64,000 bases of DNA from Sumerlaeia bacterium (GCA_040219255.1 JAVJSW010000068.1:160001-224000), one strand, 5' to 3'; shown: positions 1-64,000, counted from the first letter of the stretch. Numbers and translations are program-made. Notes: generated by a model not told the origin, from the sequence alone.

Positions 1-158
1 ACCTGTGGGCACGGGTGATCGGCCCGAGGCTGATGGCGCCAAAGGCGAAGCGGGAAAGGGCTCCGGCTTCCTGAGGGCTGGAACTTCTTGCGCGATGGGC
101 CCAACCGCGTTTCCCTAACTCCAGTCTCGTAGAAAACGAAGCCGCTCTGGAGTTTCTC

Positions 159-2813
159 ATGTCGCGCACAAAGACATTCGTCGTCCTCGGATTGCTGTTG
201 TTGGTGAGCGCCGCCGCCTTGGTGGCCGTGGTGTTCTCGACGGGTGAAGCCCTCCTCACCGCCAATCCCGGAGCAGGCGACAACGCCGCCTCGGTCGGCA
301 CCACAGCCAGCGACACCAACGAGGAAGCGGCCCGGCGCGGCGCAGAGGCCCAGCGCGCGGAAGCCGAAGTCTATGACGCCGCCGCCGCGGCGGGCAACGT
401 AGCGGAGGCGGACAGAAACGGCATCTTTCCCGCCGGGGGCGAGCGCGGGCGGCTCGGCGATTTGGCGGGCGGCGCGGGCTCGGGCTCCGGCGGCGGGGCG
501 CTGGGGACGGATGGAACCTCAACCGATACAGTGACGCAGAAGGCCGAGCCCGTCGCCTTTGCCGGAGTCGTCATCACCGATACGGGCCGGCCGGTCGAGG
601 GCTCCCGCGTCACCCTTGCCGTGCCGCCTGGCGAGGCGGGGCTCGACCTGTCAGGCGTTTCGCCGTCGCTTGGTGAGGAAACCGGCTCCGATGGCTCGTT
701 CGCCTTTCGCGGGATTCGGGGCGCGGGGAGCCTGTCCGTCACCATCCAGCCCCCCGCCGATTGGTTCGTGTCCCAGGTGATGGCCATGTCGATGCAGATC
801 ACCCCCGGCCGCGACATCACCGGCGCAAAGTACGTCCTGGAGGACGGCGACCTGTTCGAAGGCGTTGTCTTGAACGAGGAGGACGTGGCGATTCAGGGCG
901 CGGCGCTCTCGACCACCCTCCGGGGCACGACGCCAGTGAAGACGGACAAGCAAGGCTATTTCGCCGTGCGGGTTCAGCGGGGTCAGACGCTGCCGGCGCT
1001 GACGGCGTCGCACCCGGATTACGAAGCCGAGGAGCGTCTGAACGTGGGCGCCTTCGATGGCTTTCAGACGTTCCGCCTGCGCCGCGACAGCGACGCCGAA
1101 CTGGTGGTGACTTGGGCGTACGATGGGTCGCCGGTGATGTTCTATTCGTACAAGCTTCTGCAGCTCGGACCGACGGGACGGTTTGTGCTGACGGACCGGC
1201 GGGAAACCGAAGTGGAAACCCGGGACGGCCGCACGGCGCTGCCCGATCTGCCGAGCGACGATTACCGCGCCGAGATCACCGTGATGAACCCGGAGGGCGG
1301 GGCTTCGGACATTCGCGGCATGGCGGAGTTCACCCTGGAAGCGGGCAAGAGCCTGGAAGTCCCGGTCTCGATCACGGTGGAGCGCGCTCTGACGGGCCGC
1401 GTGATCCAGGGCGAAGGCGGTCCGCCGGTGCCGGGGGTCGAGGTGGAGTTCCTGCCGCCGAGCGCGGGCTTCAACAACCGGCCCCAGCTCGACGCGGCCC
1501 TGATGATTCCGCCGGTGGTGACGGACGCCCAGGGCGCGTTCTCTGTCGATGGCGTGCCGCCGGGAACCTACGGCATCAAAGTCGAGGCCGACGGCTGGCG
1601 AACGGCCCAGGCTTTCGACATCACCATGCCCTATGAAGGCGAGCCCGAGCCGGTGGACATCGTGCTCTCGCCGCAAGGCGTGATCTTTGGCACCGTGACA
1701 CAGGCCGACGGCACGCCGGGGGCGGGATGGCGGGTCAATCTGGCGGTGCAGCGCCTGGATGCGGACGGCTGGACTTGGAGCGGCGCCGAGACGGATGAGA
1801 CGGGGGCCTACCGCATCGAGAACCTGCCCGCCGGAATGCACTGGCTCTATTTGAATCGCGGTGAAGGCAACGCGGTGGCGCAGAAGCGCTACGACCTGAC
1901 CCCCGGCGAAGAAGCGGAGCTGTCCTTCGATCTCGGCGAGGGCGTCACTGTCACGGGCCAGATCACCGTCGGTGGTCAAATACCCAATAATCCGAGCATC
2001 AACCTGTCGTTTGGCAGCGAAACCGTCCGCACGACGAAGCAGGCCCAGGTTGACCCGACGGGGGCCTACTCGGCGGTGCTGTCGCCCGGGCGTTGGGTTC
2101 CCGCCATCAACGTCCCCGGCGTGAACACAACGGGGACGCATCCGGCATTCGACATTCCCGAGGGCGTGACAGCCTTTCAGCAAGACTTCGACATCAGCAG
2201 CGCGTCGGCCGACGTCCTGCTGGTTTTCGCGGAGGGCGAAACCTTCGCCGCGGGCCAGGTGGCGATTTCCCCGCGCGACCGATTTCTGCGCCACAATTTC
2301 CTCCGCATCCGCGCCAACCAGGAAAACCGCCACGTCCCCGATATGGTGCCAGGAGAATACAAGGCGACCTTTACCTCCTTCGACAAGCAATGGACTGGCG
2401 AAACCGATTGGGTCACCATCGGCGAGGGCGAGGAGAACGTGTTCGTGATCGACGTGGAACGGCGCGCTGCGGGGGTTCTGGTAGGGGAATACGGGCCGGA
2501 CGATCTCTCGATGGCGGAATTCCGGCCGGTGCGCTTCGCCCTCGGCGAATTGCCCGCGGACGGTGCCACGGCGGAATTCCTCGTCACCTACATCAAAGGC
2601 CGGCACGCCATCGAAATCGGCGGCGCGCGGTTGTTGTCCGGCGGACAAGTCATCGCCCAGGACAACCACCCCGGATGGAGCGGCGCCGACCAGTGGAACA
2701 ACACCTACCGTCTGCCCCTCGGCAACGCCCGCGAGGGGCTTCAACTGGAGGTGGACCTGCGCAGCGACGGCGGCACGGATTCGCACGGGGCGGTTTATCT
2801 GACGGTGAGGTAG
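159..2813 (+). CDS. Membrane-anchored protein with carboxypeptidase-regulatory-like (CarboxypepD_reg/transthyretin-like) beta-sandwich repeats
   Basis: N-terminal hydrophobic segment; repeated GxV..G.PV.G..V.L...TD..G.F/Y...P.G.Y motifs; GGAG RBS before ATG 159. Confidence 0.75.
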   Translation: MSRTKTFVVLGLLLLVSAAALVAVVFSTGEALLTANPGAGDNAASVGTTASDTNEEAARRGAEAQRAEAEVYDAAAAAGNVAEADRNGIFPAGGERGRLGDLAGGAGSGSGGGALGTDGTSTDTVTQKAEPVAFAGVVITDTGRPVEGSRVTLAVPPGEAGLDLSGVSPSLGEETGSDGSFAFRGIRGAGSLSVTIQPPADWFVSQVMAMSMQITPGRDITGAKYVLEDGDLFEGVVLNEEDVAIQGAALSTTLRGTTPVKTDKQGYFAVRVQRGQTLPALTASHPDYEAEERLNVGAFDGFQTFRLRRDSDAELVVTWAYDGSPVMFYSYKLLQLGPTGRFVLTDRRETEVETRDGRTALPDLPSDDYRAEITVMNPEGGASDIRGMAEFTLEAGKSLEVPVSITVERALTGRVIQGEGGPPVPGVEVEFLPPSAGFNNRPQLDAALMIPPVVTDAQGAFSVDGVPPGTYGIKVEADGWRTAQAFDITMPYEGEPEPVDIVLSPQGVIFGTVTQADGTPGAGWRVNLAVQRLDADGWTWSGAETDETGAYRIENLPAGMHWLYLNRGEGNAVAQKRYDLTPGEEAELSFDLGEGVTVTGQITVGGQIPNNPSINLSFGSETVRTTKQAQVDPTGAYSAVLSPGRWVPAINVPGVNTTGTHPAFDIPEGVTAFQQDFDISSASADVLLVFAEGETFAAGQVAISPRDRFLRHNFLRIRANQENRHVPDMVPGEYKATFTSFDKQWTGETDWVTIGEGEENVFVIDVERRAAGVLVGEYGPDDLSMAEFRPVRFALGELPADGATAEFLVTYIKGRHAIEIGGARLLSGGQVIAQDNHPGWSGADQWNNTYRLPLGNAREGLQLEVDLRSDGGTDSHGAVYLTVR

Positions 2814-2867
2814 AGGGCGGAAACGGGTTGCCGGGAGGGAAGAACGTCGGGGTACGGCGGAGAGTCC

Positions 2868-3986
2868 CTACACCGCGAGGCCGCGCTTTTTCAATTCTCC
2901 GAAGGCCGCATCGACGGAGTCTTCGGCCTCCTGGGCGGCGAGCCATTCGGCCAGTTCTTCGATGCCGCGCTCCAGGGTCACTTGCGGCTCGAAGCCGAGG
3001 GTGGCGCGGGCTTTGGCGATGTCGGCGAAGCAGTGGCGGATGTCGCCGACGCGGTACTTGCCGGTGATCTCGGGCGAGAGGTCCTCGCGCCCGAGGACCC
3101 GGGCCAGGGTTTCTGCGATTTCCCGGATGGTGTAGGGCCGGCCCGAGCCGATGTTGAAGACTTCGCCGCCGACGCCGGGGCACTCGAGGGCGAGGCGGCA
3201 GGCGCGGGCGATGTCGTGGACCGAGACGAAATCCCGGCGCTGTTCGCCGTCCTCGAACACGAGCGGCGCCCGCCCGTTCAGGAGCCGCGACGCGAAGATC
3301 GCCAGCACACCGGTGTAGGGATTCGACAGGGCTTGGCGCGTGCCGAAGACGTTGAAGAACCGCAGCGCCACCGAGGGAATTCCATAGGCCCGGCCGGTCA
3401 TCAGGCACAGCCGCTCCTGATCGTATTTCGACAGGGCGTACACCGACGACAAATCCGGCTGCTTGGATTCGGGGGTGGGCAGGGGCTCGAGCGGCTGATT
3501 GTCCGGTCCGAGCGGCTCCCACTGACCCGCCTTGAGTTGGGCGGACGAACGGCCGGCGGCGTGGACCAATTGGCCGCCGTGCTCGCGGTAGAGGCCTTCG
3601 CCGTACACGCTCATGCTCGACGCCACGACGAGGCGCTCGACGGGGCGGTCGATGAGGGCTTCCAGCAGAACCGCCGTACCGATGTTGTTGACCGAGGTGT
3701 AGTGCTCGATTTCGTACATGCTTTGGCCGACGCCGACCGCCGCGGCGAGATGCACGACCGCGCTGATGCCGTCGAGGGCGCGGCGCACGGCATCCCGGTC
3801 GCGGACGTCGCCGTGAATGAATTCGACGTCTTTGGCGAGGTAGGCGGGCGGCTGGCCGCTGTCGCCGTGGACCTGGGGAATCAGGCAGTCCAGGACCCGA
3901 ACCCCGTAACCGGATTCCAGCAATTGGTCGGCGAGGTGCGAACCGATGAAGCCCGCTCCTCCGGTAATCAGTACTCTTTGTTTCAT
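2868..3986 (-). CDS. NAD-dependent epimerase/dehydratase (extended SDR)
   Basis: MKQRVLITGGAGFIGSH, YxxxK (YALSK), RDFVSVHD, GDIRHCFAD; start refined to ATG 3986. Confidence 0.9.
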   Translation of the reverse strand: MKQRVLITGGAGFIGSHLADQLLESGYGVRVLDCLIPQVHGDSGQPPAYLAKDVEFIHGDVRDRDAVRRALDGISAVVHLAAAVGVGQSMYEIEHYTSVNNIGTAVLLEALIDRPVERLVVASSMSVYGEGLYREHGGQLVHAAGRSSAQLKAGQWEPLGPDNQPLEPLPTPESKQPDLSSVYALSKYDQERLCLMTGRAYGIPSVALRFFNVFGTRQALSNPYTGVLAIFASRLLNGRAPLVFEDGEQRRDFVSVHDIARACRLALECPGVGGEVFNIGSGRPYTIREIAETLARVLGREDLSPEITGKYRVGDIRHCFADIAKARATLGFEPQVTLERGIEELAEWLAAQEAEDSVDAAFGELKKRGLAV

Positions 3987-4416
3987 AACGATATTCTGAG
4001 AGTCCTTTGAATCGGGAAGACGAGCAGAGTCTGGCAAAATTCTCGGCACCGCGAACGATACGCGAGGATAATGCCGAAGGCGGCTTCGGCAACTGCCGAC
4101 ACTTCTTCGGCAGCAGGATGAACCGCTCAGCCGAACGGGAATGATGCTGCCTCGCAAATCATTGTACAGACTAGGTTTGTTGAGCCTGTAGGGCCGACCG
4201 GCGAGGTGGCGCGGAACCTGTTACTCATCTCCGGAGCCGCCCGCGCCGGAAGAGCCCGCGTGTCGACAGGCGATTGTTTTTCCAAATTGCACGCACAGCG
4301 TGAACAGCGCCGTGCTTATCTTCTCTCTATGTAGAAGTGCCGCGAATATCCATACATCATGGAGATGGCCGGGATCGAACCCGAGCCTCGGATAACGATC
4401 AGTGAAAGTGACGCCT

Positions 4417-6537
4417 ATGAACGACAAACGTCTTCGCCCCCGCAAAGTCCGACGCTCACCCACGCTGGGCGTCTTGGAGTGGTTCCGGCTGGGCGAGAAG
4501 GACCGCGTCGAACGCGTCCTCGCCGACCTGAAGGAATTGGGCATCGGGCACCTTCGCACGGGGATTTCCTGGGCCGATTATCTGACGCCCGAGGGCCAGG
4601 ACTGGTACGACTGGTTGCTGCCGCGCATCGCGCCCCGGTTCGAACTCCTGCCCTGCTTTCTCTATACGCCGCCGTCGCTGGGGCTGGCGCCGCGGACTTC
4701 GGCGCCCCCGGCCAACCCCAAGGACTTCGCCGACTTCCTGGATGTCTTCGTCGGCCGCTATGGCGAGCACTTCGACACCGTCGAGCTTTGGAACGAACCG
4801 AACAATCTGGTGGAGTACGATTGGCAACTCGACCCCGGATGGGAGCGCTTCTGCCAGATGGTCGGCATGGCGGCGCACTGGGCGCACCGCCTGGGCAAGC
4901 GCACGGTGCTCGGCGGCATGGCGCCGGTCGATTGCAACTGGCTCAACATTCTCGGCCAGCGCGGCGTCCTCAGCCACATCGACGTCGTGGGCATCCACGG
5001 TTTTCCCCGCACCTGGGATTCGCACTGGGAGGGCTGGGAATCGCTGATCCATCGCGTGACGGACACGCTGACGCCCTATATCCCGAAGGCCAAAATCTGG
5101 ATCACGGAGGCCGGCTATTCGACCTGGCGCAAGGACGAATTCCAGCAGGTCGAGTCCTTCCTCGCGGCCCTCGACGCGCCCGTCGAGCGCCTCTACTGGT
5201 ACGCCGCCCAAGATCTCCATCACGAGGAAAACCACGTCGGCGGCGATTCGCTGCGCGATGAGCGCCACTACCACCTGGGGCTCAAGACGGAGAACGGCGA
5301 GCCGAAGCTGCTGTACCGCCTCCTGGCCGAGGGAGGCCCCGGGCACGTGCGCGACGTGGCTCGTCTGGCGGGCGAGTCGGGATTCGACTGGTCCGGATCG
5401 CCCGCCGCCATGGCCATGAAGGACCGGCTGAGCAAGAAGCCGATCCGCGTCGTGCCGGCCCGGCCCAAACGCAAACCCGTCCTGATTACCGGCGGTGCCG
5501 GGTTCATCGGCACCAACGTGGCCGCCCGGTTGCTGGAGGAAGGCGAGGAGGTGCTCATCTATGACGGTCTGTGCCGCCCCGGCGTGGAGGGCAACCTAGC
5601 CTGGTTGAAAAGGCGCTATGGCGACCGCGTCCGGACGCGCCTGTCCGACGTGCGCGACGCCGCCAGCCTGAAGGAGGCGGTGCGCTCCGCCAGCGCCATC
5701 TATCACTTCGCCGCCCAGGTCGCCGTTACCACCAGTCTCGAGCGCCCCTGGGACGATTTCGAGGTCAACACCAGGGGAACCCTCCTGATCCTGGAGACGT
5801 TGCGTGGCCTGAAGGACCCGCCGCCGCTGCTGCTGACATCGACCAACAAGGTCTATGGCTGCCTGGAGGACGTGCGGCTGCGGCGCGAAGAGTCGCGCTA
5901 CGTTCCTGTGGACCCGGCCGTGCGGGATCGAGGCGTCGGCGAAAATCACCCCCTCGATTTCCGCAGCCCCTACGGGTGCTCCAAGGGCGCCGCCGATCAG
6001 TACGTCCGCGACTACGCCCGGTGTTTCGACCTGCCAACCGTCGTTTTCCGCATGAGCTGCATCTACGGCCCCCACCAGTACGGCACCGAGGATCAGGGCT
6101 GGGTCGCGCACTTTCTGCTGAAGGCCCTGCGTGGCGAGTCGATCACCTTCTACGGCGACGGCCGCCAGGTGCGCGACATCCTGTTCGTGGACGACCTGGT
6201 GGACGCCATGCGCCTGGCGCTGCGGCGCATCGACGAGACGCGCGGAGAAGCTTTCAACATCGGCGGCGGGCCGGAAAACACCGTGTCTCTCGTGGAGTTG
6301 GCCCAGATGATCGCCGAAGTCGGCAGCGCCCCAGTCCCCGTCGAATTCGCGGATTGGCGCCCCGGCGATCAACGCTACTACGTCTCCGACACGCGCCGAT
6401 TCCAGAAGGCCACCGGCTGGCGCCCCCGCGTCAAAACCGCCGAGGGAGTCGAGCGCCTGTACCACTGGCTGGCGGAGCACCGCTGTCAACCCGCCCACGC
6501 GAAATCCATTATTCCTATCGAGGAGGCCGCCTCATGA
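4417..6537 (+). CDS. Fusion of clan GH-A glycoside hydrolase (GH5/GH39-like) and CDP-paratose/tyvelose 2-epimerase-like SDR
   Basis: N-half WNEPNN and WITEAGY catalytic Glu motifs; C-half ITGGAGFIG, AAQVAVTTSL, TSTNKVYG, SPYGCSKGAADQY, EDQGWVAHF. Confidence 0.85.
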   Translation: MNDKRLRPRKVRRSPTLGVLEWFRLGEKDRVERVLADLKELGIGHLRTGISWADYLTPEGQDWYDWLLPRIAPRFELLPCFLYTPPSLGLAPRTSAPPANPKDFADFLDVFVGRYGEHFDTVELWNEPNNLVEYDWQLDPGWERFCQMVGMAAHWAHRLGKRTVLGGMAPVDCNWLNILGQRGVLSHIDVVGIHGFPRTWDSHWEGWESLIHRVTDTLTPYIPKAKIWITEAGYSTWRKDEFQQVESFLAALDAPVERLYWYAAQDLHHEENHVGGDSLRDERHYHLGLKTENGEPKLLYRLLAEGGPGHVRDVARLAGESGFDWSGSPAAMAMKDRLSKKPIRVVPARPKRKPVLITGGAGFIGTNVAARLLEEGEEVLIYDGLCRPGVEGNLAWLKRRYGDRVRTRLSDVRDAASLKEAVRSASAIYHFAAQVAVTTSLERPWDDFEVNTRGTLLILETLRGLKDPPPLLLTSTNKVYGCLEDVRLRREESRYVPVDPAVRDRGVGENHPLDFRSPYGCSKGAADQYVRDYARCFDLPTVVFRMSCIYGPHQYGTEDQGWVAHFLLKALRGESITFYGDGRQVRDILFVDDLVDAMRLALRRIDETRGEAFNIGGGPENTVSLVELAQMIAEVGSAPVPVEFADWRPGDQRYYVSDTRRFQKATGWRPRVKTAEGVERLYHWLAEHRCQPAHAKSIIPIEEAAS

Positions 6538-7538
6538 GCGAGCAAGGCCAATCCACAGCCGTGGCCGTGCCGCCGCGAACGATGCGGACCGCTGTTTTGG
6601 AAGCCCCACGGCGCGTGCGGACAGAGCAAGTGGCCGTTCCCGAGCCGGGCCCCGGCGAAGTGCTGGTGCGGCTGGAAGGCTGCGGTATCTGCGGGTCGAA
6701 CCGCGAACCCTGGGAAGGGCGTGACTGGTTCGATTATCCCTTCGAGCCCGGCGCCCCGGGTCACGAAGGCTGGGGCCGGGTGGCCGCCGTGGGCGAAGGC
6801 GTGACCTCCATCTCGCCCGGCGAGCGCGTCGCCCTCATGTCCTCCCATGCCTTCTCGGAGTACGACGTGGCGCCGGTGGATCAGGTGGTCGCTCTGCCGC
6901 ACGAGCTGGACGATCAGCCCTTTCCCGGCGAACCGCTCGCCTGCGCCTACAACATCTTCGAAGCTGCCGCCATCCGGCCCGGCGAAACGGTCGCCATCAT
7001 CGGCATCGGTTTCCAGGGCGCGGTGCTGACGGCCTTGGCGGCGCGCCGCGGCGCGCGAGTCCTCGCCCTGTCGCGCCGGCCCTTCGCGCTGGAAATGGCC
7101 CGCCATTACGGCGCGGACGAAACCCTGCAAATGGACGACCACTGGCGCCTCCTCGATGCAGTCAAGGACCTGACCGGCGGCGCGAACTGCGACTGCGTGA
7201 TCGAGGCCACGGGCGTGCAATGGCCGCTGGATCTGGCGGCGCAGATCTGCCGGGTCGAAGGCCGCCTCGTCATCGCCGGTTACCACCAGGACGGCGCGCG
7301 CCAGGTCAATATGCAGCTCTGGAACTGGCATGCGCTGCGGATCGTCAACGCCCACTTCCGCGACCCTAAGCGCGTCATCGAAGGCATGAAACAAGCCGCC
7401 GGAGCCGTCGCGTCCGGCGCCTTCGATCCCGCTCCGCTCTACACCCACCGCGTCTCCCTGGACGACCTCGGGCGGGGCCTCGCGCTCCTCGAGGAGCGCC
7501 CCGAGGGCTTCCTGAAAGGACTTCTCATCCATGACTGA
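6534..7538 (+). CDS. Zinc-binding (MDR) dehydrogenase
   Basis: CGICGS, GHEGWG, IIGIGFQG; ATGA overlap with upstream gene and AGGAGG RBS; lacks the structural-Zn lobe. Confidence 0.85.
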   Translation: MSEQGQSTAVAVPPRTMRTAVLEAPRRVRTEQVAVPEPGPGEVLVRLEGCGICGSNREPWEGRDWFDYPFEPGAPGHEGWGRVAAVGEGVTSISPGERVALMSSHAFSEYDVAPVDQVVALPHELDDQPFPGEPLACAYNIFEAAAIRPGETVAIIGIGFQGAVLTALAARRGARVLALSRRPFALEMARHYGADETLQMDDHWRLLDAVKDLTGGANCDCVIEATGVQWPLDLAAQICRVEGRLVIAGYHQDGARQVNMQLWNWHALRIVNAHFRDPKRVIEGMKQAAGAVASGAFDPAPLYTHRVSLDDLGRGLALLEERPEGFLKGLLIHD

Positions 7539-8583
7539 ACTCGCATTCGCAACGCAGGCGGGCACAAAGCGGCCGACGGGCGCCAAGCCCCGCCTGGGCT
7601 TCCTGGGCGTGGGCTGGATCGGCCGGCACCGGATGGAGTGCCTGATGGAAAGCGGAGCCGTGGAGGGCGCCGCCGTCTCGGACCTGAGCGTGGAAACGGC
7701 CAGCCAGGCCCTCGATCTCGCGCCCGGGGCGAAGGTCGTCGAGTCCCTGGATGACATGCTGGCGCTGGGCCTCGACGGCATCGTGATCGCGACGCCGAAT
7801 TACCTCCACGCCGAGCAGGCCACCCGCGCTCTGGAAAGCGGCTGCGCGGTCTTTTGCCAAAAGCCGCTGGCCCGCACCGCCAGCGAGACCGAGGCGATTA
7901 TCGCCGCCGCCCGCCGCGCCAACCGTCTCCTCGGAGTGGACCTCTCCTATCGACACGTCGAGTCTATCCGGCGCATCCGCGACTTGGCCGAGGCGGGAAG
8001 GTTGGGCAAGATTTTCGCCGTCGATCTGGTTTTCCACAACGCCTACGGACCCGACAAAGATTGGTTCTACGATCCAGAAAAAGCGGGCGGCGGCTGCGCG
8101 TTGGACCTCGGGATCCACTTGGTCGATTTGGCGCTGTGGATGCTCGGCTCGCCGGGCGTGCGCGATTGCTCCAGCAGGCTTTATGCTGGAGGGGAACTCC
8201 TCCGCGAAGCGGAGCGGGTGGAGGATTACTGCGAAGCCCAATTGCTGCTCGACGGCGGCGAGACGGTGCGCCTCGCCACCTCCTGGAACCTGAGCGCCGG
8301 GCGTGACGCCGTGATCGAAATCCGCTTCCACGGCACGGAGGGCGGCGCCGCCATGACCAACGTCGATGGCTCGTTCTTCGACTTCCGCGCCGAAGCCTAT
8401 CGAGGCCGAAACGTCGAGGTCCTGGCGGAGCCGCCGGACGCCTGGGGCGGGCGGGCCGCCGTGGCCTGGGCCGAGCGCCTGGCGCGCGACGCCTGCTACG
8501 ACCCGGAAATCGAGCGCATGCTGCCCGTGATGCAGGCCCTCGACGCCATCTATGGCCGCGCGCTAGGAGGCGCCCACCAATGA
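7531..8583 (+). CDS. Gfo/Idh/MocA family oxidoreductase
   Basis: GFLGVGWIG, IATPNYLH, FCQKPL, GGGCALDLGIHLVD. Confidence 0.9.
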   Translation: MTELAFATQAGTKRPTGAKPRLGFLGVGWIGRHRMECLMESGAVEGAAVSDLSVETASQALDLAPGAKVVESLDDMLALGLDGIVIATPNYLHAEQATRALESGCAVFCQKPLARTASETEAIIAAARRANRLLGVDLSYRHVESIRRIRDLAEAGRLGKIFAVDLVFHNAYGPDKDWFYDPEKAGGGCALDLGIHLVDLALWMLGSPGVRDCSSRLYAGGELLREAERVEDYCEAQLLLDGGETVRLATSWNLSAGRDAVIEIRFHGTEGGAAMTNVDGSFFDFRAEAYRGRNVEVLAEPPDAWGGRAAVAWAERLARDACYDPEIERMLPVMQALDAIYGRALGGAHQ

Positions 8584-9704
8584 GCTTTCGCGTTCTCATG
8601 ACCTCGGACGCCGTCGGCGGCGTCTGGAATTACAGCGTCTCGCTGGCCGAGGCTCTCGCGCCACATGGCATCGAGATCCACCTCGCGACGATGGGTCCGG
8701 CGCCCTCGCCCGAGCAGCGCCAGGCCGCCGAGCGCCTTTCCAACCTGACGCTCCATGTCAGCACCTACCGCCTCGAATGGATGGATCAGCCGTGGAAGGA
8801 CCTGGAATGGTCGGGCGAGTGGCTGATGCAGTTGGAAGAGCAGCTCAAGCCCGATCTGATCCACCTGAACACCTACGCCCACGGAACGCTGCCTTGGCGC
8901 GCGCCGGTGATGGCGGTGGGACACTCGTGCGTTTATTCCTGGTGGCGGCACGTGAAGGGAACGGAGCCGCCGCGGTTCTGGAACCGTTACCGGGAAGCGG
9001 TCGCGGCGGGGCTGGCGGGGGCGGACCTGATCGCGGCGCCGACGCGCGCGATGCTCGACGAGTTGGCCTGCACCTACGGCCCCTTCGCGGCCCCCACCCG
9101 CGTCATCCCCAACGGCGTCGATGGCGCCCGGTTCGCCCCGGCGGAAGGTAAGCAGGACCTGATCTTCGCCGCGGGGCGCGTGTGGGATGAAGGCAAGAAC
9201 GTCCAGTCGATCTGCATGGCGGCGCCGGGGCTTTCCTGGCCCGTGCGGGTGGCGGGGGAAGCCACCAGCCCGGACGGCCGGGCCATCGACTGCCCGGATG
9301 TCGAATTGCTGGGGAAAGTCCCCGCCGACGAGATGCCTTCCCACTATGCGCAAGCCGCCATCTTCGCCCATCCGGCGCGCTACGAGCCTTTCGGCCTCGC
9401 GCCCGTGGAAGCGGCTCTGAGCGGGTGCGCCCTCGTCCTGGGCGATATCGACACCCTGCGCGAGATCTGGCGCGGCGCCGCCCTCTTTGTCCCGCCGGAC
9501 GACGTGGCGGAGTTGCGCCGCACCCTGCAAGACCTGAGCGCCAACGAGCCCCTGCGCCTTCGCCTCGCGGAAACCGCCCGCGCCCGCGCCCTGGAACTGA
9601 CCCCCGAGGCCATGGCCCGCGGCGTTCTGGAAGCCTACGCCAGCCTGACCGAGCACCGCGCCGCAGAGATTCCCGCCCCGGCCGGGGAACGGATCGCTTC
9701 GTGA
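8580..9704 (+). CDS. Glycosyltransferase family 4
   Basis: DAVGGVWNY N-terminus; YEPFGLAPVEAA (E-x7-E); ATGA overlap. Confidence 0.9.
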   Translation: MSFRVLMTSDAVGGVWNYSVSLAEALAPHGIEIHLATMGPAPSPEQRQAAERLSNLTLHVSTYRLEWMDQPWKDLEWSGEWLMQLEEQLKPDLIHLNTYAHGTLPWRAPVMAVGHSCVYSWWRHVKGTEPPRFWNRYREAVAAGLAGADLIAAPTRAMLDELACTYGPFAAPTRVIPNGVDGARFAPAEGKQDLIFAAGRVWDEGKNVQSICMAAPGLSWPVRVAGEATSPDGRAIDCPDVELLGKVPADEMPSHYAQAAIFAHPARYEPFGLAPVEAALSGCALVLGDIDTLREIWRGAALFVPPDDVAELRRTLQDLSANEPLRLRLAETARARALELTPEAMARGVLEAYASLTEHRAAEIPAPAGERIAS

Positions 9705-10849
9705 AGTTCGTTCTCTTCTACCACTCACTCATTTCGGACTGGAACCACGGAAACGCCCATTTCCTGCGGGGCGTCGCCAGCGAACTGATCGCCCGGGGCC
9801 ACCAGGTCACGGCGGTCGAGCACCCGCTGAACTGGAGCCTGACGAACCTGCTCAAAGAGCACGGCGAGGAACCGATCCGCGAATTCCGCAGGGTCTATCC
9901 CACGCTCAAGCCCCGGTTCCTCGGCGGCGCGGTGGCCGACTGGCCGCTCGACGAGGTCCTGGCCGAAGCGGACGTGGTGATTGTCCACGAATGGAACGCG
10001 CCGGAGCTGATTTCGCTGATCGGCCAGCACCGCCGCCGCACCGGCGCCGGGTACGCTCTCCTGTTTCACGACACGCACCACCGGGGCGTCACCGCGCCCG
10101 AGGATATGGCCCGCTTCGACCTGAGAGAGTACGATGGCGTGCTGGCGTTCGGCGAGGTGCTGAGCGAACTCTATCGCGAGAAGGGCTGGGCCGAGCGCGC
10201 CTGGACCTGGCACGAAGCCGCCGACACGCGCGTTTTCTTCCCCCGCGCCAACGGCCACGAGGCCGAGGGCGATCTCGTCTGGATCGGAAACTGGGGCGAC
10301 GATGAGCGCACCGCCGAGCTGCACGAGTTCCTCCTGCGCCCCACCGCCGAACTGGGTCTGCGCGCCACCGTCCACGGCGTGCGCTATCCGCGGGAAGCGA
10401 AAGCCGCCCTGCGCGACGCGGGGCTCAGCTATCGGGGCTGGCTGCCGAACCTCCGCGTGCCCGAAGCCTTCAGCCGCTATCGCGTCACCATCCACGTGCC
10501 CCGCCGCCCCTATGTCGAGGCGCTGCCGGGCATTCCCACCATCCGCCCCTTCGAAGCCATGGCCTGCGGCATTCCGCTGGTGTGTTCGCCCTGGCAGGAC
10601 AGCGAAAACCTCTTCCGGCCAGGCAACGATTATCTTGTCGCGCGTAACGGCGCCGACATGAAGACGGCATTGCGGGCGATTCTCCACGAACCCGAACTCG
10701 CCCGGACCCTTGCCAGCAATGGTCTCGAAACTATCCGCGGCCGCCACACCTGCGCTCATCGCACCGATGAGCTTCTCCAAATCGTCGAGTCTCTCGTCTC
10801 GCCCACCCTTGCCACTTCATTCCACGAAAAGGACTCCCTCGCGTCATGA
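9701..10849 (+). CDS. CgeB-like (Glyco_trans_1_2) glycosyltransferase
   Basis: SDWNHGNAHFLRG, HDTHHR, IPTIRPFEAMACG, HTCAHR; GTGA overlap start at 9701. Confidence 0.85.
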   Translation: MKFVLFYHSLISDWNHGNAHFLRGVASELIARGHQVTAVEHPLNWSLTNLLKEHGEEPIREFRRVYPTLKPRFLGGAVADWPLDEVLAEADVVIVHEWNAPELISLIGQHRRRTGAGYALLFHDTHHRGVTAPEDMARFDLREYDGVLAFGEVLSELYREKGWAERAWTWHEAADTRVFFPRANGHEAEGDLVWIGNWGDDERTAELHEFLLRPTAELGLRATVHGVRYPREAKAALRDAGLSYRGWLPNLRVPEAFSRYRVTIHVPRRPYVEALPGIPTIRPFEAMACGIPLVCSPWQDSENLFRPGNDYLVARNGADMKTALRAILHEPELARTLASNGLETIRGRHTCAHRTDELLQIVESLVSPTLATSFHEKDSLAS

Positions 10850-11925
10850 CTCTTCGCATCGCTTTCTTTGGTTCCAGCCTCGTTTCGGCTTACTGGAACG
10901 GCGCCGCCACCTACTACCGGGGCATGATTCGCGCCCTGGCTGCCCAAGGCCACCGGGTCACCTTCTACGAACCGGATGCTTTCGGCCGCCAGGCCCACCG
11001 CGACATGCCCGATCCGGATTGGGCCACGGTGCGCGTTTACGAACCGAACGAGGAATCCGCTGGCCGCGAACTGCGCCACGCCGCTGGCGCCGACATCGTG
11101 GTGAAGGCCAGTGGCGTCGGCGTTCACGACGAATTCCTGGAGCGAGAAGTCCTGTCCCTTCAGTCACCCAACACTCGCGTGGTATTCTGGGACGTGGACG
11201 CCCCGGCGACTTTGGATCGCGTGCGCCGCGTGCCGAGCGATCCGTTCAAACACCTGGTGCCGGACTACGACATGATCCTGACCTATGGCGGTGGCCCAGC
11301 CGTGGTGGAGGCCTACCGGGCGCTGGGCGCGCGCGATTGCGTGCCGATCTACAATGCCCTCGACCCCGAGACCCATCACCCCGTAGCCCCGGTGGGCCGA
11401 TTCACGGGCGATCTCGGATTCCTGGGCAACCGCATGCCGGACCGCGAGGAGCGCGTGCAGGAATTCTTCTTCCGCGCCGCAGAGAACGCACCCAAGCACC
11501 GCTTCCTCCTGGGCGGCAGCGGCTGGGATGGGCTCGGCCGGCCGAATGTGAAAATCCTCGGCCACGTCTATACCCGCGACCACAACGCGTTCAATTCCAC
11601 GCCGCGCGCCGTGCTGAACATCAACCGCGACTGCATGGCTCGCGTGGGCTACTCGCCGCCGACGCGCGTGTTCGAGGCCGCAGGCGCCGGGGCCTGCCTG
11701 ATCACCGACGCCTGGGAAGGCATCGAGCAATTCCTGGAGCCAGAGGTTGAGGTCCTGGTCGCCCGCAACGGCGCCGAAGTCGCCCAACTGGTCCGCGAGC
11801 TGGACGACGACCGCGCCCGCGCCATCGGCGAAGCGGCCCGCCGCCGCGTTCTGGCCGAGCACACCTACGGCGACCGCGCCAAGCAGGTGGAAAGCCTGCT
11901 GCTGGGGGTGGAAGCGGCCGCCTGA
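10846..11925 (+). CDS. CgeB-like glycosyltransferase
   Basis: SAYWNGAATYYRG, FWDVDAP, SPPTRVFEAAGAG, HTYGDRA; ATGA overlap. Confidence 0.85.
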   Translation: MTLRIAFFGSSLVSAYWNGAATYYRGMIRALAAQGHRVTFYEPDAFGRQAHRDMPDPDWATVRVYEPNEESAGRELRHAAGADIVVKASGVGVHDEFLEREVLSLQSPNTRVVFWDVDAPATLDRVRRVPSDPFKHLVPDYDMILTYGGGPAVVEAYRALGARDCVPIYNALDPETHHPVAPVGRFTGDLGFLGNRMPDREERVQEFFFRAAENAPKHRFLLGGSGWDGLGRPNVKILGHVYTRDHNAFNSTPRAVLNINRDCMARVGYSPPTRVFEAAGAGACLITDAWEGIEQFLEPEVEVLVARNGAEVAQLVRELDDDRARAIGEAARRRVLAEHTYGDRAKQVESLLLGVEAAA

Positions 11926-11945
11926 GCCAGGGCGCTGGTATTCTT

Positions 11946-13019
11946 ATGCGAATCGTCTTTCTCGGCCTCTCCATCACTTCGTCCTGGGGCAACGGCCACG
12001 CCACCACCTATCGCGGCCTCGTCCGCGAACTCGACCGCCTCGGGCACGAGGTCTGGTTTCTCGAGCGCGACGCGCCCTGGTACGCCGCGAACCGCGACCT
12101 GCCCGAGCCGCCCTTTGGCCACACGCGGCTCTATGGATCGCTGGAGGAACTGCGCGATGCCTACCGCGGCCTCGTGCGGGACGCCGATCTGGTGGTCGCC
12201 GGATCCTACGTGCCCGACGGCATCGCCGTGGGCGAATGGGTCACCGCAACGGCCCAGGGTCTGACCGCGTTCTACGACATCGATACGCCGGTGACGCTCA
12301 CCAAAGTGGCCGCCGGTGAGTGCGAGTACCTGACCCCCAGCCTGATCGCCCGCTACGAGTTCTACCTCAGCTTCACCGGCGGGCCGACGCTTCAGTTCCT
12401 CGAGCAGCAGTACAAGGCCCCGCGAGCCCGGCCTCTGTACTGCTCCGTGGACCCGGAGCAGTACTTCCCCGAACCCGATGCCACGGCGCGTTACGACCTG
12501 GGCTACATGGGGACTTACAGCGAAGACCGCCAGCCGCCCCTCGACCGCCTGCTGATCCAGCCCGCCTGCCTCTGGCGCGAAGGGCGATTCATCGTCGCCG
12601 GGCCCCAGTACCCGCCGAGCATCGCCTGGCCACCGAATGTGCGGCGCATCGAGCACCTGCCGCCCGCCAAGCACCGGGAGTTCTACACCAGCCAGCGCTT
12701 CACCCTGAACATCACCCGCGCCGACATGGTCCGCGCCGGTTGGAGCCCCAGCGTGCGCCTCTTCGAAGCCGCCGCCTGCGCCGTGCCGATCGTCAGCGAC
12801 CCCTGGCCCGGCCTGGGCGAAATCTTCGAGATCGGTCGCGAACTCCTCGTGGCCGAACGTCCGGAAGACGTTCTGACCTACTTGCAGGACCTGCCGGAGG
12901 AAGACGCCCGCGCCATCGGCGAAGCCGGCCGCCAGCGGGTGTTGGCCAGCCACACCGCCGCGCACCGGGCACGGGAACTCGAATCCTACGCGGCCGAGCT
13001 TCTGGAGGTCTCGCCATGA
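11946..13019 (+). CDS. CgeB-like glycosyltransferase
   Basis: SSWGNGHATTYRG, FYDIDTP, SPSVRLFEAAAC, HTAAHRA. Confidence 0.85.
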   Translation: MRIVFLGLSITSSWGNGHATTYRGLVRELDRLGHEVWFLERDAPWYAANRDLPEPPFGHTRLYGSLEELRDAYRGLVRDADLVVAGSYVPDGIAVGEWVTATAQGLTAFYDIDTPVTLTKVAAGECEYLTPSLIARYEFYLSFTGGPTLQFLEQQYKAPRARPLYCSVDPEQYFPEPDATARYDLGYMGTYSEDRQPPLDRLLIQPACLWREGRFIVAGPQYPPSIAWPPNVRRIEHLPPAKHREFYTSQRFTLNITRADMVRAGWSPSVRLFEAAACAVPIVSDPWPGLGEIFEIGRELLVAERPEDVLTYLQDLPEEDARAIGEAGRQRVLASHTAAHRARELESYAAELLEVSP

Positions 13020-13825
13020 CTTTGCCGATTCAAGACGCCCCGGAAATCGAGGAGGAGATCGAAGCCCTCGGTCCCTGGTTTCACAACCTGCACCTGCCCT
13101 GTGGTATGCAGACGGCGCCCAGCCATCCGCTGGGGGATTTTCCCGCGTTCAAGTGGGCCGAGATCAGCCCGTCCCTGCCGGAGAACCTGAGCGGCTGGAC
13201 AGCGCTCGACATCGGCTGCAACGCCGGGTTCTACACGTTTGAACTCGCCCGCCGCGGCGCCCGTGTCACCGCCATCGACCTGGACCCCCACTACCTGCGC
13301 CAGGCCCGCTGGGCCGCCCAGCAGTTCGGCGTCGAGGGCCAGGTCGAATTCCGCCGCATGCAGGTCTATGAACTGGCCCGCGAACCAGAGGACCTGGCTT
13401 TCGACCTCGTGCTGTTCATGGGCGTGTTCTATCACCTGCGCTATCCCGTGCTGGGGCTCGACGCGGTGGCGCGGCGCACGCGGCGGCTGATGGTTTTTCA
13501 GACCCTGACGATGCCCGGCGAAGAAGTGGAGTCCGGCGACGGCGCCATGACGCTCGACGACCGCGGCGCGTTCCTGCGCCCTGGCTGGCCCAAGATGGCC
13601 TACATGGAGCACGGGCTCTGCAACGACCCGACGAACCGCTTCGCCGCCAATCACGCGGCGGTCGAGGCGCTTCTGCGCAGCGCAGGCCTCCGCGTCCGCG
13701 AACGCCCCGGGCACGAAATCTACGTCTGCGAACCGGACGCGAGCCTTCTACTCCAGGGCGAAATGGCACGCATCGTGGACGAAGAGTACGCGGCGGCTTC
13801 AGGGGCGAAGCGCCCGAATTCTTGA
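13016..13825 (+). CDS. SAM-dependent methyltransferase, TIGR04290-like
   Basis: LGPWFHNLHL..APSHPLGDFP..KW, LDIGCNAGFY, FMGVFYHLRYP, NDPTN; GGAGG RBS and ATGA overlap at 13016. Confidence 0.85.
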   Translation: MTLPIQDAPEIEEEIEALGPWFHNLHLPCGMQTAPSHPLGDFPAFKWAEISPSLPENLSGWTALDIGCNAGFYTFELARRGARVTAIDLDPHYLRQARWAAQQFGVEGQVEFRRMQVYELAREPEDLAFDLVLFMGVFYHLRYPVLGLDAVARRTRRLMVFQTLTMPGEEVESGDGAMTLDDRGAFLRPGWPKMAYMEHGLCNDPTNRFAANHAAVEALLRSAGLRVRERPGHEIYVCEPDASLLLQGEMARIVDEEYAAASGAKRPNS

Positions 13826-13843
13826 CTCCTTTGAATATAAAAG

Positions 13844-13885
13844 AAAGCCCCCGCCAGAGACCGATGGCGCTCTGGCGGGGACTTT
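13844..13885. terminator. Probable bidirectional intrinsic terminator
   Basis: 11-bp stem CCCCGCCAGAG (13849-13859) / CTCTGGCGGGG (13870-13880) between convergent genes, A-rich on the left and T-rich on the right. Confidence 0.7.
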
Positions 13886-13910
13886 GACTTGGGCCTTGGG
13901 TTGCTCCCGT

Positions 13911-16900
13911 TTACGGGGCGATTTCGATGCGTTCCAGAGTGAAGTGATCCAGCGTGACTGGGCTATTCAGGGCGTCGGTCGCGTCGAAGTGCGCGAGGTC
14001 GAACGCCGCCAGAATCGTCTGGCCGTCCGCCGCGCCGGCGGGTACCTGGAGGTACACGTCGTAAAGGCGGCCCTGGCCATCGGCGGTTTCCGTCGAGCCG
14101 TTGATGCTATCGACGGAGACGACGCTGGAGACCTGGAAGCCGCTCAGGTTGAGACGGCCTCGGAAGGACGGCACTTCGGCGGGGTTGTCACTCGCCGCGC
14201 GGATCAGGAACCGCCCGCGATAGAGCGCTCCCGGCGTCGCCGCGACGCCCGTGTCGGTGTTCCAGAAGCCGAAGCTCGGCGTCTGGCTGGCGGCCAGATC
14301 GAGACCACCGGAGAGACCCGAGGCCCGCAGCGGCAACGGCAGGAAACCGTCCGCACCGCCAAAGAGCCAGCCTTCCGAACTGGAGTCGAAGTCCTGGGAA
14401 ACCAGCGTTTCGAGTACGTTGACACGCTCCGGATCGACCGGCCGCACGTTCAGGCGATCGAGGAAGAAGGTGGCATCGCTGGCGTCGAAGCCCGACACGT
14501 TCAGCAGATCGAGTGCCACGAACCAATCGTCGAGCCCGTCGGAAGCCGCCGCCGGCGTAAAGAACGTCCGGTATTCACGGCCCTGCGGGCCGGGCGAGAG
14601 GCGGCCGTCGCCGACCGACTCGACGCTGAGGAACGCGCCCTTCTGGAACGATTGGTTGTTGAAGCGCAGGCGCAGGTTCGGCACCAGCGAGCTGTCGCTG
14701 ACGTCGCTGCTGACCTGGGCGATCACCTCGTAGAGCGTATTCGGCTCGATGGAAATGGCGTCTTCCGGCAGGCTCAGGAAGCCGAAAGTTTCCGTGTTGT
14801 CCGCCGAGCGCAGGCCCGGACGGCTCCCATCGACGACCGGCACGGTGGGCAGGAAATCCGCGATGGGATCACTGAACCGCACCGTGTCGAGACGCAGCAC
14901 GAGGAAAGCCTCGATCTGTCCGTCGCCCGTGGGCGGGCCTTCGATGCGCAGCAGATCGCCGATCACGAAGTCCTCCAGCGCAATGGCCCCGTCTTCCACA
15001 TCCACCAGCAAGGTGTCGGTGGTGACCTGGGCCGTGACGCCACTGGCGGTCAGGGTCCGCGCCACGAGGTCCACATCGGTCAGGATGGACGCCAGAATGT
15101 CGATGTGCTTGGCGACCAGGATACCGTTGCTCAGCTTGGGACCGCTGACGAAGACAAGGTCGCCTTCGCGCAGGTCACCGAGGTCCGTGCTCTGGCGGCG
15201 GAAGCCGCGAATGTTCGGCTCCTGCGTCAGATCCACGGGGGTCGCGCCAACGGTCATGCTGGTCAGGTCGTCGCTGATTCCGGTGATCAGACCACGAACG
15301 CGGGCGGGAATGCCCGGTTCGTCGTTCTCTTCCAGAACGCGAATCTTCAGGGCGAGGAGCATGCCCTCGCGCACCTGCCCATGGACGCGGACCAATTGAT
15401 CGACGCCCAGATCGGCGAAGCTCAGGGGGTCGCCGCGGCGGCTGGTGATTTCCGTCAGGTCCAGCACCTTGATAAGGATGCCGGCGACTTCGATGGTCAT
15501 CGTTTCGCTCGAGATGGCGTCGATCTTGCCGACGATGTGTTCCGGCGCGGGCGGGGTGTCGCCTTCGCGGCGGAGCAGTTTGACTTCGCAGGCGATCAGC
15601 CCGGCAAAGCCCGCGATTGCCTCGACCTTGACGATGTCGCCCACGTTCAGGTCGGCGGGCGTGATGGGGTTGCCTTCGCGGTCGGAGAACTCGGTTTCCG
15701 AGGTCAGGTCCACCGCGGTTCCGGCAACGACCATCTGGCTGTTGGCGACTTGCTCGATGGGGCCGGAAAACTCGATGGTGGGGCCGCAGCGGTCGTCACC
15801 GTCTTCGTCTTCCAGCTTCACCTTGCGGGCGATCCAGTCCTCGCCGACTACCCGGCCTTCGACCTCGACGAATTGGCCGACGGCCAAATCAGCGATGGTC
15901 AGCGGGGTGCCATTGTCGCCGAAAATGCGCGTATTGGGCGTCACCAGGATCGAACGATCCCGGATAACGATTTCCACGGACGTTGTCTCGAAAGCGGGGT
16001 TGATGGCGGCGATGGGGCCTTCGATTTCGAATTCGAGACCGAGCGGCCCTTCGACTTTGATTTCAAGCGCCAGGATCGCCGGCATCGGCGGCAGACTCGC
16101 TTCGCCCTTGCCGGGATCGGGGTGGAGGACGATGCCTTCCACCTCGACAAACTGACCGACGGACAAGTCCGCCAGCGTCAACGTGGTGGCGCGGTCTTCG
16201 CCGCGAATGACCGTATTCTCGTCCACCAGCACAGGGATTTCACCGTTCAGGACCAGGGCGCCGTTCGTTAGGTCGATGTCGCTGATGCGGCCACGGACCT
16301 CGATTTCATCGACCGGCGTTTGGTCGCGAAGCTTGATCATCTCCGCCAGCACGACACCGTCGGTGCGCAGCCGGCCCTTGACGAAAACCGGCTGGCCCTC
16401 GGCCAGATCGCCGAAGGTCAAGCGCTCGTTTTCGAACCCGAGAATCATCGTGCGCGACGTGACGGCGACGCGGAAGTCAGCCACCCGCAAGGTTTGGTTG
16501 CTGACGTCGATCGCTTCGATAACGCCCGGGATGCGGACCTCGTCGCCCGGGTCCCCATCGTCGTCGTCTTCGTCGACACGGATCACCGTGGCCACCAATT
16601 CACCGTTGCTGTTGAAGCAACCGCGCACCCGCACCTCGAGATCGCCAATCAGGTGATCGAACGGCACGGGGCGGTTTTCGTCACGGACGATGCGCGTCTC
16701 GGAAGTAATCAAGACCACGGTGCCATCCACGACGATCTTGCCGGCGGCGCGGTCGATTTCCTCGATTTCGCCTTCCACCACTCCGGGCTCGGGACAGGCG
16801 GGATCAGTATTCTCGCAGTCCTCAGAACGATTCAGGAAGACCAGCGGGAAGGGCGGCGTCGCCGCCGTGCGCAGGCACGCGGCGAACTCGACGCAGTCGC

Positions 16901-18656
16901 CGATGGCCAAATTCTCGAGCGCATCCTCGGACACGTCCGAGAAGCCCTCCACCACCTTCATGGGGAAGCCGTCCACGGAAACCAGGCCGCGGTCTTCGCT
17001 GAGGAACGTTACCCGGCCCGTCATCGCGGGGCTCGGCGCGCAATCCGTGGGGTCTGGGTCGCCGCCGCAATCGTCTTCCAGATCGATGGACAACGCCACC
17101 AGCGGGAAGGCGTTCGCGCAGGCTTCCACCTCGACGCAGTCCCCAACCGCCAGGTCGCTCAGTCCGGTCAGGGAACCCTCGAAAGCGGTCTGGTTATTTA
17201 CGACGAAAATCACACCGTTGACCACGATACCGGAAACGCCGTCGGTGCTGACTTCGCGGATCGCGTCGATTCGGCCGCGCTCCTCGATGTCGCGGCAACG
17301 GTCTTCACAATCGTCGCTCTTTCCGATGGATTCCGCGGGGATCGGCAGAACGGCGGTGGCGTCGCTGTTGGGCTTGCAGCCCTCCACCTCGACACACAGG
17401 CCGTCCGTCAGACCGGCGCGGGTCAGGCCGTCCTCGAAAATCGTCGTGTTGGTGATTTCGAAGGGCAGACCGCGTACCACAATGACGTTGTCGGATGAGT
17501 TGATGAGTTGAACGCGGCCCTCGACCTCGATTTCGTCGCAGGTGTCGTCATCGCAGTCGTCGCTCAGGGCGACCACCTCGGCGGCGAGCGGCGGAATCAC
17601 GGTCGGCGTGGGCAGGTCGCCCGGCGCCGGCAGGCAGCCCTTCGCATACAGGCATGCCCCAGCGACGATACTCTCGCGCGAGGCGCCATTCTTGAATTCG
17701 GTTTCGTCGGTCAGGAAGAAGCGATAGCCGTCGATGTTGAACTCGCCGGTCGCGGTCACTTCCAGGACTTCGCCTTCAGCGTCGATTTCCTGGCATCCGC
17801 CGACGCCGCAGTCGTCGCTGCGGCGAACGCGTTCGGCGTCGGCGATGGCCGGGATCGTGGGCGCTTGCCCGCCCGGCGCCGTTTCCGGCGTCGGGATGCA
17901 GCCCTTCACCTCGACACAGTCGCCCACGTTGAGCGCCAGGAACCCTTCGATGCCATCGAAGTCCGTCGCGCCGGTCACGAAGAAGCCCAGGTCGCCCACG
18001 ACAAAGGTGCGGTTGGCCCGGTCGATGGCGGAAATCCGTCCTTGCCGCTCCACGTCGGCGCAGCCGCCACCGGGGCCGCCGCAGTCATTGCTGCGGCCCA
18101 CAAAAGCCGCGTGCTTCGGATCTTCATCGGTGTCGCCGCAGGCTTCGACCACCAGGCAGGTGCCCAATTCGGCGCCGAAAAGGTCGAACCCGACCCGCGT
18201 CTCGCCGGTGATCAGGAAGACCTGGCCGTCCACGGTGATGGTTCCCAGGCCGGGAGCCACCGCTTCGAGCCGGCCCACGACGCGGATTTCCTGCGAGCAG
18301 TCCTCGCCGCCTTCGCCGCAGTCGTCGCTTGGGTCCATCTCCACGATAACCAAAGGCAGCGTCCCGGTGGTGGGGGCGGAAAGCTCGAGTTCCACGCAAT
18401 CGCCGACCGCATAGGAGTCGAGGCCTCCCTCGATGTCCGAAACCCCTGGAATCACGGCGGCGGTGATCCCCCCATCGAGCGTCACCGTCGAGGAGGTCAG
18501 CCGGGTGATGACTCCCGTCACGTCCCCTTCCGGCGGCTGAGCCGCCAATGGGCTCGACAAGAGCAGGGAGAAGAGCAGGATAAATAAGGGCGTCAGGAAA
18601 CAGGCCGCCGGAGAGCGGCGGCAGGCCCTGATCCTTCGAAAAAGGACGTCGGACAT
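13911..18656 (-). CDS. Large exported protein with about 15 DUF5666-like OB-fold repeats and a tandem C-terminal module
   Basis: Signal peptide (..LLSSPLAA|Q); repeats E.EG.I..ID.....V.G...V...T.F/I....L.VG..VEVEG; GGAGG RBS before ATG 18656. Confidence 0.75.
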   Translation of the reverse strand: MSDVLFRRIRACRRSPAACFLTPLFILLFSLLLSSPLAAQPPEGDVTGVITRLTSSTVTLDGGITAAVIPGVSDIEGGLDSYAVGDCVELELSAPTTGTLPLVIVEMDPSDDCGEGGEDCSQEIRVVGRLEAVAPGLGTITVDGQVFLITGETRVGFDLFGAELGTCLVVEACGDTDEDPKHAAFVGRSNDCGGPGGGCADVERQGRISAIDRANRTFVVGDLGFFVTGATDFDGIEGFLALNVGDCVEVKGCIPTPETAPGGQAPTIPAIADAERVRRSDDCGVGGCQEIDAEGEVLEVTATGEFNIDGYRFFLTDETEFKNGASRESIVAGACLYAKGCLPAPGDLPTPTVIPPLAAEVVALSDDCDDDTCDEIEVEGRVQLINSSDNVIVVRGLPFEITNTTIFEDGLTRAGLTDGLCVEVEGCKPNSDATAVLPIPAESIGKSDDCEDRCRDIEERGRIDAIREVSTDGVSGIVVNGVIFVVNNQTAFEGSLTGLSDLAVGDCVEVEACANAFPLVALSIDLEDDCGGDPDPTDCAPSPAMTGRVTFLSEDRGLVSVDGFPMKVVEGFSDVSEDALENLAIGDCVEFAACLRTAATPPFPLVFLNRSEDCENTDPACPEPGVVEGEIEEIDRAAGKIVVDGTVVLITSETRIVRDENRPVPFDHLIGDLEVRVRGCFNSNGELVATVIRVDEDDDDGDPGDEVRIPGVIEAIDVSNQTLRVADFRVAVTSRTMILGFENERLTFGDLAEGQPVFVKGRLRTDGVVLAEMIKLRDQTPVDEIEVRGRISDIDLTNGALVLNGEIPVLVDENTVIRGEDRATTLTLADLSVGQFVEVEGIVLHPDPGKGEASLPPMPAILALEIKVEGPLGLEFEIEGPIAAINPAFETTSVEIVIRDRSILVTPNTRIFGDNGTPLTIADLAVGQFVEVEGRVVGEDWIARKVKLEDEDGDDRCGPTIEFSGPIEQVANSQMVVAGTAVDLTSETEFSDREGNPITPADLNVGDIVKVEAIAGFAGLIACEVKLLRREGDTPPAPEHIVGKIDAISSETMTIEVAGILIKVLDLTEITSRRGDPLSFADLGVDQLVRVHGQVREGMLLALKIRVLEENDEPGIPARVRGLITGISDDLTSMTVGATPVDLTQEPNIRGFRRQSTDLGDLREGDLVFVSGPKLSNGILVAKHIDILASILTDVDLVARTLTASGVTAQVTTDTLLVDVEDGAIALEDFVIGDLLRIEGPPTGDGQIEAFLVLRLDTVRFSDPIADFLPTVPVVDGSRPGLRSADNTETFGFLSLPEDAISIEPNTLYEVIAQVSSDVSDSSLVPNLRLRFNNQSFQKGAFLSVESVGDGRLSPGPQGREYRTFFTPAAASDGLDDWFVALDLLNVSGFDASDATFFLDRLNVRPVDPERVNVLETLVSQDFDSSSEGWLFGGADGFLPLPLRASGLSGGLDLAASQTPSFGFWNTDTGVAATPGALYRGRFLIRAASDNPAEVPSFRGRLNLSGFQVSSVVSVDSINGSTETADGQGRLYDVYLQVPAGAADGQTILAAFDLAHFDATDALNSPVTLDHFTLERIEIAP

Positions 18657-18693
18657 CGGTTTTTCCTCCATGGAGACAGATGGATGCAAAATA

Positions 18694-18707
18694 TCGCACA
18701 TGTGCGA
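18694..18707. promoter_or_regulatory. Perfect 14-bp palindrome, candidate operator
   Basis: TCGCACATGTGCGA in the divergent intergenic region, about 40 bp upstream of the DUF5666 gene start. Confidence 0.35.
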
Positions 18708-18927
18708 AATCGCAACAGGATTCTCGAAAGGCTAAGTGGACCCAGGCCACTCGCCACTTACAACCTCCAATGGAACGATCGAGGAAAAACCTTGCCGGGA
18801 TCAAACCGCCCCCCCGAGGGTGTAAGAATAAAAACCGCGACTGCCACTGTCCTCTTCAAACGGCTGGCGAAGGAATTCGCCGGTTCGAGGGGCAGCAAGG
18901 GCGGAAGATTCAGGGATTGAAGATTCT

Positions 18928-19545
18928 GTGAGCCAACTGCCACTCGGCCATTCCCCGCCACCCGAGCCGGACCCGTCCATCAGTCTGGAAGTCTTCACCG
19001 CTTTCCAGAACGGCGACGGAGCGGCGATGCAGGTCATCGTCGAGCGCTATCACCACCGCCTCATCGGCTTTGTCCGCATGATCGTGTGGCAACGCGAACT
19101 GGCTGAAGAACTCGCTCAGGAGGTCTTCCTCGAAGCTTACCGGCGGCGCCGGGAAATCACTCGCCCCGAATCGCTCAAGTCCTGGCTCTTCACCGTGGCG
19201 CGCCGCAAAGCCGCCAAGGAACTGGCCAGAAAGCGATACCGGGTGGAAACCTTCCCCGGCGACGAAATGATCCAGGATCTCGCGCCCGCGGTCCATCCCT
19301 CCCAGGCGGAGGGCTTCCAGTTGGAAGAAACGGCCCAAGTGCTGCATGAAATTCTGGACGAGATCAGCCCCGGCGATCGCGAACTGATCACCCTCCGCTT
19401 TTTTGGCGGACTCAGTTATCAGGAAGTCGCCGACGCCATGAACCTTTCCATTGGATCGGTGGGGGTGAAACTCAACCGGGCTCTCTCGCGCCTGAAAAAA
19501 CGGCTGGAGATTCGAGGACTCACCATGGAGGACCTGATGCCATGA
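18928..19545 (+). CDS. ECF RNA polymerase sigma factor
   Basis: Region 2 AEELAQEVFLEAY..KSWLFTVARR; region 4 LRFFGGLSYQEVADAMNLSIGSVGVKLNRA. Confidence 0.92.
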   Translation: MSQLPLGHSPPPEPDPSISLEVFTAFQNGDGAAMQVIVERYHHRLIGFVRMIVWQRELAEELAQEVFLEAYRRRREITRPESLKSWLFTVARRKAAKELARKRYRVETFPGDEMIQDLAPAVHPSQAEGFQLEETAQVLHEILDEISPGDRELITLRFFGGLSYQEVADAMNLSIGSVGVKLNRALSRLKKRLEIRGLTMEDLMP

Positions 19546-20366
19546 GCAGCAACGAAACCCATAAAGATCTGGAACAAACACTGTCCTCCTTCTCCGGCGA
19601 ATGGTCCCGCGCCCATCGCTCGGCGGACTTCCTGAAGTCTTTCGAGGAGAGACTGGCTGACGAAGTGGCCGCCGACAGCGGTCAGCCGGCCCGCATCGTG
19701 GAGCTTCCCGTGGCGTCCGAGCCGCGCCGCCGCCCCGCCCTGCTGTGGCTCGCCGCCGCCGCCGCCCTGCTCCTCATCGTCCTCGGTTCGATGACCGCCC
19801 ATCATCAGTTGTCCAGTCCCGCCGGTATGGTTCGCTACGCGAGCGCGGGTCTGCGCGAAAGCATCGGGTCGGAAATCCGCCCCGGGCAGAGCTTGGCCTT
19901 CGCGGCCGGTGAGCAGGGGTACGTGACGCTCGATGGTGAGCGCGTGAACGTCTTCTTGCACGAGAATTCCCGGCTCGACATCAAAGCGCCGGACCAGGTG
20001 TTTCTCGCCGCGGGCGAAGCCTGGTTCGCCGTCGAGCCCAATTCCGGGCCCTTCCAGATCGGCACCCCGAGCGGCCGGGTCGAAGTTTTAGGAACGAATT
20101 TTGGCGTCCAATTGTTGGAGTCCGGCATGGAGGTCAGCGTTTCCGACGGACGCGTGCGCGTGACTTCGAAAAGTGAAGATTTTGCTGTCATTGAACGGGG
20201 CACTCGTGCCATGGTATCTGATGAGGGAGGAAGACCGGTGCTGAGCGCCGCGGGGCAAGATGCGACCCCGCAATGGGCTCAGGCACTTCTGGCGGACGCA
20301 CAAGCTTACTTCGCCGCCCGGTACTTCCCCTCTGGTCAGCCACCTCGCACGGACGCCCGGGAATGA
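19542..20366 (+). CDS. FecR-domain anti-sigma factor
   Basis: Single TM (WLAAAAALLLIVL); FecR motifs LAAGEAWFAV, VEVLGTNFGV, VSVSDGRVRV; ATGA overlap with sigma gene. Confidence 0.85.
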   Translation: MSSNETHKDLEQTLSSFSGEWSRAHRSADFLKSFEERLADEVAADSGQPARIVELPVASEPRRRPALLWLAAAAALLLIVLGSMTAHHQLSSPAGMVRYASAGLRESIGSEIRPGQSLAFAAGEQGYVTLDGERVNVFLHENSRLDIKAPDQVFLAAGEAWFAVEPNSGPFQIGTPSGRVEVLGTNFGVQLLESGMEVSVSDGRVRVTSKSEDFAVIERGTRAMVSDEGGRPVLSAAGQDATPQWAQALLADAQAYFAARYFPSGQPPRTDARE

Positions 20367-21055
20367 TTGCGGACAAAAAACGATACCAAAGCAAAGCGGT
20401 TACCCTCGTGGAACTCCTTATCGTGGTGGCCATCGTTGCGATTCTTGCGGCGATCGCCGTGCCCAACTTCCTGGAAGCGCAGACCCGGGCGAAAGTCTCG
20501 GCCGCGCAGTCCAACCTGCGTGTCCTCAGGGGCGGCCTCGAAACGTACGCCGTCGACTATGGCCGCTATCCGGCCACACGGCCCATGATTCCCAGCGACC
20601 CGCTGGGCCTCCTGGCGAATCATCAACTCAAAGGCCTGACAACCCCCATCGCCTACCTGGGCCCCAGCGCCTTCCGCGATCCCTTTGGACTCGTTCAGGC
20701 CCGCGCGATCCTGCCCTCCGCCTCCTTCCTCAACGGAAACCATGGCGATTTCCCCACCTTGCCGCATCCGAACCCGGAACGCTCGGTCCTGTATTTCCAC
20801 TACCCGACGCTCTCCGCCCGGTTCCAGAATCCGGACCTGTGGATGTCCGGAGCCGCCGCCATCAGCGTGGGACCCGATCAGCAAGACTCGCTCGGTGCCT
20901 ACCGGCCCTATCCCGCCAAGGTTTTCCAGACCTATTACGGCAACAGCGCCATCGCTCATCCACTGGACACGGTCTACGATCCGACGAATGGCACCGTGAG
21001 CGAAGGCGACATCGGAATTTACACGGGGACGGCTTCGCGTTTCGCGGAGCCCTGA
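20363..21055 (+). CDS. Prepilin-type (class III signal) pilin/pseudopilin, YDPTNG family
   Basis: KA|VTLVELLIVVAIVAILAAIAVPNFLEAQTRAKVS; LTTPIAY, DPF, SVGPD, YDPTNGTVSEGDI; ATGA overlap with FecR gene. Confidence 0.85.
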   Translation: MIADKKRYQSKAVTLVELLIVVAIVAILAAIAVPNFLEAQTRAKVSAAQSNLRVLRGGLETYAVDYGRYPATRPMIPSDPLGLLANHQLKGLTTPIAYLGPSAFRDPFGLVQARAILPSASFLNGNHGDFPTLPHPNPERSVLYFHYPTLSARFQNPDLWMSGAAAISVGPDQQDSLGAYRPYPAKVFQTYYGNSAIAHPLDTVYDPTNGTVSEGDIGIYTGTASRFAEP

Positions 21056-21060
21056 TCGCC

Positions 21061-23688
21061 ATGGGATTTCAGAACCGTTTTCCATCCTCCCGCTCCAAAG
21101 CGGTTTCCCCCGTCGCGGCAAGCCTGCTGGCGGCCGTTCTCGCCGCCGCTCCCGCGGATACCGGCACCACACCGCAGCATAGCGTCGCCGCCGATTTCAA
21201 TGGCGACGGACGCGCCGACATCGCCACCGCCAATTTCTTCGACGACACCGTCGCGATTCATCTGCAGGATGGCGCCGGGAACTTCAACCTCGCCCAGTCG
21301 ATCCCTGTGGGTCTCAATACCAACCCCCTGACCGACAGCGACGGCCCCCGCTTTCTGGCCCTTGAAGATTACAACCGCGACGGCGCCCCCGATCTGACGG
21401 TGCTGTGTTCAGGCAACGTGGCCTTCGGTTCGCGCCCCAGTCTGCAAACCCTGATCAACCTGGGCGACGGGACCTTCGCCCCTCTGCCCGCCGCCGCCAC
21501 CAGCGCCCCCGGTTCCGACGCCCGCCCCGTCCAGTTCGCCCTCGGCCACATGGACGGTGACCACTATCTCGACGCGGTGATCGCGAACCTCGACGTGGCG
21601 GAAATCGCCATCCTGTCGGGCGACGGCACGGGCGCTTTCGATGGCCTGACCTCGATCGTCATGGCGGCGGAGGTGATCGACCTCGCCGTCGTGGACCTGC
21701 AAGGCGATGGCCTCGACGACATCGTCGCCATCGAAGCCCCCGGCACCGTCGTCGCGATCGTTCAGAGCGCCGCCGGAGTGCTCGCAACTCCCCAAACGCT
21801 CGCCGGGCCGATGGCGGGCGCCGATTTGCAGGCGCTGGCCCTTGACGACTTCGACGGCGACGGCTTCCTGGACATCGCCCTGGCCGACCGCTCCGGAGCC
21901 GCTTGGCTGATATCCGGACCCATGAGCCCCAATGAAAACCTGACCCCCATCGCCCTGTCCTCTCCGTCTTTGGTGGGACCGGCCGATATCGCTTCCGTTC
22001 ATTGGGACGGCGATTTCGTGGCCGATGTGGCCCTGGCGGACCTGGACGGTGATCAGGTCGTGATCGTGACCTCCAAAGAGGGCGAAATCACCGCCGCCAC
22101 CGCCCAGGCTCCGCGCCGGCTCTTTTCCGCCGACATCGATGGCGACGGTAACGCCGACCTCGTCACGGCGAACGAGGGCGACCGGCCCGATCAGTCCGGC
22201 ACGGACCCAAACAACGAGGACGTGTCGATCGTCCTCAGCCCGGCGACCGTGCCCCCGGCGGACGGCTTCCCGCAGATCCTGAGCGACCGCGCCATCCCCG
22301 CCAACCTGACGCTCCGCGCGCGGTCGGTCTCCGCCAGTTCCCCGGATTTCGCCTGGGTTCTGACCACCGACGGCCAAACGGTCAAGGCCCGCACGGGCGA
22401 GGGCGTCCTGGTGGCGGCGGCTCAGTTGCCGGCGCAGGCGGGCGCACTGGCGATGGCCTATGAAGACGACGCCAGCTCCGCCTCCCAGGGACTGATGATC
22501 CACCGCTTCGACGCCGAGATTTCCGGCTTCACCTTCAATCTGGAAAATCCCGCCGTGATCGAGGATTTCGCCTCCTCGGCCACCTTCGCCTACGATCCCG
22601 GCGCCTTGGGATTCGCCGGCCTGGCCTGGGATCGCGAGGAAGGCGAACTCTTCGTCTCCGCCCCCGGGAAGGGCGAAATCGTCCGCTTGTCGGAAGCGGG
22701 CACCGTCCTGGGCACCTATCCGGTCACCCCTACGCCGGGGCAGATGACATGGGACCCAGGGCGCGACCTTCTCGTGGTGACCGCCCCGGGGCGCAGCGAC
22801 TTCCGCTTCTACAGCCGCGAAGGCGTGCTTCAGACATCGCCTCCCGCGGCTCCGGTGGATTTGGCGGAGCGAAGCGTTCTTTTCGCCCGCGACGGTCTGG
22901 TGGCGCTCACATACAACGACAACAACGAATTCCTGGCGGTGGGCGGGAACGGATTCGTGCTCAAGGTGGCTCGCAATGGCAGCATCCGGGAGGGCGGCGT
23001 CTTCGGTCCGCTGTCCGACCCGCTGGCGCTGGCTCACGATCCGCTGCTCGGCAAGGTGATCGTGCTCGGCAATTCGGGCGGCTGGGTGGAACTTCTGCCG
23101 GACGACGACTCTGGTTTCCTGACGGTCAGCGAGATGTCGATTTGGCGCATCTGGCAGATCAATCCGGAATTCTCGCCCACCGGACTGACTCTCGCACAGG
23201 ACGGAGAGAACGTCCTGATTTCGGATCGCGACGAAGCGCGACTGGCCCGCTTCGACCGCGCCGATGGGCAGTTCAACGGCTTCCAGCCGGTCTCGCTCGT
23301 CGATCCCGGCCAGATGCCTTACCAGAGCGTCACCAAGAAGAGCCAGGGCAACGGCGTCTACCTGCGCGACCGCCTCAGTCTGCGTGATGGCGAAACGGGC
23401 GAACGCGTGCCCCTGCCTTGGACAAAGCACGGCGATCTCTCGGTCAAGGCCAACGGCGAGGTGGTTCTTTCTCTGCCCAATCCCTCCTCCGTGGGTACGC
23501 TCGACCCAGTCACGAGAACGGAGTCGGTGATCGGTCTCGGTCCGTCCGATTCCACAACCGGCCTGGCCATCGACGAAGCGAGCGGTGAACTGCACCGGCT
23601 CAACACGCGGGCCGGGGAGTTGTCGCTGCAAACCTATCAATTCCAGGGGGCCGCGTCTGTTTCGCCGGCATGGCTGGAGTATCGCTGA
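21061..23688 (+). CDS. Exported FG-GAP/VCBS beta-propeller protein with a second propeller and a C-terminal W-x-x-Y tag
   Basis: Seven DxxGDG-type Ca-binding blades (DFNGDGRAD, DYNRDGAPD, HMDGDHYLD, DLQGDGLDD, DFDGDGFLD, HWDGDFVAD, DIDGDGNAD); ends AASVSPAWLEYR; ATG 5 nt after pilin stop. Confidence 0.8.
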   Translation: MGFQNRFPSSRSKAVSPVAASLLAAVLAAAPADTGTTPQHSVAADFNGDGRADIATANFFDDTVAIHLQDGAGNFNLAQSIPVGLNTNPLTDSDGPRFLALEDYNRDGAPDLTVLCSGNVAFGSRPSLQTLINLGDGTFAPLPAAATSAPGSDARPVQFALGHMDGDHYLDAVIANLDVAEIAILSGDGTGAFDGLTSIVMAAEVIDLAVVDLQGDGLDDIVAIEAPGTVVAIVQSAAGVLATPQTLAGPMAGADLQALALDDFDGDGFLDIALADRSGAAWLISGPMSPNENLTPIALSSPSLVGPADIASVHWDGDFVADVALADLDGDQVVIVTSKEGEITAATAQAPRRLFSADIDGDGNADLVTANEGDRPDQSGTDPNNEDVSIVLSPATVPPADGFPQILSDRAIPANLTLRARSVSASSPDFAWVLTTDGQTVKARTGEGVLVAAAQLPAQAGALAMAYEDDASSASQGLMIHRFDAEISGFTFNLENPAVIEDFASSATFAYDPGALGFAGLAWDREEGELFVSAPGKGEIVRLSEAGTVLGTYPVTPTPGQMTWDPGRDLLVVTAPGRSDFRFYSREGVLQTSPPAAPVDLAERSVLFARDGLVALTYNDNNEFLAVGGNGFVLKVARNGSIREGGVFGPLSDPLALAHDPLLGKVIVLGNSGGWVELLPDDDSGFLTVSEMSIWRIWQINPEFSPTGLTLAQDGENVLISDRDEARLARFDRADGQFNGFQPVSLVDPGQMPYQSVTKKSQGNGVYLRDRLSLRDGETGERVPLPWTKHGDLSVKANGEVVLSLPNPSSVGTLDPVTRTESVIGLGPSDSTTGLAIDEASGELHRLNTRAGELSLQTYQFQGAASVSPAWLEYR

Positions 23689-23779
23689 GTCCCTCGCCCT
23701 TCCCCTTGCGTCATAGGCCTGCATAGAGTTGCAATATGCCCCGTCAGATTTCACTCCAGGCGGGAGTTTTGCCCCATCC

Positions 23780-26671
23780 ATGCTGCGTTTCCAAGATCCC
23801 CCGGCTCAGACCCAACGGGACTTTCTCAAGGCCCTGCGCGATTCGTTCAATGGCGCCCTGCGCGATGAAGCCTGGGCCCGAGGGCTGTACGCCACGGATG
23901 CGTCCATGTACCAGCAAACCCCCGCGGCGGTGCTGGCTCCCCAATCGGTGAAAGACATTCAGAAGGCCCTTGCGCTCTGCTCGGACCACCACATGCCAAT
24001 CCTGCCCCGCGGCGCCGGGACGAGCCTCGCCGGCCAGTGCACCATCGACGGCGGCCTTGTCATCGATGTGTCCCAGCATTTCACCAAAATCGGCCAGGTG
24101 AACGAAGCCGAGGGCTGGGTCATCGTGGAACCGGGTGTGGTGCGCGACACGCTGAACGCCCACCTGGCGCCGAAGGGTGTCATGTTCGCCCCGGAAACCA
24201 GCACCAGCAACCGCGCCAACGTCGGCGGCATGATTGGCAACAACAGCAGCGGCATGATGAGCATCCGCTATGGCAAGACCATCGACCACGTGCTGGGCGC
24301 GTGGGCGGTGCTGGCCGATGGGCGCGAGATTTACTTCGGCCGCCGCGAAGAGATGGATGCCGACGGCTGCGCGCTGCTCGACGCGCTCCTGGAGATCGTG
24401 AACCGCAACCGGGCCCTGATCGAGGAACGTTTCCCCAAGACGATGCGCCGCGCCGGCGGCTACATGCTCGACGAGTTCCTGGGCGATGACCCGAATCTGG
24501 CGAAAATCCTCTGCGCGAGCGAAGGCACGCTGGCTTTCCTGACCCGGGCGAAGCTCAAACTCGAGCCCAAGCTGAAGCACGTCGCCGCCGTGGCCGTGCA
24601 CTTCAAGAGCGTGGTGAACAGCCTGCGCGCCATGCCCGACATCGCCGCCCACAACCCGTTGTCGGCCGAGTTGATGGACGAAGAGCTGCTGACCATGTGC
24701 GCCGACAACGAAACCACCAAGGCCATGATGTGGTGGATGCACGGCCATCCAGAGGCCGTGATCGCCGTGGAGATGGACGGCGACACGCAGGAAGCCGCCG
24801 AGGCGCGCATCCGCGATCTGGTGGCGGACCTGAAGGCCAAGGGCTGGGGTTATGAATACGCCGAGCTGATGAAGCCCGAGGAGCGTTATCAGATCATCGA
24901 GGTCCGCAAACACGGCCTCGGCATCATGCTCAAAATGATCGGCGATCCCAAGCCCATCGCCTTTATCGAGGACGCGGCGATTCCGCTGGAGACGCTGGCG
25001 GAGTATGTGGAGCGCGTCTTCGCCATCGCGGCGAAGGAGAAAGTGCGGGTCATTTCCTATGGCCACGCCAGCGTCGGCGTGCTGCACCTGCGGCCGATCC
25101 TGAACCTGAAGACCCGCGAGGGGCGCGATACGCTGGCGCGGATTTCCGGGAAGGTCATGCCCCTGGTGCGCGAGTACGGCGGGTCCTGGGCCAGCGAACA
25201 CGGCGACGGCATCGCCCGCGGCGCCCAAAACCACGACTTCTGGGGCGAGGACATGATCGCCGTCTTCCGCGAGGTGAAGGCCCTGTTCGATCCCAAGGGC
25301 CTCTTCAACCCGGGAAAAATCTTCGACACGCCGCCCGTCAGCGGCCCCCTGCGCTATACCGCCGAGTACAAGCAGAGCGACTACAAGAGCGCCTACGCCT
25401 TTGCCGCCGAGGGTGGATTCCAGGGCGCTGTGGAAATGTGTAACGGCGTCGGGGCCTGTCGTAAAGTGGGCAGTGGCACGATGTGCCCGTCCTACATGGC
25501 GACGCGCGAGGAGAAGGATTCGACCCGCGGGCGGGCGAACGCGTTGCGCCTCGCGATGAGCGGCCAGCTCGGCGAGGACGCCATGACCGGCGACGGGCTC
25601 AAGGAAGTGCTCGACCTTTGCCTGGAATGCAAAGCCTGCAAGACCGAATGCCCCAGCAACGTGGACATGGCGAAGATGAAGAGCGAATTCCTGCACGCCT
25701 TCAACACGCGCCACGGGGCGACGCTGCGGGACAAGGCGCTTGGCTTCTCGCCCCACACGGCGCGGCTGAACAGCGGCTGGCGCGCGCGCTTCGTGAACCC
25801 GATCCTGCGTAACCCGCTCACACGCCGCGCCTTCGCCAAGATGCTCGGCGTGGCGGTGGAGCGCCCCCTGCCACCGTACGCCACCGAAACCCTGCAAACG
25901 TGGTTCGACAAGCGGCCCAAGCCCAAGCTGCCCAAGGACGCGCCCGAGGTCATTCTCTTCGACGACACCTACGCCTCGTGCCACGAGACGGAAATTGGCC
26001 AATGGGCCGTGCGGGTGCTCGAGCACCTGGGCTTCCGCGTATTCCTGGCGCGGGCCGGCTGTTGCCAGCGCCCCCTGATGAGCAAGGGGTTCCTGGACGA
26101 AGCCAAAGCCGGCGGCGGCAAGACCATCGCCAACCTGGACAAATACGCCAAGGCCGGGATGAAAATCCTGACGCTGGAACCGAGCTGCGGCAGCGCCCTG
26201 AAGGACGACCTGAAGGACCTTGTCGAGGACAAAGGCGCCGCCAAACGCGTCTCCGCCGCGACCTTCCCCATCGAGCAGTTCATCGAAGAAGAAGCGGTGG
26301 CCGGGCGGATCAAGATCGAGCTGCCGAAAGCCGCCAAGGACGGCTATCTGCTCCACGGCCACTGCCACCAGAAGGCGCTCTTCGGCACCGGGCCCCTCAA
26401 GCGCATCATGGCTGGCGCGGGCGCCGCGATGGAGGAAGTGGACTCGGGCTGCTGCGGCATGGCGGGCAGCTTTGGCTATGAAGAAGAGCACTACGAAATC
26501 TCGCAGCAAATCGGCGAGTCCCGCCTCTTCCCCGCCGTCCGCGCGGCCGCGAAGAAGGAACTGGTGGCCAACGGATTCAGCTGCCGCCATCAGGTCGCCG
26601 ACGCGACCGGCCGCCGCCCGGTGCACTTCATTGAAGCCCTGGGCCGGGCGATGGGGCTGAAGGAGTCGTAG
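23780..26671 (+). CDS. FAD-binding and Fe-S-binding oxidoreductase (YdiJ / D-lactate dehydrogenase-like)
   Basis: PRGAGTSLAGQ, GGMIGNNSSG, SEHGDG, CNGVGAC..MCPSY, CLECKACKTECP, CCG domains. Confidence 0.9.
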   Translation: MLRFQDPPAQTQRDFLKALRDSFNGALRDEAWARGLYATDASMYQQTPAAVLAPQSVKDIQKALALCSDHHMPILPRGAGTSLAGQCTIDGGLVIDVSQHFTKIGQVNEAEGWVIVEPGVVRDTLNAHLAPKGVMFAPETSTSNRANVGGMIGNNSSGMMSIRYGKTIDHVLGAWAVLADGREIYFGRREEMDADGCALLDALLEIVNRNRALIEERFPKTMRRAGGYMLDEFLGDDPNLAKILCASEGTLAFLTRAKLKLEPKLKHVAAVAVHFKSVVNSLRAMPDIAAHNPLSAELMDEELLTMCADNETTKAMMWWMHGHPEAVIAVEMDGDTQEAAEARIRDLVADLKAKGWGYEYAELMKPEERYQIIEVRKHGLGIMLKMIGDPKPIAFIEDAAIPLETLAEYVERVFAIAAKEKVRVISYGHASVGVLHLRPILNLKTREGRDTLARISGKVMPLVREYGGSWASEHGDGIARGAQNHDFWGEDMIAVFREVKALFDPKGLFNPGKIFDTPPVSGPLRYTAEYKQSDYKSAYAFAAEGGFQGAVEMCNGVGACRKVGSGTMCPSYMATREEKDSTRGRANALRLAMSGQLGEDAMTGDGLKEVLDLCLECKACKTECPSNVDMAKMKSEFLHAFNTRHGATLRDKALGFSPHTARLNSGWRARFVNPILRNPLTRRAFAKMLGVAVERPLPPYATETLQTWFDKRPKPKLPKDAPEVILFDDTYASCHETEIGQWAVRVLEHLGFRVFLARAGCCQRPLMSKGFLDEAKAGGGKTIANLDKYAKAGMKILTLEPSCGSALKDDLKDLVEDKGAAKRVSAATFPIEQFIEEEAVAGRIKIELPKAAKDGYLLHGHCHQKALFGTGPLKRIMAGAGAAMEEVDSGCCGMAGSFGYEEEHYEISQQIGESRLFPAVRAAAKKELVANGFSCRHQVADATGRRPVHFIEALGRAMGLKES

Positions 26672-26705
26672 GGGCGGCGCTCCTGGATCGGCACAGGCCC
26701 CAAGT

Positions 26706-26729
26706 GTAGCACAGGCACTCTTGCCTGTG
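26706..26729 (+). repeat. GTAG-type REP-like hairpin
   Basis: GTAG followed by perfect 8-bp stem CACAGGCA-ctct-TGCCTGTG in a convergent intergenic gap. Confidence 0.5.
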
Positions 26730-26746
26730 GCAAGCAGCCGAGCCGC

Positions 26747-28408
26747 TTACTCGATCCCCATCACCTCGATTTCGTAACCCGATTGCGTTTCCTCTTCGCG
26801 GTAGGGTTCCAGCAACTCCTTGCGCCATTCGGTGAGGCGTTGGCGGGCGAAGTCCGAGGCAAGGGCATCCTCCCACTCTTCAAAAGGGGGAAGCTCGCCC
26901 GGCCGGTGATCCAGCAGCAGGTAAACCGTGTAGCGGTCGCGCCCGATCAGCGAATCGCTGATTTCGCCGAGTTTGGCGTTTGGCAGATCGAGCGCCACGG
27001 CCAGCCCCGCAGCGTCGGCTGGTGACCAGTCGAGGAGCCGCTGCACCGTGACGCCGGGCACGGTGGCGTATTCGGCCAGGGCCTCGCCCGCGTTGGCGGG
27101 GTTTTCCCGGGCGGCCCAATGATCGCGGATTTCGCCGATCGTGCGCCACGCTAGGCGCCTTTGTACATGCTGCTCGCGGGGCGTGGCGGCCGGATCTTGG
27201 AGGTGCTGCGCGTGGACCGCGATCAGCTTCACCTCGTCCGGGTCGCGGTACAGATCGCCGTTGGCTTCATAGTAGGCCCGCAACTCCTCGCGGGTGGGCG
27301 GGTTCGCTTCGTGGCGGGCCACAAGGTGCTGGTGGAGGGTGGCCTGGGCCAGAAGGCCTTGCGAGAGAAACCGGTATTCGGGGCTGTCGCGGATGGCGGG
27401 GGCGGCGTCGCTGCTCAGAATCAGGAGCTGCTCCTGGGCCAAATCGATCATGCGCCCGGCAAAGCGCGGGTCGGCGCGGTCGCCGAAAAGCCCCGTGTTC
27501 ATCGCGATGACCTCGTCGTAGCTGTAGGTCTCGCCGTCGAAGCGCAGGACCGGGTCTCCCCCGGCGGGCGCTGGACCTTGGCCATCGTAAAGGACGGCGA
27601 TGTCGTGGTGGGCGCGCCGCGAGTCGAAGAACTCCCGGCGGGCTTTCTGATACGCTTCATGGCCGATTTCGCGGGCGAGACGTTTTTCGACGACCCGCAG
27701 CGGCAACGTGCCCGAGGAGCCTTTATCCGCCAGCCGCCCAAAGACCAGCCCGGCGTCCCGCTCGACCGGGCCGAAGTACGCCCCGCCCGGGTCTTGGGCG
27801 AAGAAGGCTTCGAACAGATCGGGCGCCATGCGGCCGCGCTCGATGCGGGCGAAGGCGCCATCGTAGTCCTGGCCCACGGACGCGTAGAATTCGCGGGCAA
27901 CCTCGGCGAAGGGCTCGCCCGCATCGAGCCGTTGCTGAATGGCTTCGGCCACGGTAGTCTGCTCCGGGCCCGGCTCGATCAGAATGCGGGCGCCTTCGAC
28001 CCAATCGTCCGTGGGGAACTCGGCGGCGCGGGCCTCATAGGCCTCCATCAGAGTGTCGAGATCGGGCCACGTCTCGCCCTGCAAATTGAAGTCCCACAGA
28101 CGAGTGACCAGGTACGCGTCGAGATCGAAGGGCAGTGTGGCCGTCGATACGCCCTCCTGCAGCAAGGCCTGGAAGGCGCGGTCGCTAAGGACCATGTCTT
28201 CGGCGAAAGCGAGGATATCCCCCTCATCGTTCAGCCCAACCTGGTATCCCGTGATGGGATCGAGGCGTTGAAAGGCGGTGTAGCCGATGCGGGCGAACTC
28301 TCGCCGGTCCCATTGGTTGGGGAGATGGGGGAGGGCGGCGGGAGCGGCCGATGGCATGAGCAAACCGAGTGCAAGAAGGACTGTCGCAAGGTGTCGCGTA
28401 AGAGACAT
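26747..28408 (-). CDS. Exported PpiC/rotamase-like foldase (SurA/PrsA/PpiD-like, two degenerate domains)
   Basis: Signal peptide; ARILI..RLDAGEPFAEVAREF..RGRMAPDLFEAFF; PTREELRAYYEANGDLY..LGEISDS..PFEE. Confidence 0.65.
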   Translation of the reverse strand: MSLTRHLATVLLALGLLMPSAAPAALPHLPNQWDRREFARIGYTAFQRLDPITGYQVGLNDEGDILAFAEDMVLSDRAFQALLQEGVSTATLPFDLDAYLVTRLWDFNLQGETWPDLDTLMEAYEARAAEFPTDDWVEGARILIEPGPEQTTVAEAIQQRLDAGEPFAEVAREFYASVGQDYDGAFARIERGRMAPDLFEAFFAQDPGGAYFGPVERDAGLVFGRLADKGSSGTLPLRVVEKRLAREIGHEAYQKARREFFDSRRAHHDIAVLYDGQGPAPAGGDPVLRFDGETYSYDEVIAMNTGLFGDRADPRFAGRMIDLAQEQLLILSSDAAPAIRDSPEYRFLSQGLLAQATLHQHLVARHEANPPTREELRAYYEANGDLYRDPDEVKLIAVHAQHLQDPAATPREQHVQRRLAWRTIGEIRDHWAARENPANAGEALAEYATVPGVTVQRLLDWSPADAAGLAVALDLPNAKLGEISDSLIGRDRYTVYLLLDHRPGELPPFEEWEDALASDFARQRLTEWRKELLEPYREEETQSGYEIEVMGIE

Positions 28409-28432
28409 GGGAGAATGGCCTGGGTCGGGGGT

Positions 28433-28475
28433 AAAAAAAAGGAAAGGCAGAAAGCCTCCATAGAGACTCTCTGCC
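28433..28475 (-). terminator. Intrinsic terminator of the 28515..29909 gene
   Basis: Minus-strand hairpin GGCAGAGAGTCTC..GAGGCTTTCTGCC (with GU pairs) followed by TTTCC and T8. Confidence 0.7.
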
Positions 28476-28514
28476 GATCCTACAGGTTGGGTTTTTCGCG
28501 TTCGAGCGAGGTGA

Positions 28515-29909
28515 TTACTGGTAGAGATCCCAGGTATTGGCCGAAGCGGGTTCGATGCGGTTGGTGGCGGTCACCGTCACGTCGTCCCAAAGGCTGCGCG
28601 AGGCGTTGAACTTGTGGGTGGCGACGGCGAGTTGATCGCCAAGGTTCAGACCCGCGTCGTAAGCACTATCGACCGCGAAAACGTAAGCGGATGCCGTGGA
28701 ATTCGGGTTGAGCAGGTGAGACGTCGACTGCCAGGAAACGCCGCCGTCGGTGCTCTGGAAGTAGGCCAGGCGGACTTCGCCGCCACCCTTGCCAGCGAAG
28801 GACATCACGAAGTTTTCCATGCCGGCTTCGAAGCCGTCGGAACGCAGTGTGTAGCGGTTCGAGAAGTCGCTGGCGGCGAAGGTAATTGCCAGAGCACTCC
28901 CCACGCTGTCGAAGGTATCGACGGTTTCTTCTTCCACAGTCACATTGCTGAGATCAGCACCCGAAGTGCCCAGGTCGTTCGTGTTGAGGACGTGCCAGCC
29001 GTTCGGAACGAGGATGTCTTCCGAGCTGATAGTCTGGGTGCTGAAGCCATCAGCAAAGGAGCTGGCGAACACGGTTTCGACACCAGCGGTGTTGTCGATG
29101 GTGTAGAAAACCGTGCTAGCACCGGTGGCCGTGGAATCGTCCTCGGCGGTCGCAGTGAAAGTCGTCACACCATCGGGGAAGGCGGTGGTATCGAAGTCGA
29201 ACGTGAAGCCGTCGCCCGGCGTCGTATCGGTCGCTTCCGGCGTTCCGTCGTTGTCGGCATCGAATTCGACCTGCGTGTAGGTGCCGGTGCCACCGGAAAC
29301 GACGGCGGTGACGCTGGTGCCGCCATCGATCCAGAAGCCGTTCGGGGGGTCGAGGCGAACGGTGATCGGAACGATCAAGACTTCCTCAAGAACGAACTCG
29401 TCGAAGAGTGCCTCAAAGCTGCCACCGGCGCTGTTGGAGCTGATTTCGATGTCCACATCGGCGCCAGCCGCAGCCGACACCACAGCGGTTTCCGCCGCGG
29501 TCCAGCCGCTGGTCGGGGTCACTGGGGCGACGGTTTCGGAGAGAACAACCTGCTCAACGTTGCCGTCGATGGTGGCGGTCACGGTCAAGCCACGAAGGGG
29601 ATCGTTGCCATTCTCGCCGTTCTTGTAGAAGAACGTGAGCTTGTAGTTGCTCGCCGAGGGCACGGTGGCAGGATAGAGAGACCCGACGGCGAAGCTGAAT
29701 CCGCCGTCGAGGAGCCGCAGAGAACCACCGGCGCTTCCGGGAGCATTGTCGGCGCTTGAGTTGATCGCTTCGCCGCCGAAGGGGCCACCGTGACGATAGC
29801 CGAAGTCGCCCGTCGGGGAGGTGCTGAAGTCTTCGATCAGGGTCGTCTGGGCCATGGCGGAACCAGCGGCCAATGCGAGGACACCGGCTAAAATTGCTGT
29901 CTTTTTCAT
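28515..29909 (-). CDS. Exported protein: jelly-roll/CBM-like domains flanking an Ig-like domain, C-terminal W-x-x-Y tag
   Basis: Signal peptide MKKTAILAGVLALAAGSAMA|Q; Ig-like FDFDTTAFPDGVTTFTATAED; ends EPASANTWDLYQ; AGGAG RBS. Confidence 0.7.
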   Translation of the reverse strand: MKKTAILAGVLALAAGSAMAQTTLIEDFSTSPTGDFGYRHGGPFGGEAINSSADNAPGSAGGSLRLLDGGFSFAVGSLYPATVPSASNYKLTFFYKNGENGNDPLRGLTVTATIDGNVEQVVLSETVAPVTPTSGWTAAETAVVSAAAGADVDIEISSNSAGGSFEALFDEFVLEEVLIVPITVRLDPPNGFWIDGGTSVTAVVSGGTGTYTQVEFDADNDGTPEATDTTPGDGFTFDFDTTAFPDGVTTFTATAEDDSTATGASTVFYTIDNTAGVETVFASSFADGFSTQTISSEDILVPNGWHVLNTNDLGTSGADLSNVTVEEETVDTFDSVGSALAITFAASDFSNRYTLRSDGFEAGMENFVMSFAGKGGGEVRLAYFQSTDGGVSWQSTSHLLNPNSTASAYVFAVDSAYDAGLNLGDQLAVATHKFNASRSLWDDVTVTATNRIEPASANTWDLYQ

Positions 29910-30211
29910 AGAGATTCTCCTTTTGCATCGGGGGGAACAGGGGGGTGGATTGGAGGCGGAAAGGGCGCGCTGAGAAACCGTTTGATAGGATCGGGTCTGT
30001 CGGGAGAGGCCGGAGGAACCGTGTCAACGGAGCAGGAACGCGCTCAATTACGCCGAATTGCTAAGAACCTATTGAAACTAATTGCGGGCAAGTGTCAACC
30101 CCGGATATGCAATTCGATGCAGGCAAAACGAATCTCCTGGACCGGTCAACAAATGCGTCTGCAAAAAAAGGAGTTACAAAGCCGCTCTGTAAAGCATCCG
30201 GCGATATTGCT

Positions 30212-32182
30212 ATGACACGCCCCTTCCGCTTCCTTCCCGGCGCCTTTCGCGCGATTTTTTTTCTGATTTCTGGAACCGCCCTCTTCGCCGCCCCCGAACC
30301 GGGCCATTCCCCCCCGGCCCGCGCCGCGCTGCCCGCCGAAGCCACCCTCGCCGAAGCCGCGCCTCCAGACCCGGCCCTCAAGGGCGCTATCGCCAACTCC
30401 GCCGTCCGGCCCGTCATCGACCCGCGCTACATCGTCTTCGGCTATCATCCGTCCTATCGCGACGGCATCGAGTTCCACTATCGCTGGCACGCGCTGACCC
30501 ATATCGGTTACGCCTTCGTGGACTTCACCGATTCCGGCGCCCTGCAGACGGCAAGCTGGGACGGCCGGCCGAGCGCTTTCAAGGCGGGCGGTTCCGCCGA
30601 GGCCAACGGCGTGAAGGTCCACATGGTCCTGCGCAACGACAACTTTCTCGAACCGGTCCTCGACACGGTGATGCGCAGTCCCGCCCTGCGCCAGACCGTC
30701 ATCGCCAATGTGATCGCGGCGATCTCGGCGGATTCCTACGTGCAGGGCATCTCCCTCGATCTGGAGTTCGACTGGGAAGCGGAAACGCGCGATGGCATCA
30801 CGCTGTTCGTGCGCGATCTGCGGGCGGCGCTGGACGCCTGGACGGCGGCGGACCCGGCCAACCGCCCCCGCATGGAACTGAACTATTACATGAGCCCGAC
30901 GTTCAGTTCACGGCGCTACGACATCCCCGGCCTGATCGGGCATCTGGATCATGTGATCCTGAGCTGCTATCCCTGGGCCGGGGGCTTCAGCACCCGCGTC
31001 GGCGCCGTTGCCGACCGGCGCTTTTTCGTGCGTGAAGGCAACGATTACATCAATGCCGGGGTGCCGCATCCCAAGCTGGTGCTGGCGCTGCCGCTCTACG
31101 GCTTTCGCTGGGAGACGGACTCGCCCGTCTATGGCGCCACCATCCCGGACCGGGACGCCCCCGCCAACGGCGCTGTCGGGTTCAAGGACGCTCTCTATGC
31201 GACAACGCTGGGTCTGAGCTTCGGCGGGCCGCTCACGCGCAACTTCGAGGAAGCTCCGGAAGTCGCCTGGTACACCTACTCCATCGGCGGCGTCCCCCGA
31301 GTGGTGACCTTCGACGACGACCGGGCGCTGGAGTCGAAAATCGCTCTGGCCCGCGATTGGGAGGATCCGGACGGTTCCAACGGCGGCCGGCCGGTGGGCG
31401 GCGTGGCCTTCTGGGAAATGTACTGGATCGCCACCGAGGACTCCTACGATCCCATTGGCCAGCAAGTGGTCGAACGCACCCGAACCTATCCCCATGTTTA
31501 TCAGTTCTGTGCGGAGATACTGTCTCCCCCCGGCACGACCAAGTTCCCCATCGCCCGCTTCGAAGGCAACAATCCGGACTTCCGCTGGCGCGATCCGGAC
31601 GAATCACCCGACACCCGCGGCACGGCGCCGAACGCGACGAGCCGATCCCTCGCCCCCGCGCCCGGCGCCCCGGGGGCTCCGCCGGAAAGCACCATCGGCA
31701 TGGCCGTGGACTACGCGTTCGCGGGGTTCGATGGGGGCCGGGCCTTCTTCCGCCATGAAATCCTGGCGGACGACGGCGACACCGGCGTCCTGGACCGCTG
31801 GGCGGCGGCGGCCCTGGTCACGGCCGATACCCAGTTCGAAGTCTTTGTCCACGCCAGCCTGACCGCCGTGGCGGACACGGTGCGGTTTGTCGTGATGGAT
31901 GACGACCTGCAGCTGGAAATGTCCCCGCCGCTGCGCCTCCAGGCCGGATGGCAGGTTCTGTCTTGGGACATGGCGGAGCGGGTCCTCCCCTACAACACCA
32001 GCGAACCGCTCTATCGCGACGGCGACGGCGCGATCGACACGCGTGGCGGCCGCGACATCGCCTTCCTCGGCTTCCTGATCGAACGCAACACGATGGGCTC
32101 GCCCGCGCGCGTGGTCTTCGACGAACTGGTCTACACGGCGTCGGACGGCGCGCAGGACTCGGGGGCCTGGATGCTGTATTGA
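30212..32182 (+). CDS. Exported GH18-family glycoside hydrolase with C-terminal jelly-roll domain and W-x-x-Y tag
   Basis: [49 protein letters not shown]; ends [10 protein letters not shown]. Confidence 0.8.
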
Positions 32183-32322
32183 CGCGGCCGAGGACCCCTC
32201 TACCGAAGCCTCCTCCGGCCGCTCGCCACGCAACCCAATCCGGCTCTTGCATCCCGCCCGGCGCCCAAGGCAGGGTTCGCAGTCTTAAGAACGACTCGAC
32301 CCTAAGAGAAGGACTTCCCTCC

Positions 32323-33075
32323 ATGACCGATCAAGCCCCCGCCACGCTGCCCCGAATCGACGGGCGCGCGCCGAATCGTCTGCGGCCGGTGCGCCTGGTG
32401 CCCGACTACCTGCGCTTCGCCGAGGGGTCGGTGCTGGTGGAATGGGGCAACAACCGCGTGATCTGCGCGGCAACGGTCGAGAACGGCGTTCCCGGCTGGT
32501 TGATCGGCCAGGGCCAGGGCTGGGTCACGGCGGAGTACGCCATGCTGCCCCGCAGCAGCAAACAGCGCATCATGCGCGACGCCAACCGCAACAAACCCAA
32601 CAGCCGAGGCATCGAAATCCAGCGCCTCATCGGCCGCAGCATCCGCAGCGTGGTGGACTTGAAAGCCTTTGGCGAACGCACGATCCTGATCGATTGCGAC
32701 GTGCTCGAGGCGGACGGCGGAACCCGGACCGCTTCGATTACCGGGGCCTTCGTGGCGCTGGCGCTGGCGATCCGGAAACTGCGCGAGGCTGGCCAGATCG
32801 GCAAGAAGCCGATCCTGACCGACTACCTGGCCGCCGTCAGCGTCGGCATCGTCGAAGGCCGGCCGGTCCTGGACCTGGACTACCTGGAAGACAGCCAGGC
32901 GGAAACCGACATGAACGTGGTCATGACCGGCGCGGGCAAGTACGTGGAAGTCCAAGGCACCGCCGAGGGCGCGCCCTTCAGCGCCAAAGAGCTGCAAGCG
33001 CTGCTGGCCCTGGCGGGCGAAGGAATCGGCCAACTCATCGCGGCACAGAAGGAAGTGGTGGGGGAACTGGGGTAG
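32323..33075 (+). CDS. rph: Ribonuclease PH
   Basis: [56 protein letters not shown]. Confidence 0.97.
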
Positions 33076-33150
33076 GCCTTTGGGCCTGAACTATCCAAGC
33101 TGGGAGCAGCTCGTCCCAGCCTGGACGAAGCGATGTCCCTACGACACCCG

Positions 33151-34242
33151 CTACATCTTCCCCGCGCCGTGCATCGCGGGTTGGTAGCCATCGAGCTGGC
33201 GCTTCATTTCCTCGACCTTCTTGGCGTTGTTCAGGGCCACATCGCGGGTGATGATGCGGCGGCGGGCCAGCTCCAGAAGGCAGCGGTCCATCGTCTGCAT
33301 GCCGTACTTGGTGCCGGCTTCCATGAAGCCGGGTACCTGGTGGGTCTTGCCTTCGCGGATCATGTTGCGCACGGCGTCCGTGCCCGTCAGGATTTCCAGC
33401 CCGGCGACGCGGCCTCCGCGGGTCGAGGGCAGCAGCCGCTGGCAGAGGATCCCTTCGATGACGCCCGCCAGCATGATGCGGATTTGTTCCTGCTGGTGAG
33501 GAGGGAACACGTCGATGATACGGTCGACGGTCTGAACCACGTCCACGGTGTGCAGCGTCGAGAAAACCAGGTGGCCCGTTTCCGCCGCGGTGACGGCGCT
33601 GGAGATGGTTTCCAAGTCGCGCATTTCGCCCACGAGAATGACGTCCGGGTCCTGGCGCAGCGAATACTTGAGCGCGGCGCTGAAGGAGGTGGTGTCTTCG
33701 CCGACCTCGCGCTGCTCCACCAGGGCGGTCTTGTGCGGGTGCAGGTATTCGATGGGGTCCTCGATGGTGATCATATGGATCGCCTGCTCGGCGTTGATCA
33801 GGTCGAGCATCGCCGCCAGCGTGGTGGATTTGCCCGAACCGGTGGGGCCGGTGACGAGCGTGAGTCCGTTGGGCCGGCGGCAGAGGACTTCGAGCACCCG
33901 GCCGGGCAGGCCGAGTTCCTGAAAGCTCTTGATTTCCGTGGGGATCGAGCGGAAGGCGGCGGCGACCGACCCGCGCTGAAAGTGGGCGTTCACGCGGAAA
34001 CGCGCCACGTTGGTCACCGACAGCGAGAAGTCCAGATCCTTGTGCTCCTCGAACTTCTGCTTCTGGATATCCGTCAGAATCCCGAAAATCAGACGCCGTG
34101 TGTCGGCGGAACTGAGAACGGGATGATCGAGGTTCTGCAATACGCCGTGGATGCGCAAAGTGGGCGGTCGGCCGACGGCGATGTGCAAGTCGGACGCTCC
34201 TTGTTGCACAGAGATTCTCAGCATTTCTGTCACGTCGAGCAC
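33151..34242 (-). CDS. pilT: Type IV pilus retraction ATPase PilT
   Basis: ASDLHI, RFRVN, GPTGSGKSTT, TIEDPIE, LRQDPDVILVGEMRDLET, TGHLVFSTLHT, AVRNMIRE, GMQTMD; GTG start at 34242 with GAAGGAG RBS. Confidence 0.93.
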   Translation of the reverse strand: MLDVTEMLRISVQQGASDLHIAVGRPPTLRIHGVLQNLDHPVLSSADTRRLIFGILTDIQKQKFEEHKDLDFSLSVTNVARFRVNAHFQRGSVAAAFRSIPTEIKSFQELGLPGRVLEVLCRRPNGLTLVTGPTGSGKSTTLAAMLDLINAEQAIHMITIEDPIEYLHPHKTALVEQREVGEDTTSFSAALKYSLRQDPDVILVGEMRDLETISSAVTAAETGHLVFSTLHTVDVVQTVDRIIDVFPPHQQEQIRIMLAGVIEGILCQRLLPSTRGGRVAGLEILTGTDAVRNMIREGKTHQVPGFMEAGTKYGMQTMDRCLLELARRRIITRDVALNNAKKVEEMKRQLDGYQPAMHGAGKM

Positions 34243-34869
34243 AGCGGGGTCGTCTCCTTCAAGACAGCGAAGCGGATTGTTGGGAGCCCGGAGGGTAGGG
34301 ATGCGGGCAGCGTTCGCCTTCTGATACCATGGTTTCGCGCAAACTCTCCAAAGCCGTGGCGGGCTCGTCAAACGGTTTTGGATTCTGGCGCTTCGGCAAA
34401 GCCCCTTTCCCCATTCCCCCGATCCGTCAAGAAAATCCCCTACGGAAAACACAGGGGTCAGAGATTCCACGAAGAGGAGACGAAAAGGACCGCCAGGCTC
34501 CTTCTTAACCTCAACCATTTCAATAATCCTCATCCTGAAACCTGTTGCCATTGGTCTCCATTTTTGTTCCTTCGCAACGAAAGAATCGGGTTCGTCCCGG
34601 TTATCGACCGATTCTTTCGCCCCTTTTTCGAGAAAGAATCTGACTTCCACCAGTCACCCGAACAAGGAACACCTTTCCGTTGTCGCACTACGTAACTTCT
34701 CTCGTACCAACCGTCTTCGTGCCTCCCTGGATCCGAGTTGCAGAGTTGGAGGAACCTGGCCCGGATCAAAAGAAAAGCGCCGCGAAATCTGCACGATGGG
34801 GCTTTGCGCCGGGCTTGCGGCCGGGGTGAAGTGGTGGGAAGCCACGGGAGATGAAGAGGGCACGAGCTT

Positions 34870-36705
34870 GTGAACGCGCTGTTTGGGATTGTCGTCAAAG
34901 AGCCGGAAGGCGGCCTGGAGGTGGAGCCGTCGCTGCGCGCGATGGCGGATCGCATGGCCTGGCGCTGCCCGGCCGCGGGCGAGGCGCGGGTCGTTGTGCG
35001 TGGGGGCTTTGGGGCGGGGGCGCTGGGTGCGGGGGCGGTGATCGAGGACACGGCGGCGGGCGGCCTGGTGGTGGCGGAGGGTTTGCTGGCTGGCGGGAAC
35101 GATCCCGGCGCGGCGTGGGAGCGCTGGGGCGCGGCGGCTCCGGAGCGCCTGGCGGGCGAGTTCGCGCTCGCCGTCGTAGCGGAGCGCGAGCTGTTCCTGG
35201 CGCGGGACCGGTTTGGAATGCGGGCGCTGGTTTGGGCCGAGACAGAGGCCTGGGTGGCATTCGCGACGGATGCGCGGGCGCTGCTGGCGCTGCCGAGGCC
35301 AAGCGGCTGGGAGCTGGAGCCGGCGGCCATCGCGCGGCACCTGCTGGGTCTGTCGCGTTTGCCTGAGGAAACCGCCTTTGCCGGAATCCGGCGCGTTCCG
35401 GCGGCGCACCGGGTGGTGTGGCGAGGTGACGCCGCGCGGATCGAGCGCTACTGGAATTTGGCGGAGGCGGCGCCTGAGGCTGCGGACGGCGCCGCAGACG
35501 TGCCGGAGCGCCTGAGGGCGGTGTTTCGCGGAGCGGTGGGGCGCCAACTGGCGGGACTGCGCCGGCCGGCGGCGGCGGTCAGCGGCGGCCTCGACTCGTC
35601 GTCCGTGGCGGCCATGGCTCAGAGCCTTTCGTCCGAACCCCTGGCGGCGTACCGCGCCGTCTTTCCGAAAGACCAGGCGGCGGACGAGTCGCGCTTCTCC
35701 GACGCCGTCATCGCCCAGAGCGGGATGCTGGGCCACGCCTTCGACGGGGGCGCCGAGAATCCGCTGCTGGACATGGAGGACCTGCTAGGGCGGCTGGATC
35801 ATCCGTTCTATCCGCCGAACCATTTTCTTCAGCGGCGCATGTACCGCGACGCGGCGGCGCGAGGGTGCGACGGATTCTTCGAGGGCAACGACGGCGACAA
35901 TGCCCTATCGCACGGGCTGGGGAGGCTGCGCGAGCTGGCGCGGGCCGGCGCGTGGCGGGCGCTGGCGGCGGAATACGAGGCGCTGAGGCGCCGGCGGACC
36001 AACGGCATGGATTGGCCCCATCCCGCGCGGGCGGTGGCGCGGGATTTCTGGCGCTGGCGCGCGCGGCGCTGGCGCATGGGCGGAACGATGCGGGCCCTGG
36101 GCGACCGGCTGGCCCTGGGAACGGGCGACGCGCCGGGCGAGCTGGAAAGCCTGATCTCGCCTGAGTTCCGCGAGAGCCTCAACCTGGAACCGGAGCCGCC
36201 CCTGCGCTGGAAAACGGAGCGCGAAGCCCACATCGCGGCGATCACGGCGCCCTGTCAAACGCCCATCGTGGAGTTCATGCGGGCCTCGGCGGCGCAGGCG
36301 GGGCTGGACTTGCGGCTGCCGTTCTTCGATGCCGAGCTGATCGCGTTCTGCGTGGGCCTGCGGAGCGATTGGAAACTGCGCGATGGCTGGACCCGCTACT
36401 CCATGCGCCAGGCCATGGCGGGGCTCCTGCCCGACGCCGTGCGGTGGCGGGCGGAGAAGGGACGGCTCGACGGCAATTTTCAGCGCGTGTTCCAGCGCGA
36501 CGGCCGCGAGGCCACCGCCCGCGCCCTCTGGGACGAGGCCGCCCTGATCGAACCCTACGTGGATCTGGCGGCGGCTCGGACGGCCTTCGAGCGGTTCTGG
36601 GGCGGCGTGGCGAGGCCGAACGACGATGGGCTGCTGTGGGATGTGCTGGCGCTGGCGATGTGGTTGAGCGGCGGTCCCCTGGACTCGCTTCCACAGAGCC
36701 ACTGA
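34870..36705 (+). CDS. Asparagine synthetase-related protein (lasso-cyclase-like, no N-terminal Cys)
   Basis: GEFALA..LARDRFGMRAL, SGGLDSSSV PP-loop, LPFFDAELIAF, R.AM.GLLPD.VRWR.EK; starts MNALFGI rather than MCGI. Confidence 0.75.
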   Translation: MNALFGIVVKEPEGGLEVEPSLRAMADRMAWRCPAAGEARVVVRGGFGAGALGAGAVIEDTAAGGLVVAEGLLAGGNDPGAAWERWGAAAPERLAGEFALAVVAERELFLARDRFGMRALVWAETEAWVAFATDARALLALPRPSGWELEPAAIARHLLGLSRLPEETAFAGIRRVPAAHRVVWRGDAARIERYWNLAEAAPEAADGAADVPERLRAVFRGAVGRQLAGLRRPAAAVSGGLDSSSVAAMAQSLSSEPLAAYRAVFPKDQAADESRFSDAVIAQSGMLGHAFDGGAENPLLDMEDLLGRLDHPFYPPNHFLQRRMYRDAAARGCDGFFEGNDGDNALSHGLGRLRELARAGAWRALAAEYEALRRRRTNGMDWPHPARAVARDFWRWRARRWRMGGTMRALGDRLALGTGDAPGELESLISPEFRESLNLEPEPPLRWKTEREAHIAAITAPCQTPIVEFMRASAAQAGLDLRLPFFDAELIAFCVGLRSDWKLRDGWTRYSMRQAMAGLLPDAVRWRAEKGRLDGNFQRVFQRDGREATARALWDEAALIEPYVDLAAARTAFERFWGGVARPNDDGLLWDVLALAMWLSGGPLDSLPQSH

Positions 36706-36895
36706 AGAAAGCCCTCGAGCGATAGAATCCCTCCTCCGCGCAAACTCCGTCCTTTGCGGACTCTGCGGTTAGAAGACCCTCGCGCCGTGCCGCGGGCCCA
36801 CCCCAGCTTGACACAGGCGCCGCCCGCGCGTCACGTTCTGGGGCTCTTTCGCGCCGCGTGCGCGCCTATTTCCTCGTCCCGGGCAGGCAACCGTT

Positions 36896-38047
36896 ATGGG
36901 CTCCACCTTCGGCCATATCTTCCGCATCACCACCTTTGGCGAGAGCCATGGCGGCGCCGTCGGCGTCGTGGTCGATGGCTGTCCTCCCGGGGTGCCGGTC
37001 TCCGTCGAAGCCATTCAGCACGATCTCGACCGCCGCAAACCGGGCCAGTCGAAAATCACCACCGCCCGCGCCGAAACCGACACGGCGGAGATCCTCTCGG
37101 GCATATTCGAGGGCAAAGCCACCGGCACGCCCATCGCCATCATGATCCGCAACAAGGACGCCCGCAGCACGGATTACGAGGGCTTCAAAGACAAGTACCG
37201 CCCCAGCCACGCCGACTACACCTACGATGCGAAGTACGGATTCCGCAACTGGGCGGGGGGCGGCCGCTCCAGCGCCCGCGAAACCATCGGCCGGGTGGCC
37301 GCCGCCGCCATCGCCAAGACCCTCCTGCGCGAGGTCGCCGGCGTCGAAATCGTCTCCTGGGTGTCGCGCGTGGCCGACATCACGGCGAAGGTCGATCCGC
37401 TGACGGTGACCGAGGCCGACGTGGAGGCCAACATCGCGCGCTGCCCCGATCCGGAGGCGGCCGAGCGCATGATCGCCTTCATCTCGAAAATCAAGAGCGA
37501 GGGCGACAGCGTCGGCGGGCTCGTCGAAGTCGTCGCCCGCAACGTGCCCCCGGGCCTGGGCGAGCCGATCTTCGACAAGCTGGAGGCGGACCTGGCCAAG
37601 GCCATGCTCTCTCTGCCGGCCAGCAAGTCCTTTGAAATCGGCTCGGGCCTGGAGGGCACGTACCTGCGCGGCAGCGAGCACAATGACCTTTTCGCCCCCG
37701 GCCCCAATGGCCAGATTTGCACCCTGACAAACCGCAGCGGCGGCGTGCAGGGTGGCATCTCGAACGGCGAGGCGATCAGCCTGCGGGTCGGCTTCAAACC
37801 GGTGGCGACCATTCTCCGCCCCCAGGAAACGGTGACGCAAAGCGGCGAAGTGGCCACACTGATGCCTAAGGGCCGCCACGATCCGTGCGTTCTGCCGCGG
37901 GCGGTGCCAATGGTCGAGGCTATGATGGCTCTCGTCCTGGCGGACCATCTGCTGCGGCAGCGGGCCACGGCCCCCCATCTGTTGGAGAAAACCCTGGCGG
38001 CCCGGCGCCCCGATTCCGAAGGAGCCGCCTCGGCACCGAGCGCATGA
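36896..38047 (+). CDS. aroC: Chorismate synthase
   Basis: [37 protein letters not shown]. Confidence 0.97.
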
Positions 38048-40470
38048 AGCGCCTCACCGCGATCAACTTTTTCCCCGCCTTTACCCCGCCCCGCTCCGGC
38101 GGGGAACTTCGCTATTGGCACCTGCTGACGCGCCTGTCTCGCGGCTTCGAAGTCGCCATGTTCAACCCCACCTATGGCGAGCACGAGCGCGAGGAAGTGC
38201 GCCACACGCCCTCCTGCGTCGAAACGCGCCTGCCCAAGACGCGGCGCTACAACGCCTGGCATCACTTTCTGGATCGCTACGCCGGGTTTTCCGAATGCAG
38301 CGCCTTTGTCTGTGCCATGGCCGGTGCCAGCCACGCCGAGATGCGCGACGCGGTGCGCGAGAGCGCCGAACGCAGCGATGTCGTTTTGCATTGTTTTCCC
38401 TACCTTTACGATTTGTACCCCCAGGCAAAGGGGAGCCAGGTTCTGGCCTACGACGCCCACAACGTGGAATGCCGCATGGCCCGCGACATGTTCGGCACGG
38501 GGTTGCGCGGGCGATGGGCCACGGGCCGTGTGCGCGCCCGCGAGCGCGCCTTGGCCCGCGAGTCGTCGGTGATTTTCGCGTGCAGCGACGAGGACGCCGA
38601 AGTCCTGTCCGAACTCTATTACCTCGACCGCTCGAAAATCGTCGTCGTTCCCAACGGGGTGGACGTGCGTGATACGGCCCCGGCCAAGGATATGAACGCC
38701 CGCCATGCCGCGCGCGAGACCGCCGGCATCGCCGGGCCCCGGCCCGCCATTCTGTTCATCGGCAGCTTCCACCCGCCCAACATGGAAGCCGCCCGGTTCA
38801 TTATCGAGAAGCTCGCCCCCATCGTGGACGAAGCCGATTTCCTGATCGCGGGCAAAGCCTGCCAGGCCTTCGACGGCCAGCCGATGCCGGACAACGTGAA
38901 GCTTCTCGGCCTGGTGGACGAGGAAACGAAGCGGGCGCTGCTCCAGGGATGCGACGCCGCCATCAACCCGATGTTCAGCGGCAGCGGCACGAACCTGAAA
39001 ATGCTGGACTTCCTGGCGTCTGGCCTGCCGGTCATCACGACGGATACGGGGGCGCGGGGGTTGGCTCTCGAGCACCGCGAGCACGCCATGATCGCCGACG
39101 AAGCGCGCATCCCCCACGCCGTCGAGGAAGTCCTCGGCAGCCGGCTTCTGCGCAAGAAGCTGGCGGAAAACGCCCGCGCCCACACGGTCGCGAATTTTTC
39201 CTGGGATGTGATCGCGGGCGAGATGCGCAACGTCCTGGAAATCAAGACCCGGCCCCGCATCTTGATCCTCAACGATTTCCCCGTCACGCCCGTCGATCTG
39301 GGTGGCAAGGTGCGGCTGCAAGCGGTCGGCCGCGAAATGGCCAAAACCGGCCATCCGGTCACCATTCTGACCCTGACCAAAAAAGACAAAGGCCGGCGGA
39401 TCCGCCACGGCGCCCATTTCGAGGAACTCAACGTTCCCCGTTCCCTCGCCCACAACCTGCTGGACAAAGTCCTCTCGCGCGCCTGCGGCGGCGTGGGGGC
39501 GGACGATGTCAGCGCGTTGCGCTTCTGCTGGCTGACGCCCGCGTTCCGCAACGCCCTGCGGCGCGAAAGCCGTAACGCCGTCGCGGTCATGATCTCGCAT
39601 TGTTACCTTGTCCGGGCCGTTCGTCATTTGCATGGGCGGATTCCTCTTTTTCACGATAGCTACAATGTCGAAAGCGACTTGAAGAAACAGCTCTACAGTA
39701 GCAACCCCATCGGCAAGCTCATGCTCCGCTGGGTCATGGATGGCGAGCGCGAAGCCATCCAGCGCAGCGCCGTCACCACCTGCGTCACCCGCGACGACCG
39801 CGAGGAGTTCATCCGCCTCTTCAGCGCCGATGAAGACCGGCTCCTGATCGCGGACAACGGCGTGGATACGGACCGGTTTGTGCCGCTTTCGGTGGAGAAC
39901 CGCCCGCGCCTGCGCCAAAAGGTCGGCTTCTCCGCCGAGCCAGTGGTGCTGTTCCTGGCCAGCGGCCACCCGCCCAACGCCGAAGCGGCTCGGTACATCA
40001 TCCAGCACGTCGCCCCGCCGAATCCGGAATGCACCTTCCTGTTCGTCGGCACGGTGTGCGGTTGGTTCCATCAGGTCATCCTGCCGGAAAACGTGCTGCT
40101 GCTGGGTCTGGTGAGCGAAGAGGCCAAGGACTTCCTGCTCCAGACCGCCGACATCGCGCTCAACCCGGTCTTTGGCGGGTCGGGCACGAACATCAAGATT
40201 CTCGATTACCTGAGCGCCGGCGTCCCGGTGGTCACGACCGAGAAAGGCGCCCGCGGCATCGAGCCGGAGCACCGCCACGCGCTGGCGGTTTGCGAGCCGG
40301 AAGGCATCGCCGAAGCGGTGCGCCGGCTGGCGGGCGATCTGGACGAGCGCCGCCGCCTGGCGGAAGCCGGGCGCAAACTCGCCGAGGAGCGCTTTGACTG
40401 GCGCATCACCCTCGGCGGCCTGGTCCAGACCATGCGCGAAACTATCGACGAGAATTCCGATTACCGATGA
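38044..40470 (+). CDS. Tandem double GT4 glycosyltransferase
   Basis: Two GT-B units ([25 protein letters not shown]; [24 protein letters not shown]); ATGA overlap with aroC. Confidence 0.85.
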
Positions 40471-41183
40471 CTTCATCCGATTCTTCTCCTCGCGCCGTTG
40501 TGTTGTGCGGCGGTCATGGGCGGCGTTTGCGCCCCTACACCACGGTGTTGCCCAAGCCGCTGATGCCCATCGGCGACCGGCCCATTCTGGAAATCGTGCT
40601 GGCGCGCCTGCGCGATTGCGGCGTGTGGCGGGTCACGCTCTGCGTCGGCTATCTGGCCGAATTGATTCAGAGCTTCTTCGGCGACGGCTCGCGGCTGGGG
40701 CTGGAAATCGATTACAGTTTCGAGGAAAAACCCCTCGGCACCATCGGCCCGCTGGCCTTCGTCAAGGACCTGGGCGAGGACTTTCTGGTGCTCAATGGCG
40801 ACGTGCTGACGGATCTGAGCCCGATGGCGGTTTTCGAAGCCCACCGGCACAATGGCGCCGACCTGACCATCGCGACCTATGGCCGCGAGGTGAAAATCGA
40901 CTTCGGCGTTCTGCGCAGCGACCCCGGCACGGGCCGCGTCACCGAATTCGTCGAGAAACCCGTGCACCGCTACGAAGTCAGCATGGGTGTGTATGCCGTC
41001 AGCGCCCGCTGCCTGAACCTGTTCGAGCCGGGCCAGGCCTTCGGTTTCGACGACCTGGTGCTGGCGCTGCTGCGCGAGAACCGGCCGGCCGTGCATTTCC
41101 CCCACACCGGCGAATGGCTCGACATCGGGCGCAAAGAGGACTACGAGCGGGCACTGGACAATCCGCTCTGGGAAGAGATTTAG
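40467..41183 (+). CDS. Sugar-phosphate nucleotidyltransferase
   Basis: LCGGHGRRLRPYT..PKPL, EEKPLGTIG, NGDVLTD, FVEKP, WLDIG; ATGA overlap. Confidence 0.9.
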   Translation: MTSSDSSPRAVVLCGGHGRRLRPYTTVLPKPLMPIGDRPILEIVLARLRDCGVWRVTLCVGYLAELIQSFFGDGSRLGLEIDYSFEEKPLGTIGPLAFVKDLGEDFLVLNGDVLTDLSPMAVFEAHRHNGADLTIATYGREVKIDFGVLRSDPGTGRVTEFVEKPVHRYEVSMGVYAVSARCLNLFEPGQAFGFDDLVLALLRENRPAVHFPHTGEWLDIGRKEDYERALDNPLWEEI

Positions 41184-41716
41184 GCAGCGCCGCGCGCCGG
41201 TGAAGGGGATGGTGGACGGAAGGCAGGGAGTCGTCATCGGACAAGGTCCTCGCGAATGGGATGACCCCATTGTGCACAGCTCCTCCCGTTTGTCCCCTCA
41301 TGTGGCAACTCAGGAACAAGAAAGACAAAATACACTAAACAGACAAAAGGGCCTTAGCGGGAGGGGACCGCGCGGACGCCCTTTCGCGCGAGGATCTTTT
41401 TCACCACGGAGACAGGGAGGCGCGAAGATGTGGTGTGCGAGGCCGGGACGGGATTGGGAGTTGAACGTAGAGGAGGAGATTACGCCGCCGCTCAGGCATG
41501 AGGTCTGAATGAAACACAAATAAAATAATAAAATAAATTATCAAATGGACTTTGTACACCCTCTATCCCTCGCCCGCAACCCCCTCTGCACCTTTGTCCC
41601 TTGGCTTCTTTGCGTTAAAAAAACAATTAAGTTCCCCCCCCCAGCAAATCCCCCACCTCGGCCTTCACCCGCTCCAATCGATCCATCTGGTGGGCCGTGA
41701 CGCTCGCGCCTTCGCG

Positions 41717-43021
41717 TCAATTCTTGGGCGGTTCATGGGCCTGGGTGAAGGGCTCGTAGGCTTCCTCCAGGTCCTCGCGGTCGTGGCTGGCGGTGCTGGC
41801 GGACCGGGCCATCTCCGCGATCATGTGCGCCTGGCGGAGGATGGCGCGGCGGCGGGGAGCGGTGTTGTGCTGGATGTGGCGGTCGATGGCGGCCAACGAA
41901 CGCAGCAGATGAATCGCCACGCTGGGTTTGTCCGCTCCGTTTTGGCGGATTTGGTTGAAGGCCGCCGCCAGGTAATCCTCGAAGCGGGCGCGTTTGCGCA
42001 GCACGCGCAGAGTGCCGTCGTCGTCGCACAGCCTCGATTCGCTGTCGGACAGGGCCGCCAGACGGGCCAAGGCGGCCGACAACCAATCGATGGCGCGGAC
42101 CGCGGTGAAGGGATCGTTGATTCCGGGCGAGAGCGACCGCACCGCGACCTCGACCAATTGCTCCACGTAGAAGTCCGTGTCTTGGATCAGGGTCCTTTGC
42201 CGCCCCACGGTCAACGTCTGCTTCAGAGATTTTTCCAGTTCCTCGCGCTTGTCCATCGGCCACACCGTGCCGATCACGTCGCCCGTGCGGACGAAATCGC
42301 CGGCGCCGCGCTCCAGCCGGATCATGGCGTCGTTCGCTTTCGCTTTCACGATCAAACCCTCGTAATCCAGCGACTTGATGTAGCCGGTCGCCGCGGCGGC
42401 CAGGGGGGCGCCCTCATCGGCCATCTCGGCGGGAATGGCGATGTTGGGCGAGGCCTCATCCGCGCCGTCGCTCTCCAGCGCATGCGTCAGCTTCTTTCCG
42501 ATTTGGGCGACCACCAGGCTCGCGTTGATCGACTGGGCCACATGGTGAACGAAGTGGATCAGTTGGCCCGTGACCAACAGCGTCATCAGCAGCGCGAACA
42601 AGATGGTCAGGTGGGACAGCGTTTCCTCGGCCTGTTGGCTTCCCCTCAACGCCACCAAGCAGAACAGGAACGTGGCCAGAAACGCCCCGAGGGTGAATTG
42701 ATTCGTGCGGTCGCGCATGAAATTCGTCAGTAGCCGGGGACCGAGTTGGGACGACGCCTGCACCAACGTCAGCATCGTCATGGAAAACACGATGCTGACC
42801 GCCGTGAACATTGCGCCCGCGATGGTGGTCAGCAACGCCCTTACGCTGGCGCGGTCCAGCGCGAGCAGTGGTTCGGGCAATTGGAGTCCCCGCCGGTACA
42901 TTTCGCCATCGATCCAGAGGCAGAAAAACGCGAAGGCGAGGGCGCCGAGACACATCAGGCCCGGCACGAACCAGTAACTGCTCTTCAAGGAATCCCAAAT
43001 AACGGTCAGTTTCGATTTCAT
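41717..43021 (-). CDS. DUF2254 family membrane protein
   Basis: SYWFVP, FSMTMLTL..ASSQLGPRLL.NF.RDR, RSLSPGINDPFTA; start ATG 43021 overlapping upstream stop. Confidence 0.85.
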   Translation of the reverse strand: MKSKLTVIWDSLKSSYWFVPGLMCLGALAFAFFCLWIDGEMYRRGLQLPEPLLALDRASVRALLTTIAGAMFTAVSIVFSMTMLTLVQASSQLGPRLLTNFMRDRTNQFTLGAFLATFLFCLVALRGSQQAEETLSHLTILFALLMTLLVTGQLIHFVHHVAQSINASLVVAQIGKKLTHALESDGADEASPNIAIPAEMADEGAPLAAAATGYIKSLDYEGLIVKAKANDAMIRLERGAGDFVRTGDVIGTVWPMDKREELEKSLKQTLTVGRQRTLIQDTDFYVEQLVEVAVRSLSPGINDPFTAVRAIDWLSAALARLAALSDSESRLCDDDGTLRVLRKRARFEDYLAAAFNQIRQNGADKPSVAIHLLRSLAAIDRHIQHNTAPRRRAILRQAHMIAEMARSASTASHDREDLEEAYEPFTQAHEPPKN

Positions 43022-45147
43022 CGATTCACCACCTCGCCGCCGCTGGCCGAGAGCAATTCCTCCACTGCCGCCTTCACCTGCTCCACGGTGATCCGCAGCA
43101 TGTGCTCGTTGATGGCGAAGCCGCGCGTTTCCTCGGGCAGCCAGTCCCAGGGCGCGCCGCGCACCACGCGGAAGGGCGGGGCGTGGTCTTCGCCCGGCAG
43201 GCGTGGCTGGGGGCCCCAGACGCGGTCGTCCGACGGCCCGAAGAGGATCACCGTGGGGGCGCCCACGGCCTGGGCAATGTGTTGCGGGCCGGAATCGGTG
43301 CCGAGGCACACCCGGGCGCGGCGATGGATGGCGCCCAACTCCAGTGGTTTCAGCAAGCCGTGCAACCCAAAGGCGCCGTCTGGCGGCAGGTTCATGGCTT
43401 CGAACTCGCCGCGCTGTTCGCGCATGTCGGTGAAGACGACGGGCAGGTCTTTTTCCTCGATCAGCCAGCGCGCCAGCGCGGCCCAGCGCTCCGTGGGCCA
43501 GCTCTTGAACCGCGCCGGATCATCGGCGTGGATCGCGGCGAAGGGTCTGCCGGCCAGGCCACAGCGTTCGAGCAGGGCGTCGGCGCGGGCCTGCGCGTCC
43601 CGTGGGATCGCGAGGCGGGGGCGTTGCGGCACGGGAGCGACCCCCATGGGCGCCAGGAGGTTGAGCAGCGACGCGGCCTCGGCCTTGCCCTCGAGCTTGT
43701 GGACGCGGACGGCGGCGAAATCGGTGGCGTATTGCTGGGCGAAACCGTTCTCGCGATTCCAGCAGATCACCGGCGCGTCCGTGGCGGTGTAGAGGCCCAG
43801 CGGCGGGGCCTGGTGGAAATAGGTGACGACGATGACGTCGGGGCGGGCTCGGGCGACGGCTTCCGCGACCGCGCGGATGTGGCGGGGGCGCCGGCCGGTC
43901 AGACCGCGGGGCAGCTCGACGACCTGGTCCGCCCCCGGGGCGCCACGGTAGATCTCCGCCGCCGTCGGACCGCAGAGCACGGACACCTCGCACGCGGGAA
44001 AGGCCTTCTTGAGCTGTCCGATCATTGGCAGCGTCAGCACCGCGTCGCCGAGCCAGTTGTAGCAAACGACCAGGGCGCGGCGGGGCGGATCGGCGGGGCT
44101 GGGGACGGGGCGGGGCTGGCGCAGGGCATGGAAGGCCCGCGCGGCGGCGGGGCGCAGGGCGGCCTTGGCGTGACCGAGAAGGCCGTTCCTGCCCTCTCTG
44201 AGGAGCAAGGCGAGGCGTTTCGGGGGCGAGATACCATCCGGGCCGAAATCGTCCACGGCAGCGCCCAGAAAAGCGGCTTGGCGCCGCGTCCAGATTTTGT
44301 GCCGGCGCAGGGCCTGACCCGAGGTCAGAGCCGGATCGAAGAGGTCGCGGGCGAGACGCAGCGGCGCCTGGGCGAGATCGCTGGCGGCGGCGGCGAGGTC
44401 CTCGCGGGGGTGTTCGCGGCGCCAATGGGCGCGGCCGTCGCGCTCGGCCCGGTCGGCCATCACGGAAAAACGCAGGCGGTCTTTCGGGATCCGGTGCCAG
44501 ACGAGGGCCCGGGGCGCCAACTCTGCCCGCAGCCCGGCCCGCCGCAGAGCCCGCCAGAACTGAGCGTCCTCGCGCCCGGCGTCGTAGTCGGCCCCGCCCG
44601 ACTGGCCGAACCGGGCGCCGATTTCCTGGAAGGGATGCCGTTCCCAGACCGCCTTGCGAAAGGCCAGGTTGGCCGTCGTGGGCAGCGCGACGCGCCCGCC
44701 CAGAGGCCCCCAGAAGTCCGGCGGATAAAGCCCCGCGAGCCAGGCCTGGTCCGGCGTCAGATCGGGCGGCGAGGGCAGTTCCTCGGCCGGGAGAAGCCCG
44801 CCGCCCACCGCGTCCGCCTCGCGCAGCGCCTCCACCAACCGGCGGAGCCAATGGCGATCGGCGAGGCAATCGTCGTCGATGGAGGCGATCAGTTCGCCCT
44901 GGGCGGCGGCGGCCCCGGCGTTGCGGGCCTCCGCATAGCCAGAGCCCGCGGGGGCCTCGATCAGGCGCAGGGCAAAAGGGCCTTGCCAGCCGGCGAGGGC
45001 CTCGCGCGTGCCATCGGCCGGGTCGGTCAGCACAACGACGGCTTCGGCGGGGGCGAGGGAGCCCTCGGCGATGCTCTGGAGGCAATCGAGCAGAAAGGGG
45101 ATGCGGCGGGCCGTCAGCAAAACGACGGAGACGGACGGCTCGGCCAT
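43018..45147 (-). CDS. Fusion of GT2 and GT9 (heptosyltransferase-like) glycosyltransferases
   Basis: N-half ARNAG..IDDDC, ANLAFRK, EDA; C-half WLGDAVLTLP, KSWP.ERW, GTDSGPQHIA.AVG.PTVILFGP. Confidence 0.85.
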   Translation of the reverse strand: MAEPSVSVVLLTARRIPFLLDCLQSIAEGSLAPAEAVVVLTDPADGTREALAGWQGPFALRLIEAPAGSGYAEARNAGAAAAQGELIASIDDDCLADRHWLRRLVEALREADAVGGGLLPAEELPSPPDLTPDQAWLAGLYPPDFWGPLGGRVALPTTANLAFRKAVWERHPFQEIGARFGQSGGADYDAGREDAQFWRALRRAGLRAELAPRALVWHRIPKDRLRFSVMADRAERDGRAHWRREHPREDLAAAASDLAQAPLRLARDLFDPALTSGQALRRHKIWTRRQAAFLGAAVDDFGPDGISPPKRLALLLREGRNGLLGHAKAALRPAAARAFHALRQPRPVPSPADPPRRALVVCYNWLGDAVLTLPMIGQLKKAFPACEVSVLCGPTAAEIYRGAPGADQVVELPRGLTGRRPRHIRAVAEAVARARPDVIVVTYFHQAPPLGLYTATDAPVICWNRENGFAQQYATDFAAVRVHKLEGKAEAASLLNLLAPMGVAPVPQRPRLAIPRDAQARADALLERCGLAGRPFAAIHADDPARFKSWPTERWAALARWLIEEKDLPVVFTDMREQRGEFEAMNLPPDGAFGLHGLLKPLELGAIHRRARVCLGTDSGPQHIAQAVGAPTVILFGPSDDRVWGPQPRLPGEDHAPPFRVVRGAPWDWLPEETRGFAINEHMLRITVEQVKAAVEELLSASGGEVVNR

Positions 45148-45157
45148 GGGCTGGGGA

Positions 45158-45400
45158 TTAGCCTATCTTGAATTTCAGCAGGGATTTCCCGCCGAACCAG
45201 GTGAGCCAGCCGAGCAGAAAGAGCACCGCCGAGACAATGAAAAGACCGCTGCCGCGTTCCGACAGGATCACGGTCAGCAGGCTGCAAATGACAACCACGG
45301 CGCCGATGCCCATCATGGTGCGCCCGCGCTTTTGCAGTTTGGCCCGTTCCTCGGGAGTCAGGGGCTTTTTCTCCGGTTTGGCCGGGGTGGGATCTGCCAC
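45158..45400 (-). CDS. Small two-TM membrane protein
   Basis: Two hydrophobic helices; AGGA RBS; tightly packed in the minus-strand operon. Confidence 0.6.
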   Translation of the reverse strand: MADPTPAKPEKKPLTPEERAKLQKRGRTMMGIGAVVVICSLLTVILSERGSGLFIVSAVLFLLGWLTWFGGKSLLKFKIG

Positions 45401-45418
45401 GGTATGGAGTCCTTTCCG

Positions 45419-46510
45419 TTAGTCGTTCACGATGGCGAAGGGCTTGGGGGCCTGGGCCGAGTTGAGGATGGAAACGCGCTGGGCCACGCGCTCGGCGATG
45501 TCGCGATAGAGCGTGTAGTAGGGTTCCTGGGCCGGGTCGGCGGCGGGGGGAAAGCCCTCGTCCATGGCCTTGCGCAGGAGGCTGTTGAGGGGAATCTCGC
45601 CCAGCAGGGCGGTGCGGCTGTTGTCCGCGAAGGTCTGGCCGCCCCCCCGGCCGAAGACATGATCGCGGTGGCCGCATTCGGGACATTCGAACCAGGACAT
45701 GTTCTCGACAATGCCCAGGATCGGCACGTTGAGCTGGCGGAACATGGCGAGGCCCTTCTGAGCATCGTGGATGGCGACGTTCTGAGGCGTGGTGACGATC
45801 ACGGCGCCGGTGATCGGAACGGACTGGCAGAGGCTGAGCTGCACATCGCCGGTGCCCGGGGGCAAATCCACCACCAGATAATCCCGGTCGCCCCAGGTCA
45901 CATCGTTGAGCAACTGGCGCATCGCCCCATGCAGCATCGGCCCGCGCCAGACGACCGGCTGATCGTCCGCCACCAGGAAGCCCATGGACATGGCGCGAAC
46001 GCCGTTCTTCTCGAGCGGCACGATGCGGTTGTCGATGACCTGGGGCCGGCCTGTCAGACCCAGCATGGCCGGAATGTTCGGGCCGTAGATGTCGGCGTCC
46101 AGCAGCGCCACGCGCGCGCCCGTTTGCGCCAGCGCCATCGCCAAGTTCACCGCTGTGGTGGATTTGCCCACGCCGCCCTTGCCCGAACCGACCGCGATGA
46201 TATTGCGGATGCCCGGGATCGGGGCCTTGCCGTTGAGGGACTGGCCCTGCTTCACGTTGGCGGTCATTTCGATGGTGATCTCGCCGACGCCGGGAACCAT
46301 GGTCTCGATGGCGCCCCGGCAATCGTTCTCGATTTTTTTCTTCAGGGGGCAAGCTGGCGTGGTCAGCTCGACCGTCACCGCGACGGCGTTGTCGTCGCCC
46401 ACCACGACCGACTTGATCATGTTCAGGGTCACGAGGTCTTTCTTGATGTCGGGGTCGTTGACCGTGCGCAGCGCGTTGAGAACTTGGTCTTTGAGGGAAG
46501 GAGATGGCAT
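45419..46510 (-). CDS. apbC: Mrp/NBP35 Fe-S cluster carrier ATPase (ApbC)
   Basis: DPDIKKDLV..LTTPACP, GKGGVGKST, DADIYGP, WRGPM, DLPPGTGD, ENMS..CPEC; start refined to ATG 46510. Confidence 0.93.
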   Translation of the reverse strand: MPSPSLKDQVLNALRTVNDPDIKKDLVTLNMIKSVVVGDDNAVAVTVELTTPACPLKKKIENDCRGAIETMVPGVGEITIEMTANVKQGQSLNGKAPIPGIRNIIAVGSGKGGVGKSTTAVNLAMALAQTGARVALLDADIYGPNIPAMLGLTGRPQVIDNRIVPLEKNGVRAMSMGFLVADDQPVVWRGPMLHGAMRQLLNDVTWGDRDYLVVDLPPGTGDVQLSLCQSVPITGAVIVTTPQNVAIHDAQKGLAMFRQLNVPILGIVENMSWFECPECGHRDHVFGRGGGQTFADNSRTALLGEIPLNSLLRKAMDEGFPPAADPAQEPYYTLYRDIAERVAQRVSILNSAQAPKPFAIVND

Positions 46511-46545
46511 GGGGCGAGTGGTGACAGCCTGCTGAAAACGGAAAT

Positions 46546-46571
46546 GGGGCACGAATTCGCATCCGTGCCCC
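46546..46571 (-). terminator. Possible terminator hairpin
   Basis: GGGGCACG / CGTGCCCC stem downstream of the FGE-family gene, followed on the minus strand by ATTTCCGTTTT. Confidence 0.4.
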
Positions 46572-46597
46572 CAGTTAGCGAGAGAAGTGCCGCCGCC

Positions 46598-48286
46598 TCA
46601 AGGGCGGAGTTCGAGGACTTGACCCATCAGCGGCGGAAGCTGGCGCGTGATGACGCGGACCCGTTCCTCGGAAGCCTCGTTGGGAGCGACGATCATCGCG
46701 CGGTGATCGGCGCCGGGCAGCACCTTGATCTGGAAAGGTTCGGGCGCAGCCGTGTCCTCCGAGACCGCCGCGTACTGGGCGTAGACACTGTAGGTGGTGC
46801 CGGGAAAATCGTCCAGGAACAGGGACTCGCCGGGGTTGATGCGCTGGGTCGCCATCGGTTCGAAGGGAACGGCCTTGGGGCCGAGACGGACCTCGATGGG
46901 GTAGGGCGCCGCGTTGTAGATTTGGAATTCGTTCCACATCGAAGTGTACTTGCCATGGTAGTGTTGCCGGGCGGAGCGCACGGGCGAGGGCATGGTGGTT
47001 TCGCCGTCGGCGGAAATCAGCGCATTGAACGTCCCGGGCAAAATCACCACCACCGGTTCGGAGGCGGAGTTGATGCTGCCCAAATCCACCACCCCCGCAT
47101 CGGGGGCGTCGGGCGAGTAGCCGAAGAGCCGGAACACGCCCCCGGAGGGCACTCTGACACGGCTCGAACTCATAGGGGTCATCTCCTGCGGGAAGCCCTG
47201 GAGGCGGGCCGACTCGAGATCGACGAATCCCAGCCGCACATTCAGCGGCGTGCGGTTCTGGAACTTCAGTGGCACGCCCGAACTCCGCGAGACCCGCAGT
47301 CCGGCCGGAGGCGGCGAGGCTGGGTCCTGGAACAGGGACAGAATCTGAGACTGAATCGCGCTGGCGACCTCGTCCGGCTTCGGCGTCGGGGTTGGGGTCG
47401 GCGGCGGCGTCGGCGTCGGAGTTTCGTCGGGCTTCGCCTGAACCCGGTAGACCGTTCGGAAACCGATTTCGTCGCGCACTTGATTGGCGATGGAGGGATA
47501 GCGATCCGTGTAGGCGCCTTCGCCCCTCACATAGTTGGACCCGCGGACGACCTTGGACTGACCCGAGGGCGGACCGGTGGGATCGGTTTGTCCCGCCAGC
47601 ACGGAGCGATAGTCCCTCTCGTACCAGTCGGCGACCCACTCGGACACGTTCGACGCCATGCCATGGACTCCCATCGGCGAGACATCGCCGGGGATTGCCT
47701 CCACCTTGTCGGTCGCGCCGTAGCTGCCTCGGCCCAGCGCCAGGTTGTTCTGCCGCAGGCTGTTGCCCCAGGGGTAGAGCTGGGCGTTCGGGCCCTGCGC
47801 CGCCGCCATCCACTCCGCCTCCGTCGGCAACGCTTTCCTCACGGTCTTGGCGTAGCCCTCGGCGTCGTACCAGGTAATCGACGACGCGGGCCGCCCCTCC
47901 TCGCGCAGAGCCTTGTTCGACGGCACACGGGGGACGCCGATGGAGGCGCGCTGCTGGACGTCCATATAGCGTTCGATCGACATTTCGTACTTGTCGATAT
48001 AGAAGGAGCCGAGGCGTACTTCGAACGGTTCGCTGGGGTCGCCGACACGGTACACCCCGCCGGGGATCAGCACCATGATCGAGCGGTCGTAGGGGAACTC
48101 GATCTCCTTGGGCAAGGGTCCGAAATCCGGCGTGTCGATCGTTGGCGTACCCGGCAGAGGGCGCTGAGCGAGAAGCGGCGCCGCCAGAAAAAGGCAGACG
48201 GCAAGGAAGGGAGGAGTGAGGGATCGAAGAATCATTGGCAAAAAAGGTCCCGGAAAGCGTCTCGGAAAAAACTGTCCCGTTGTCAT
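46598..48286 (-). CDS. Exported formylglycine-generating-enzyme (SUMF1/FGE-sulfatase) fold protein, probably non-catalytic, with PT linker and C-terminal domains
   Basis: FYIDKYEMS, ITWYDA..LPTEAEW, YPWG, MASNVSEWVADWY, VVRGSNY, IGFRT; no catalytic Cys pair; start may be ATG 48235. Confidence 0.8.
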   Translation of the reverse strand: MTTGQFFPRRFPGPFLPMILRSLTPPFLAVCLFLAAPLLAQRPLPGTPTIDTPDFGPLPKEIEFPYDRSIMVLIPGGVYRVGDPSEPFEVRLGSFYIDKYEMSIERYMDVQQRASIGVPRVPSNKALREEGRPASSITWYDAEGYAKTVRKALPTEAEWMAAAQGPNAQLYPWGNSLRQNNLALGRGSYGATDKVEAIPGDVSPMGVHGMASNVSEWVADWYERDYRSVLAGQTDPTGPPSGQSKVVRGSNYVRGEGAYTDRYPSIANQVRDEIGFRTVYRVQAKPDETPTPTPPPTPTPTPKPDEVASAIQSQILSLFQDPASPPPAGLRVSRSSGVPLKFQNRTPLNVRLGFVDLESARLQGFPQEMTPMSSSRVRVPSGGVFRLFGYSPDAPDAGVVDLGSINSASEPVVVILPGTFNALISADGETTMPSPVRSARQHYHGKYTSMWNEFQIYNAAPYPIEVRLGPKAVPFEPMATQRINPGESLFLDDFPGTTYSVYAQYAAVSEDTAAPEPFQIKVLPGADHRAMIVAPNEASEERVRVITRQLPPLMGQVLELRP

Positions 48287-48352
48287 AGTGCGGGTTGAAG
48301 TATGGGAAAAGGAAAATCCGCCAAAAGTTCCCGGCGGGGTTGTGGAAGGCGT

Positions 48353-48399
48353 AAAAAAAGACCGAGGGCGGGAAGCTTTGGCAAGCCTCCCGCCCTCGG
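48353..48399 (-). terminator. Intrinsic terminator of the 48432..50252 gene
   Basis: 12-bp stem CCGAGGGCGGGA / TCCCGCCCTCGG with T7 tail on the minus strand. Confidence 0.8.
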
Positions 48400-48431
48400 G
48401 GTCAGGGGTTAGGGTGGATTAGATCAGCCGA

Positions 48432-50252
48432 TTACTCGCCATGGGGAGCGGAGCTGATCGTGACCTGGTCAAACCGGAGCGTGCCCTGGTCAGCGTTGGA
48501 CGCGTCGAACAACATGTCGTCGATGGTGACGTCGAGTACGGCGTCGAGGCCGCTGCGCAGGTCAGGCCAGTACACCACGGTGTAGCGGCGAGGAGCCGTC
48601 AGCAGGCGGACGTCGGCGTTCTTGTCGCCGCCGAATTGACCGTAGGCGCGAAGACCCGGGTCATCGGAGTCGCCAGCGGCCGCCGTGTCGGGCGACAGGC
48701 CGGAGTTGGACTGCAGGCCGAGACGGAAGTCGGGCAGCGTGGTGGCGCTGGCACCAGCGGTGTTCGTGGACGCCCACACATCGAGGATGTACAGGTTGCC
48801 CGCGGTCGCGGTGACCGCACCGGTGCTGGTGGACCAGGTGCCCAGGCCGTTGGAGTTGGCCGGAGGAGCGTTGGAGCTCATCACGAGGACCGTGCCGCCG
48901 GAGCCCGCGTTGGAGACCGGACGGGTGTTGTTGTTGTTGCTGAAGCCCCACTCGCCGGAGGTGACGAATGCGGTCGGGCTCGCGGCCGGAGCCGGGCTGC
49001 CAGGCTGAGCGGCCGGCGTGAACGAGCCGTTACCGACGTTGTATTCGACCGTTTCGGTCAGCTGGCTACGGTTGGTCACGGAGATGTCGATGGAGTTCAA
49101 CGACACGTCGCTGACGGCGGTGCTGGAAAGGTCGAGCACGTCGAAGCTCAGGCTGAAGCTGTTGTTCGGCAGGAGCGAGTAGTACGTCGAGTTATGCACG
49201 CCGACGCCGTCAGGCAGGTTGATCGAACGGGTCACGAGCTGATCGTCGAAGGTACCGCCGTAGCGGGTACCGGACTCGGAGCTGCCCGTGTCACGCGAGG
49301 TGGCGCGGAAGCGCATGCCAGCGTGGCCCGCGCCGTTGGTGGCGACGCCACCAGCGACCGTGGTCGTCAGGTTCCAGCGGACGAGCAAGATGTCTTCGAG
49401 GCCAACGGCGATCGCATCCGCGATCGGCTGATCCCAAAGAGCCACGTGGCCGATGCCGGGGGCGATGGCGGACGGGGTCTCAATGGCCAAGGTCTCCGTG
49501 CCATTGGGGGCCGCAGCACCCTGACCAGTACCCTGAGTGGGGTTCACCGGAGTGGTGGTGATCGTTCCCGGCGAGGTGCCGGTCTGCGTCGTGTTGTTGA
49601 AGTTCGTCGCGAACGTATCCAACTCGGTCGGAGCCCAGCCACCGAACGTTTCGATGGTCGTGACCGGCGTGAAGATACCGGTGCCGGCCGACACGGAGTC
49701 GGAGGAACCGTCGTTCGTCGTGATGACGGTGAAGGAAGCCATGTCGAACTCGTCGACGCCGTCAGGGGCGGCGGCGATGAACACCATGAGGTCCGCTTCG
49801 TCCGTGAAGGTCGTGGACGGAGAGGTCAGGTTACGCTCCACGTTGACGAAGTCGAGCAGGTCGTCGATATCGCCGGTGGAGTTGGTGAGGACGTCGGCTT
49901 CCGTGGAAGGAATCGAAGCCACGGTGGTGTCGCCGTTGATGGAGATCGTCGGGCTGGTGACCACGGACGAAGCGCCATCGAGTTCGGCGAAGCTGAAGAG
50001 AATGTCAGCGGACGTGTTGTTCGTTCCGTAATCGGAAGCGTCGATGTAATCGCCGAAAGCGAAGGCGTCCTCAAAACGGAAGTAGAGGACGGAGCCAGGG
50101 GCGACGTCGAGGACACCGGAGGAATCGCGATCCGTGATAACCACGGTCGGGATTTCATCGGTGAAGGTCGGGCCGACAGCGAGGGCACTGCCCGTGAGCA
50201 GGGAGGCAGCGGCCATCGCGCCGAGGGCTTTTGTGGGGAACCCAGTTCTCAT
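48432..50252 (-). CDS. Exported Ser/Thr/Asp-rich surface protein, S-layer candidate
   Basis: Signal peptide MRTGFPTKALGAMAAASLLTGSALA|V; AGGAG RBS; Cys-free and acidic; own strong terminator; tandem C-terminal module shared with the DUF5666 protein. Confidence 0.65.
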   Translation of the reverse strand: MRTGFPTKALGAMAAASLLTGSALAVGPTFTDEIPTVVITDRDSSGVLDVAPGSVLYFRFEDAFAFGDYIDASDYGTNNTSADILFSFAELDGASSVVTSPTISINGDTTVASIPSTEADVLTNSTGDIDDLLDFVNVERNLTSPSTTFTDEADLMVFIAAAPDGVDEFDMASFTVITTNDGSSDSVSAGTGIFTPVTTIETFGGWAPTELDTFATNFNNTTQTGTSPGTITTTPVNPTQGTGQGAAAPNGTETLAIETPSAIAPGIGHVALWDQPIADAIAVGLEDILLVRWNLTTTVAGGVATNGAGHAGMRFRATSRDTGSSESGTRYGGTFDDQLVTRSINLPDGVGVHNSTYYSLLPNNSFSLSFDVLDLSSTAVSDVSLNSIDISVTNRSQLTETVEYNVGNGSFTPAAQPGSPAPAASPTAFVTSGEWGFSNNNNTRPVSNAGSGGTVLVMSSNAPPANSNGLGTWSTSTGAVTATAGNLYILDVWASTNTAGASATTLPDFRLGLQSNSGLSPDTAAAGDSDDPGLRAYGQFGGDKNADVRLLTAPRRYTVVYWPDLRSGLDAVLDVTIDDMLFDASNADQGTLRFDQVTISSAPHGE

Positions 50253-50598
50253 ACGAGCGGGTCTCCTTTGTGGGGTTGCGCTGCCCACAAGGGCACACGG
50301 GAAAGAGCAGGGGGCTGCACTTCTCCAAATAACGTCGAGAGTGGCTGGACTCTCCTTTCTGCGGAGCGGAGTGAAGTATCGAAGGGGACGATCGGGGAGA
50401 CGGAGGCGCCACGGAAACCGCGGGGACGGTTTGCAAGGGAGAGGAGTCTGTGAGTCCATCCAAGCACGTTGGGCATACCTTCCGGGGGTTTGATGGCTCT
50501 GAGCGCATCATACACAAGCAGACTTAATGGTGCGCGAGTGCAACACATGTCAACCGTGAATCGTCGAAACGGAATCGTTAAGTTGCGGTTTCGAAGCA

Positions 50599-52092
50599 TC
50601 AGGACGGCAATTCCGCCAGCCATCGCTCGACTTCCGCGACCCGTTCCCCGCCCAGGGACAGGTAACGCTCCAAATTCTGGCGGATTTCCTCGTATGACGC
50701 ACCGGACTCGTCCAGCACGAGAGCATGGTTCAAGTAGGCGGGGGCGAACTCCGGGTGCTTCGCCAGAACTTCCGAGAGCACATCCCGGCTGCGCCGCAGA
50801 TCCCCCATTCTCAGGTACAGAGCGCCGAGATTGCTGGCGCCGCGGGGGTCGTCCGGCGCGAAGAGGGACGCCTGGTTGTAATGCTCTTCCGCTTCCGCAT
50901 AGCGCCCCTGCTCGACGAGCAGGTTGCCCCATCGGATGTGAACTTCCGCGTTGGTGGGTTCGAGCTGGGCGGTGGCGCGGTATTCTTCCTCGGCACGGGC
51001 GAAATTGCCGCCCCGCTGCAGAGAGCGGGCTAGCAGGAGCCGGGCTTCCACATCGCGCGGGTTGCGGCGCACCATCATGCGGGCCAGCCGGGCCGCTTCG
51101 CTCCATTGGCCTCGCTCGGCCGCTTCCTCGAGAGCCGCGCGCAACGACTCATTGCGCGAGGGCGAGGGCGCCGCCACTTCCGGAAACAGCACGCGGCGCA
51201 CCTGCTCGGGATCGAGCGTGTCGGGCGATTGCAGTTCCACCGGGGGCCGTTCGCCCACAACGAGCGAGGCGATGGCGCCGCCAAGTCCGGGAACGGAGGC
51301 GCGGCCCGGCGCCCGGAAGGAGGAGAGGGGAGGCTGGGGCGGCAGCGGTGTCGCCGTGGGGGTCGGGGTGGGCGTCGGCGTGGGCCTTGGCGTCGGGGTC
51401 GGATCGGGCGCCAGGGCCACCTCCCGCTCGCCGGGGAGCGGTGCTTCGGCGGTGGGCGCCGGGGTCGGCGCGGGCGCTGTGGGGCGGGTCGTTTCGAGGG
51501 GCCTGGTGGGGACCGGGGTTGGCGTCGGCCGGGGCGTGCGGGCGGGGCGCCGCTCGCGGGGGGCGGGCGTCGGCCGCGGAGCCGGCTTGGCCACTTCCGC
51601 CGGGGTGGGACGGGGCGTGGGCACCGGCGTCGTCACGGGGGGCGGTATGGGGTCCGGTGTGGGTTCGGGCGTCGGTTCGGGGGCCGGGGAGCTTGCCAGT
51701 GCCGTCGGCGCCAGTTCCTCCACCGTAACGCCGAGGTCTTCGGCGACTTCGATGCGGGCCAGTTCGCGCTCGGCGAGAGCGCGTTCGAAATCGGGCGCCA
51801 TGGCGATGGCCTGGTCGAAATAGACGAGGGCCCTCTGGCTGTCGCCCAGGAGCCGGTGGGTATGGCCGACCTTATAGTAGAACGCGGGGCGCTCGGAAAG
51901 GTTCAGCGCCGCCAGGTAGCGCTGCAGGGCTCGTTCGTACTCGCCTTCCGCCTCCAGGATTTCGCCCTGGGCGTAATAATCGAAGGCGATGGCGCGCCGT
52001 TCTTCCAGGCGCAGCGCGCGCTCGGAGGCGCAGCCGGCAAGACTGCCGAGCACCACGGCGAGGACGGCGAGGCGAGAGAGGAAACGAAGCAT
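50599..52092 (-). CDS. TPR-repeat lipoprotein with long Pro/Thr linker
   Basis: Lipobox LAG|C; N- and C-terminal TPR arrays separated by (PT)n; start ATG 52092 or 52113. Confidence 0.8.
51340..51690 (-). repeat. Pro/Thr-rich low-complexity linker (coding)
   Basis: [25 protein letters not shown] within the TPR lipoprotein. Confidence 0.7.
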
Positions 52093-52113
52093 AGGCTGTT
52101 GAGGAAAGACCAT

Positions 52114-52662
52114 TTAGAATTGGCTCTGGTACACCAGCGAGCCATCGCTGAAGGACACGGACCGGTTTTTCACGCGCCAGAAGCCTTCGTAGACCCAGGT
52201 CTCACGGACCGGGCCGGTCTCGTATTGCTGAAAGTAGGCTTTCGAGGGATAACCGTAAGTGATCAGGTAACGGTCACTGTCGAGCAGCGGTCCCTCATAG
52301 ACCAACTTGCCTTCGATGAACTGGACGATGGTGTTGCGATCCCAATAGGCCCATTCGTCGAAGATTTCGTCGCGGTGGGCATCGACGCCTTCGCGTGCGT
52401 AATCCGGCTGGCCGTGGCGGTCGAGGACGTCGCGCTTGTCGGCGGTCAACATCGAGTCCTTCATGGCGTCGGTCTTTTCGAAGGCGCGGCGGTCGAAGCG
52501 CACGATGAAATCGGCGGCGGGGCGGCCGGTATAGCGGCGGAACTGCTCGGGCTCGCCGGTGCTCATGTCGAAGAGGGGCTTGCGGTTGGTCGAGCACCCC
52601 GCCCCCGCGGCGAGGGCGAAGACCAGAGTGGAAATCAGAAGGAAGGGGCTGAAGCGTCGCAA
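52114..52662 (-). CDS. Hypothetical lipoprotein
   Basis: Lipobox GAG|C; internal repeat G.P...E.W.Y....V.F..G.LVY; abuts the TPR gene. Confidence 0.7.
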   Translation of the reverse strand: MRRFSPFLLISTLVFALAAGAGCSTNRKPLFDMSTGEPEQFRRYTGRPAADFIVRFDRRAFEKTDAMKDSMLTADKRDVLDRHGQPDYAREGVDAHRDEIFDEWAYWDRNTIVQFIEGKLVYEGPLLDSDRYLITYGYPSKAYFQQYETGPVRETWVYEGFWRVKNRSVSFSDGSLVYQSQF

Positions 52663-52868
52663 GACATCACCTCCGGGCGATCAGGAAAGGACTTCCTTGA
52701 ATGGCGGGAAAGGCCGGGGTGGTCAAGTGGTGAAATGCTCCCGGTCCGCAGCCAAAATCGGCTGACACCTCCGGTCCAACGATGAAAGGGTCGGTCAGCG
52801 GGTTCGGCATGGCCAGTCTGCCGCCCCCGGGCCGCGCGCACTCCAACCGTGAGAAAGACCCGTAAGTC

Positions 52869-53132
52869 ATGGAAGGTATCGATCTGCCCAGTGGATGGCA
52901 GTTTCTCGGTCATTGGTGGTGGTTGCTGCATCTGGTGGTGATTGTGTTGATCTTCATGGCGGGATACGCCATCGGGAAATCGAACGCCGACCCGGGATCG
53001 GGTGGTGGGGAGGACGGAGGCGGCGCTGGCGGCGGCGCTTACATCCCGCCCTCCGCGAGGCCGGCGGCTTCGGGGAAGAGCGCGCCTGAGAAAAAGGAAA
53101 AAGCCGGACCTCCGGCCGATGGCGGCTGGTGA
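52869..53132 (+). CDS. Small single-TM membrane protein
   Basis: HWWWLLHLVVIVLIFMAGYAIG hydrophobic helix followed by a Gly-rich tail. Confidence 0.55.
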   Translation: MEGIDLPSGWQFLGHWWWLLHLVVIVLIFMAGYAIGKSNADPGSGGGEDGGGAGGGAYIPPSARPAASGKSAPEKKEKAGPPADGGW

Positions 53133-53168
53133 AAAACCGCCGAGCTGTGGCGCTTAACCTGGGCGTTT

Positions 53169-53651
53169 TCAATCGTCCAGGGTGAACGGCACGATGCCCT
53201 CGTCGGTCAGCGTTTTCGGGGGAGAGTCGCCGTAGAGTTCGCGGTCGTGGAAGAGGGGCTCTTCTTGGGGAGCGGCTTTAGCGCCGGGGCCCCGGTTGCC
53301 GCCCTGGGCGGGGGCTTTGGCGGCGCCTTGGCCTTGCTGCGGGGCTCGGGCCCGGCCGGCGGCGGCATCCGAAAGGCGGTTGTGTTCGTCGTTAATGATT
53401 TTGAGCAGGCTGGCCAATTGACCGACCACCACCATGGCGTCCTTGTACTTCAGGGTGCGGGGAGCCATGGGATCGAAGTCGTTGATCTGACGGAGGGTGG
53501 GGAAGACCGCCCGGACGTTTTTGAGGAGATTGTTGAACATCTTGGCCGTGTCGTCGTCCACGACCTCTTTCGGGTTGTTGCCCGCCACATAGCGAATGTC
53601 TTCGTACATCTGGCGGGCCATTCCGTAAATCAGGGCGGCTTCGGTCGGCAT
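53169..53651 (-). CDS. Hypothetical protein
   Basis: Typical GC3 codon bias, GGAG RBS, helical N-domain plus disordered tail. Confidence 0.65.
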   Translation of the reverse strand: MPTEAALIYGMARQMYEDIRYVAGNNPKEVVDDDTAKMFNNLLKNVRAVFPTLRQINDFDPMAPRTLKYKDAMVVVGQLASLLKIINDEHNRLSDAAAGRARAPQQGQGAAKAPAQGGNRGPGAKAAPQEEPLFHDRELYGDSPPKTLTDEGIVPFTLDD

Positions 53652-53707
53652 GGCGTTGGTGTGGGCTCCCGTGGGGTGGATCGGTCAACCGGTAAGGGGC
53701 GGGGGAT

Positions 53708-55000
53708 TCAGCTCGCGGCCAGGTCCCGGCCCGCTCCCATGGCGAAATGAATTTCGCACACAGAAGAAGGGTCTACACCAAGGGAGGCCAAGCCCTCAAG
53801 CATTTCATTTCGCTGACTAGCGGTTTGTGCCGGGGCGAGGAAGGAAGTCCAGCCGTGGCCGCTTTGAAGGACCTTGGCGCCGCGGATGATGGCGGCCTTC
53901 GAAGCGGATAGCCCGGGCGCCCGGATATAGCGGTCCGGGTGGTTGGCGCTGGCGGGGGACAATTCGCACCGCTCGCCTTTCCCCAGGGGATTGAGCTGCT
54001 CGAGCACGGCCCCGCTTCCCGCCTGCGCCAGCAGCATCACGTCGCTCAGAACGCCGCTGCCGGTGGAGCCCTGTCCCGCGCCGGCGCCGTACATCATCGT
54101 CGAGCCGATCGGATCGCCCTCGACCCACAGCGCGTTGAGCACATCGCGGACGCCGCCGATCAGGTGGTTGCGGGGCACGAAGGTAGGCCACACGGACAGT
54201 GCGGGATGGCCTTCGATCTTCTTGGCCGAGGCCAGCAGCTTGATGCTCATGCCCCTGCTGGCGGCGAACTCGACGTCGGCGGGGGCGATGCGGGTCACGC
54301 CTTGCTTTAGAACGTCAGTGGCGCGGAAGTCTTTGCCAAAAGCCAGCGCCGCCAGAATAGCGATCTTGTGCGCCGTGTCGTCACCTTCCACGTCCAGCGT
54401 CGGGTCCGGCTCCGCATAGCCCTTCGCCATCGCTTCCTTCAGGATATCGGCGTACTTGGCGCCGGGGCGATCTTCCATCGCCGTCAGAATGTAATTGCAG
54501 GTGCCGTTGAGAATGCCGAAAAGCGCGTCGATGCGGTTGGGCAGCAGGCTTTGCTGGAACGAGCGGATGATCGGAATGCCGGCGCCGACGCTGGCTTCGT
54601 AGAGAAGCTGGGCGTTGCCAGCGCGGGCGGCTTCGAACAGTTCGCCGCCGTAGGTCGCGATGAGCGCCTTGTTCGCCGTGACGACGTGTTTGCCGGCGCG
54701 CAGGGCGGCGTCCACGATACTCTTGGCGATGGTCGTGCCGCCGACCAGTTCGATCACACACTCGATGTCCGGGTCGGCCACGACCTGCTTGAAGTCGTCG
54801 GTCAGAACGACTTCGCTGACGGAAACGCCCCGGTCGGTGGTCAAGTCCTTGTCGCAGATGGTCTTGAGGCGCAGGGGGCGGGGCAGCCGGCTGTTCAGCA
54901 AGGGACCGTGCTCCAGCAGATGGCGCACCACCCCCGTGCCGATGTTGCCAAAGCCCACGAGGGCGAGATGGAGGGGTTTTCCGGAAGCGGAGTCGGTCAT
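53708..55000 (-). CDS. hom: Homoserine dehydrogenase
   Basis: GFGNIG, HVVTANKA, YEASVGAGIPII, GILNGTCNYIL, GYAEPDPTLDVEGDD, GAGAG; start ATG 55000. Confidence 0.93.
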   Translation of the reverse strand: MTDSASGKPLHLALVGFGNIGTGVVRHLLEHGPLLNSRLPRPLRLKTICDKDLTTDRGVSVSEVVLTDDFKQVVADPDIECVIELVGGTTIAKSIVDAALRAGKHVVTANKALIATYGGELFEAARAGNAQLLYEASVGAGIPIIRSFQQSLLPNRIDALFGILNGTCNYILTAMEDRPGAKYADILKEAMAKGYAEPDPTLDVEGDDTAHKIAILAALAFGKDFRATDVLKQGVTRIAPADVEFAASRGMSIKLLASAKKIEGHPALSVWPTFVPRNHLIGGVRDVLNALWVEGDPIGSTMMYGAGAGQGSTGSGVLSDVMLLAQAGSGAVLEQLNPLGKGERCELSPASANHPDRYIRAPGLSASKAAIIRGAKVLQSGHGWTSFLAPAQTASQRNEMLEGLASLGVDPSSVCEIHFAMGAGRDLAAS

Positions 55001-55100
55001 TTTTTCGGGTTCCTTGCAACACACAGGGGGATGAAGAGAGGGGCGGCGGGCCGGGTGACGGGGCGGAAGCTCGGGAGGCGCAGGCTCAGGAAGGGCGGAC

Positions 55101-56057
55101 TCAGGAGATTGTGGCGGCCAGATTCCGGCCCGCCAGCGTTTCTTGGTCCAGAACGGGGGCGCGCATCATTTCGAGCACGCGATCGACGCGCTGGTGGATT
55201 TCGCCGGGGCGGATCGCCAGGGTGCGGCGCAGGCTGAAATCCTCGACCACAAACGAAGCCATCGCGGTCCCCACGACGACCGCCTTGCGGACATCCTCGT
55301 CGGTGAAGCTGTTCAGCCGCGCCAGGTAGCCCACCAGACCGCCGGCGAAGGTGTCGCCCGCACCGGTCGGATCCTTCAGCTCGCGGAGCGGAAAGGCCGG
55401 GACGCTCATGACCCGGTCGCGCTGAAAGAGCAGCGACCCGTGCTCGCCCTTCTTGATGACCACCGTCTGCGGACCCAGCTCCTGGAGCGCGAGGCCCGCC
55501 TCGATCAAGTTCGGCGTTTCCATATATTGGCGCGCTTCCTCCTCGTTCAGGAGCAGGATGTTGACGCGCTCGATGACCTTGGTCAGCTCCTTCTTCGAGC
55601 CCTCGATCCAGAAATTCATCGTGTCCAGCAGCACCGCCTTGGGGGCTGTCAGTTGATCCAGGACGGAGAGCTGGAGGCCGGGCTGGATGTTGGCCAGGAA
55701 AACGAAGGGCGCGTTGCGCTGGCTTTCGTCGAGGGTGGGGCGGAAGTTTTCGAAGACGTTGAGCGCGGTGGTGTTGGTGTGGGCGCCGCCCATCTCGCGC
55801 AAGTAATAGCCGGACCAGCGGAAGGTCTGACCCGATTCCGACTTCAGGCCCGAGGTGTCGATGCCGCGGCCCTCGAAAGCGCCGACGTGCTCGCTGGGAA
55901 AGTCTTCGCCGACCACCGCGACCATCTTCACCGGGGCGAAATAGGACGCCGAGACACAGCCGTAGGAGGCCGAGCCTCCCAGGACTTCCGAGACGTTTCC
56001 ATGAGGTGTTTCGACGGAATCGAGGGCGACCGATCCCACTACGAGGGCTTCTGACAC
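55101..56057 (-). CDS. PfkB family carbohydrate/nucleoside kinase
   Basis: VGSVALD, LGGSASY, DTMNFWI, KKGEHG, DPTGAGDTFAGG. Confidence 0.9.
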   Translation of the reverse strand: MSEALVVGSVALDSVETPHGNVSEVLGGSASYGCVSASYFAPVKMVAVVGEDFPSEHVGAFEGRGIDTSGLKSESGQTFRWSGYYLREMGGAHTNTTALNVFENFRPTLDESQRNAPFVFLANIQPGLQLSVLDQLTAPKAVLLDTMNFWIEGSKKELTKVIERVNILLLNEEEARQYMETPNLIEAGLALQELGPQTVVIKKGEHGSLLFQRDRVMSVPAFPLRELKDPTGAGDTFAGGLVGYLARLNSFTDEDVRKAVVVGTAMASFVVEDFSLRRTLAIRPGEIHQRVDRVLEMMRAPVLDQETLAGRNLAATIS

Positions 56058-56272
56058 GGCGTATTCCTTTGGCCTGGGGCGATGAAATCAGTTGCGTGCG
56101 GCGCCTTGAGCCGCCGCCCGAGAAAAGGGAGCGCAAACGCTGTGGTCAAGAGAAGACCGGCCAGGATTTCGCCCCTGCCTCCGTCTCGTTCCTCACCATG
56201 GCACTGAAGAAAAGGAGGGGAAGCCACCGGCCAGGGAAATCCATCCCGCGGCGAGGACCGGGAGGAGGGGGC

Positions 56273-56773
56273 CTATTCGTAAGGTGTTTCGGCGGGCGGG
56301 CCCGGCGGCGGAGGCATGTCTCCCCGCGGAGGCCCGGGGCGCTCGGCTTTGGCCTTCAGGCTGTCGATCACGCTCTGCACGCGGCTGGCGAGGCCCTCCT
56401 GACCGCTGCGCAGCAACTCGCTCGAGATGCTCTCCAGTTCGGCGATTTCGCGCTGCAGATCCAGCATGGGCGGTCCGGGCCGCTCCGGCCGTTCGCCACG
56501 TTCACCGCGTTCGGGGCGTTCCGGGCGCTCCGGACGTTCAGACTGTTCGGGGCGGCCTGGGCGTTCGGGACGCTCGCGGGCTTCGTTGTCTTCGCCGCGC
56601 GGTTCGCGCTGCAAGAACTCCTCGCGCCATTCCGGGCCCCGTTCGCGCTGCTGACCCTTGTCCTTCTCTTTGTCGTTGTTGGCGCGGGCCGGGGGTTGGG
56701 CCTGGGCCGAAACCAGGATCAGCCCCAGAACGGCGGCGGCGCAGGCCGCCATGGTCAGGCTTCGAATTTTCAT
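56273..56773 (-). CDS. Exported low-complexity protein with (RPE/RGE)n repeats
   Basis: Signal peptide MKIRSL..SAQA|Q; ERPERPGRPEQSERPERPERPERGERGERPERP; GAGGA RBS. Confidence 0.65.
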   Translation of the reverse strand: MKIRSLTMAACAAAVLGLILVSAQAQPPARANNDKEKDKGQQRERGPEWREEFLQREPRGEDNEARERPERPGRPEQSERPERPERPERGERGERPERPGPPMLDLQREIAELESISSELLRSGQEGLASRVQSVIDSLKAKAERPGPPRGDMPPPPGPPAETPYE

Positions 56774-56909
56774 GGGTGATTTCCTCGTCGTGGTACGGAT
56801 GGTCTGGATAGCCGTTGAACCATGGCCCGGCAGCAACCAGGGAAAAACAGAAATCTTTCCACGCGGAGGGCGGGCGCCGGTCTCGGAGAGAACGCGCCGC
56901 CGCTCCGCC

Positions 56910-57254
56910 TTATCCCGGGGGCCACTTCATCTGCCGGCCACCGAGAACGTGCAGGTGAATGTGGGGGACTTCCTGGCCGCCGGCGTCCTTGCAGTTCCAC
57001 ACCAGGCGATAGCCGTCGTCGGCGAGGCCTTCCTTCTCCGCCACGCGCGATGCCACCACGGTCATGTGGCCCACCAGTTCCTTGTGCTCGTCACCGAGGT
57101 CGGCGACGGTGGCGATGGGCTCCTTGGGAATGACGAGAAGATGGGTCGGGGCCTGGGGAGCGATGTCGCGGATCACGATGCAGAAGGCGTCCTCGTAGAC
57201 CCGTTCGGCAGGAATTTCACCGGCCAGAATTTTGCCAAAGACAGTTTCCGCCAT
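56910..57254 (-). CDS. hinT: Histidine triad nucleotide-binding protein
   Basis: TVFGKILAGEIPA, DIAPQAPTHLLVIPK, GQEVPHIHLHVLGGR; AGGAG RBS before ATG 57254. Confidence 0.93.
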   Translation of the reverse strand: MAETVFGKILAGEIPAERVYEDAFCIVIRDIAPQAPTHLLVIPKEPIATVADLGDEHKELVGHMTVVASRVAEKEGLADDGYRLVWNCKDAGGQEVPHIHLHVLGGRQMKWPPG

Positions 57255-57882
57255 GGAAGCGTCTCCTCTGAAGAGGGAGTCGGTACATGACAGAAGCTTG
57301 TCCGGCAACGGCCCCGGTGTAAAGAGCAAGGCGGCGAGCCGGTGCGCCCGCGCGATCCTTACAACCGCGGAGAACACCGGGGACAGAGTTTTCACAGAGA
57401 AGATGCAAAGCAGACCGAAACCATGTCTTTAGACTCAACAAATTCAAAAGGACACGACTTGTCCTATCTCGCCGATTTTTCATACTGGAAGTGAATGAAT
57501 GGGATAAATGTCGGATAATCGGACGTCTTTTCGGACTTCTTCGCGAGAAGAGATTTGGCGTTGCCCACTCGCCCGGATGGGACATCGCTTTCCTGCGAGG
57601 ACCACGTAACCCTTCTCGGGCCAAACGTCTCTGTGCCATTTGTGACTCCGCGGGGAATTCTGTCAGGATCGGAGTTCGCCGCGCCTCGACGGAAGAGTTC
57701 GCGGCAGGTCCCTCGACAAAGCGCGTTTGCTCCCGATTTTTGAGTTGCCCTCGTCCCTCGCCTTCGTCAGGCATGAGAGGGCCAGCAGCAACTGATCGGC
57801 GAATCATGGCGTCCACTCATGGGCTCGTGTTTCGTTCTCTTGCCGCTCTGGCAACCCCGACCCCCGTCTGGAGAATCTCCCC

Positions 57883-58266
57883 ATGACGTCCCGGATTCAC
57901 AAGGCTCGCCTTGCCGCCGCTTTCGCCGTTTTGCTGGCGTCCGCCGCTCTGGCGCCCTCTGTCACCGACGCTCGCGGTCCGCTTTACGGCGTGACCTATC
58001 CCTCGAAGATCACCGGTAAGCTGTGGAGCGGTGTCTCCAACTGCCTCTTCTGCTGGTCCGAGATTCCCATCGAGATCAACAGCGAGATCCAGTCGACCGA
58101 CCCCTTCACCGGCTCCGTCGTCGGCCTGGGCAAGGGCCTCTACTTCACCGGCCAGCGCCTCGTGCTTGGCGTGGTGGACGTGGTGACTTTCCCCATCGAC
58201 GTGTACGACAACAATTATCAATCCATCCAGCGCACCGAGTTCCCCTTCATCGACGAAGTGGAATGA
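57883..58266 (+). CDS. TIGR04073-like exosortase-system-associated protein
   Basis: Signal peptide; KLWSGVSNCLFCWSEIP..G.GKGL..TGQR..GVVDVVTFP. Confidence 0.7.
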   Translation: MTSRIHKARLAAAFAVLLASAALAPSVTDARGPLYGVTYPSKITGKLWSGVSNCLFCWSEIPIEINSEIQSTDPFTGSVVGLGKGLYFTGQRLVLGVVDVVTFPIDVYDNNYQSIQRTEFPFIDEVE

Positions 58267-58329
58267 CGCTGCCAAGTCTTTGAATTCCAATCCACTCCCC
58301 TGACCGTCCCCAGGAGGTCCGCCGTCCCT

Positions 58330-58857
58330 ATGAAGCGCTCATTCCTTCTCACCGCCGCCGCCTGCCTTACCGGCCTGATGCTCATCATGACCGTTTCGCC
58401 GACGGTCGCCGCGGCCCAGACCGATGGCGATCGCTATCGCGAGACGACCGACATCGACAAGATGTTCACCAAACTCGGCCGCGGCATTTCCAATGTCCTC
58501 CTCGGCTGGGTCGAAATTCCCAAAACGGTGGCTGAAGAGTGGCGCCGCACCGAGCCCTTCACCGGCACCATCGTCGGCACCGTCAAAGGCGTCGTCTGGG
58601 CCGTGGCCCGCACCTTCGCCGGCTTCTACGAAATCATCAGCTTCCCCTTCCCCATCCCCCGCGACTACCAGCCCATCATGTACCCCGAGTACGTGCTGCC
58701 GACCGTCTGGGGCGAGCGGCTACCCATCTACGAGGACGAGTTCCTTTCCGGCTCCGCCATGGAATCCGCCGTCCTCGACTACGGCACCGGTTCCCCGACG
58801 TACGGCGTGGACAACGCCCGGAGCCTGGACCGCCAGTCGGTGACGCTCGAGTACTAA
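58330..58857 (+). CDS. TIGR04073-like exosortase-system-associated protein
   Basis: Signal peptide; KLGRGISNVLLGWVEIPK..GTVKG..AVARTFAGFYEIISFP.P....PIMYPEYV. Confidence 0.8.
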   Translation: MKRSFLLTAAACLTGLMLIMTVSPTVAAAQTDGDRYRETTDIDKMFTKLGRGISNVLLGWVEIPKTVAEEWRRTEPFTGTIVGTVKGVVWAVARTFAGFYEIISFPFPIPRDYQPIMYPEYVLPTVWGERLPIYEDEFLSGSAMESAVLDYGTGSPTYGVDNARSLDRQSVTLEY

Positions 58858-58896
58858 GACCGGCCCCTCGCCTCGCGGCGGCTCTCCCAGGATTCT

Positions 58897-58926
58897 CCCA
58901 GCCGGTTCCGGCTGGGTTTTTTCTTT
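58897..58926 (+). terminator. Intrinsic terminator
   Basis: CCCAGCCG-gttc-CGGCTGGG followed by TTTTTTCTTT. Confidence 0.8.
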
Positions 58927-60091
58927 AATTCCCCGGCGCTTTCTTCGGCGGCGCTTTCTTCAGCGGCACCTTCTTCAGCGGCACTTGCTCCGCCGGCCAC
59001 TCGAACCATTCCAGACCCCCCTCGAAGGTGGCGATCACGATGCGGTGGGGCGTCTCGAAGGCCACCTCGACCGCCGGGCCCGATTCGGGGCGGAAACGGC
59101 GCCGCTCGGTCCATGTCTCCGATTCGTCCTCCTTCACCATCCAGCGCACACCCCCCTCGTTCTCCGAGATCAGCAGGCCCTGCGGCGAAGCGGAGAGATG
59201 GCGCGTCGCGACCTCGGAGGGCGGTGGACCGAACGCCAGCGCCGGCGTCAAACGGTCGCCCCCCCAGCGATAGCCCTTCACCCCGTTCCACCGATCCACC
59301 GCGTAGAGTTCCCCGCCGGGCGCGGCGGCCAGCGAATCGGTGTACGAATCCGCCCTGATGGATTGCAGCAGCACCGGCCGCATCGGATCCTCCACCCCCA
59401 GCACCAGCAGACCCGCCGTATCGGCCACGGCCGTCCGGGCGGGGGTGAGGAAGGCGATCCGCTTGGCATAATGGGCATAGGGGAAACGGCCGCGAAGCAC
59501 CGGCGGCTTGTCCCGGCCGTCGTCCCACTGCCAGATGGAAATGCCCGCCGGACCGCTGGCGACCATCATCAGGGCCGGCACGGGGCCCGACGCCGGCCGA
59601 TAGGCCAAACCGGTGGGAATGCCTTCCACGTCCCATGTCATGATCTCCTCTGCGGGGGCGCCATCGGGGCTCAGGCGCACCAGGCGGATTTTGCCCCACC
59701 GCCCCGCAAGAAAAACCGCGTTGGGCCCATAGGGCGCGGCCGCCTCGGCGGACAGCGTGGGCCAATCGGGCTGGGTCGAGAAGCCGGCGCCCGGCGGATC
59801 GGCTCCGCGCCGGTACCACGCCACGCCCGCCAACCCCTGGCTGACCGCGACGACGTCCTGCAGGACGGCCAGGGAGAGGGCAGGGTGTTGCGTCTCGAGA
59901 CGATGGCTCGCGATGGGCGCCGCTGGCTCGGAAGCCGCCACGAAGGGAAGGCCAAGCAGCAGCGAGACGGCCGCGGCAACGCGAACGCGGCGTCGACGGC
60001 GGCGCCGGGTCTTGCCTTGACCCTGCCGAGGCGCGCGCGTGCATTGGCTTCCTGTCTCGGGGCGCTCGGCGTCATGGGAAGAAGTTGTCAT
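58925..60091 (-). CDS. LVIVD-like repeat beta-propeller protein
   Basis: AVADTAGLLVLGVEDPMRPVLLQSI, LYAVDRWNGV, IATFEGGLEWF; Arg-rich N-region then hydrophobic stretch; true start uncertain. Confidence 0.55.
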   Translation of the reverse strand: MTTSSHDAERPETGSQCTRAPRQGQGKTRRRRRRRVRVAAAVSLLLGLPFVAASEPAAPIASHRLETQHPALSLAVLQDVVAVSQGLAGVAWYRRGADPPGAGFSTQPDWPTLSAEAAAPYGPNAVFLAGRWGKIRLVRLSPDGAPAEEIMTWDVEGIPTGLAYRPASGPVPALMMVASGPAGISIWQWDDGRDKPPVLRGRFPYAHYAKRIAFLTPARTAVADTAGLLVLGVEDPMRPVLLQSIRADSYTDSLAAAPGGELYAVDRWNGVKGYRWGGDRLTPALAFGPPPSEVATRHLSASPQGLLISENEGGVRWMVKEDESETWTERRRFRPESGPAVEVAFETPHRIVIATFEGGLEWFEWPAEQVPLKKVPLKKAPPKKAPGN

Positions 60092-60109
60092 GGAATTGAG
60101 GGACCTGAA

Positions 60110-60619
60110 ATGGGATCGGAAAGGTTGGAGCCAGAGACACGCCGCCGCTCCCTGGATCAGACGCTGGCGTTCTGCGCGCTGAACTGGATTCTGCCCGGCT
60201 CCGGATATCTGGCGGCGGGGATTCGCACCCGGGGCTGGACTCTGTTCGCGCTTCTCAATGGCTGCTTTCTGCTTGGCCTGGCGTTCAACGGAACGACGGA
60301 GATGCCGGGGCTGTTGCCCTCAAGCGAGAACTGGAATATCGTTGCCGTACTCACCTTCATGGTCAAGGTCTGCCACGGCGGAGGCACGATGTTGCTCCTG
60401 TGGCTGGCGGACTCGGAGTCCCTGCTGGGGCGTCTTCTGGTGCGGGACCCGGGAACGGCCTATTCGGACCTGGGGTCGTTTCACCTGCTGGTGTCGGGGG
60501 GGCTGAATTATTTCGCCACCGTTCGGCTCTACGACATCCTGACGGGCGCGGACGAGGACGAACTGGCCCGCGGGAAGGAACAGGAACGGACGGACAGCGA
60601 AGAGGAGAAGGCGCCATGA
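60110..60619 (+). CDS. DUF6677-like membrane protein
   Basis: WILPGSGYLAAG..RG, DLGSFHLLVSGGLN...LYD; GAGGGA RBS before ATG 60110. Confidence 0.7.
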   Translation: MGSERLEPETRRRSLDQTLAFCALNWILPGSGYLAAGIRTRGWTLFALLNGCFLLGLAFNGTTEMPGLLPSSENWNIVAVLTFMVKVCHGGGTMLLLWLADSESLLGRLLVRDPGTAYSDLGSFHLLVSGGLNYFATVRLYDILTGADEDELARGKEQERTDSEEEKAP

Positions 60620-60801
60620 CAGGTCCCGTGTACATTTTGTCAGCTCTTTACCTGACACTGCTGGTGTCGCTGGTGATTTCCGTGCTGGAGCCCGAATGGC
60701 GCAACAAATTGTGGAAAAACACGCTGCGGCGATGGGGAAAATTCCTGGGTGGGCTGGCAATTCTTGGGGTGATTGTGCAGATTCTTACCCTATTGGCGTA
60801 A
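60616..60801 (+). CDS. Small two-TM membrane protein
   Basis: ATGA overlap with the DUF6677-like gene; two hydrophobic helices joined by a basic loop. Confidence 0.65.
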   Translation: MTGPVYILSALYLTLLVSLVISVLEPEWRNKLWKNTLRRWGKFLGGLAILGVIVQILTLLA

Positions 60802-60953
60802 ATTCGCAGCCGGGCGACATCCAAAATCCTTCGTTTCGTCTTGACCACAGAGACATATGACGGGAGGGATTGCCCCGCACCTAATCGGACTTCCTTCCCT
60901 GTTAGGGCGGTCCCACAGACGAACCACTTCCGAAAGGAGGGAGTTTAGCTCCC

Positions 60954-61592
60954 ATGAAACGTTTCAAAGGTTTCACCCTGATCGAACTTCTTATCGTTGT
61001 TGCGATCATCGCCATCCTGGCGGCCATCGCCGTCCCCAACTTCCTTGAAGCCCAAGTCCGCTCCAAGGTCTCCCGCGTCAAGTCCGACCAGCGCTCCATG
61101 GCCACCGCCATCGAGTCCTACTACGTGGACAACAACCAGTACCCCGCCATGACCACCGTTCTGGCGAACTCGGTCGACGAAGGTATCATCACGACCTCCG
61201 CCGGTGTGACTTTCGCCCGTCGTCTTCCCACGACCCAGCTGTCCACCCTGACCACCCCCATCGCCTACATCACCTCCTACTTCGCCGATCCCTTCGCCGA
61301 TACCCGTGGCCTGACCTTCCGCTACTACAAAGAGCGCGCTGGCTGGATCCTCGGATCCTGGGGCCCGGACACCGATCAGGGCACCATCAACGACGTCGCC
61401 TGGGACAGCGTCACCGCTAGCCCCTACGGCTTCGCCCAGGCCGCTGGCTCTCTGGAAACCGTCTACGACGCCGGCGTCGCTCAGCCCAGCACCACGCTGC
61501 TGACCGGCACCAGCGCCGATGGCGGCGCCTACACCTACGACCCGACGAACGGCACCGTTTCGCAGGGCGACGTCTGGCGCGTGAAGCAGTAA
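60954..61592 (+). CDS. Prepilin-type pilin/pseudopilin, YDPTNG family (probable major pilin)
   Basis: KG|FTLIELLIVVAIIAILAAIAVPNFLEAQVRSKVSR; LTTPIAY, DPF, SWGPD, YDPTNGTVSQGDV; AAGGAGG RBS and own terminator. Confidence 0.9.
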   Translation: MKRFKGFTLIELLIVVAIIAILAAIAVPNFLEAQVRSKVSRVKSDQRSMATAIESYYVDNNQYPAMTTVLANSVDEGIITTSAGVTFARRLPTTQLSTLTTPIAYITSYFADPFADTRGLTFRYYKERAGWILGSWGPDTDQGTINDVAWDSVTASPYGFAQAAGSLETVYDAGVAQPSTTLLTGTSADGGAYTYDPTNGTVSQGDVWRVKQ

Positions 61593-61635
61593 TTCGGACC
61601 TGCCCCGAATTGCCTGCCTGACGGCTTGAAAGTCT

Positions 61636-61683
61636 GATCGGCGGCTTTCCCACCTTCCCGGGAAAGCCGCCGGTCGCTTTTTT
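61636..61683 (+). terminator. Intrinsic terminator of the pilin gene
   Basis: GATCGGCGGCTTTCCC / GGGAAAGCCGCCGGTC stem followed by GC and T6. Confidence 0.8.
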
Positions 61684-61733
61684 AATCACCGCCCTTGCCC
61701 GCCAGCCGCCCCACTCGTCATCTTCCCAACGCT

Positions 61734-61985
61734 ATGCGAGTCACCAAGGACCAGGTCGAACCCCGTCTGCGCCGCGCCCAGAACCATCGCCGGGCCGTCC
61801 TCTTCGTTTTTCTCGTCTTCCTGCTCATCAGCCTCCTCGGCCTCGGACTCGCCGGCTTGACCCTCGCCAAACGCCAGTTCGAAACCCGCGGCGAGCGTCA
61901 ACGCCGCGTCTCGCAGACCCGGCACGATCACGAAACAGCCACCAGCCCCACCCTCGTCACGACCGGCACCCTGACCCTTCCATGA
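61734..61985 (+). CDS. Small single-TM membrane protein
   Basis: AVLFVFLVFLLISLLGLGLAGLTLA helix; ATGA overlap with the downstream GT. Confidence 0.55.
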   Translation: MRVTKDQVEPRLRRAQNHRRAVLFVFLVFLLISLLGLGLAGLTLAKRQFETRGERQRRVSQTRHDHETATSPTLVTTGTLTLP

Positions 61986-63136
61986 CTTCGAGCCCGCACC
62001 CCAGCGACAAGCCCATCCCCGTGACCCGGGTGATCACCTGGCTGCCGGTGGGCGGCATCGAACGGCGCCTGGTTTCGGTCCTGCCGCGTCTCGCCGACAA
62101 AGGCTTCGCCCCCCGCCTCCTCTGCATCCGCGAGGAAGGCCCGCTAGCCCAGGAGCTGCGCGACGCCGGCGTGCCGGTGGACCTGATCGCGCTGCGCACG
62201 CGCCTCGATCCCTTCGGCATTCGCCGCATGGCCGCGGCCCTGCGGACCCACGGAACGCGGGTGCTGCACAGCCACATGTATCGCTCCAACGTCCCGGGCA
62301 CCCTCGCCGGGCGGCTCGCTCGCGTCCCCGTCGTCTTTGGCCAGGTGCACAACGTCGGCACCTGGGAAACGCCCCGGCAACGCGCCATGGATCGGTTCCT
62401 GTGCCGGTGGCGCACGGGAATGATCTGCGTCTCGCGGGCCGTCCAGCGCGACGTGCGCGACAACCTGGGCCTCCCAGAGGACGCCACGCCGGTGCTGTAC
62501 AATGGCTGCGACACGGATCGTTTCCGCCCCGACGAGGCCCTGCGCGCGGCCACCCGCGATGCGCTCGGCATCGCCCCGGGCCAACTGGCCGCCCTCGTTC
62601 CGGCGCGGCTCCACTCTCAGAAAAACCCCCTGCACACGGCGGAGGCCTTCGCCCGGGCCCTTGGCCACCTCGGTGCCTCCTCCGCGACCCCCGTGCTCCT
62701 GTTCGCCGGCGGAGGGCCGATGGAGGACGCCCTGCGCGACCGCGTGGCCCAGCTCGGCCTTGCGGAGAACGTGCGCCTGCTGGGCAAGCGCGACGACATG
62801 ACGGCCCTCTACAACGCCGCCGACGTCATGGTGCTGTCCACGGCCAAGGAAGGCTTCTCGAACGCCGTGGTGGAGGCCCTGGCCTGTGGCAAACCGGTGA
62901 TCGCCGCCGACGTCGGAGGCAACGCCGAGGCGCTGACGCCCGAGGTGGGCTGGCTCCACGAGGCGGGCGACACCGAAGCCCTCGCGTCCCAGCTCGCCGA
63001 AGCCTTCGCCGGCCCCGAAGCCCTCGCCCGGCGCGCCGCCGCCTGCCGCGACCGCGGCCTGCGCTTCAGCCTCGACCGGCTGGTGGAGGAAACGGCCGCC
63101 CTCTACCGCCGCGCCCTCGACGCGGCCGGCGAATAG
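61982..63136 (+). CDS. Glycosyltransferase family 4
   Basis: LPVGGIE, LYNGCD, KEGFSNAVVEALACG.PVIA.DVGGN. Confidence 0.9.
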   Translation: MTSSPHPSDKPIPVTRVITWLPVGGIERRLVSVLPRLADKGFAPRLLCIREEGPLAQELRDAGVPVDLIALRTRLDPFGIRRMAAALRTHGTRVLHSHMYRSNVPGTLAGRLARVPVVFGQVHNVGTWETPRQRAMDRFLCRWRTGMICVSRAVQRDVRDNLGLPEDATPVLYNGCDTDRFRPDEALRAATRDALGIAPGQLAALVPARLHSQKNPLHTAEAFARALGHLGASSATPVLLFAGGGPMEDALRDRVAQLGLAENVRLLGKRDDMTALYNAADVMVLSTAKEGFSNAVVEALACGKPVIAADVGGNAEALTPEVGWLHEAGDTEALASQLAEAFAGPEALARRAAACRDRGLRFSLDRLVEETAALYRRALDAAGE

Positions 63137-63345
63137 GCCGGCCTTCCCGTTCTCGAAAATCCCCCTGTGAATCACCACACCCATCGCGAGTCCATTCATG
63201 GGCGGAGCCCCCCTTCCAAGAGAAGATGCCCCAAAGGTAAACCGTCGCCCCCCGGCTGGCGCGTGACAAAGTGCGGTTAAACCCGTGGGTTTTAACGGTG
63301 TGGCGGGGACGGGGCGGGGGCGGAAATGGCCTGCTGCCGGGCGAT

Positions 63346-64000
63346 TTACTTCTTCAGCAGATAAACCAAGTAGGGTTCCGCTCCGTGCTCTCGGGCGAAG
63401 CGGGGATCGCCATCGAACCAGAACCGGTCATGGACGGTTCCGGACTGAGCGTCGAAGGCGATCACATGCCAACCGGGGCGGGTTCCGATCTTGAGGCTGC
63501 TGTCGCCAATGCGGACCAGTGTGTATTCGTAGGGTGTCGGTTCGAACATGGCAACCCAATCGCCGGGCCAACCGTTGCGTCGCTCGCGAGGGCGCGGGGG
63601 AATGAACTGATGGGCGAAATTGGTGACCTGGGTGGGATCGATGTGCAGGACCTCGGTGCCACTGCCGGTGCCGTCTTCGTCGGAGACGAGGGCCGTGTAA
63701 CGAATCCAGTCGGCGCGGGCGTGCTGGAAGGATGGGCCCTGCAAACCGCGTTCGCGGATCAGGCCGATCAGGTCTTCCGGCGGGAGGAAATCGACCTTTC
63801 CAGATGTGACGACCGCAAAGGCGTCGCCGCTGTGGCGCAATGCCTCAAGCCTTTCGCCTGCGGGAGCGTAGTCGTAGGTTTTTTCCGCCAGGACCTTGCG
63901 GTCTCCCTCGGGCAGCCGCCACGCCAGAACGAGCACCGCGACGTTGCGTTCGCGCAGCCAGGGTTGCATCTGGGACGCCGCCGAATGCGGCAGAGGATAG
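63346..64000 (-). CDS. Partial CDS (5' end beyond window), C-terminal part of a hypothetical protein
   Basis: Frame is open from the window edge to the stop at 63346; GWHVIAFDAQSGTVHDRFWFD is reminiscent of ILEI-like domains (weak). Confidence 0.55.
   Translation of the reverse strand, partial: YPLPHSAASQMQPWLRERNVAVLVLAWRLPEGDRKVLAEKTYDYAPAGERLEALRHSGDAFAVVTSGKVDFLPPEDLIGLIRERGLQGPSFQHARADWIRYTALVSDEDGTGSGTEVLHIDPTQVTNFAHQFIPPRPRERRNGWPGDWVAMFEPTPYEYTLVRIGDSSLKIGTRPGWHVIAFDAQSGTVHDRFWFDGDPRFAREHGAEPYLVYLLKK

Follow-up and report, generated by a model that had tools for sequence, protein, structure and literature searches.

Among the described systems that resemble the C-terminal tail reported here, the C-terminal domain of T9SS cargo (PF18962/TIGR04183), from the Bacteroidota and their relatives, likewise forms the very C-terminus of large hydrolases and adhesins that are exported by Sec and otherwise unrelated, is present in many copies per genome, and accompanies similar cargo domains (GSDH, PKD, LTD, S8, and GH families). 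However, this CTD folds into a beta-sandwich of ~70-100 aa, whereas the tail is composed of ~9 residues. Dockerins, which are Ca-binding duplicated folds of ~60-70 aa, are also C-terminal noncatalytic modules of diverse secreted enzymes, and by analogy with the dockerin-cohesin pair the tail would dock noncovalently to a receptor; we know of no cohesin-like receptor for it. The peroxisomal PTS1 signal is a C-terminal SKL sequence that is read by the TPR receptor Pex5. Like the tail, PTS1 is very short, confined to the free C-terminus, and portable across unrelated proteins, but it belongs to another compartment and another domain of life, and the TPR candidate considered here was found in 2 of 75 genomes. 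An aromatic residue at or beside the C-terminus of exported proteins is also a property of the OMP beta-signal, in which the alternating hydrophobic residues of a beta-barrel protein end exactly at an aromatic residue, and of the C-terminal YxF peptides of OMPs, which activate DegS. The tail differs from the beta-signal in having a tryptophan at -4, a hydrophobic residue at -2, up to two extra residues, and soluble multidomain carriers.

The small tripartite signals (LPXTG/sortase, PEP-CTERM/exosortase, GlyGly-CTERM/rhombosortase, and MYXO-CTERM/myxosortase) share with the tail a short signature with few near-invariant residues and, in the numbering of Haft's account of C-terminal sorting signals (10.1101/2023.06.07.544157), criteria 1, 2, 6, and 7 and partly criterion 3. 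Four of the seven criteria given in that text describe the tail: it lies near the C-terminus, is present in many copies, is accompanied by N-terminal signal peptides, and is found on unrelated carriers. It differs from the tripartite signals in having neither a hydrophobic transmembrane segment nor an Arg/Lys cluster, and no cognate membrane protease was identified. In the reported TcpF-TcpB and CofJ-CofB pairs (PMC9565799, PMC6048534), the export of a Sec-exported protein involves the docking of its unstructured terminal peptide on a pilin, the short terminal peptide of TcpF being bound by the minor pilin TcpB (PMC9565799). Those peptides are N-terminal with one cargo each, whereas the tail is C-terminal, is carried by ~66 proteins, and has a statistically weak link to pilins.

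The window analyzed here is a stretch of 64,000 nucleotides in which an earlier note had described three exported proteins that terminate with W-x-x-Y within one residue of the stop codon. The ends AWLEYR, TWDLYQ, and AWMLY were borne out by translation of the open reading frames, and Sec-type signal peptides were predicted for all three proteins (3/3), as had been claimed. The FG-GAP protein ends in GAASVSPAWLEYR and the 464-aa protein in EPASANTWDLYQ, each followed directly by the stop codon, and the predicted signal peptide of the latter is MKKTAILAGVLALAAGSAMA. The coordinates are presented in Table 1. Among the 46 genes called in the window, a tail PSSM score above 1.5 was obtained only for these three. 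The three W..Y.?$ ends compare with 0.04 expected from the internal W..Y frequency (P for at least 3, ~1e-5).

Table 1. Tailed genes of the window and the positions of their C-terminal tails.
Feature	Position	Strand	Remarks
FG-GAP/beta-propeller protein gene	21061..23688	+	875 aa, exported; ORF/translation; Pfam FG-GAP_3 E = 2.7e-22; tail PSSM 9.6
Tail ASVSPAWLEYR (W-x-x-Y plus one residue) of FG-GAP protein	23653..23685	+	stop codon 23686-23688
464-aa exported protein gene	28515..29909	-	Pfam/NCBIfam family: none; tail PSSM 12.5
Tail PASANTWDLYQ of 464-aa protein	28518..28550	-	stop codon 28515-28517
GH18 glycoside hydrolase gene	30212..32182	+	656 aa, exported, C-terminal noncatalytic region; Glyco_hydro_18 E = 7.8e-20; tail PSSM 13.7
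Tail of GH18 hydrolase, ending AWMLY	32147..32179	+	stop codon 32180-32182

The tryptophan in the tail of the FG-GAP protein occupies one of only three columns that do not vary over the last 300 aa in an alignment of seven orthologues that are 16-28% identical. The sole relative found for the 464-aa protein (P0002, 34% identity) ends in DVQEWDLY. The label "Ig/jelly-roll" that had been given to the 464-aa protein found weak leads in the Atlas, but no Pfam or NCBIfam family matched. The homologues of the GH18 hydrolase in related genomes are ~1100 aa long and possess other C-terminal domains, and related tails are still found at their ends. Upstream of the FG-GAP gene are genes for an ECF sigma factor (18928-19545, +) and a FecR-type anti-sigma factor (19542-20366, +), and a prepilin-like gene of the T2SS-G type (20363-21055, +) is directly 5' of this cargo gene, all by Pfam; the genes at 18928..21055 (+) are given as context, and membership in a tag system is not implied. 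An exported SurA/PrsA-like protein with two parvulin-type PPIase domains (Rotamase_2 E = 6.4e-13, Rotamase E = 1.6e-4) is encoded at 26747..28408 (-), directly downstream of the gene for the 464-aa protein; this is a single adjacency.

In the source genome (5.35 Mb, 64% GC), 3939 genes were called with our own crude codon-bias caller; like the signal-peptide predictor, this caller is home-made and permissive. The ends of 62 of the 3939 predicted proteins, or approximately 1 in 60, were found to be W-x-x-[YF] with 0-1 additional residue, versus ~8.6 expected, and W..Y.?$ alone was found in 42 proteins versus 3.4 expected (~12-fold). The numbers of proteins with W..Y followed by 0, 1, and 2 residues were determined to be 27, 15, and 2, respectively (1.7 expected each), and those with W..F were 11, 9, and 3, respectively (2.6 expected each), so that the count returns to background once two or more residues trail. 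The control patterns W.Y, W...Y, Y..Y, and F..F were not enriched at C-termini genome-wide. Using a PSSM for positions -8 to +3, 66 C-termini scored at least 6, versus 1.6 expected (~40-fold). As a control that is independent of gene choice, the tail was found at the end of 62 of 3845 called ORFs (1.61%), but among uncalled ORFs with 100 codons or more it ends only 19 of 20155 (0.09%). These results confirm that the tail is real and far beyond chance. The motif originally proposed was A-x(3-6)-W-x-x-Y-(x). Its W-x-x-Y near the stop codon was retained, but the upstream part is better described by [ST]-[SGA]-V-x-[DEGN], phenylalanine may stand for tyrosine, and up to two residues, mostly E, Q, or D, may trail. 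The refined motif is [ST]-[SGA]-V-x-[DEGN]-W-x-[LMVI]-[YF], followed by 0-2 mostly acidic residues; 30 of the 66 tails have one or two extra, mostly acidic or polar, residues after the aromatic residue.

The earlier note had proposed a genome-wide comparison of signal-peptide proteins with all others, and the motif was found to be enriched in the former. With any in-frame start permitted, signal peptides were predicted for 35 of the 42 W..Y.?$ carriers and 1511 of the 3897 other proteins (odds ratio 7.9, p = 5e-9); when called starts alone were counted, the values were 24/42 and 844/3897 (odds ratio 4.8, p = 7e-7). Signal peptides were predicted for 53 of the 62 W..[YF].?$ proteins and for 61 of the 66 proteins with a PSSM score of at least 6. 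The tagged proteins are large, with a median length of 570 aa versus 342 aa for 597 untagged signal-peptide proteins, and the tag is found on 16 of the 42 signal-peptide proteins with lengths of 800-1200 aa. The Pfam families of 39 scanned carriers are typical of extracellular or surface proteins and include the enzyme families GH18, GH66, GH13, GH3, subtilase S8, S13, and Amidase_3, in addition to nuclease+LTD, CotH+LTD, GSDH+PKD, FG-GAP, SdrD_B, Golvesin_C, and PPC domains; no Pfam family was found for 13 of the 39. The 62 carriers fall into 45 BLAST clusters, 41 of which are singletons, and this upheld the view of a modular tail attached to unrelated exported proteins through linkers of small residues, or of Pro and Thr. 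In one carrier (C8:23650-25626), the tail follows a 30-residue Pro/Thr linker, and a similar linker is found in the GH18 homologue of a relative. The clusters, the linkers, and the GH18 homologues indicate that the tail can follow various folds, which would not be expected of an integral strand of the preceding domain.

In a second carrier family, with 28-45% identity, the valine and tryptophan of the motif are invariant. There is no conservation of the DNA after the stop codon, the tailed genes use all three stop codons, and synonymous codons vary. The tail is thus under selection at the protein level, given this absence of conservation after the stop, the variation of stops and codons, and the residues that are invariant among orthologues of 16-45% identity. 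The same motif, together with Sec signal peptides, was found in G025, from a different class of the phylum, the GC content there being 36-42% rather than 64%. Using a narrow DNA pattern for the tail, enrichment was found in many families of the source phylum, but not in 41 genomes of the phylum that holds a record titled Armatimonadota or in four genomes of other phyla. The claim that the signal is lineage-specific accordingly holds for the genomes scanned with this pattern, which can miss tails. For example, G041 was scored as tag-poor and has an exosortase, yet its GSDH homologue ends in ANHWRQYR.

Additional information was obtained from CTD120, an unmodelled C-terminal domain of ~120 aa with 24,928 representatives at E of at most 1e-3. 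Among the best 150 of these 24,928, ~91 end in the tail, at 14-15 residues past the domain; seven have ends that resemble the T9SS CTD, four have dockerin-like ends, three have a hydrophobic helix with basic residues, and three stop right at the end of the domain without a tail. The distance from domain to tail hardly varies from 14-15 aa in the CTD120 subfamily, whose tails may pack on the domain. CTD120 was not detected in the tag-rich families f12-f15. The suggestion that the tail takes the place of a T9SS CTD gained indirect support from this common slot, which is shared by the tail and by T9SS-CTD-like, anchor-like, and dockerin-like ends, and from the lack of T9SS markers in the phylum. 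The tail exists at the C-terminal position only, its carriers are nearly all signal-peptide proteins, it is modular, under strong purifying selection, and spread across the phylum, and the slot in which it is found is also that of known sorting signals.

No T9SS was seen in the source genome, in which neither PorV nor SprA was found; among 75 genomes of the phylum, PF18962 matched in just 2, and none of the 39 scanned carriers matched Por_Secre_tail (PF18962). An exosortase was not found in the source genome or its order, and a regular-expression search of the source genome returned no PEP-CTERM- or LPXTG-like family. The absence of a transmembrane helix, a basic tail, and a Por_Secre_tail match bears out the assertion that the tail fits no known tag. 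Seven machinery candidates were tried and none was supported: five failed phyletic tests, one was assessed with a neighborhood statistic, and one with a complex prediction that was uninformative. Neither a receptor nor a processing enzyme was found. Peptidase_C25 is present in 5 of 5 genomes tested and does not discriminate. No recurrent family was found among the genes adjoining tagged genes apart from prepilin-like genes.

These neighbors bear on the possibility that the tail binds a pseudopilin, often the product of an adjacent gene, or another part of the type II secretion or type IV filament machinery and targets its carriers to secretin-dependent export, by analogy with the binding of the TcpF peptide by TcpB. 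The source genome has eight secretin genes, ~18 matches to the T2SS-E family of ATPases, and 49 prepilin-like genes, secretins are found in 75 of 75 genomes of the phylum, and the order of anti-sigma factor, prepilin-like gene, and tailed FG-GAP cargo is retained in 7 of 7 loci (six genomes, two families). Five of the 31 genes directly 3' of prepilin-like genes are tagged, versus 1.7% genome-wide (p = 1.6e-4), but this is not an enrichment relative to exported proteins, 10% of which are tagged (p = 0.23), and only 6 of 62 tagged genes have a pilin neighbor at +/-1. Moreover, the number of secretin copies is inverse to tag density (2-4 in the tag-rich family f15 and 7-13 in the tag-poor f16), and the one clear T2SS cluster of the source genome is sporadic: of the 75 genomes, 4 have its GspL-like protein and 2 its TPR protein. 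The original suggestion that the tail docks to pilins or TPR proteins is left without support by the prepilin statistic and the rarity of the TPR candidate, and we consider this explanation unlikely. A role in quality control or processing is about as improbable; here, the tail would be read by a PDZ-type protease or chaperone of the periplasm (HtrA/DegS-like, Ctp/Prc-like, or SurA-like), which would sense, trim, or degrade exports that pile up there, much as DegS is activated by the YxF peptides of OMPs. The tail is aromatic, hydrophobic, and C-terminal, the source genome contains three HtrA-type proteases (one with four PDZ domains), one S41 Ctp, and two M28+PDZ peptidases, one M28+PDZ gene is two genes away from a tagged gene, and the double-parvulin PPIase adjoins a tagged gene of the window. 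However, the tail is a poor fit to a hydrophobic PDZ p0 pocket because 30 of 66 tails carry extra, mostly acidic or polar, residues. M28+PDZ was found in the tag-poor family f10 but in none of the tag-rich families f12-f15, and the full-length four-PDZ HtrA was found in two tag-poor genomes (G041 and G069) and not in three tag-rich ones (G060, G064, and G025). It is also hard to account for a degradation tag that a third of the large exoproteins would keep invariant, and the slot common to the tail and the T9SS, anchor, and dockerin ends would be left unexplained.

Tryptophan and Tyr/Phe are typical carbohydrate-stacking residues, and the tail could be a minimal aromatic anchor to a surface glycan, LPS, S-layer, or insoluble substrate that needs no dedicated protein receptor. 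The aromatic residues of the tail, the failure to find a protein receptor, and the many polysaccharide-active enzymes among the carriers would suit such an anchor. We regard it as quite improbable, since the nine residues, in which the V..W spacing is invariant and the tryptophan is preceded by an acidic position, resemble a strand recognized by a protein, a sticky patch would not be expected at a strict 0-2 residues from the C-terminus, and many carriers already have CBM-like domains. It is very unlikely that the tail is the last strand or latch of each carrier's own final domain, arising from convergent or shared needs of folding. The near-constant spacing of 14-15 aa in the CTD120 subfamily and a jelly-roll-type last strand (F/W-x-D-D/N-V) only 6-10 residues before the tail in several carriers are in its favor, but the last domains differ among 45 unrelated clusters, tails follow long Pro/Thr linkers, three of the best 150 CTD120 members lack a tail, CTD120 is undetected in the tag-rich f12-f15, and GH18 homologues of quite different C-terminal architecture keep the tail. 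Chance, an artefact of gene calling, or a DNA-level element (terminator or repeat) over gene ends would gain from the crude gene caller and signal-peptide predictor; these readings were ruled out by the ~12-fold (W..Y.?$) and ~40-fold (PSSM) enrichments, the 1.61% of called versus 0.09% of uncalled ORFs, the unconserved DNA after three different stop codons with synonymous variation, and the retention of the motif in genomes of 38% and 64% GC.

The explanation that we prefer, with a probability of roughly 0.55, is that the ~9 residues of the tail serve as a short recognition tag, C-terminal and portable, for the sorting or docking of surface and secreted proteins, and the first interpretation, as an export, anchoring, or docking signal, is partly supported. 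We infer this role, the destination of the carriers, and the mode of binding as follows. The carriers would be exported by the Sec pathway with the tag attached through a flexible linker, and a putative receptor in the envelope would then read the tag and either send the carrier across the outer membrane or keep it at the cell surface. In binding, the tag may act as a short extended strand that presents its V/W/aromatic face, together with a negative charge close by that is supplied by the terminal carboxylate or by a trailing Glu or Asp. Counting against the recognition tag are the loose terminal register of 0-2 extra residues, which is unusual for carboxylate-anchored recognition, the lack of a receptor or processing enzyme among the candidates, the 5 of 66 carriers with no detectable signal peptide, the narrow DNA pattern behind the phyletic map, the near-fixed distance of the tail from CTD120, and the absence of the transmembrane helix and basic cluster found in every established small sorting signal. 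The role of the tag would be comparable to that of the T9SS C-terminal domains, PEP-CTERM-type anchors, and dockerins elsewhere. If this is correct, the tail would be a new kind of protein-sorting tag on approximately 1 in 60 proteins of this bacterium, many of which are large enzymes or adhesin-like proteins.

Translation of the window confirmed that the three open reading frames picked out in the earlier note, which had proposed a shared W-x-x-Y end on three exported proteins as a candidate sorting signal, are all present and end as it described. By a simple signal-peptide rule, each of the three begins with a Sec-type signal peptide. When the 46 genes of the window were scored with a matrix (PSSM) for the tail, the W-containing C-terminal motif of about nine residues, only these three exceeded 1.5, with scores of 9.6, 12.5, and 13.7. 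The frequency of internal W..Y predicts 0.04 such ends in the window, and the probability of finding at least three is about 1e-5. Scans of the window with Rfam and for tRNA gave no matches. The product of the gene directly downstream of the tailed protein without a Pfam family is exported and carries two PPIase domains of the parvulin type. The positions of these and the other genes discussed are collected in the following table.

Positions of tailed proteins and of other genes discussed (C, contig of the source genome unless another genome is named)
Feature	Position	Strand	Remarks
FG-GAP protein	window 21061-23688	+	Pfam FG-GAP; C-terminus ...GAASVSPAWLEYR, stop
Protein without Pfam family	window 28515-29909	-	C-terminus ...EPASANTWDLYQ, stop
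GH18 protein	window 30212-32182	+	Pfam GH18; tail at C-terminus
Sigma/anti-sigma/pilin/cargo locus	window 18928-23688	+	ECF sigma, FecR-type anti-sigma, prepilin-like T2SS-G-type, FG-GAP/propeller cargo; pilin-cargo gap 6 nt
Parvulin-type protein	window 26747-28408	-	SurA/PrsA-like
Four-PDZ HtrA-type and two M28+PDZ genes	C42:167662-169764, C59:64369-66039, C43:37478-40384		
Peptidase_C25 matches	C39:176651-177736, C8:86421-87536, C46:46515-47594, C37:70632-71729		Gingipain/PorU family, in large ORFs
Tailed protein with linker	C8:23650-25626		
Tailed CTD120 protein	C76:2543-3157		One of seven paralogues
Internal motifs	C82:11881-12813, C30:7237-9111		...SGWMLY and ...SVEAWPVF, respectively
Small tandem paralogues	C35:38105-39128	-	Ends ...TTTVYGQ, ...TINVYGR, ...TTIAYGN
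Tailed cytochrome-c-like gene	C35:40940-42106		
Tandem tailed genes, genome G025	C28:1478-6687		Tails TPVLDWALY, TPITDWMIY, TPVLDWALY

The source assembly (5.35 Mb, 83 contigs, 63.6% GC), in which the window lies at C68:160001-224000, was analyzed with our own codon-bias gene caller, a crude tool that returned 3939 genes, together 85% of the genome, and with an equally simple and crude signal-peptide rule of our own. The pattern W..Y.?$ was found at the end of 42 of the 3939 proteins, where 3.4 were expected. The numbers of W..Y ends with 0, 1, and 2 trailing residues were 27, 15, and 2, respectively (1.7 expected each), and those of W..F ends were 11, 9, and 3 (2.6 expected each). The related patterns W.Y, W...Y, Y..Y, F..F, and L..Y were at background level at protein ends in this genome. 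Given these counts for spacing and trailing residues, the enrichment is positional. The earlier note had expected the motif to be commoner among proteins with signal peptides, and this is what was found: 35 of 42 tagged proteins have a signal peptide at any start versus 1511 of 3897 others (odds ratio 7.9, p = 5e-9), and 24 of 42 versus 844 of 3897 when only the called start is used (odds ratio 4.8, p = 7e-7). The wider pattern W..[YF].?$ ends 62 proteins, and a signal peptide is present in 53 of these. Among called ORFs the tail ends 62 of 3845 (1.61%), compared with 19 of the 20155 ORFs of 100 or more codons that were not called (0.09%).

With the PSSM, which spans positions -8 to +3 and was applied at a cutoff of at least 6, 66 C-termini were recovered versus 1.6 expected, including variants ending W-x-[LVI]-[ILM]-[ED]. 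The consensus is [ST]-[SGA]-V-x-[DEGN]-W-x-[LMVI]-[YF]. The protein stops at the end of this consensus in 36 of the 66 tails and continues for one or two further residues in the other 30; the commonest trailing residues are E (13), Q (4), ED (2), and D (2). About 1.7% of the proteins of the genome carry the tag; among the large exported proteins the share is roughly one third. In two proteins a high-scoring motif lies 13 residues before the stop; a former stop may have been bypassed by a frameshift or by read-through, or the extension may be tolerated. Upstream of the tagged cytochrome-c-like gene lie three small paralogues in tandem (78-108 aa).

The conservation of the tail was examined in orthologues of the carriers. 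Protein homology searches returned just one or two relatives per query. When seven orthologous FG-GAP cargo proteins were compared over their last 300 residues, identity was only 16-28%, and the W of the tail is among only three invariant columns. In a second carrier family (alignment A5; six sequences, 28-45% identity) both the V and the W of the tail are invariant. The single relative found for the 464-residue window protein, at 34% identity, ends in DVQEWDLY, and other orthologues end in ANVSDWNVFN, SVQDWSMFD, SVSDWNLY, TVVDWSVF, and AVTGWSLY. Synonymous codons within the tail vary, the tagged genes use 26 TAA, 23 TGA, and 13 TAG stops, and the DNA 3' of the stop shows no conservation among the tagged genes of the source genome. 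As judged from these comparisons, the tail is a signal at the level of the protein and not a DNA element. We put at about 0.9 the probability that this C-terminal tag of exported proteins is under selection and functional.

The carriers are diverse. The 62 tagged proteins fall into 45 BLAST clusters, 41 of which are singletons. Pfam families were found in 26 of the 39 tagged proteins scanned (E-value limit 0.01 for the first two batches and 1e-4 for the last two) and none in the other 13. Among these families are GH18, GH66, GH13 with Glucodextran_C, GH3, S8, S13, Amidase_3, and Exo_endo_phos, and also FG-GAP, CotH, LTD, GSDH+PKD, SdrD_B, SGL, Golvesin_C, PPC, CBM96, and cytochrome c. Tagged proteins are long, with a median of 570 aa (342 aa in the 597 signal-peptide proteins without the tag), and make up 16 of the 42 signal-peptide proteins of 800-1200 aa and 24 of the 122 of 500-800 aa. 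The stretch preceding the tail has a P/T/S/G/A fraction of 0.46 versus 0.39 (p = 3e-4), and in one protein a Pro/Thr linker of about 30 residues leads into the tail. Homologues of the GH18 enzyme occur in the genomes of 15 of 21 relatives; they are about 1100 aa long with additional C-terminal regions. Seven of these loci were inspected, two of which extend beyond the stored sequence, and the five with captured ends terminate in NIPLDGFAIR, VPVEVDAWVVD, VPVELDYFSVD, SVTDFMLLDEY, and, after a Pro/Ser/Thr linker, SGLDGLMFY. Taken over this range of carriers, the tail is a modular element that is not tied to any one fold.

The distribution of the tail was surveyed in 75 genomes of the phylum. The first DNA patterns, W..[YF] followed by a stop, had a poor signal-to-noise ratio (153 versus about 115-130) and were replaced by V-x-x-W-x-[LVMFI]-[YF]-stop, with the reversed pattern as the control. 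The resulting counts, summed for families from the values for single genomes, are listed below. The DNA pattern is narrow, so that "not enriched" differs from "absent": the GSDH homologue of G041, a genome of family f11, still ends in ANHWRQYR.

Counts of the tail pattern and of the reversed control in families (f) and single genomes (G) of the phylum
Group	Pattern	Control	Result
f15	388	82	enriched (G060, 66 vs 6; G064, 57 vs 9)
f13	41	8	enriched
f14	78	31	enriched
f2	153	56	enriched
f1	133	67	enriched
G012	19	3	enriched
G025 (other class of the phylum)	24	7	enriched
G037	12	4	enriched
f12	51	31	weaker enrichment
f16	48	63	not enriched
f10	10	14	not enriched
f11 without G037 (six genomes)	12	23	not enriched
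f7, f5			not enriched

At the level of ORFs, the full motif was found at five ends in 363 kb of G057 and at none in 320 kb of G069, a genome of f16, where there were two chance W..[YF] ends only. In G025, at 36-42% GC, ten ORFs at the DNA matches end in [ST]-x-V-x-[DN]-W-x-[LIVM]-Y, and four of the five with a captured 5' end have a Sec signal peptide. Three tandem genes of this genome (39% GC) encode signal-peptide proteins of 308-497 aa, all three with the tail at the C-terminus. Outside the phylum, the pattern was not enriched in 41 genomes of the phylum to which a record titled Armatimonadota belongs (130 versus 216 for the control, summed) or in four genomes of further phyla (0 versus 2, 6 versus 7, 0 versus 1, and 6 versus 13, respectively).

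Seven tagged paralogues of the source genome have in common a C-terminal domain of about 120 residues, CTD120, with the signature VELxxFxA...W.T..E.DN.GF.VYR...YxLEDVDxxGxxTxHGP. No match to it was obtained in the Pfam and NCBIfam scans run, and a PDB sequence search gave chance matches only (best E = 0.036, an ATP synthase subunit). A profile search of 1.84 billion proteins returned 24,928 representatives with E<=1e-3, or 6,516 with the stricter limit E<=1e-10, and by this search its range is clearly wider than the phylum. When the ends of the best 150 members were classified with our own regular expressions, about 91, of which approximately 2 are false positives, had a spacer of 14-15 residues followed by [ST][SG]V.[DE]W.[LM][YF]. 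In others of these 150, the same place is taken by ends like those of T9SS C-terminal domains (...GIYFYRL...KKMVLIK; 7), dockerin-like ends (DVNxDG; 4), a hydrophobic helix with basic residues (3), or ...NGRTSR (4); three stop directly behind HGP, and 36 have remaining ends. In this set of sequences the tail occupies the position of known sorting signals. The structural neighbours of CTD120 in the ESM Atlas, clusters with Por_Secre_tail and/or FlgD_ig in 94-100% of members (TM by query 0.67-0.79), are no more than a lead. Within the phylum, the domain was found in 22 of 75 genomes, only in the order of the source genome and in G030. Since the search found no CTD120 in the tag-rich families f12-f15 or in G025, the tail and the domain are independent. 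With about 25,000 representatives, CTD120 would be a useful marker for "choice-of-anchor" analysis.

The earlier note held that none of the established tags (T9SS CTD, PEP-CTERM, GlyGly-CTERM, LPXTG) fits the tail, and our results bear this out. The T9SS sorting domain is a folded domain, and the tail is far too short to be one. No match to Por_Secre_tail (PF18962/TIGR04183) was found in 39 tagged proteins searched against Pfam or in 8 searched against NCBIfam at E<=1, and PorV (NF033710) had no match in the source genome, which is 92% complete. SprA (TIGR04189) also had none, but this model matched no control genome either; PF18962 itself was matched in 2 of the 75 genomes of the phylum. PEP-CTERM, LPXTG, GlyGly-CTERM, and MYXO-CTERM signals include a hydrophobic helix and Arg/Lys residues, and the tail, which stops 0-2 residues past the aromatic residue, has neither helix nor basic cluster. 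Regular expressions found one PEP-CTERM-like end and no LPXTG-like end in the source genome, and the 20 of its proteins that have a C-terminal helix and basic residues have no motif in common with the tailed set. Exosortase (PF09721) had no match in the source genome or in any of the 24 other genomes of its order. It was found in 9 of 75 genomes, namely G057, G059, and all seven of f11, a family in which G037 alone shows enrichment of the tail pattern; in f15 it occurs in 2 of 13 genomes. There may be a partial complementarity between the two tag systems.

Signals of other kinds do not fit the tail either. An outer membrane protein β-signal has alternating hydrophobic residues up to a terminal aromatic residue and belongs to β-barrel proteins; in the tail, W stands at -4 and a hydrophobic residue at -2, counted from the aromatic residue, 30 of 66 tails have trailing residues, and the carriers are soluble enzyme or adhesin domains. 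A ligand for a PDZ domain of the DegS/HtrA/Ctp type would call for a hydrophobic residue at the extreme end in a fixed register, from which the same 30 tails depart with 1-2 extra residues, mostly E, Q, or D. A type I secretion signal, which serves one-step export without an N-terminal signal peptide, is at odds with the Sec-type signal peptides of 61 of 66 carriers, and a dockerin is a duplicated Ca-binding module (DxNxDG-type) of about 60-70 residues, no match to which was seen in the Pfam scans. In Haft's study, the criteria for C-terminal sorting signals include a position near the C-terminus, numerous copies in a genome, N-terminal signal peptides, and carriers that are otherwise unrelated (10.1101/2023.06.07.544157), and the tail has all four properties. 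It lacks the transmembrane helix and the basic cluster common to the signals presented there. No description of such a tail was found in the literature on Sumerlaeota secretion, C-terminal sorting signals, type II secretion C-terminal motifs, and PDZ domains, as covered outside supplementary files and subscription journals; in PMC8092238 the term "C-terminal" occurs 0 times.

A cognate processing or sorting enzyme was sought by profiling six candidate families or counts across genomes of the phylum, and none fits. The type IV filament machinery of the source genome is very expanded, with 8 secretin matches, about 18 matches to the T2SS-E ATPase family, and 49 prepilin-like genes (~200-240 aa). 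Secretin copy number ranges from 2 to 14 in the phylum and has the opposite trend to tag density. The one clear T2SS cluster encodes G, L-, M-, and C-like (without PDZ), D, E, and F components and a TPR+TM protein; as receptors, the TPR+TM protein and the GspL-like protein are rejected by their presence in only 2 and 4 of 75 genomes, respectively. The source genome has unusual PDZ architectures: one HtrA-type protease carries four PDZ domains, and two M28 metallopeptidases, one of which also has PD40 and PA domains, end in a PDZ domain. The M28+PDZ peptidase was found in tag-poor f10 and not in tag-rich f12-f15, and the full-length four-PDZ HtrA only in the tag-poor genomes among five tested. 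Peptidase_C25 occurs in all five genomes tested and therefore does not discriminate. This family has four matches in the source genome, where no T9SS was detected, and nine in G025; one of the four proteins ends in the near-tail ALPDWDSWE.

The recurrent neighbours of tagged genes are prepilin-like genes (the commonest), kinases, T2SS-E ATPases, and ECF sigma factors. An association of pilin and tagged genes was rejected because 5 tagged genes among 31 downstream neighbours is no more than for exported proteins in general (p = 0.23). The anti-sigma, pilin, and cargo genes of the FG-GAP locus have this order at 7 of 7 loci, which come from six genomes of two families, and the four-gene arrangement resembles a minor-pilin and PilY1-like adhesin pair under sigma control. 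Complex prediction for residues 26-219 of the prepilin-like protein with the last 300 residues of the cargo gave a score of 0.01, "no answer", which speaks neither for nor against a contact.

For the function of this tag, we lean slightly toward a role in sorting proteins to the cell surface or exterior or in retaining them there. The loose terminal register and the acidic extra residues suggest that an extended V/W/aromatic strand beside negative charge is recognized. More tentatively, and at somewhat less than even odds, the tail could be the address label of an undescribed envelope sorting system in a candidate phylum without T9SS and mostly without exosortase: a nine-residue peptide at the free C-terminus, in its logic like a bacterial PTS1, would suffice to send large, folded, Sec-exported proteins across the outer membrane or to fix them on it. 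Its reader would be a receptor or a translocon from a family not yet annotated, and the tag could be moved between proteins and predicted with nothing but the sequence.

If it is a sorting signal, the tail would be the shortest known for exported bacterial proteins and the first without both a membrane anchor and a folded domain. For display or secretion, a portable tag of nine residues would make a convenient handle. The signal would also imply a receptor or translocon not yet recognized; tag density contrasts sharply among families of one class, and phylogenetic profiling should therefore be able to find such machinery. The surface and secreted proteins of this phylum, which is little known, uncultured, and polysaccharide-degrading, could then be predicted from sequence.
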